From assembly GCF_000400465.1 (NCBI RefSeq), contig NW_008806275.1, positions 177,443 through 209,442 of the forward strand: DNA of 32,000 bases, in the 5' to 3' direction. A program made the position numbers and the translations under genes. Numbering within the stretch: position 1 is the first letter of the stretch; the number at the start of each line of letters is the position of its first letter. The notes beneath the pieces were generated by a model. It saw only the letters and a list, made by a program, of their open reading frames with translations, ran no database searches and had not been told where the DNA came from. Origin of the DNA: Wallemia ichthyophaga EXF-994 (Eukaryota; Fungi; Basidiomycota). Positions 1 to 32,000 of the stretch are shown here, piece by piece.

Positions 1-277
1 AACGGTTTTAATTGAGTTGATGTACTAAATGTGAATCCACAATTTACTTAGTGGCAATCAACCTGTTCTGCCTCTACGCCGGATCAGGAAGGACGTCAGT
101 GTCGCACATGTCAAACATGTCCAACAGTGAATAGGTGCGTAGGTGGCCAGGTGGCAACTACTGTGCTTCTTGCCTCCAATCAATCTACGATAACAAATTA
201 TATTAAAAGCTCTATAATACAATTGCTTATTCACATTGCTCTAGATACACTGAAAAACTCGGGATTAGTTGGTAAGT

Positions 278-2119
278 CTAGACGTTGCTGTCACCTGTCT
301 TGTTTTCGTTCTCTGGGTTATCCTGATTGTGCAAGTCTTGGACATTTGCATTCTCACTTTGGTTTGCACTTGCATTCGCATTCGCATTGGAATCGTCATT
401 TGCACCTGCACCTACACTCGCACCCACACTCCCACCTGCACTCAAATCAGCATCCATATTCGCATTCTTCTCTTCCTGCTCCAGCCTAATGCGAAGGGTG
501 CTACCCCAGTGCGAATCGATGACTCCCTTGCCCATAAACTTGACAAGCTGGCCGAAAATGACTGGTCCTATGATAGTGTTCCACGCCACAGCCCAGATAC
601 CGATCAAGTAAGTCTCTGTATCCATGACTGTGATGGCATTCGGCGAGCTAGCATTCGCTTGGGATGTTGTCAGACTGACTTGCAAGATCAAGACTCCTAT
701 CTCGCCCCTCGCCAACATGGCGCTTCCAAGCAGCAGACCTGCTACCCAGCTATCTTTGTTGGGTTTGCCCAATCCCCATTTAGTCTTTCTCTTCTTGTTT
801 TCCTCGTCGCCCACAACGACTGTCTCTTTGGAGACACAGTCGCGTATAGGGATCCATATCCCGACGAGCAGCTTACCGATAAGCATGAACACACTGTACA
901 CCAAACCCTGCCAGAATCTCTTGGCGGTGAAGAGATCGAGGAATGGTATGCAGTAACCGATAGACGCGAAGAAAATAGATGCAAAGTACCGTTTGAGGAG
1001 TGGTTCGAATATCTCCTCGAAAATGTGTTTGTAGTTTAGGACATCATCGCGGTTAGATGGCCAGACTACGAGCGTCATACCGGCTAAGAAGGCACCGAGA
1101 AGCATAGTGGTGTCCGTCTTAGCAGTGGTTCGATGATCTCTTCAAAGAGGTGTTTATAGTTGAGGACATCATCGCGGTTGGATGGCCATACTGCCAGCGT
1201 CATTCCAGCAAGGAAAGCACCGAGAAGCATAGTGGTGTGTATGTAGTAGCTGATGGCTAAGTAAGCGGCTAGGACGAGGAAGCCGACAGTAACGCCACCT
1301 CTATATCCACCATAGTGGGTGAGGGGGCGCTCAATCCAGCGTCTGTATACCGGTCTAAATGCGTATACGACGATGGGAGATACTATGGATAACGCGACAG
1401 ATGCAACGATGGGCTTGCCAACGATCCAACCCAGCGTGCTGTTTGAGCCACTGCCGAGAGATTGGATGACAGTGAGGAGGACGAGAGCGATAACATCGTC
1501 GCTGGGCGCTTATTAGTTTAACAATGAGCATAAAGAATCAACCCACCTCAATGCTACAGCAGTTAGCAAGGTACCAACCCTTGTCGCTTGAACGTTGATA
1601 CCTTTCTTAGTCTGACTCTGCAAAACGAAGAAAGTGGTTCCAAGGGAAGTTGATGACAGGGCACAGCCCGCGGTAAAGGCATGGATTATAGGATATCCGA
1701 AGGCTTTCCAGAGGATGGCGAAGGAGAAGGCTATGGGGAGAAGGACACCCCAGAAAGCAGCGACGAAGGCGATAGGGATGGCTCTGTGTGGGGAGTAAGT
1801 GAATATACAAAAAGCAACTCGCTACATACCTCACGAATACTTGAGCATCAAAGTCCAAACCACCCGAGAGGACGATGAGAATAAGACCGAGGTAGCCCAC
1901 AGTCAGCCAAGTCTCTTCCCATGATTCTGGTAAAATACCCGCGAGAGGACCACCGAAAATAATGCCCACAGCGATCTCACCAAGCAGACCAGCCGACAAG
2001 ACTAAATCGGCGATAATACGCGCGAGTTGCAAGCAAAAGTAGAAACCAAGAAGAACCAACAGAGGACCTGTTTGGACCATTGTTGGTTCTTCATAAGTAG
2101 TTATCGAATTTGAAGCCAT
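278..2119 (-). CDS. CPA2-type Na+(K+)/H+ antiporter (multi-exon; contains a frame-breaking internal duplication at 989-1238)
   Basis: Exon 1 ORF MASNSITTYEEP...GEIAVGIIFGGP...GYLGLILIV. GT-AG intron about 1784-1829 leads to ...ALSSTSLGTTFFVL; a second short intron near 1510-1546 leads to DDVIALVLL. Then LLGAFLAGM, IFFASIGYCIP and AMLARGEIG, all typical Na+/H+ exchanger TM motifs. Asn/Ala/acidic low-complexity C-tail. Confidence 0.88.
989..1238 (-). repeat. Two tandem diverged 125-bp coding repeats (989-1113 and 1114-1238) inside the antiporter
   Basis: Manual alignment shows 20 differences in 125 nt and 4 conservative aa changes (A/V, L/I, I/F, R/K). Both copies encode TTMLLGAFLAGMTLxVWPSNRDDVLNYKHxFEEIxEPLLxR. 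Confidence 0.95.
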
Positions 2120-2287
2120 AACATGTAGCGTGTGTTTTCGTGTGCCGTCGTCAACGTTGAGGAGGTTGGCGTGGTTGTGTAATTAAATTCAAAAATCCAA
2201 GGCTTCCCGCGTTGGATTTGGATAATTTGTGATGGACGTTGAGAAGAAAAGAAGCTCGACGTAGCCACAACAGAAGACTTCTTGGCA

Positions 2288-2347
2288 GGGGAGACTGTCG
2301 GGGATTCTGTCGGTTAGACTGTCAGGGAGAATGTCAGGGAAAATGTT
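2288..2347. repeat. Degenerate 12-bp x5 tandem array in the antiporter upstream region
   Basis: ggggagactgtc / ggggattctgtc / ggttagactgtc / agggagaatgtc / agggaaaatgtt, with an exact 12-nt period. Confidence 0.85.
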
Positions 2348-3013
2348 TCTTGGTACATTCCGCGGAATTACTGTGTGGTGCAGGGTGGCGATGATTCTGT
2401 CACGCCTGTCACGTGGAGTGTGTTATCGCGTTATCCATTCTGATGCATTTGGATAATGCAACTCAGTAGCGAGCTAGCGAGGTGATTAATATACGTCAAT
2501 CTGTTGAATCACAATGGATGGCGCGGATGATTATAATTTAAAATTCATGTTATTATACATCGCTAGTAGCCAGTATATGCATCGCATTATTCGCTACATA
2601 CACTCATTTATCTGTGGCACTGAAAGCCTTTGAATTTTTGCAACGCTCAAGTAAATTACAGTAAGAAAAGCATTAGAAAGCAGGCAAAGACGTAAAATAT
2701 AATAAACATGTATAGAATAGCATTCAACGTAAGCTAGCGGTCGATTCAGATTCAATTGCCGTCCCATTGATTGTAACAAGGTGGTTGGCTGGCCGGACGA
2801 CTCAAGACATTTAAGCAGCGCAGATCCGTTAGGATGCACAGCTTATTCATAGTCACTGCCAAAAGGTATCATCATTATCGAGCTTAGTTGGAAGGATAGA
2901 GAAGAAGGAGGTTTTGTCAGGGCTTTTATCCCCTATTGTAACCCTAGCGTTGAAAATTCTACATAATTGAGAAATGAGAAATGCATAAAGTAATGTGCTC
3001 CTCCAATTAAACA

Positions 3014-3500
3014 TCAATAAGGCATGCATATATAGTAACCGTCTCGATAATCATTGGTGGATAGGACCTCACATCTATCATCACTAGCCGAATTAATATC
3101 CTCATCCTTGTAGAGAATATGGTATCTGCGGTATAATAGTTTGTGAAGTGGTTTTCACCGATCTTAATGTAAGGAGAGTTAAGATCATCTCTAGTAGGAA
3201 GACCACGTATTGGTTGCACTGGTTAAATCGACAAGCAGAATGTCCGAATGGTCTAAGTCGCACCATGTATCGTCTTAACAATGTATTAAGATTTCATCAT
3301 CGTCATCATCAGCACTGGTTAAATCATAACAGATTTGTTAAGTCTTTACTTGGTGAGTATTGCTTTGTTTCCAAGTGTTTAGATGTTGTTGCTCCATGTG
3401 TCTCTGTCATCGCTGTCGGATTTGATTTTAGGGGAAAGCACCGCTTAATAATTAATATCAGTAGCCGTGCATGCAACGAACAAGTAGAAACAAATCGAGA
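3014..3500 (-). pseudogene. Degenerate paralogue of the adjacent secreted protein (frameshifts, stops, insertion); 5' limit uncertain
   Basis: Correcting two 1-nt deletions gives NQCNQYVGLPTRDDLNSPYIKIGENHFTNYYTADTIFxYKDEDINSASDDRCEVLS...ICMPY*. This aligns with NQCFQYVGLPPRDDLDSTPDIKIGLDHCRNLGSSDISLFYKDEEISVSNDDRCEPLS...RCILEA of 3620-4060. Confidence 0.8.
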
Positions 3501-3619
3501 GTTAAGACGGATCAATTTGGTTATTATGCCCTAATGAAACTTAATCATGAATATATCCACATAATCATAATATGCATTTCAAAGAAAGTACAAAATAACA
3601 TCCAAAAGACCATCACCAA

Positions 3620-4060
3620 TCAAGCTTCCAGAATGCATCTAAATCCGCCCTCATCATCACCAGAGAGAGGCTCGCATCTGTCATCATTAGACACGCTAAT
3701 TTCCTCATCTTTATAGAAAAGAGAGATATCGGAGCTTCCGAGGTTTCGGCAGTGGTCTAAACCGATTTTGATATCAGGAGTGCTATCAAGGTCATCTCTA
3801 GGAGGAAGACCAACGTATTGGAAGCATTGGTTACCTCTAACTATGAATTGGTTTTTAGGGGTAAAGTTGTCGGGGTAATGTTGCGTGTTCAGGCTGGTGT
3901 AGATGCTGTTATTGTATCCTTGATAGCTGTCGGTGGTGAGTGCCTTTTTGATGAGCAGGGAAAACGAGTTTTGGGGAACATCTCCGTAGGAGTCTGACCA
4001 GGCGAGGGTAGTTGTGATAGTGAGTGCGAGAGTGGCGAGGTTTGTGAGTGAGAGATGCAT
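3620..4060 (-). CDS. Small secreted orphan protein (146 aa, 4 Cys)
   Basis: Intact ORF from ATG at 4060; signal peptide MHLSLTNLATLALTITTTLA-W; a conserved paralogue lies next door; no family recognised. Confidence 0.8.
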   Translation of the reverse strand: MHLSLTNLATLALTITTTLAWSDSYGDVPQNSFSLLIKKALTTDSYQGYNNSIYTSLNTQHYPDNFTPKNQFIVRGNQCFQYVGLPPRDDLDSTPDIKIGLDHCRNLGSSDISLFYKDEEISVSNDDRCEPLSGDDEGGFRCILEA

Positions 4061-4181
4061 AATGCGTGTGCAGGTTGAAGAAGAAAACATCAGTTAAATA
4101 AGTAATCGGGATCAATCAGTAGCTGTGCAAATGCACCCGAGACATTTCGTAAAGAGGTATATTATATATTCAAGGAACAAA

Positions 4182-4689
4182 TCAAATAAGTCTGCGATCA
4201 GTCATAACTCTAACAATACTACCAGTTCCTGCAACCTGAGTGAGCTTCTCATGCCAGCTGAGGAAGACGTTTCCAGAGGAGTCAGCGATGGGGAGAGACA
4301 TAGACTTGTAAATGTATTTCATGAGATTGTCATGGTGGTGCGGTTGCAAGTCCTTCAAGGCCCCCTCAATATCGTTAGTTCTGGTGGAAGAAAGGATCTG
4401 TATGATTGAGTTGGTGTTGATCGATTTCGCAGAGTTTTGAGTTGGACCGAAGGGAGGGGAATCTAAGAGAAGCGCTAAGGCTTGAGAGGTTTGATGGCTG
4501 AGTGGGGTGTTATGAGTGAATAGGTGACAAGTGCTCGACTTACCTGTTCAAGAGACTTGTAGAGTGCGATTGGAGGGAGTTGAAGTGAGCTGTGGTTTCT
4601 TCAGGATTCCTATCATCAACCTCGGCCAGGTCTTGGTCATTGTAAAATTCATTTTCAATTGCGTCAATATCGATGTTTCTGAAGTTCAT
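4182..4689 (-). CDS. ARC15: Arp2/3 complex subunit 5 (ARPC5/p16-Arc)
   Basis: MNFRNIDIDAIENEF..., intron 4498-4543, then ...DNLMKYIYKSM...NVFLSWHEKLTQVAGTGSIVRVMTDRRLI*, the ARPC5 C-terminal signature. Confidence 0.93.
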
Positions 4690-4702
4690 TTGGTGGTTGA
4701 GA

Positions 4703-5048
4703 ATGAAGAAGGTGGGTAAGTGAGGATAGGAAGGGCATAGCACTTATATAGGAGTAGAATACAATAGATATCGGTGTAAGGGATGGGAAGAGTACTTTGT
4801 ATTTGGAATTGGAGAGGAGTACAAGTGTGGCTCAATTGAAGGATATTCTAAAGAATGAGATGAATAAACAAGGCTCAATGGACATCTACAAGATAACAAA
4901 GGAGATGGATTCAAATGACTCGGTTGAATATGAAATGATGGATGGTAGAATGTCACTCAACACACTCAACAACCTGGAATACCTTGTAATTGGATGGGAT
5001 AATCAAGCACCTGCAATAAACCTCCCTATATTCCATCAAGAAGAATGA
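4703..5048 (+). CDS. Putative small ubiquitin-fold protein, Elongin-B-like (start exon uncertain)
   Basis: Open frame 4758-5048 reads NTIDIGVRDGKSTLYLELERSTSVAQLKDILKNEM..., resembling Elongin B IRRHKTTIF...STVFELKRI. ATG 4703 could join through a GTGGGT..TAG intron at 4712-4757. Confidence 0.45.
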
Positions 5049-5054
5049 ATTTAT

Positions 5055-5456
5055 TTACAAAACTTGTTCTGTCTGCCAAACTGAGTTTGTTTGGAATTCG
5101 GCAGGTGCAGTTGGATTTGACTGGGATTTCAACAGCATTAGCTTGTAAAAATGTTTAATACTCAACTCACACTCTGTCCTCTATTGCTCCCAGTCAACCT
5201 CTCGTCCCTCCTCATCATTACTTGTTCAAATTGGTCTAAATTGTAGCGTGTGGGCTGTGAAATGGGTGTTAGATGTATTTTATATCCGACGCACAACCCA
5301 CCTTCATGTCATTCCTTGCAAACTTGACGCTGTTCATTCCAACGCTTACAACGCCGAACATGACTGTGATTAGGCCTTGGGGAGTGTTTGAAATGACTTA
5401 TACTGTATAGCAACACACCTACCAACTGGAATCAACGCTTCGAATGGAACTGGCAT
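5055..5456 (-). CDS. NDUFA1: NADH:ubiquinone oxidoreductase subunit NDUFA1 (MWFE/NIMM), 4 exons, absent from ORF track
   Basis: Introns 5376-5422, 5255-5301 and 5121-5170 give MPVPFEALIPVGLITVMFGVVSVGMNSVKFARNDMKPTRYNLDQFEQVMMRRDERLTGSNRGQSSNPTAPAEFQTNSVWQTEQVL*. MPVPFEAL and RDxRLTG are fungal NDUFA1 hallmarks. Confidence 0.92.
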
Positions 5457-5519
5457 CGTCGCTGCGGCTCTGTGTTGATGGTGTATATCCAACCACAACC
5501 ACAACCACCAACACCTCGA

Positions 5520-6950
5520 ATGCCTTCTTCCAAGCCATTTATATTCAACTCCTACTCACAGCGTAAGATTGCCTTGAAGTTCTCCTACTCTGGCTGGTCT
5601 TATAACGGTTTGGCTGCACAGTCTGTACCCACTCCACTCCCGACCGTTGAGCAGACGCTCTGGGATGCTTTGAGCAAGGGCAGGCTCGTTGACGCGTCCA
5701 AATCATTCGACTCCGCTGGCTGGAGCAGGTGCGGCAGGACTGATAAAGGTGTCTCATCCGCAGGTCAAGTTGTTGCTTTATGGGTCAGATCAGCGTACAC
5801 CCCCTACAACGCTCCACACGCTCCACACGCCATTGAAGCTTTCAAGCAACCCACCGCCGCTCGCCCTCCTTCCCTATCCAAGGCACAGCACGCGTCGATC
5901 GACAGTGCAGACGAGTCTGAGCGGGACAGTGTCCGCGAGCGTGTCTACAAAGAAGCTCACGAGGCCCAGATATTCAAAGAATCGCAACCACAAACCCACG
6001 AGCTCAACTACATCCAAATCCTCAACTCTCTCCTTCCCCCCTCCATTCGTATCCTGGGGTGGGCACCCGTGCACCCCGCCTTCGACGCCCGCTTCGACTG
6101 TCTTCGCCGTCACTACAAGTACTACGTGGATCCCGCCGCGTCTCCTCAAGGACCCGGTTTGGATGTTGGGCGAATGAACACCGCCCTCCAGCGCCTCAAA
6201 GGCACGCATGATTTCCGCAACTTCTGCAAAGTAGATGCGAGCAAGCAGATCAACAACTTCCACCGCACGATCCACGATGCGTGGATAGAGCGCGAGGAGA
6301 ACCTCAAACTCCACTGCGTCAATCTTGTCGGATCTGCCTTTCTCTACCACCAAGTGAGGTGTATGATGGCGGTGTTGTTTTTGGTCGGTTGCGGCAAAGA
6401 GGAGGTGAGCGTGGTGGATGATTTGATGCGCGTGGAGCTTGACCCTGAACACCCCCACCTCCCCACCGTTATTGGGAAGCCTATCTACGACATGGCACAC
6501 GATCTCCCCCTCTGTCTATACGACTGTGTTTACGACGACAGCAAGGTGGTGTGGCGCTCGGCGCCTTGTGGGAGCGAGAGCGAGAGTTTGCACTCAGATC
6601 AAGCAGACGCCATACTTCACCGCACTCACATAGCCAAATCACTCACCGATCAACTCTTCGACCTCGAACTCAAGTCGGCTATGGTGCGCAACGCCCTCAA
6701 ACACTTACACCCCACTCTCACCACTCCCATTGGGGACCGAAGCAATGCTACCCCGCTCGGCGGTAACACTTTCGCCATGTCCAAGGCTTCCCGCCCACTC
6801 CTTGAAAGAGAGAGGGGAAATACACCCGATGAAATAAACAGACGCTGGAGAGACAGCGAGAAGGGCAAGCGTAGACAGGGCAAGAAAGGCGGTGAACGTG
6901 TCGATGGCCATGTGACTGATAAGATGGATATCAGCGACGCAGATGAGTAA
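5520..6950 (+). CDS. PUS3: tRNA pseudouridine(38/39) synthase, TruA family
   Basis: RKIALKFSYSGWSYNGLAAQ, catalytic SRCGRTDKGVS, ARFDCLRRHYKY, GTHDFRNFCK, AFLYHQVRCMM. Confidence 0.93.
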   Translation: MPSSKPFIFNSYSQRKIALKFSYSGWSYNGLAAQSVPTPLPTVEQTLWDALSKGRLVDASKSFDSAGWSRCGRTDKGVSSAGQVVALWVRSAYTPYNAPHAPHAIEAFKQPTAARPPSLSKAQHASIDSADESERDSVRERVYKEAHEAQIFKESQPQTHELNYIQILNSLLPPSIRILGWAPVHPAFDARFDCLRRHYKYYVDPAASPQGPGLDVGRMNTALQRLKGTHDFRNFCKVDASKQINNFHRTIHDAWIEREENLKLHCVNLVGSAFLYHQVRCMMAVLFLVGCGKEEVSVVDDLMRVELDPEHPHLPTVIGKPIYDMAHDLPLCLYDCVYDDSKVVWRSAPCGSESESLHSDQADAILHRTHIAKSLTDQLFDLELKSAMVRNALKHLHPTLTTPIGDRSNATPLGGNTFAMSKASRPLLERERGNTPDEINRRWRDSEKGKRRQGKKGGERVDGHVTDKMDISDADE

Positions 6951-6976
6951 ATGAATGCATTAATAGATTGTATTGT

Positions 6977-7042
6977 TTATAGATTGTTTTTAGATTTCTT
7001 ATAGACTGCTTAAAGACTGCTTATAGACTGCTTAAAGACTAC
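6977..7042. repeat. 11-bp x6 minisatellite between convergent 3' ends
   Basis: ttatagattgt/ttttagatttc/ttatagactgc/ttaaagactgc/ttatagactgc/ttaaagactac. Confidence 0.9.
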
Positions 7043-7052
7043 CTCTTACACC

Positions 7053-8289
7053 CTACACACGCCCACAATACTGATCCATCCACGCAATAGCATCGTTAAC
7101 CACCTCTCTGCTCAGAGGGGTGGGTCTATCAGCCAGCATGACGTGATTGACATCATGCATAATTCTGAGAGACTTATCACCGCGAGTGTTATCCGCCCGT
7201 GCAACAAATTGTCTGCTAGCGTCGCACAAGGTGACACGATCCGCATCACCGTGGCAGATGCGCAGTGGTGTATTCAGCTTGGATACGTCCCTATTGATGC
7301 TCTCGACGCCACTCAGTAGTGCCAGTCCCGTACCGATACGCAGCGCTCCCTGGTAGACACGTATATCCGACAGCGTCTCCGCTATTACGCGCGCATCCTC
7401 CGTCTTCAATGAGCCGTCTGAACGAATCAGCGGGACGTGGCCAATAAGTGATGCGAGCATGCGCGCTACCGTCTCCACCACCCACGGTGGACGCGTCTCG
7501 GGCGATATGCCAAGCATCGGCGACAGCGCGTAGACGCCAGCCAAATGCGGTCGCTGGGGGGTCAAAAGTGAGTGTGAGTGTGAGTGCGAGTCACTTTCGC
7601 TTTTTCCCCCCTTCTGCGCCGGTGGGTACTGCAAAGCGTAATTGATAGCGAGAAAGCCTATACGGTATGACGTCAGAAATACGATGGCGCGCACACACGC
7701 CACACTCACCACCAAGAGAATGGCCCATCAGAAAGAGTTGCTTATTGGGAGGATAGATGTCCTCTACGACCGACGCTAGTGCGCGCGTGAGGATATTGCA
7801 CGACGGCACAAAGACATGCAGACCGGACGACCTCCCATGGCCTGGCAAATCAAGCGCCACAACGCGATAACCGCGCCGCACGAACTCCGCCGCATTCGCC
7901 ACCCACTTCCCCCCGTAATCCCCGTAGCCGTGGACGAGCAGCAGGTCAGCGTCGACGTCACCCGGCGCGCGGCGGGCTTTCTCGAACGTCTGGAATGTCA
8001 CCCAGCTGTCTTGATGTGAGAGGCGCGCTTCGTCGAGCTCACCCTGCGTAAGCGCTATCTCATGCGATCGTCCAAGCGCCTCGCCCATACGAGTCGTGTA
8101 GAGGCGGCGGCGAGTTGTCTTTATGTCGCTGTAGTGCGCCTGGTGCGATAGCTCGTATGTGTGGCTCGGAGGGAGTAGGTAACGCCCGTATGTTGGATCC
8201 AGCGGTCGAAATAGCCCCAGTCTCTCCAGTGGTGGCGCTAGAATCTCCCGTAGTGCTCGCAGGTATTGTAAATTCGGTGTCGGTCGCAT
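7053..8289 (-). CDS. Alpha/beta hydrolase, monoacylglycerol lipase/lysophospholipase-like (start uncertain)
   Basis: LLVHGYGDYG, DLPGHGRSSG, nucleophile GHSLGG spanning intron 7658-7709, ICHGDADRVT (Asp), VNHVML (His). Confidence 0.88.
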
Positions 8290-8502
8290 ACTCCACTCTG
8301 TTCGCCCACTTTGGCCAGTTTGCCCAAGGGAGAAGACGAGCAGAAGACAGAAAGCGGAAAGAAGAGCGTGGAGTTACAGTCATCCATTGTACAGCTCACC
8401 CAATTCATAGATTACCTCAACATTCTAATTAAAGTTGACGTGCATTCAATCGGTACCAATTCAATCGTCGACCGTCTTCTCGCTTCACCAGCACCATACG
8501 TC

Positions 8503-9589
8503 ATGACGAAATCGTGAGCAGACACACAGCCAGAGGGCCACACAGCCACACTCACACTCAATTTCACTCTCACACCCACTGCAGCTGGGTGACAGTAGTA
8601 ACGACGGCGAGCTATGTGAGTGCACCACCACGCCACCACGCCACCACGCCCCCTCACCTCACACACACCAGGCCATCGGCGCCAAAGTCCTCTCAGCGAG
8701 TCTGTCGCACTGCAAATCGCAATATCCTCTCCTCGTGCTCGCAACCGAAGCGCTCCCGGCCGACGCGCGTACGCAGCTGCTCGAATTCGGTCTAGAGGTG
8801 CGCACAGTCGAGCCACTCCTCCTCGACAGCGTGGCTGCAGGTGCAAATCGCGCTGCTTTTGCGGAGGCGGGCAACAAATTACGCGCATTCGCACTCACCG
8901 AGTTTGAGACATTGGGGCTGCTGGATGCGGACACGCTCGTGACGCAGAATATAGACCATTTACTGGCGCATGATACACACGGTGGCGTTGGTGTGGATGT
9001 GGATCAACTCGCAATCGCTTTCGCTTGCACTTGCAATAACCGCCGTAAACCATTCTATCCGCGTGAGTGGACGGTGGAGAATTGCGGTCATACACGGTTC
9101 TCGCAGACAGACACATACTCACATACACCCCCTTTCACTCACCTCTCCCGCCTCACTGCCACAAATGATGTCGCTCTCAACTCGGGCGTCATGGTCTTCC
9201 GGCCGAGTGACAAGGTGTGTGGGGATATCGAGCAGTTCGTGCGCACAAACAGGGAAACTGTGCAGAGCTACGTGTTTCCCGATCAGCAGATCCTGCAGGA
9301 TGTCTTCCAAGACAGAGTGCGTATCTTGCCGTGGTTCTACAACGCTCTCAAGGTGCTCAGAGTATGCCACAAGCCGCTGTGGGATAATGGCGCATCTAAC
9401 ACACGCGTGAACGTCGTCCATTACATTCACGAAAAACCTTGGAGTAGGCGGTGCGAATCGATAGCCTTTCCAAACAACCTCCCCGCTTGGGATGCAGATG
9501 CCGAGTTCCAAGTGGACCCCTCACACGCGTGGTGGTGGTGGGCTCATGATAACCTCCTCAGTCGCGAACATCAGTGGGTGGGTGAGTGA
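8503..9589 (+). CDS. Glycosyltransferase family 8 (glycogenin/galactinol-synthase-like)
   Basis: Introns 8514-8584 and 8616-8671 give MTKSWVTVVTTASYAIGAKVL...YPLLVL. Motifs KLRAFAL, DxD (LLDADTL), LNSGVMVFRPS, FPDQQIL, YNALK, VHYIHEKPW. Confidence 0.9.
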
Positions 9590-9676
9590 GTTGTATACAA
9601 GTAATAGATTTGAATGGATTGATATGAAAGGCTGATTAAGTAGAATATATTACATTTTACCCGATTCTCTTTATTT

Positions 9677-10852
9677 CTATCTGTCATACCTATCTTGCAC
9701 TTGATCACCATGATTAGCTGTACTGTTGTAAGTCTGAGACAATATTCGACTCTCATCCTCATGCAGCAACGGCTGCTGCTCGTCGCTGTACCCCGCATGG
9801 CTCGCGAGAAGGTATTGTGCTGGCGACAGGCCTATGCCTACTTTTGTGAGGGACGAATTAGATCTTGCACGGATTGGTTTAATGCATGTGGTGTGTGCGG
9901 GGTGTGATAAATCGCGTGAGTGCACCTGAACCTGTGCAGATTCTATAGAACACCTCCGTACACACCCACGCTCAAGCTCCTGCTGCTCGCTTTCTGGCGC
10001 TCTACAAAGGAAAAAGACGCCACAGAACGACACAACCAGTCCGAGAAGCAGTGTCGGGTACGGAAAGGAGTCGAGGTCGTTAAAGAGGACTGAGCTGGAG
10101 AATATGACGGATATTGTAAAGTAGATGTACTGCGTGGGTATGACTATCTTGGAGTGAAATCGATTGAGGGCCTTGTTCAAGAAATGCACCTGTGCAGCTG
10201 CTGTGAGGAGAAGCACTATCAACGCGACGTATGTTATCTGATGCGTGAATGCCCCAGCCACATCCTTAACGAGCAGTCCGCTGAGTGCCTTTGTGGAAAT
10301 AACTGTAAGACTCCCGAAGAGGGCGCATATTAGAATGTCCACGGTAACAGATCGCCGAGCAAAAGTGCTATTTGACAAAGCCATAAGAAGGAAAATGGCA
10401 GTGAACAGACAGAAAAGGTATGTTTGGAACCAAGGCCTGTTTATAGCTGTGATTAGGGTGTTGTAGTCGACGTTGTCCTCTCTGGCTGTGTTTGAAGAGA
10501 CAAGGATGAAAGCCCCAGTAATGCAGAGCATAGAGCCAGCTATCTCTTGCAATCCAAACGATTCTTGGAGGAGGATTGGCGAGAAGATTCCGTTCGCAAC
10601 CAATGCACAGCTGCCGAGAGGGGCGACTAGAGGTGCTGGGGAGAGGCCATATGCGATAAAGTTGCAGCACTCTCCTAAACTGGACATTGCCAAACCGACC
10701 CAGAAAGTACCGTTTCGTAGGTATTGCAAGGTGTCGTCATTTTCCTCTAAATTTGAAATTTGCAGGTGGCTGAGTTTCTGGATATTTAGACCCAGCGCTA
10801 TAACGACGTTGCCTGCGATGGCCGCTACAACTCCTGCCACATTTCCCTTCAT
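9677..10852 (-). CDS. NIPA-family (DUF803) Mg2+ transporter; start may lie further upstream
   Basis: GNVVIALGLNIQKLSH, YLRNGTFWVGL, GECCNFIAYGLSPAPLVAPLG, GSLTVISTKA, QVHFLNKALNRF. Confidence 0.9.
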   Translation of the reverse strand: MKGNVAGVVAAIAGNVVIALGLNIQKLSHLQISNLEENDDTLQYLRNGTFWVGLAMSSLGECCNFIAYGLSPAPLVAPLGSCALVANGIFSPILLQESFGLQEIAGSMLCITGAFILVSSNTAREDNVDYNTLITAINRPWFQTYLFCLFTAIFLLMALSNSTFARRSVTVDILICALFGSLTVISTKALSGLLVKDVAGAFTHQITYVALIVLLLTAAAQVHFLNKALNRFHSKIVIPTQYIYFTISVIFSSSVLFNDLDSFPYPTLLLGLVVSFCGVFFLCRAPESEQQELERGCVRRCSIESAQVQVHSRDLSHPAHTTCIKPIRARSNSSLTKVGIGLSPAQYLLASHAGYSDEQQPLLHEDESRILSQTYNSTANHGDQVQDRYDR

Positions 10853-11173
10853 ATCAGCGAAAGAGAAGGCATGTGAGTGGCGAGTGATTGGTGGGAGGGG
10901 TGCAGAAAATACAACGGCTACAGCGCACAGAGCATAGAGCACGCAAGTCACAGCACACTAGAAATGGCACACGATACTCATTACTCACCAAAATCACACG
11001 GACACCCGTACGAATACACCCGATAGCCGTTGCTCATGCTGATCACTCAACTACGCAGCGGAGTCCCGTGAATACGTTCGATCGGTGCGGCTGAATGATT
11101 TGGCGTGTTATCTGTATTCAATATTAAACTGTGTAACTCTTTCTATCGATTTGACCATCACAAAGCAAGCCAA

Positions 11174-12711
11174 ATGGATCCATACAACAAGCCAAAGGGA
11201 CCTTCACCACACTACTCCCTCTACCAGCGTGAGCTCTTTAAGAATGGCCCACAGGGAAAGCTGCCGAGTGTCAGCACGCATCCGTCAAAGTGCGTTTGGG
11301 TTGTACTGTGCGCAAGTAAATCCCAAGTATCTGACATTGTATAGGTTACAACACGACGCCCGCAACAATCTCACAAACAACGGCTATTGGTATGCAAGTT
11401 CAAGTAAGTGAACCACTATCGACGAATGACGACATGGATTAGCGCTTATCTAACACTAATTTTCCAGACGCTGGGATGGGATGGACGCATGTGAGTGCAA
11501 AATCTGGCAATCTTCTGAACCCGCTAACACTCCCCACTCAGCACGCCAACAGAGAAGCTTTCTTCAAGTATCGCATCATTCCTCGCACGCTTCAAGACAC
11601 CAACACACGTGACCTCACAACCACAGTATTCGGTCACAAAGTACCAGCCCCAATCCTATTTGCACCCATCGGTATAAATAAGATCTATCACCCCAAGGGT
11701 GAGCTAGCTGCCGCGACGGTAGCTGGCGAATTGGGGCTCCCCTACTGCCTCTCTACAGCTTCCAGCTACTCTATTGAAGATGTTGCAGCTGCGCACGACA
11801 AGTCGGCCGCAGTGAAGAATGAGTCCAACTCGGTCAACGAGTACAGCGGGAGCAAAAGAGAAACTGAATCCAACGCACCCCGTTTCTTCCAGCTTTACGC
11901 CAGCCAGGACCCTCAAGTTACTCAAAGCCTATTGCGTCGCGCGTGGCAGAATGGCTTTGATGCGTGCATGATTACCACCGACACCCCTCAACTCGGTTAT
12001 AGACCGACAGATACAGATATCGGCAACTACGCCTTCTACGCAGGTAACTTGGGCAACGAAATGGGTGAATCGGATCCAGTGTTCATGAGAAAGTACGGCG
12101 ATGAACTTAAGCACGACCCAGGTCGCTGGATCGACCATAGCGTTTGGCATGGAAAGCCGTTGACATGGCCAGCTGTAGAAGAGATCAGAAATTTCTGGCA
12201 CGAATTAACAAATGGCAGACCTTTCTTAGTAAAAGGTGTCCAATCTGTCGCAGATGCCGAAAAGGTGAAAAAGTCTCACAAAAAATTGTTTTCCTTTTAA
12301 CATCCAACTCAGGCTCTATCGATTGGCTGCGACGGGATAGTCGTGACAAATCACGCAGGACGCCAAGTTGATGGTGCTGTGGGGAGTCTCGAGGTGCTCC
12401 CAGAAATCGCAGCAGCCGTCGGGCACAAGTGCACAATACTTTTCGACTCTGGGATCAGAACGGGTAGCGATATCATGAAAGCGATGGCGTTAGGCGCACA
12501 CGCTGTCATGGTAGGTAGAATGTGGGTCTGGGGTTTGTCTACGGGAGAGCCTGGCTGCCGTCATGTGATCAAGTCGCTCCTCGCAGACTTGGACATAAGC
12601 ATGACTGTCGGTGGCTTCCAATCACTCAGCGACCTCAACCCGGACATTCTCAAACACGATCCTCACTCGACAATGCCCCCAGGGGCTGCTGAGCCATCTA
12701 TTTTGTATTAA
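11174..12711 (+). CDS. FMN-dependent alpha-hydroxyacid oxidase/dehydrogenase (lactate oxidase/2-monooxygenase-like)
   Basis: Introns 11290-11344, 11404-11467, 11491-11541, 12265-12312. Motifs WYASSNAG, FAPIG, FFQLY, DTPQLGYR, LVKGV, TNHAGRQVDG, DSGIRTGSDI, VGR. Confidence 0.92.
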
Positions 12712-12787
12712 GTGGGTGTTTTGCAGTTTCTGCTTTAGCTCAAATTCTGCGCAACTTTTCATGCTTGCTGTTTGCCCTGTCACCTCC

Positions 12788-14013
12788 ATGACTGAACACA
12801 ATTTACTATTCTACGCTTATGCCGCACTCGGCGCGCAGGCAGTAGGCAGTGTGTACGCTGGTAGCTGGGGAGCGTTGAAAGTGGGTGTCCGTCCACGCAA
12901 ATACACCCGCTTACAAGGTCACAGACACCGAAAGCGACAAAGAAGCTGATTAGAGAGAGCAAGGGTGAATTAGAAGACGATGAAGACGAAAAGGATGAAG
13001 ATGTCTCCGAGAAGCTCAACGCTGGGGATGCAAAGATGTTCCCAATCATCGGCAGCGCTGTGCTTGGATCACTCTTCCTTATTGTCAAATACGTTAGCAA
13101 GGAGTATCTAAATATTCTCCTCGGTGGTTACTTTGCCCTCTTTGGCGGTTTTGCTGGTGCTAAATACCTCGACAGCGGTTTCTACCACGTCATCGGATCT
13201 AAGCTCTACAATACTCTCTTTCCCAAATGGAGACTCCTTCTTGTTAAAGGCAAGAGCGAAGAAGCTCGCTTCCCTTTCACTGCCTCCTCAATAGCCTTCC
13301 TTCTCCTTTCACTTGCAGCTTCGTTTTCATACCTCCTGTTCGACAGACCATGGTATCTCAACAACTTCCTCGGCCTTTCCTTCGCTTGGACCGGCATCAA
13401 ACTGATTGAGCTCGATAGCTTGAAAACAGGCGCTATCCTCCTCTCCGGTCTCTTCTTCTACGACGTGTTCTGGGTCTTCTTCACTCCAGTCATGGTTTCA
13501 GTAGCTAAAGGCATAGAAGCTCCTATCAAGCTCGTCTGGCCTAAGGATGCTGGTATAGCTTTCGTTGCTGACTTGGCCAAGAAAGTAGGACATGAGTGTG
13601 CATGTCTCAACAAACTAGTCTCAGATGAAAACCCCGGTTTGACATTGCTCGGTTTGGGTGATATAGTCTTACCCGGTATCTTTATCGCTTTGTGTCTCAG
13701 ATTGGATCTGCATTTGGCAACTGTAAGACACTCAGAGCAGAAAAAATCAGGTCTACCTCCAACATCAAACGACAAATTCGCAAAACCTTACTTCACGACC
13801 TGTTTGATAGCTTACTTTTTGGGTTTGGTGGCCACTGTCGTCGTCATGCACAACTTCAAAGCTGCTCAACCTGCTCTGCTATACCTCAGTCCAGCATGTA
13901 TTGGCTCAGTCGCGCTTTTGTCTGCTGCACGTGGAGAGTTTAAACAGGCTTGGAGTTGGACAGCCGAAGATGACCAAGAAAAAGACAAAGCGGATGACAA
14001 GAAAAGTGAATAA
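12788..14013 (+). CDS. Signal peptide peptidase (GxGD intramembrane aspartyl protease, A22B)
   Basis: Intron 12881-12924 gives ...GALKTPK...; catalytic YDVFW and LGLGDIVLPG; QPALLYL motif; probable in-frame intron 13553-13624. Confidence 0.93.
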
Positions 14014-14057
14014 TGTTAATATAAATAAATTATTGTATACACTCTCTACTAAACTAT

Positions 14058-17000
14058 CTACGACTCGTCCATTTCTTGCTCCTGTGCCTGCTCCTGCTCT
14101 TGTGTCTCGGCTGCTTCCTTTGGATAGTCCTCAGAATGTATTCTCAACACTTCATTGTACCAGTTTTCGAGGTTATAATCTCTAATTAAAGTTTCGAGTC
14201 GTGAATTTTCTTCTTGAAGATCGTGCAATATAGACGCAACCTCCTCCTGCGACATAGCTGGGAAACGAGCCAGCAAGTCTTTATCTGTGAGCTTGTTGAG
14301 TGATTTTTTAGGAGTGAGGAATAGTGCTTCAGGGTGATCATTTTCAGATGCAAGTTGGATGGTAGCATACAGAGCAGATTGGCGGAGATTCTCACCGAGT
14401 TGGTTATCGTTCATACCCATCGTACTACTCAGCGTGACCCAGTCATCGCGTAGGTAGACTCTTCTCCAAATTGATTTGAGTGAAGCGTGTGCGCGTTTAT
14501 CAGGTACATCCTTCGCTCTCACACATACATCAATCGCCGAAGCATAATCCCCGACCTGCTCATAGAAGTTGTCCTTGAGTGTGAGCAGGTCGACCAAATC
14601 TTCAGCATCCAGCGCCTTCCCTGTGAGTAATCCCCTGATAAGATTGTGGAGATGACTAATCAACCCCGATAAATCCAACCTAGACGCTACAAGTTCAGTG
14701 ATTTTGGCCACCTTGTCGTCTAGTTCCATCCGTTCGCTGCTTTCTCCAGCTTGAAGGAGCTGTGTTTGGAACGAATCAAGTAGTTTACCGTGCATACTGA
14801 TCAAGTCGAGTTTATCATCGGTAGCTTAAGTATATTATGTCAATTGGATAAAATCAATCAAACCAGTCCTCACCTTCAACCTCTTGCTGTGTTTTTGTGC
14901 TTTCGAAAGTATCGATATCAACGTTGGCGATATGAGACAATTTACCCAGACTGAGTAAGAGGTGCTTCGGTGCCAATTCGGATTCCCTTGACGACTCGTC
15001 TATCAGCGTCTGGCTAGCATCTATGTAACGCCCTGACGACAAGTCATGCATCCACGCAAAGCGTCCGTTATTACTCTGTTTGAAGAACTTGTAAAGCAAA
15101 TCGCCATAAGGAAGTTCATGTTGAAATAGTGTCCACAATTTACCTGATGCGATCATTGGGTCAAATGTAGCCAACTGCGAGTCTAAACCACCTACCATTT
15201 TCTACGTACCACTTATACAATTCAAACCCGAATTCTTCCTGATATGTATCGAGGTAATACTTGATACGATCAATACTGCCTACACTTGCAGTGCACAACT
15301 CTGTGAGAATCCTAAACGCACCATGTCTTTCAGCGAGATCGAAAGCAAAGTCAGCCTTATCTATAGTTACGAGGGGGTGTATGAGGTTAGGGCGGAGAGT
15401 GCGATTAAATTTATCCGATAAGACTGCTAATTCTTTCTCCGTTTTAGACCAAGCCTTGAGATAGTCGATGCGATCCTCGTACGACTCTATTGTAAGTTCA
15501 GCAATAGAGCAGAGCTGTTGACGCAACTCTTCCTGTTCACTCTGTCTACCAATTAGTTTCTGTGTCGCTTTCGTTGATGGGGCATTCTCGTAATCGGTAG
15601 GGTTATCATCGATGCTAGATCCCAACTCACGCGTTCTGTCGCGTAGCAGCTTCCTTGTGCGCTCATAAGTCATCTCCAAGACGTGTAGCATCTTAGTCTT
15701 GGCCATCCACGACTCAAAACCTCGTGCAGATGCATCTAAGCCGTATATCTCACTCTGCTGTTGACGGAATTTGAACGAAGGTGAGAGTGTGGCGAGAATG
15801 TAACGGTTTGATTCCAGTATCAGTTGCGATTTCTTCTCTATACCTGGATTTGATTCCATGTAGTCGCTAACTAGCCCGCTCATTTTTTCGATGAGCACAC
15901 CGATATCTTTGACCTGTTAATGGTGAGCAATGAATGATTAAACGCAGTCAGTATAATCGCCTACCTTCTTTTTTAAAAACATGCGCACGATATCCTCTTT
16001 CAGATCGGCACCGTTCATGTACGCTTCCACTGACGTCGATAAAAGACTTTCTGTACCGGAATCCTCAGTATTCTCATGTAGCCACAACTCATTCGCAGCA
16101 ACCAGCTTCTCAGCATCATCGCAGAGTTGTCTACGGGTACTTGGGGCCAACCTACCAAGCAAGCCATTTTCACTAATGTATTGAATAAGTTTGTGGCACC
16201 TGATTGAGCGATCGTAGATCTGGGCTCTTAAATCGAGGATAACGGGCATGTTGGCAGATCTGCTGGATAAAATATCCCTACTGACAGACTTGGTAGCCTC
16301 TTGCAAATCACCTTCAATGTATGCATTAGGAATGGCAAATGAGATTGGGTTGTGTTCTCTATCGCCGTAGAAAATTGCTTGTTCGAGTCTGCTCTTTAAC
16401 GTTGCTGTTAGTCTGGCAGCAGGATCGACCTGATTTTTCGAGTCTGACTCCAGCCTATCTAGATCCATCTTAATAGAGATTATACCGCCATTCACAGCGA
16501 GTGAGAAAATGGAAGCGGTATTGGATTCAATTGATGCGTGGCCATAACCGATAAATTTGTTGTTGAGGGGGTATTGGAGTGGTAACAACATTGAGTATTT
16601 TAGATTGTCGTTTAGAGTTGATATGAGAATGGCATCTGAGAAGACAACAAAGAAGGCAGGACCGCCTTGATGAACGATTAGCTTTGGAGTGGAGTAGGGA
16701 CGTGGATCAATAATGGCTTGGTAATTGAGATTTATCATGTTATCGACACTCCATGGCTGGGTTGGATCCTGGGTGTGTATGAGCAAACAAAGAGCGTATG
16801 ATTGAACCTTGTCCTTGTCACCATCATCATTGTTATTAGTTGGTGCAACGTAAGAGACAAGGACAGCTAATTTGCTGTCATTTGTAACGGCAGCATCTAG
16901 TATAGATACAGATAATTTGCAAGTGTGCACATCGAGACCAGTACCCGGTATCAAATGATCAGCTATAGAATCGCGAATGTTGTACTGGCCGATGAATTTA

Positions 17001-17752
17001 GAAGCATTTGATGAAGACGCAGCAGCAGAGGCATAGCCAATTGACCAAACTTGCACGGAACGCTCACCAAGAGCAAAGAGGTCTCTCGAACCGAATTGAT
17101 CGGGTTTTGAGAGTGCAAGTGCAGAGAATTGTTGAGATGTTGAGTAAGCGGCGGAGGAGAAGAGTCTTGCAAAGACACCTCGTGTCGGAGGGAAGGGTCT
17201 AACGATGGGATATAGTCTACCTTGTGAAGGGGCGAGAATGATATGTTTGAGGTTTGTAAAGGAGGTGGTGAGGATGTAATGTGAAGGATCAGACTCAAAT
17301 AGGCCAGTAACAGACTCAGACTGAGCGAGATCGTTGAGTTGGCCCTCTATAAACCTATCAACGCCAGAGAGGGCCATACCGACGTGTTCCCAGAATCGGT
17401 AAATACCGTTAGGGGAGATTAGAAGGAGACCAGGCTCGCGGGAGGTTGCTGGACAAGTGAGAATAGCAGCAGGTAGAGAGGAATTGGACGAATAAGACGA
17501 GTGGATGGGAGATGGACAAGGGAAGACGTAAGCTGTGGGGCTGAATAGAGCGCGCTTTGCGTAGTTCCAAACGAAGCATTCGCGTTGAGTGAGTAGGTAT
17601 GCGAAGCCTGAAGCGTGGTCGAGGAAAGAGGAGACAGCGTCCGTGTATAAGTCTAAGGATTGAAGGGCATGGGATACTTGAGCGGGGAGTGGGGCGTATA
17701 CTGATAGATTCACGTGATCATCTCTAGCGAGCGTGTGTGTTTGAGAGCTCAT
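14058..17752 (-). CDS. NUP133: Nucleoporin Nup133 (4 predicted exons)
   Basis: Four long same-strand ORFs joined by short GT-AG introns. N-terminal beta-propeller-like region (CFVWNY, EPGLLLISPNGIYRFWE), LKSRLEQAIFYG, AWMHDL, LLSLGKLS, IWRRVYLRDDW. Confidence 0.85.
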
Positions 17753-17780
17753 CGATGTTTGAGATGAAGGAACAAATAAA

Positions 17781-18277
17781 TTACAAGAAGATTTTCAGGG
17801 ATTGTTTAATGGATAATTTGAGTGCAGGGTAGAGTAGACTGAGTTGTGCAGACCACCAGTACTTGGACCAGTTATAATAGCGTTCATGATTGGCAAATGA
17901 CTGTGGAAGCTTTTGAGTAAAAGAAAAAACACGGCAAATCTACTCACCCAATCCCTCCAAAATTGCTGTAAGAGTACCTGCCTCCTTTCACCCTCTGCAT
18001 CGCCTACAAACTCCTTCAACGCGTGCTCACAGCGAATATTGTTATCTGACCAGAATTTATCATTGAAATTATCTAACTTGCGTCTTGATAGGTCAAATGA
18101 CAATTCCTCTGATGAGAAATGATCAATTTGATTAGTTGGTTCGTATGGGTGATGTTGCTGATTCGGTGTTGTTGCATCCTCTGAAGCGTATCTGATTGGC
18201 CTTAAATGGCTGTACTGTGAAGGCGGACCAATAAGCGTCGCCGGTATTTGCCTGAATGCTATCAATCCATTTCTCAT
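17781..18277 (-). CDS. COA8: COA8/APOPT1-like mitochondrial protein
   Basis: LIGPPSQYSHLRPIRY and FNDKFWSDNNIR; an intron after FWRDW leads to ...HERYYNWSKYWW...KQSLKIFL*. Confidence 0.75.
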
Positions 18278-18305
18278 GGCTGTTACTTGACAACTCTCAT
18301 AACAT

Positions 18306-18975
18306 ATGGCCAGTGTGACTCCAGCGAGTCAATCACCGCTAAATGTGAACAATTTCATTAAGCAGTTGAAGTGGTTGGTTGAGCTTTGGTCGTAATACTC
18401 CCCTCACTCCCACTTATAGGGTCATCACCGGGAGTGTTATCGCATATTTCACCAAATTACCATGGAATTTGAGTAATTTGTTAAGTAGCGGTGGATGGGA
18501 GCAGTGAGTGGTGTTTATTCAGTTGTAATTTTCCTCATTTCCCTTTCAAATCCCTTTAGAACGATTTCAAAGGTCTCAATTGGATTGCTCAGTATAACAA
18601 CCGCACTATTCCTATATCTGCTGATATGGCTGCCTTATATTAGAAACACTCTACCTGATTATCAAAAATGGCAATCTGAGAAGAATACCAGATTTGTTAT
18701 CCCTGTGAGTGTCAATTTCAGTCAATTTGAGTCAATTTTCAACAACTAAAACACTCACACAGATTCTAACAATATCAATCCTCTCTGGATGGTCCACTCT
18801 GTTTATTGCATTCGCTTCCACCAATTCCATTCTATACTCATTCTTTACTTGTGAGTAGGGTTTATTAGAATATCACACCTCTAAATTTCTCCTAGCCTGC
18901 TCTTTGTACTTGCTTGTATTCGGCTCTATCGGTTTAATCCCAACAAAAAGGAGACATGCTAACAAAGACATGTAA
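18306..18975 (+). CDS. Small multi-pass membrane protein, TMEM128-like (5 exons)
   Basis: Four GT-AG introns keep the frame: MASVTPASQSPLNVNNFIKQLKWVITGSVIAYFTKLPW...LFLYLLIWLPYIRNTLPDYQKWQSEKNTRFVIPILTISILSGW...LYLLVFGSIGLIPTKRRHANKDM*. Family call is from recalled similarity only. Confidence 0.7.
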
Positions 18976-19144
18976 TTTTTAATAGCGTATATAATAGCGT
19001 AAATGAAAGCGCATTAATAACTTATATGATAACATTGCTGTTTTGACTATTATCTGCTTTTCAACTTAATTCACAGCCATAACAAAATTTTAGTCCCCTA
19101 AGTACCCCTTTCTAGCCCTCTAGTGATGGGGGTTGGAAAATACG

Positions 19145-19454
19145 ATGAGCAAATTGATTACAACGAGTACACAAGCAACCTTGCCAATACAGCTATCGAT
19201 ATTAGAAGATGCACCCAAGTTCGATCCCAACGACAAAGCCATCGTGGGTTGTAGTTAAATAGCCATACATACACTCACACACTCACACACTCACACAGCC
19301 AGCAACAAAATTCCTCGTTAAGCCAATTGGGATGATAATTGTTTGTGCACTTCTCGCTACAGCTGTCTGTCTAGTCGGGTACGCGACGTATGAGCGACGC
19401 AAGTACAGGATGCAATACAAGAGGCGAGTGAGGCGGATGAGATTGTTGAGGTGA
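19145..19454 (+). CDS. 84-aa single-pass membrane microprotein, 2 exons, absent from ORF track
   Basis: Exon 1 19145-19243 (33 codons), GTGGGT...CACAG intron 19244-19298, exon 2 19299-19454. TM IGMIIVCALLATAVCLVGYATY is followed by a very basic tail. Confidence 0.7.
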
Positions 19455-19460
19455 GCAAGG

Positions 19461-20411
19461 TTAGCAGAATTTGTCGCTACCATTCAAAAGTCAGTCGATG
19501 CACGTAAACGTTAAACATATACACTCCACCCACCTCTTAGTTTTGCTGCGTCTATCGAGGAGTGTCTCATTGAGTTTGCCTTGTTTGACAGCCTGGCTGA
19601 GGTGTTTCTTGTCTGCGGGTGTGTATGTGTTGGCAGTGGCTTTTCCATAAGCTTGAAAGCGAGATGTGTGTGTAGCTTCGTCGGGCACGGCGTCAACCCC
19701 ACTAGCAGCACCAACTCCATCCAGATCCACTTGCACACCACTCCCACTCAACTTGCTAGCTTCACGCGCCATTTCCCGCTCACCAGCGACTTTGTACCCC
19801 GCCTGCACTTTGACTGTCCAAGATTCATTGAAACCAACGACATGACTATCAGCGCGCAGGGTGACGCCACCACCAGCTACCTCATCGATAGCGAGGAATT
19901 TATCGTAAGACGATAACCACGCTATCGTGCTGTCTTGCTGCACGACTGGTCTCCACTGCTCGTTCGGACCTCTAGCCTCACTGAGTGCGCTGACGCAGCC
20001 ATGCCGGTCAGCAGCGAGGAATCTCCCGTCAGCCGATCTGAGAGTAAGAGTGTCTGTGCCGCTTAGCTTGCTCGCTACCCACACGCTCGCTATGTCTGTA
20101 GGCGTGTATGTGAGCAGCGTGGGGGGTGCGGAAGGTGTGCCACTGCCAGAACCATCGCCAAGCACGTGCATGTGTGGACGCGATAGCGTAGCGTGGAAAT
20201 TCAATACTGATGGCCCACCGCTGTGAAGTAGCACCGCTGGGCCATTTATATGCATCGCTTCGGTTGCTATAACCCAGCTATTAGATTCCGTAGTTTCTAG
20301 CGCCGCGTCGTTGCGTGTTTCTCCACTTTCCTTCTTCAGTCCAGATCCCCCACCTCGCTTTATCTTCTTCTTCCCAGTATCGCCTTTGAAATGAAGCTTT
20401 TTCGGCATCAC
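19461..20411 (-). CDS. FRG1: FRG1-like protein (fascin-like domain)
   Basis: KKLHFKGD..KKKIKR N-terminus, ARGPNEQW, GKLNETLLDRRSKTK; a terminal intron yields ...KSDKFC*. Confidence 0.88.
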
Positions 20412-20573
20412 GGTGATGTCGATGGCGTAATGAGAAGAAGGATTGAATTCTTATCAGGTACAAGTTGCACTTGGCAAAGTACACAGTACACAACACAACA
20501 CAACACACATCAAACACAATACACTACCAACTTAACCAAATAAAGAAAATTTTTCAAAAGACTCAGAATACAT

Positions 20574-21878
20574 CTACTCTTGGTAATCAGGGCGGAGTTT
20601 GCGCACCTCCTTGCCAGCTCTCCAAACTTCCTGGTTGTTGATGATTTCCAACTCAGCTTGCAAGTCTTGTCTGTAAGTGTCACGGCCGTTGAACTCGAGC
20701 GAGCGTCTAGTCTCGGTACCGTTCCTGACAGACTCGTAGAGCGACTCGAAGACGGGTTTGTTGGCTTCGTAGAACTTAGGTGCCCAGTCGAGCGCACCTC
20801 TACGGGCAGTGGTGGAACATGCGTTGTACATGTAGTCCATACCGTACTTGCCAATGAGAGGGAAGAGGGATTGTGTAGCTTCCTCGACTGTCTCGTTGAA
20901 CGCTTCGGAGGGAGAGTGACCATTCTTTCTAAGTACCTCGTATTGCGCGAGGAACATACCCTGGATACCACCCATCAACACACCACGCTCACCGTAAAGA
21001 TCAGAGTACACCTCCTTCTCGAATGTAGTCTCGTAAAGGTATCCACTGCCAACAGCAATACCAAGTGCTTGAGCCTTCTCGAAAGCCTTACCAGTAACAT
21101 CTTGGAAGACGGCAATTGAGGAGTTGATACCTCTGCCCTCCTTGAAGAGAGTTCTAACAGTTCTACCAGAACCCTTTGGAGCGACGAGGATGACGTCTAC
21201 GTCTTTAGGAGGGACAACACCAGTGTCTTCCTTGTAGACGACAGAGAAACCGTGGGAGAAGTAGAGCGTCTTGCCTGGCTTGATGAGAGGGGCGATATCC
21301 TTCCACGTCTGAGATTGAGCGGCGTCTGAGAGCAAGTTCATGATGATAGTGCCCCTGTCGATCGCTTCTTCGATAGGGAAGAGAGACTGGCCAGGGACGA
21401 AACCGTCTTCCATGGCCTCCTTCCACGACTGGCCATCCTTACGCACACCAACAATGACGTTGATGCCTTGGTCTCTGGCGTTGAGGCTGTACGAGTGAGA
21501 GAGGAATATTTTCAAGACACCGGACTCACGCTTGGCCGTGTCCTTGGGAGCCGTAACCGACCATAGCGAGGGTCTCATTGCCGAGGATTTCATGCAGTCT
21601 GTTACCGCCAAAGTCGCTGCCTGGAGAGTTGTTAGAGTGGAGCGCGTAGAATCACGTGACATACGCTCGTAGACTCTCTCGCTGCCACCTTCCTTAGCGA
21701 AGGTGATGTCCTTGTAGCCGCGGGTAGCTGATGGCTGTAGGTGGATGAGCTGTGTGTGCTGTGTGTGCTACTGCCTTACGAATCCACTGCGCTGGGCTAC
21801 AGCTGGAGCAGCTCTGTTGATTGCACCGAGTGCGCGTGTTGAGCGTGTAGCCGCTCTCAAGGCTTGTCTGGCGATCAT
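20574..21878 (-). CDS. ILV5: Ketol-acid reductoisomerase, mitochondrial
   Basis: Arg/Ala-rich presequence; three short 5' introns give VYER...TLAMVGYGSQGHGQALNARD; YFSHGFS, SDLYGERGVLMG, NETVEEATQSL, CSTTARRGALDW. Confidence 0.97.
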
Positions 21879-21955
21879 CGTGTTATTGATGGTGGCTGTG
21901 TGTTAAAGAGAGTGATTCGAGAAGACATATGGGAATTGTGATTTGTTGAAAAATT

Positions 21956-21964
21956 ATGAGTCAT
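21956..21964. promoter_or_regulatory. Perfect Gcn4/Cpc1 (AP-1-type) site ATGAGTCAT, 78 bp upstream of the ILV5 ATG
   Basis: Exact 9-bp consensus next to an amino-acid biosynthetic gene; function inferred. Confidence 0.6.
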
Positions 21965-22151
21965 GTAAATTACAAGTATTATTTAATCAGCCAATCTAAT
22001 CCAAACAATTACATTTAACTCAATCTAATTGGCTCATTTTTCTCCTCTGTCGTGGCTTCTTCTTTCGGAGTTAGCACGCGAAGAGTGGGGGTGGAGTGTT
22101 GGGCGGTGTGAGTAGTATATTTGGCAATCTCAGCAACTCAATTTACTATTC

Positions 22152-22338
22152 CGATAGGTATTTCATATGTATACCATGTATATCCTGTGTCCTATTTTGC
22201 ACAACCAGCTCAGTATGAACAGTATGACTTATCAAAGCATTGATTTTATTTGTACACATACACTTACACACTTGATCCATTATCGACATATTCGTCGGAG
22301 TTTATGTGTTATCAGCGGTGTTAATTGATAATTGATAA
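22152..22338. promoter_or_regulatory. Cluster of six HGATAR motifs upstream of uricase
   Basis: CGATAG 22152, TTATCA 22229, TTATCG 22280, TTATCA 22309, TGATAA 22326, TGATAA 22333; function inferred. Confidence 0.5.
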
Positions 22339-22401
22339 CACGCGGTGATATAAATTATAAACCGAAATCCGTTAAACATCACAATCCCAATCACAATCAC
22401 A

Positions 22402-23357
22402 ATGACATCCAAACTAACCACCGCAAAATACGGCAAAGATGGTGTCAAGTTGTTGAGAATACTACGCAACGGCGACTGGCACGATATTGCAGAATACACC
22501 GTGACGGTCTTGCTACAAGGTGACATTCACACTTCCTACACGTCATCAGACAACTCAGGTGAGTTTGGTGTCTATGTAAACGCACCACCACCTCAAACCA
22601 ACCCCCAGTGATTGTATCAACCGACTCAATCAAGAACACCATCAACATCCTAGCTCAAAACTCCCAGCATGTCCTTCAACCCGAATGTTTTGCTCTGGAG
22701 ATAGCCCTCCATTTCCTAAACACATACGCCCATATCAACAAAGCCGAGGTGTGCGTTGTCAAGCACCGCTGGACGCGTATCTGTCCGAGTAGCAGTGTAC
22801 AGCCACATGGACACAGCTTCAGACGAGATGGTGATGACAAGCGCACAGCGAGTGCACTAGTAGATGCAACGGTTTCTTCAGACACCCCTTCTATTGAATT
22901 GAAAGCGGGGTTGAAAGATGTCCTTCTACTAAAATCGACCGGTTCCTCTTTCGCGAATTTTATCATAGATTCCTTCACCACATTGAAGGAGACGGACGAC
23001 AGGGTGTTTAGCACTGTTGTCGACTGCAGCTACACCCTCAACGCACCACAAAATGTTTCAGAGTGCTTCGCCCTTGCTTCTGCATTCGATGAGATTGCTC
23101 AGGGTGTGCGCGATATCACCTTGGATACTTTCGCACTCGAGTTTTCTGAGAGTGTCCAAGCAACACTCTTTAGTATGGCGCAGAAGATAGTTGAATATCA
23201 CCAATTAGTTGATAATGTCAACTACAACCTCCCTAACAAGCACTACATTCCCATTGACTTGTCTTTCTATCAAATGAGTGTCGGTATGACCAACGATGTA
23301 CTTCTGCCTACTGAACTACCATCGGGGTTGATTTGCGGGAGTGTTTCAAGATTGTAG
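22402..23357 (+). CDS. UOX: Urate oxidase (uricase) with C-terminal PTS1 -SRL
   Basis: YGKDGVKL; intron 22559-22608; STDSIKNT, KSTGSSF, DRVFST, SVQATL, LPNKHY, PSGLI. Confidence 0.95.
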
Positions 23358-23394
23358 CTTTGATTAATTTGATTGCTGGTAATCTTTTGATTTT

Positions 23395-24232
23395 CTATAA
23401 TACAGAGTTTGTGTATACTTCAACAGCATCTGCATCCTGTTCAAGGGTCTCTATCAGATGGCTGAGTTTTTCTCTTAATTGCTCATCAATCTCAACCCGC
23501 TCACCCGAAGCGGGAAGGTAAGCGAGATCGTAAGAGGAGAGGGAGTGACCCTTTTCTTGTAGAAAATGAGCGACGGTAGTGAGTTGAGTAGGATGTGTGA
23601 TGATCTGTGTGTTGTTTGAGTGAATAAGAAATAAATAAATGAAGAAAAAGACTAACCTCAACTAAATTCGAGGATATTTGTAAGATATCCTCACCACCAG
23701 CTTCCAAAGAGTCTTCAAAGAGCTTATCAAAGGGGTTTAAGTTGTCTAAAACCACCAAAACAACGCCTTTACGCTTAAAAAGATAGCCAGAAGTAGCCAA
23801 ACTACCGCCGACTTTGTTGAGAATAGATTTGACCGAGTGAATGCAGCGTGTAGGGTTTGAAGTGCGGCATTCGATCACCAGACCTATCTCACCGAGTAGA
23901 GCTTCGTATGTGACGCTGTGACCTCTATCGACAGCACCGGAATCACCCCTCTTAATAGCAGCTTCAATGTTATCCTTGGGGACTGACAAGCTCTTTGCTT
24001 TGAGGAGAGTGTTGGATAGCTTTGCGTTGAGTGCTGGATCTGTAGCACCACCACCTGCTTTAACAGCGGCTGAGATATCCAAAGCCATCTTTGCGAATAT
24101 CTTTGAACGAACTTTATCAGCAGCCCCTTTGTGGTGTCTAATCTTCGACCACTTGTTGTGGCCGCTGTGAGGAGAAGGGGAAGAAGCGAATGTTCTGATT
24201 ATCTGATGTGAGGATATCAATGATCTCTTCAT
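23395..24232 (-). CDS. TACO1: TACO1/YebC-family mitochondrial translational activator
   Basis: Presequence, then GHNKWSKIRHHKG, PKDNIEAAIKRG, YEALLG, YLFKRKG; one intron; ends LEQDADAVEVYTNSVL*. Confidence 0.92.
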
Positions 24233-24352
24233 CTGATTAGAAGATATAAATCTAATTATTTCATTTTTAATCATCGCTGTTGCAATTTAAGGAGTACAGT
24301 CACCATCATCAGCACGACCAGGACCACCAGGATCACGAAAATTACAAAACAC

Positions 24353-25755
24353 ATGATGCCACGCGTTCCTCACAAATCCTATCCTTTAGACTTTCCAGTT
24401 TACTCGCTCACCTTTATATCCCCGCACTTACTGATTCTCGGCGGTGGTGGTGGATCTAGCTCGAATAGCGGTGTTAAGAATAAGCTTGGGATTTATTCGA
24501 TAACCCAGAATGAATTGAATTTGAAATTGGCTTATGAATTGGATAACACCGACGACTGTCCTATGTCACTCAATGTTCCTTTGACAGTGCGTCCCGTAAT
24601 TGGCTGGTTGCTTGTATAGCCTGACACGCCCACAGAACAAGCACTATTTACTTGCAGGCATAAACTCAAACTCTGAGGTCAACGAAAACTGCAGACTCTT
24701 CTCCATCGATCAGCAATCTGATCAGATTAATCAAATACACGCTAAACAGACTATCTTTACTAATGACGTCACTTGTTATCAGCGTGTGGCTCATTTCTCT
24801 AATGCTTCTATTCCCGTTCTCATCGTCGATGGCAAGTCTACCGAGAAATCAGGTTCACAGCTGCACGCCTTCAGTTATCCTGATATGAACCCAGTTTTAC
24901 GCGACCCTCTTCAAATTAATGGTGATATTCTCAACGTCACTTTTAACTCTGACTCCTCTCTCCTCGCCGTGGCAACTCCGACCAATGTCTTAATTTTCAC
25001 TTTCTCCGTCGACAACAAAGAGGGAAAAATTCACTGCAACTTGAATCTCAGTCACACCATCAACCACCCTGCCCTACCCAAGCCCAGCTCTCCTTCTCCC
25101 TCCTTCAGACATGCAAATTTTGGCAGAGGTGCACACACAAACAGGCTCTATACTATAACTAATAGCCCCCCTCCCCACAAGAAAAAAGCTGCTAGGCCAT
25201 CTTTTCTCACTGCGTGGGATGTATCTACCTGGAGTGTAGTTAGGAGTGTGACTTTGGCTGATAAACCCATCACAGCTTGTGATTTATCGTGGGTGATGAG
25301 GTATTTAGCTTCTAATTATCACTAACCAACATAATCAAGTGAGGATGGTCAACTCATCGCTTTCGCCAGTGCTGATTTGAGTCTGGGTATTGTCTCAGCA
25401 AAGACTTTAGCTGTGAGTGGATCAAACTTTCTAACAATAAAAAGGGCAATTAATAATAATAATAACAGCCCCTCGTGCGCATCCTCTCTGCTCACTCTTT
25501 CCCCGTCACTTGTCTCTCATTCGACCCCACCGCCACCGTGCTGGCATCTGGAAGTCCGGACAACAGTGTGCGATTGATACAAGTGCCGCAGGATTTAGCA
25601 GCCGGTGGTGAGTAATGAGTGTCTCACTCGTGCATACTAACAATCATACTAACCACAACCCTACAGACTCAGCGAGGGCTTTCGTACACGCACTCGTTAT
25701 CGCTATCCTCATCGCTCTTCTCGCCGTCCTGTTGCAGTTATACCAGACAAAGTGA
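24353..25755 (+). CDS. SEC12: Sec12/PREB-like Sar1 GEF (WD40 plus C-terminal TM)
   Basis: FPVYSL..., K-loop LGGGGGSSSNSGVKNKL, FRHANFGR; four introns lead to FASADLSLG, HSFPVTCLSF and TM ALVIAILIALLAVLL. Confidence 0.88.
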
Positions 25756-25808
25756 TATATCAATGTGCATCCATCTACATTTGAGTAATGAGTGTTTGAT
25801 GAACACCC

Positions 25809-26675
25809 TCACTTCCTCGCAAAAGTAACCTTGATCGGTTTATCTGCCTCCACGTGGTACTCGTTGAGGGCATCCTTCGCAACAGCCGAGCTAGCTTCAT
25901 CGAGATACTCTACGAATGCGATATCAGGTCTAGCGGGGATAACTCTCACTTCAGCCAAGTTAGGATACATACCGAACACCTCTTCAAGTTTCTCCTTGGG
26001 TGTGCCAGGTGGGAGGTTCTGAATGAAAAGGATAGTGTTAGGAGGGAGGTACTCGTCGGGCATTTGTTGGTGTTTCTGTGCGTTTGTGTGATGATGGGAT
26101 TGAGAGGATTTACTTGGATCACCCTCGCCTGCCTCACCAGTATTTGTCTGTGCCTTTGCGCGGTTAAGCTGCATAAGACGAATGTAATTCTCCTTGCGTT
26201 TGAGCGGTTTCGCCGCTTTGCGATTAGACAAATGCGCTTCCAACTCGGCAGCTTTTTTCTGGCGACGGAGGACGGCGTCTGCGGTGGAACGGGCGAATGA
26301 CACCTTCATCGGCTGACCGTAGAGAGGGAGGTTCTGGGTGTCGTTAACAGCCCGTTTGGCTACGTGTGCACTGTTAAAGGCTACAAAAGCCTGCCCGCGC
26401 ATTCTGATGTTGCGGTGAGCAATCACATCCACCACCTCCCCGATGTTGCTGTAGAGGTTTCGCAGGGATTCTTTCAACGTCGCTAGTCTGATAGTCTCGT
26501 TGAGATTGCGTATGTAGATTGTTTCGTGGGGATTTTCAGTGTTTTCTGCGGGCGCTGATGGTGGTGTTGCTGCTGCTGTTGTTGCTGCTCCTGGTACTGC
26601 TGATGCTGATGTTTCTGGCTGCTCCTCTTCCTGCTTCATTTCAGGCTGAAATTCCTCCTTAAATTCTAAATCCAT
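25809..26675 (-). CDS. U1A/U2B''-family snRNP protein with two RRMs
   Basis: ETIYIRNLNE, RMRGQAFVAF, YGQPMKVSFAR; second RRM LPPNTILFIQNLP...IAFVEY...IKVTFARK. Confidence 0.92.
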   Translation of the reverse strand: MDLEFKEEFQPEMKQEEEQPETSASAVPGAATTAAATPPSAPAENTENPHETIYIRNLNETIRLATLKESLRNLYSNIGEVVDVIAHRNIRMRGQAFVAFNSAHVAKRAVNDTQNLPLYGQPMKVSFARSTADAVLRRQKKAAELEAHLSNRKAAKPLKRKENYIRLMQLNRAKAQTNTGEAGEGDPSKSSQSHHHTNAQKHQQMPDEYLPPNTILFIQNLPPGTPKEKLEEVFGMYPNLAEVRVIPARPDIAFVEYLDEASSAVAKDALNEYHVEADKPIKVTFARK

Positions 26676-26928
26676 CGAGTTGCAAGGTGATGATGGTGGG
26701 TGACGAAGCGAGAAGCCACAGCTACAGCCAAACCCACTCAGACACGGGTTTGAACAAGCCGCCAGCCATTTTCATTTACATTTCCATGTCATTGCGCTAT
26801 CAAATGCCTCGATATCCGCCGATTGCATAGTTACAGCGCGCAGTTTCCAAATAAGGGGTGCTGCGTGAGTGTCAGTCTGAACAACGACAACGACGACAAC
26901 GAAGACAACAACAACGACATCAAGAAGA

Positions 26929-27972
26929 ATGTATCTTTCCATTAGTTTACTCCCAATCCTCCTCCTCCTCGTAAACACCGTTGCAGCAGCAACCGAAACC
27001 ACCTGCAACGGCTACGACGAGTTATGCAACCGCCGCTATTCCAACATCACCTACGTCGGTGCCCACGACTCCCCCTTCATCGGCAGCGCGCGTAACTCGA
27101 GCATGACCAACCAGGACTGGGCGGTGGCTGAGCAGCTCGATCACGGTGCACGTATGTTACAGGGTCAGATACACGCGCAGACAGACTCCTCCCTCCACCT
27201 CTGCCACACCAACTGCTTCCTCCACGACGGTGGTGCGCTGCTCGCCTACCTCGACAGCGTCAAGCGGTGGCTCGACGAGCATCCGCGGCAAGTTGTCACC
27301 CTCCTCTTCACTAACAGCGACGGTGTGGATGTGGAGCGTGTCGCTGAGCCGTTCCGCCAGAGTGGCTTGCTCGATATGGCGTATGTGCCGAGCGATTCGA
27401 ATCGCAACTCGTGGCCCACGCTGTCCACTCTCATCGAAAACAATACACGCGTCGTTATCTTTATGGACTACCACGCTAACACCTCCAAAGTCCCCGCCAT
27501 ACTGGATGAATTCGACTATATTTGGGAAGACGCTTTCAATGCCGTTGACGCGTCGTGGCCTTGCCAAGTAGATCGCGGAGACGGCGAGAAGGGCATGTAT
27601 CTTCATAACCACTACCTCGACAAACAGAAGAGCCTGCTCGGCACACAGTACTTCACCCCAGATATTGACCAGCTCCCTACTACAAACGCAGCTACTGGGG
27701 AAGGATCATTGGGCGATGGCATACAGGGGTGCACTGCGAAACATGGCCACCCACCTACTTTTGTACTCGTCGATTACGAGTCTCATGGTAATGGCAGCGT
27801 TTATCACGCTGCTGCCGTTGCTAATGGATTGAACTATCACAATCCAGGCACTATCCACCCTCCTAAGGCAGCTAATGAGGAAACTAACAGCAGCAGCAGC
27901 ACCAGCACCATTAGCATAAGCACAGCGGGAAGCTTGATTGGGTTGCTTGTGGTGCTCATCATAACAATATAA
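26929..27972 (+). CDS. Secreted or GPI-anchored PI-PLC X-domain-like phosphodiesterase
   Basis: Signal peptide; CNGYDELCNRRYSNITYVGAHDS, GARMLQGQIH, LHLCHT, WLDEHPRQVVTLL; Ser/Thr-rich spacer then hydrophobic C-terminus. Confidence 0.88.
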   Translation: MYLSISLLPILLLLVNTVAAATETTCNGYDELCNRRYSNITYVGAHDSPFIGSARNSSMTNQDWAVAEQLDHGARMLQGQIHAQTDSSLHLCHTNCFLHDGGALLAYLDSVKRWLDEHPRQVVTLLFTNSDGVDVERVAEPFRQSGLLDMAYVPSDSNRNSWPTLSTLIENNTRVVIFMDYHANTSKVPAILDEFDYIWEDAFNAVDASWPCQVDRGDGEKGMYLHNHYLDKQKSLLGTQYFTPDIDQLPTTNAATGEGSLGDGIQGCTAKHGHPPTFVLVDYESHGNGSVYHAAAVANGLNYHNPGTIHPPKAANEETNSSSSTSTISISTAGSLIGLLVVLIITI

Positions 27973-28102
27973 CAATATAACCCTATAACACTGATACACG
28001 TGAAAATTATTCTTGTTGATGAAATCAGCACAACCACAACGATATACATATACACATACACAGCTGCTATAATAGAAACAACTTTAAAAGTCGAGTGGGA
28101 AT

Positions 28103-29048
28103 CTATGCAATAACACAGCCTTTATTCTTCTTGGAATGTCTCGCTGGAGGGATGAGGACGATGCGGATAGCTTCATCGAAGACGGCCTTCAACCCGAGCT
28201 GCGACTTGGCGGAGCATTCGAGATAGCGTACTGCTCCAATCTCCTTAGCCAGCTTGGAGCCTTCTGACCAGCTGATTGGGTTCATACCTCTATCTGCCAG
28301 TCTCTGAATCGTTAGTCTGTCGTTGCGGAGATCTACTTTTGTGCTGTCGGTGTTTGTGTATGAGTATGGCTGTATTTGTATTGCTCATGATGCGCCCACT
28401 CACGCTACTAATATGATAGGGACATTCGGAGCGTGGTGTTTGAGTTCAGGTATCCACTGAGAGAAGTGTGAGTTGGCGTGTATGCTATATGCGTTTACAC
28501 CACACCCACTTTGTACTTGACATTCTCCAGCGAAGTGGGACTAGCAATTGAAAAAGCAATGAGGAAGACGTCCGTCTGGAGAGGAGGAGTGATGTGAGTG
28601 AGATACGTAACACGCAAACACACCAGCACCAACCTGTGGATAAGAAAGCGGTCTGAGCCTATCGTAGTCCTCTTGACCAGCCGTATCCCACAAACCAAGC
28701 GTGATTGGATCGCCATCAACGATGACATTAGCGCTGTAGTTGTCGAATACTGTGGGTACATATTCGCCCTGTTTTGGTTATTTCGAGGTGCAAGTACAAT
28801 CCATCCAACCCACAGGAAATGCACTGCGAATTATGAGTTGATTGTAAATATGTAAATCCAAACAAACTTTGTGGTATATGAGATCAATAGACACGTTTTA
28901 CCTGGGGTTGCTTCAACACTCCTCTATAGAACCTCGTGCGGCAGCAACTCACCGACAGCACCATCCCCAACGACAACGCATCTGAGGATATTACTATGTT
29001 TCCTTCAACAATCACACAAACTCACTTCATAGATCGACCACCAGGCAT
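28103..29048 (-). CDS. RAC1: Rac-family small GTPase (includes a 10-nt microexon at 28814-28823)
   Basis: Spliced: [47 protein letters not shown]...[22 protein letters not shown]...YLECSA...[18 protein letters not shown] and GLWDT (Trp56) indicate Rac rather than Cdc42. Confidence 0.95.
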
Positions 29049-29124
29049 TTTTCAATGCGCTCGTCGTCGTCGTAGTAGTGATGTAACACAAATATTTTGA
29101 ATTACTTTATTTACATTATCCCCG

Positions 29125-30251
29125 TTATTTCAAATGTTTGGCATGGAAGCGCACATGCTCCGCTGCGAATGTCGATATGAAGAAGTAGCTATGATCGTAT
29201 CCTTCTTCGAGCGTATACCTCACACCGGCCCCCAATCCGCTCTCTTGAGCGGCAGAAACGAAATTCTCAGGCAGCAGCTGGCCCTGGGAGTAGAAGTTGT
29301 CTGCGGATCCCTGAGTTGCGTGTTAACCAACATTTGCACGTTGTACAATACACTACACACCTGTGTCAACAATATCTTCACATCTCGACCCTTCATCTGT
29401 CCGATCAGATGGGTAGAGTCATGCTGCTTGCCCGCATCGACGTCTCCGAAATACCCCTTAAAGGCTTTCTCACCCCATGGACACGCCGTAGGATTGAGGA
29501 TAGCTGAGAAGCCCGATGCCGATTTGTATGCACCCCATTCGCGCAGATACGCAGTCACAGCACCGTGGCCACCCATGGAATGACCACTGATGGACGCGTT
29601 GGTCGTGTCTATAGGCAGACCAATTTCTTTTAACTTGACCGGCAATTCCTTGGTTATGTACGTGTACATGTTGTAGTGCTCGCTGTAGCCCGCCGTCGTG
29701 GCGTCGACGTAGAAACCTGCACCGGTTCCAAAGTCGTAAGCATCGTTTTCGCCTGGTACACCTGCGCCGCGAGGACTGTGGAGGGCGGTGTGAGTGATGA
29801 GTGTAGGGAGTGACAGGAGTGCCTTGAGTGCCTTGAGTGTCTCCAAAAGCAAGACAAAAGACACAAGACACCAGACACCGACACCGGAAAACACGCACCT
29901 CGTATCGGGGAACACCAACGCTATACCCTGCTTAGAAGCCTCGTCGAAGAAACCACCTTTCTGGGCTCTGTTGCCTATTAGCGCCACCCTCTGCACCCAC
30001 TCAAACTCACGCATTGTCCTCAGTGCACGTCAAACCGGAAAGGAAGTAAAGGACGGGTGCTTTGGCGTTAGCGTGGGTGTTGGGTGGCGTGTAGACGTTG
30101 ATTTGCGTCTCTAAACCACCCAGGCTGTGGCTCTGGTAGTGCGTCAGCTGCTGCCGGCCCCACTCCATCCACTGCCACCCACCTTGAACTTGTACTTGTC
30201 GATAAACCCGCCTGATACTTTGTTGGTCGATAATTTCTCAAATCCGCTCAT
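29125..30251 (-). CDS. ESD: S-formylglutathione hydrolase (esterase D/FrmB family)
   Basis: PVLYFLSGLTCTEDN, PDTSPRG, YDFGTGAGFYVDAT, SISGHSMGGHGA, PWGEKAF, GYDHSYFFISTF. Confidence 0.95.
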
Positions 30252-30491
30252 GGTCGTTTGGGTGTAAAACTCACTATCCTTTATGACGTCCGATTATCGG
30301 GTGAATAATCGACGTTATCGGCGCTATAGTGGGATTATAGAATGTGCATTTGAGCATGTGAATATGATGTAATATTCACACACAACCCACACGCTTCAAA
30401 TTAGATTCGTAAAGGCATTAGCATTCAAAGAGTTACATGATTTATAAGTTTCGACCGCAGCTATCCCAGCCAAAGCCTGCAGTAATTGCAT

Positions 30492-30964
30492 CTAGAAGAG
30501 AGTTGATGGGTCAACCCAGCTGTCGACGTGCCATGACCAAATATCGTAGATCTCGCCCTTGTATAATTGATCAAAGTCTTGGAAGAGCGCAAGAGACATG
30601 TCGTAGTGGTTCCAAGCGCATGATGGGCACTTATCAACTACTTTTCCGTAACTGGTAACTCCGTTGACGTTGAAACCCTAAACGATGTCAGATGCTATAG
30701 CGCAACATACTTCCCACTTACCACCCATTGCCCGCATGGGATTGGATTATCGTAAGATACTGCTACGAATCTATCGTTGTTGGAGAGCCAGTCTCCACAG
30801 GCACCTCTGTTGCCTGTCTCAGCGTTGTACCAGGTGGCAATGTTGTTATAAGTATCGTCAGATCTCTTTGAGACTGGTGCAGTTTCATTGACTGGTTGTT
30901 CGTTGGTTGGTGCAGCGGCGACCAAGGCAGCGAGAGAGGCGAGAGCAATTGCTTTGAAGTTCAT
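30492..30964 (-). CDS. Secreted expansin-like/RlpA double-psi beta-barrel protein (loosenin-like)
   Basis: Signal peptide, pro-region ending KR, ATWYNAETGNRGACG; after one intron, VVDKCPSCAWNHYDMSLALF...PSTLF*. Confidence 0.88.
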
Positions 30965-31036
30965 TTTGCGATCCTGCGCGTTTTTATAGGAGTTGAAAAG
31001 GTTGTAGAGAAGGCAGAATTCAGCTTCATGCAAGTC

Positions 31037-31044
31037 TTATATAA
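31037..31044 (-). promoter_or_regulatory. Candidate TATA box (TTATATAA) about 75 bp upstream of the expansin-like ATG
   Basis: Sequence and position only. Confidence 0.45.
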
Positions 31045-32000
31045 GGAAAGATCGAGGTCTAAGGCACACAGTTACAATGAATTTTGCGGACGGCTTGTGA
31101 ATTGGTGCCTAGTAAATATTTGTCCAGGTTGTTCGATTTCCTGAAGTGACATAACATTTAATTAAACAGTACATACAAGCTGCACGTATCGTTCGAGTTA
31201 TATTAGCTACATAAATTGCATTGCAAGCTTTGACTTCTTAAGCCATGGAAAAAGTGAGACCGCAAACTAAAACATTCTGACTTGCGATGCTTATTCTCAA
31301 CGATCATTTACAAATCAATACAATGGGATAAAATTTTATCTGGAATTGCCATCGAACAAACTCCAATCATCTCCACCGGTTCCTTGCCATTAGTAAGAGA
31401 TCGCGAACAGGCTGGAAGGGGGGGGGGATAAACTGAGTAAAAAATTAATTTATGCGCGCTATCATTCTGTTCAACTGCTTACTGCACACCCCAAATTACT
31501 GCTTTTCAGTCTAACCTCTAATAATTGTGAAGTAAGTCGCAATCGGCAGATGTGATTGATGTCATTAAATCAAGGATACTCTCAATTAGAAGAGCTTGTA
31601 GCATCGTACGTCTACAGATCCATCCGCATTTCACTCATAGATCGCTAGATTTTACATGCGGTCGGGAGCTATTCCATTTCTTCAAGACTTCTCGTGAGGA
31701 GTGGCGGAGATTGGGAAGTGAAATGGTGCAGCAAATGCTGATTAGGCTAGAGATCGCATCTATCCCTCTTGCTCGGATGCTCGGATGCTCGGTTATAATC
31801 ACCGCATGGCACACTTAAAGATGTCAATCACAGCACGCGAAACTGTGAAGAATGGGCAGATATTCCATTAATATTTAATACAAATTATATTCAATTATGC
31901 ACATGCAATGATAAGGGGCCGGCAGGGACTTTTATTAAGCCAAGCTAGCTGCACGAGGAAGCAGTGTGAAAAGGGCAGAGATTTAGCCAAGTGTTGAATT

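What the first reader, a model, noticed from the sequence alone, without database searches (positions are those of the whole stretch)
989..1238. Frame-breaking 125-bp duplication in the antiporter whose two copies diverged as coding sequence
Seen: two adjacent 125-nt copies spanning the LGAFLAGM helix, with 20 nt differences but only 4 conservative aa changes in about 41 codons. A length of 125 is one short of 126, so straight read-through shifts frame. Inference: mostly synonymous divergence means both copies spent a long time under purifying selection, so this is not a recent slippage event. It looks like a junction between two diverged paralogues or alleles (unequal crossover chimera) or an assembly join. 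Removing a cryptic 74-nt GTATGG...CTAAG intron (1118-1191, minus strand) would restore the frame and add 17 aa, which would be intronisation rescuing the gene.
Basis: partly seen in the sequence, partly recalled or inferred. Interest (0 to 1): 0.7.

Follow-up and report, generated by a model that had tools for sequence, protein, structure and literature searches.

The report
Misassembled paralogue fragment in antiporter gene
The "duplicated" 125 bases are a piece of the neighbouring sister gene placed into this salt-loving fungus's antiporter gene, almost certainly by the 2013 short-read assembly and not by evolution, so the frameshift and its "rescue intron" are very probably not real.

Summary
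Window 989-1113 and 1114-1238 are two adjacent 125-nt copies with 20 nt differences, 4 conservative aa changes and dN/dS 0.06. Read-through hits a TAG at 1084-1086.

The interpretation mostly fails. The window is the Wallemia ichthyophaga EXF-994 reference assembly (SOAPdenovo, K=21). The gene is a CPA2 cation/H+ antiporter, J056_002047.
- Copy B is 125/125 identical to this gene in other strains.
- Copy A is 124/125 identical to the tandem paralogue J056_002046, which lies 2172 bp downstream.
- The divergence therefore arose between two working genes, not in place.

No other sequenced strain with a full-length model has the insert, including one with no SNP for 8.8 kb around it. The insert equals the stretch between the first two blocks of at least 21 nt that the paralogues share, plus 22 nt. 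That is a K=21 graph bubble arm. The contig ends 988 nt away at a 163-N gap that removes the paralogue's 5' half.

The annotated protein bridges the frameshift with a 50-nt GeneMark intron (1167-1118).

Best explanation: false duplication from misassembly (about 0.9). Rival: a private templated insertion in EXF-994 (about 0.08). Reads or a PCR would decide.

The parts
278..2119 (-). Gene1: CPA2-type cation/H+ antiporter, annotated J056_002047 / EOR03969.1 in W. ichthyophaga EXF-994. In this assembly it is 1842 nt; in other strains it is 1717 nt.
   Evidence: Pfam PF00999 on both pieces, E 7e-26 and 3e-8. 100% match to P0001. Gene length in L001/L002. Annotated model reproduced exactly.
1784..1829 (-). 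Genuine intron 1 (46 nt, GTATGT...CACAG)
   Evidence: Removing it reproduces the database proteins P0001 and P0189 exactly.
1502..1546 (-). Genuine intron 2 (45 nt, GTGGGT...CCCAG; a CTAAT branch-like motif lies 16-12 nt before the 3' end)
   Evidence: Removing it reproduces P0001 and P0189 exactly.
1114..1238 (-). Copy B: the gene's own segment, encoding HTTMLLGAFLAGMTLAVWPSNRDDVLNYKHLFEEIIEPLLRR
   Evidence: 125/125 identical to gene1 in L001, L002 and L003/L004.
989..1113 (-). Copy A: the extra 125 nt. It is sequence of the downstream tandem paralogue (gene2, J056_002046) placed in register.
   Evidence: 124/125 identical to gene2 in L001-L004 and to EXF-994's own gene2 (L005 7993-8117), but only 105/125 to gene1.
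1113..1114 (-). Illegitimate junction ...CTAAGACGG|ACACCACT..., joining homologous column 275 to column 151 with no microhomology
   Evidence: Three-way alignment. The 20 21-mers across it are absent from L004.
989..993 (-). Switch zone from paralogue-type back to gene1-type. Position 993 is the last gene2-specific base; position 989 carries gene1's G where gene2 has C.
   Evidence: The 17 21-mers at 973-1009 are found in neither paralogue.
1217..1290 (-). 74-nt block identical between the two paralogues (columns 99-172). Its last 22 nt recur at 1092-1113 as the start of copy A.
   Evidence: Shared 21-mer blocks in L004; alignment.
951..988 (-). 38-nt block identical between the paralogues (columns 276-313), immediately after the insert
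1084..1086 (-). Premature TAG reached by straight read-through from ATG 2119
1118..1167 (-). 50-nt 'intron' of the reference annotation (GTCCTC...CTAAG). It bridges the frameshift and gives a 553-aa protein with a 25-aa repeat of the LGAFLAGM helix.
   Evidence: Splicing 1829-1784, 1546-1502 and 1167-1118 from ATG 2080 reproduces P0189 exactly. Genes were predicted with GeneMark-ES (PMC3849046).
1118..1191 (-).
   Evidence: It is frame-restoring (558 aa), but so are 130 other GT/GC..AG pairs nearby. It is exonic and conserved in all other strains.
1..5 (.). Contig end abutting a 163-N scaffold gap of KE007225.1, with a base mismatch at position 5
   Evidence: Window position 1 = L005 7702; Ns at L005 7703-7865. 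Mismatch at position 5.

Best explanation
The extra 125 nt (window 989-1113) is most likely a false duplication created when the EXF-994 reference genome was assembled.

**Shown**
- W. ichthyophaga carries two tandem antiporter paralogues 2172 bp apart.
- They are about 75-80% identical over most of their length. They are nearly identical around the LGAFLAGM helix.
- At K=21 they share k-mers only in four blocks. The first two (74 nt and 38 nt) flank a 103-nt divergent stretch.

**Inferred**
- In a K=21 de Bruijn graph this stretch forms a two-armed bubble.
- During scaffolding or gap filling the paralogue's arm was laid down next to the gene's own arm. This gave: shared block, gene2 arm, gene1 arm, shared block.
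- The real gene is then expected to be the intact 541-aa form seen in every other strain with a full-length model.
- The frameshift, the premature stop and the annotated 50-nt intron would be consequences of the error.
For: 1. **Origin of the copies.** Copy B is 125/125 identical to gene1 and copy A 124/125 to gene2, including EXF-994's own gene2. Neither copy has changed since the join.
2. **Source assembly.** The window is EXF-994 scaffold KE007225.1. It was assembled from HiSeq reads (500-bp and 2000-bp libraries) with SOAPdenovo 1.04 at K=21 (PMC3849046).
3. **Graph match.** The paralogues share stretches of at least 21 nt only at columns 99-172, 276-313, 315-373 and 378-415. The only illegitimate junction joins column 275, the last paralogue-discriminating base before a shared block. 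It joins it to column 151, 22 nt before the first discriminating base. The insert therefore equals the 124-nt K=21 graph edge plus 1 nt.
4. **Nearby assembly failure.** The contig ends 988 nt away at a 163-N gap. The gap replaces about 932 nt, including the 5' half of the donor paralogue, and there is a base error 5 nt from the contig end. The reference models gene2 as only 265 aa, against 518 aa elsewhere.
5. **Other strains.** All full-length models from other strains (541, 545, 528 and 532 aa; at least 15 contigs) lack the insert. These were assembled from PE150 reads at over 200x coverage with k up to 120. L004 has no SNP against the window from 1114 to 9885 and still lacks the insert.
6. 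**Independent breakpoint.** Another strain's assembly breaks its gene2 contig exactly at the start of the 74-nt shared block, and its gene1 contig 45 nt upstream of it (L006, L007).
7. **Known artefact class.** False duplications near gaps, including exons of one gene inserted into a neighbouring gene, are documented (PMC2864568, PMC9516828).
Against: - No EXF-994 reads could be examined, so the junction was not tested directly.
- Absence in other strains is equally expected for a mutation private to EXF-994.
- The last base of copy A (window 989) is gene1's G, not gene2's C. As a result 17 21-mers exist in neither paralogue. A pure graph walk cannot produce these, so a read-based gap-fill or base-correction step has to be assumed. 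The paper mentions no such step.
- The shared flank retained is 22 nt, not 21.
- My account of how SOAPdenovo prints and abuts contigs rests on memory and was not tested.
Confidence: 0.9

Rival explanations
1. A real mutation private to strain EXF-994. A double-strand break occurred in gene1 next to the 38-nt shared block. The downstream end invaded the neighbouring paralogue and copied about 124 nt of it. The new strand was then joined bluntly to the upstream end (ectopic synthesis-dependent repair plus end joining). This would pseudogenise one of the two antiporter paralogues.
For: - A donor lies 2.2 kb away, with near-identical tracts that could support strand invasion.
- The paralogue-to-gene1 switch sits right at the edge of an identity block, which homology-driven invasion also predicts.
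- The 17 chimeric 21-mers are natural if the sequence is really present in reads.
- The sequence is in the deposited reference.
Against: - Simple versions of the model predict gene2's C at window 989. G is observed, so a 4-nt fill-in or a mismatch correction must be added.
- The other junction has no microhomology.
- Nothing in this model explains why the copied tract ends 22 nt (K+1) into the shared block, or why the break sits exactly at a K=21 node boundary.
- The locus is demonstrably misassembled 1 kb away.
- The insert is absent from the nearest relative, and there is no post-event divergence.
- The prior for such a complex event in one given gene is very low.
Confidence: 0.08
2. An old in-place tandem duplication whose two copies were both kept under selection. 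Candidates are mutually exclusive alternative coding segments, or a gene rescued by a newly evolved intron.
For: - Low dN/dS between the copies (0.064).
- Frame-restoring GT..AG intervals exist, and one of them is used in the reference annotation.
Against: - Copy A is the paralogue's sequence, not a diverged descendant of copy B.
- The duplication is absent from all other strains and from W. mellicola and another Wallemia species.
- There is no intron between the copies.
- 131 chance frame-restoring intervals exist.
- The shared AAG acceptor has its only CTAA motif overlapping the acceptor itself, whereas the two real introns have a branch-like motif ending 11-12 nt before a CAG.
- The spliced products insert 17 or 25 residues that repeat one transmembrane helix containing invariant residues.
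Confidence: 0.01
3. An unequal crossover or gene-conversion chimera between the two paralogues.
For: The paralogues are tandem and share near-identical tracts that look like past gene conversion.
Against: - Unequal crossover yields a fusion gene or a triplication, not a 125-nt in-register insertion flanked on both sides by gene1.
- Gene conversion replaces sequence and does not add it.
- The 3' part of gene2 is still in place downstream.
Confidence: 0.01

Closest known systems
False duplications from genome misassembly (Kelley & Salzberg 2010, PMC2864568; Ko et al. 2022, PMC9516828, including 'false exon gain' and exons of one gene inserted into a neighbouring gene)
   Same: - Two diverged versions of one homologous stretch are laid side by side in a scaffold.
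- An assembly gap and contig-end errors lie nearby.
- The duplication is absent from better assemblies.
- It produces a wrong gene model.
   Different: - The classic cases involve two haplotypes of a diploid. Here the genome is treated as haploid, and the second version comes from a tandem paralogue 2.2 kb away.
- The copies abut with no N between them.
- The read-depth and read-pair criteria could not be checked.
Templated insertion at a repaired double-strand break (ectopic synthesis-dependent strand annealing followed by end joining); named from general knowledge
   Same: A short stretch copied from a nearby homologous donor, with one homologous junction and one non-homologous junction.
   Different: - There is no microhomology at the junction.
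- A one-base mosaic at window 989 is not predicted.
- The boundaries coincide with the assembler's K=21 graph nodes.
- There is no read evidence.
CPA2 cation/proton antiporters (Pfam PF00999; Thermus thermophilus NapA, PDB 4bwz and 5bz2)
   Same: - The host gene matches PF00999 above the gathering score.
- It keeps the invariant DD pair (D177, D178) and the LGAFLAG motif.
- A profile of the family hits NapA at E 1e-23 over nearly its full length.
   Different: - It is a fungal protein of about 541 aa with a low-complexity acidic, Asn-rich tail.
- Ion specificity and cellular location are untested.
- It is present as a tandem pair only in the W. ichthyophaga lineage.

Membership tests
False duplication by misassembly | Two in-register copies adjacent on one scaffold | tested here: met
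   989-1113 and 1114-1238, period 125, no indels.
False duplication by misassembly | Each copy equals a distinct real sequence (haplotype or paralogue) that elsewhere occurs once at its own locus | tested here: met
   Copy B 125/125 to gene1. Copy A 124/125 to gene2, including EXF-994's own gene2.
False duplication by misassembly | Assembly gap or contig-end errors close by | tested here: met
   A 163-N gap starts 988 nt away and replaces about 932 nt of the donor paralogue. There is a mismatch 5 nt from the contig end.
False duplication by misassembly | Boundaries coincide with repeat nodes of the assembler's k-mer graph | tested here: met
   The junction joins column 275 to column 151. The insert equals the 124-nt edge between shared 21-mer blocks, plus 1 nt. 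K=21 is stated in PMC3849046.
False duplication by misassembly | Absent from independent, better assemblies | tested here: inconclusive
   It is absent from at least 15 contigs of other strains, including one with no SNP for 8.8 kb. No second assembly of EXF-994 itself was available.
False duplication by misassembly | No reads span the junction; depth or read-pair anomalies | not testable with these tools
   No raw reads were available. No read-derived (Logan) contig carrying this gene was found.
In-place tandem duplication that diverged as coding sequence | Copy-to-copy differences arose after the duplication at this locus | tested here: not met
   All 20 differences are pre-existing gene1/gene2 differences.
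In-place tandem duplication that diverged as coding sequence | An old event is shared by related strains | tested here: not met
   The segment is single-copy in all other strains' full-length models and in two other Wallemia species.
Spliceosomal intron (intronisation rescue) | GT...AG borders that keep the frame open | tested here: met
   True for 1191-1118 and 1167-1118, but also for 129 other intervals.
Spliceosomal intron (intronisation rescue) | Branch site and acceptor context like the gene's real introns | tested here: not met
   The real introns have CTTAC or CTAAT ending 11-12 nt before a CAG. The candidates end in AAG, and their only CTAA motif overlaps the acceptor. This is a comparison by eye with two introns only.
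Spliceosomal intron (intronisation rescue) | The interval is not constrained coding sequence in relatives | tested here: not met
   The same bases encode the conserved VLNYKHLFEEIIEPLLR in other strains.
Spliceosomal intron (intronisation rescue) | Spliced transcripts exist | not testable with these tools
Mutually exclusive duplicated exons | Copies are separate exons with introns between them, conserved in relatives | tested here: not met
   The copies abut directly and the second copy is absent from relatives.
CPA2 cation/proton antiporter (host gene) | Na_H_Exchanger domain above the curated cut-off | tested here: met
   91.3 and 33.5 bits against a cut-off of 26.2.
CPA2 cation/proton antiporter (host gene) | Conserved Asp-Asp ion-binding pair and full-length similarity to a solved CPA2 structure | tested here: met
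   D177 and D178 are invariant in 19 homologues. NapA 5bz2 is hit at E 1.4e-23 over profile positions 14-441. That these two residues are the ion-binding pair comes from general knowledge.
CPA2 cation/proton antiporter (host gene) | Cation/H+ exchange activity | not testable with these tools
   Needs a transport assay.

The most novel reading that the evidence does not exclude
The insert is really present in the EXF-994 type strain. It would be a very recent, private templated insertion, copied from the adjacent paralogue during break repair. It would inactivate one of the two lineage-specific CPA2 antiporter genes of the most halophilic fungus known. The join would still be unchanged, and both parental sequences are known.
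Probability: 0.08. Interest if true: 0.35.

Novelty: not a real feature. Interest (0 to 1): 0.07.

Why it matters
The main value is as a correction.
- The reference protein J056_002047 (EOR03969.1 / XP_009266186.1, 553 aa) very probably carries a spurious 25-aa repeat of a core transmembrane helix.
- Its neighbour J056_002046 is truncated to 265 aa by a scaffold gap.
- Both entries are in UniRef. The EXF-994 proteome was used as evidence to annotate the 21 population genomes.
- Transporter counts and models for this halophile should use the 541-aa and 518-aa forms seen in the other strains.

The case also shows how a paralogue fragment placed by an assembler can look like an ancient duplication under selection, with a gene predictor adding an intron to bridge it.

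If the insert were real, it would be a clean natural example of templated insertion. That would still be of modest interest.

Tried and rejected
- **Read-derived contigs.** I looked up the post-junction ORF (window 278-1105) and the intact-type ORF (L004 12861-13688) in the contig collection. Neither is on record, so there is no read-level evidence either way.
- **Neighbouring gene.** A look-up of the 156-aa neighbour returned only a related strain. The source scaffold was reached through cluster members instead.
- **Solved structures.** A single-sequence search found nothing. A 19-sequence profile found NapA.
- **Mutually exclusive exons, programmed frameshifting, allelic or hybrid origin.** I rejected these because copy A is the neighbouring paralogue's sequence, the insert is absent from all other strains, and the species is analysed as haploid (PMC6738226).
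- **Unequal crossover.** I rejected this because both flanks are gene1.
- **Strain identity of GCA_004918415.1.** I could not match it to a strain number from the population paper.
- **Exact SOAPdenovo steps.** I could not reproduce the steps that would give the +1 base and the G at window 989.

Full report
**1. Observation.** Tandem Repeats Finder finds one array at 999-1238, period 125, 1.9 copies, 85% matches and no indels. The best register is 989-1113 (copy A) and 1114-1238 (copy B), with 105/125 identities. This is the only large tandem duplication in the window. On the minus strand both copies encode the TTMLLGAFLAGMTL.VWPSNRDDVLNYKH.FEEI.EPLL.R segment. They differ at 20 nt, 15 of them third codon positions, and at 4 conservative residues (A/V, L/I, I/F, R/K). 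dS is 0.86, dN 0.055 and dN/dS 0.064. Because 125 = 3x41+2, the frame from ATG 2119 shifts and ends at TAG 1084-1086. ORF 278-1105 then carries the rest of the protein.

**2. The gene and the organism.**
- The gene lies on the minus strand at 2119-278. It has two short introns, 1829-1784 and 1546-1502.
- Both protein pieces match Pfam Na_H_Exchanger PF00999.
- The N-terminal piece is 100% identical to a 541-aa Wallemia ichthyophaga protein, P0001. P0001 runs straight from ...EEIIEPLLRR into YFASIFF..., so it contains copy B only.
- A profile of 19 homologues hits the CPA2 antiporter NapA at E 1e-23. The DD pair and the LGAFLAG motif are invariant in those homologues.

**3. Where the two copies come from.**
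- In three other W. ichthyophaga assemblies the gene is 1717 nt, against 1842 nt here. About 500 nt downstream lies a 518-aa tandem paralogue, P0003.
- Copy B is 125/125 identical to gene1 in those strains. Copy A is 124/125 identical to the homologous segment of the paralogue and only 105/125 to gene1.
- A column-by-column alignment shows that all 20 copy-to-copy differences are the standing gene1/gene2 differences.
- The only base where copy A departs from gene2 is its last one (window 989). There it carries gene1's G.
- On both sides of the insert the window is gene1. Positions 6-988 and 1114-9885 are identical to strain L004 apart from a 16-nt indel in a 22-nt tandem repeat at 6987.
- The purifying-selection signature is therefore real, but it was acquired in two separate functional genes. 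The join has no measurable age.

**4. Source of the window.**
- Cluster members of P0001 include J056_002047 from the reference strain EXF-994, at 553 aa. Cluster members of P0003 include J056_002046 from EXF-994, at only 265 aa and starting at MLLGAFLAGM.
- Splicing the window at 1829-1784, 1546-1502 and 1167-1118, starting from ATG 2080, reproduces J056_002047 exactly. The window is therefore the EXF-994 reference assembly, scaffold KE007225.1.
- The gene predictor (GeneMark-ES, per PMC3849046) bridged the frameshift with a 50-nt "intron". The resulting protein repeats 25 residues: TDTTMLLGAFLAGMTLVVWPSNRDD.
- Window position 1 abuts a run of 163 Ns. In strain L004 the same interval is about 932 nt and holds the intergenic spacer and the 5' half of gene2. 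This explains the truncated 265-aa model.
- The contig also has a base mismatch 5 nt from that end.

**5. Why misassembly is the best explanation.**
- The reference was assembled from HiSeq 2000 reads (500-bp and 2000-bp libraries) with SOAPdenovo 1.04 at K=21.
- Over most of their length the paralogues are about 75-80% identical. Around this segment they reach 90-100%.
- Stretches of at least 21 nt are shared only at alignment columns 99-172 (74 nt), 276-313, 315-373 and 378-415.
- The 103 divergent columns 173-275 are therefore a two-armed bubble in a K=21 graph. Each arm is a 124-nt edge (123 unique 21-mers).
- The single illegitimate junction in the window joins column 275 to column 151. 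Column 275 is the last base that distinguishes the paralogues before a shared block. Column 151 lies 22 nt before the first distinguishing base.
- In scaffold orientation the sequence reads: shared block, gene2 arm (124 nt), one base, gene1 arm, shared block. This is what abutting two graph edges gives. For a biological break the positions would be arbitrary.
- An independent assembly of another strain breaks its gene2 contig exactly at the start of the 74-nt shared block (column 99). Its gene1 contig starts 45 nt upstream, at column 54.
- All other full-length strain models (541, 545, 528 and 532 aa; at least 15 contigs) lack the insert. Those genomes were assembled from PE150 reads at over 200x coverage with k up to 120 (PMC6738226).
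- False duplications near gaps, including exons of one gene inserted into its neighbour, are a documented class of error (PMC2864568, PMC9516828).

**6. The rescue intron.**
- Within about 550 nt around the junction, 131 GT/GC..AG intervals restore an open frame. The 74-nt interval is one of them and the annotated 50-nt interval is another. Both use the same AAG acceptor.
- That acceptor has no separate branch-site motif. The gene's two genuine introns have CTTAC or CTAAT ending 11-12 nt before a CAG.
- The same nucleotides are in-frame, conserved coding sequence in every strain without the insert.
- Either splice would insert 17 or 25 residues that repeat one transmembrane helix. I infer that this would disturb the membrane topology of everything downstream.

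**7. What remains open.**
- A real insertion private to EXF-994, made by copying from the paralogue during break repair and then end joining, cannot be excluded without reads.
- Two details fit the simple graph model imperfectly. The G at window 989 creates 17 21-mers found in neither paralogue. The shared flank retained is 22 nt, not 21.
- The first detail needs a read-based gap-fill or base-correction step that the paper does not mention. My picture of SOAPdenovo's contig output comes from memory.
- The repair model has its own problems. It predicts C at 989 unless extra steps are added. It has no microhomology at the junction. It does not explain the coincidence with K=21 boundaries.
- I put misassembly at about 0.9 and a real private insertion at about 0.08.

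**8. Verdict.**
- The feature is most likely not real, so its interest is low. The practical outcome is that two reference gene models, J056_002047 and J056_002046, should be treated as erroneous.

Noticed in passing
window 1-5 and beyond the left end (L005 7703-7865): The window starts at a 163-N scaffold gap of the EXF-994 reference. The gap stands for about 932 nt in a near-identical strain and removes the 5' half of the paralogue J056_002046. That gene is annotated at 265 aa, against 518 aa in other strains. Position 5 differs from the relative, as expected for a contig-end error.
   Followed up: yes
window 278-2119 plus the downstream paralogue (L004 12011-15830); L008; L009: The tandem pair of CPA2 antiporter genes appears specific to the W. 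ichthyophaga lineage. The syntenic locus in W. mellicola and in another Wallemia species (a Logan contig) has one gene. The two W. ichthyophaga copies are sisters in a protein tree (support 96/96).
   Followed up: partly
window about 849-1420 (L004 12719-13117 in gene1 coordinates): The paralogues are about 75-80% identical over most of the coding sequence but 90-100% identical in two tracts flanking the LGAFLAGM segment. This suggests past gene conversion between them, or unusually strong constraint.
   Followed up: partly
window 372-443 and the C-terminal tail of the gene (about 278-480): The tail is low-complexity, rich in Asn, Ala, Gly and Ser, with hexamer and 12-mer repeats. Strains differ by a 4-aa AGGS repeat unit (541 vs 545 aa, 528 vs 532 aa). 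Annotations also disagree on the start codon (M1 at 2119 or M14 at 2080).
   Followed up: partly
window 6977-7040: A 22-nt tandem repeat (2.9 copies) is the site of a 16-nt length difference from the near-identical strain L004. It could be either a real repeat-number polymorphism or another assembly collapse.
   Followed up: no
window 9886-13893: All 13 substitutions against strain L004 fall in this stretch, and 7 of them lie within 11289-11503. The stretch 1114-9885 has none. This is a patchy SNP distribution between two closely related strains.
   Followed up: no
window 3620-4090 (minus strand): A 156-aa ORF with no Pfam match is annotated at 156 aa in the population genomes but at 146 aa in the reference. 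This is another difference in gene models between the annotations.
   Followed up: no
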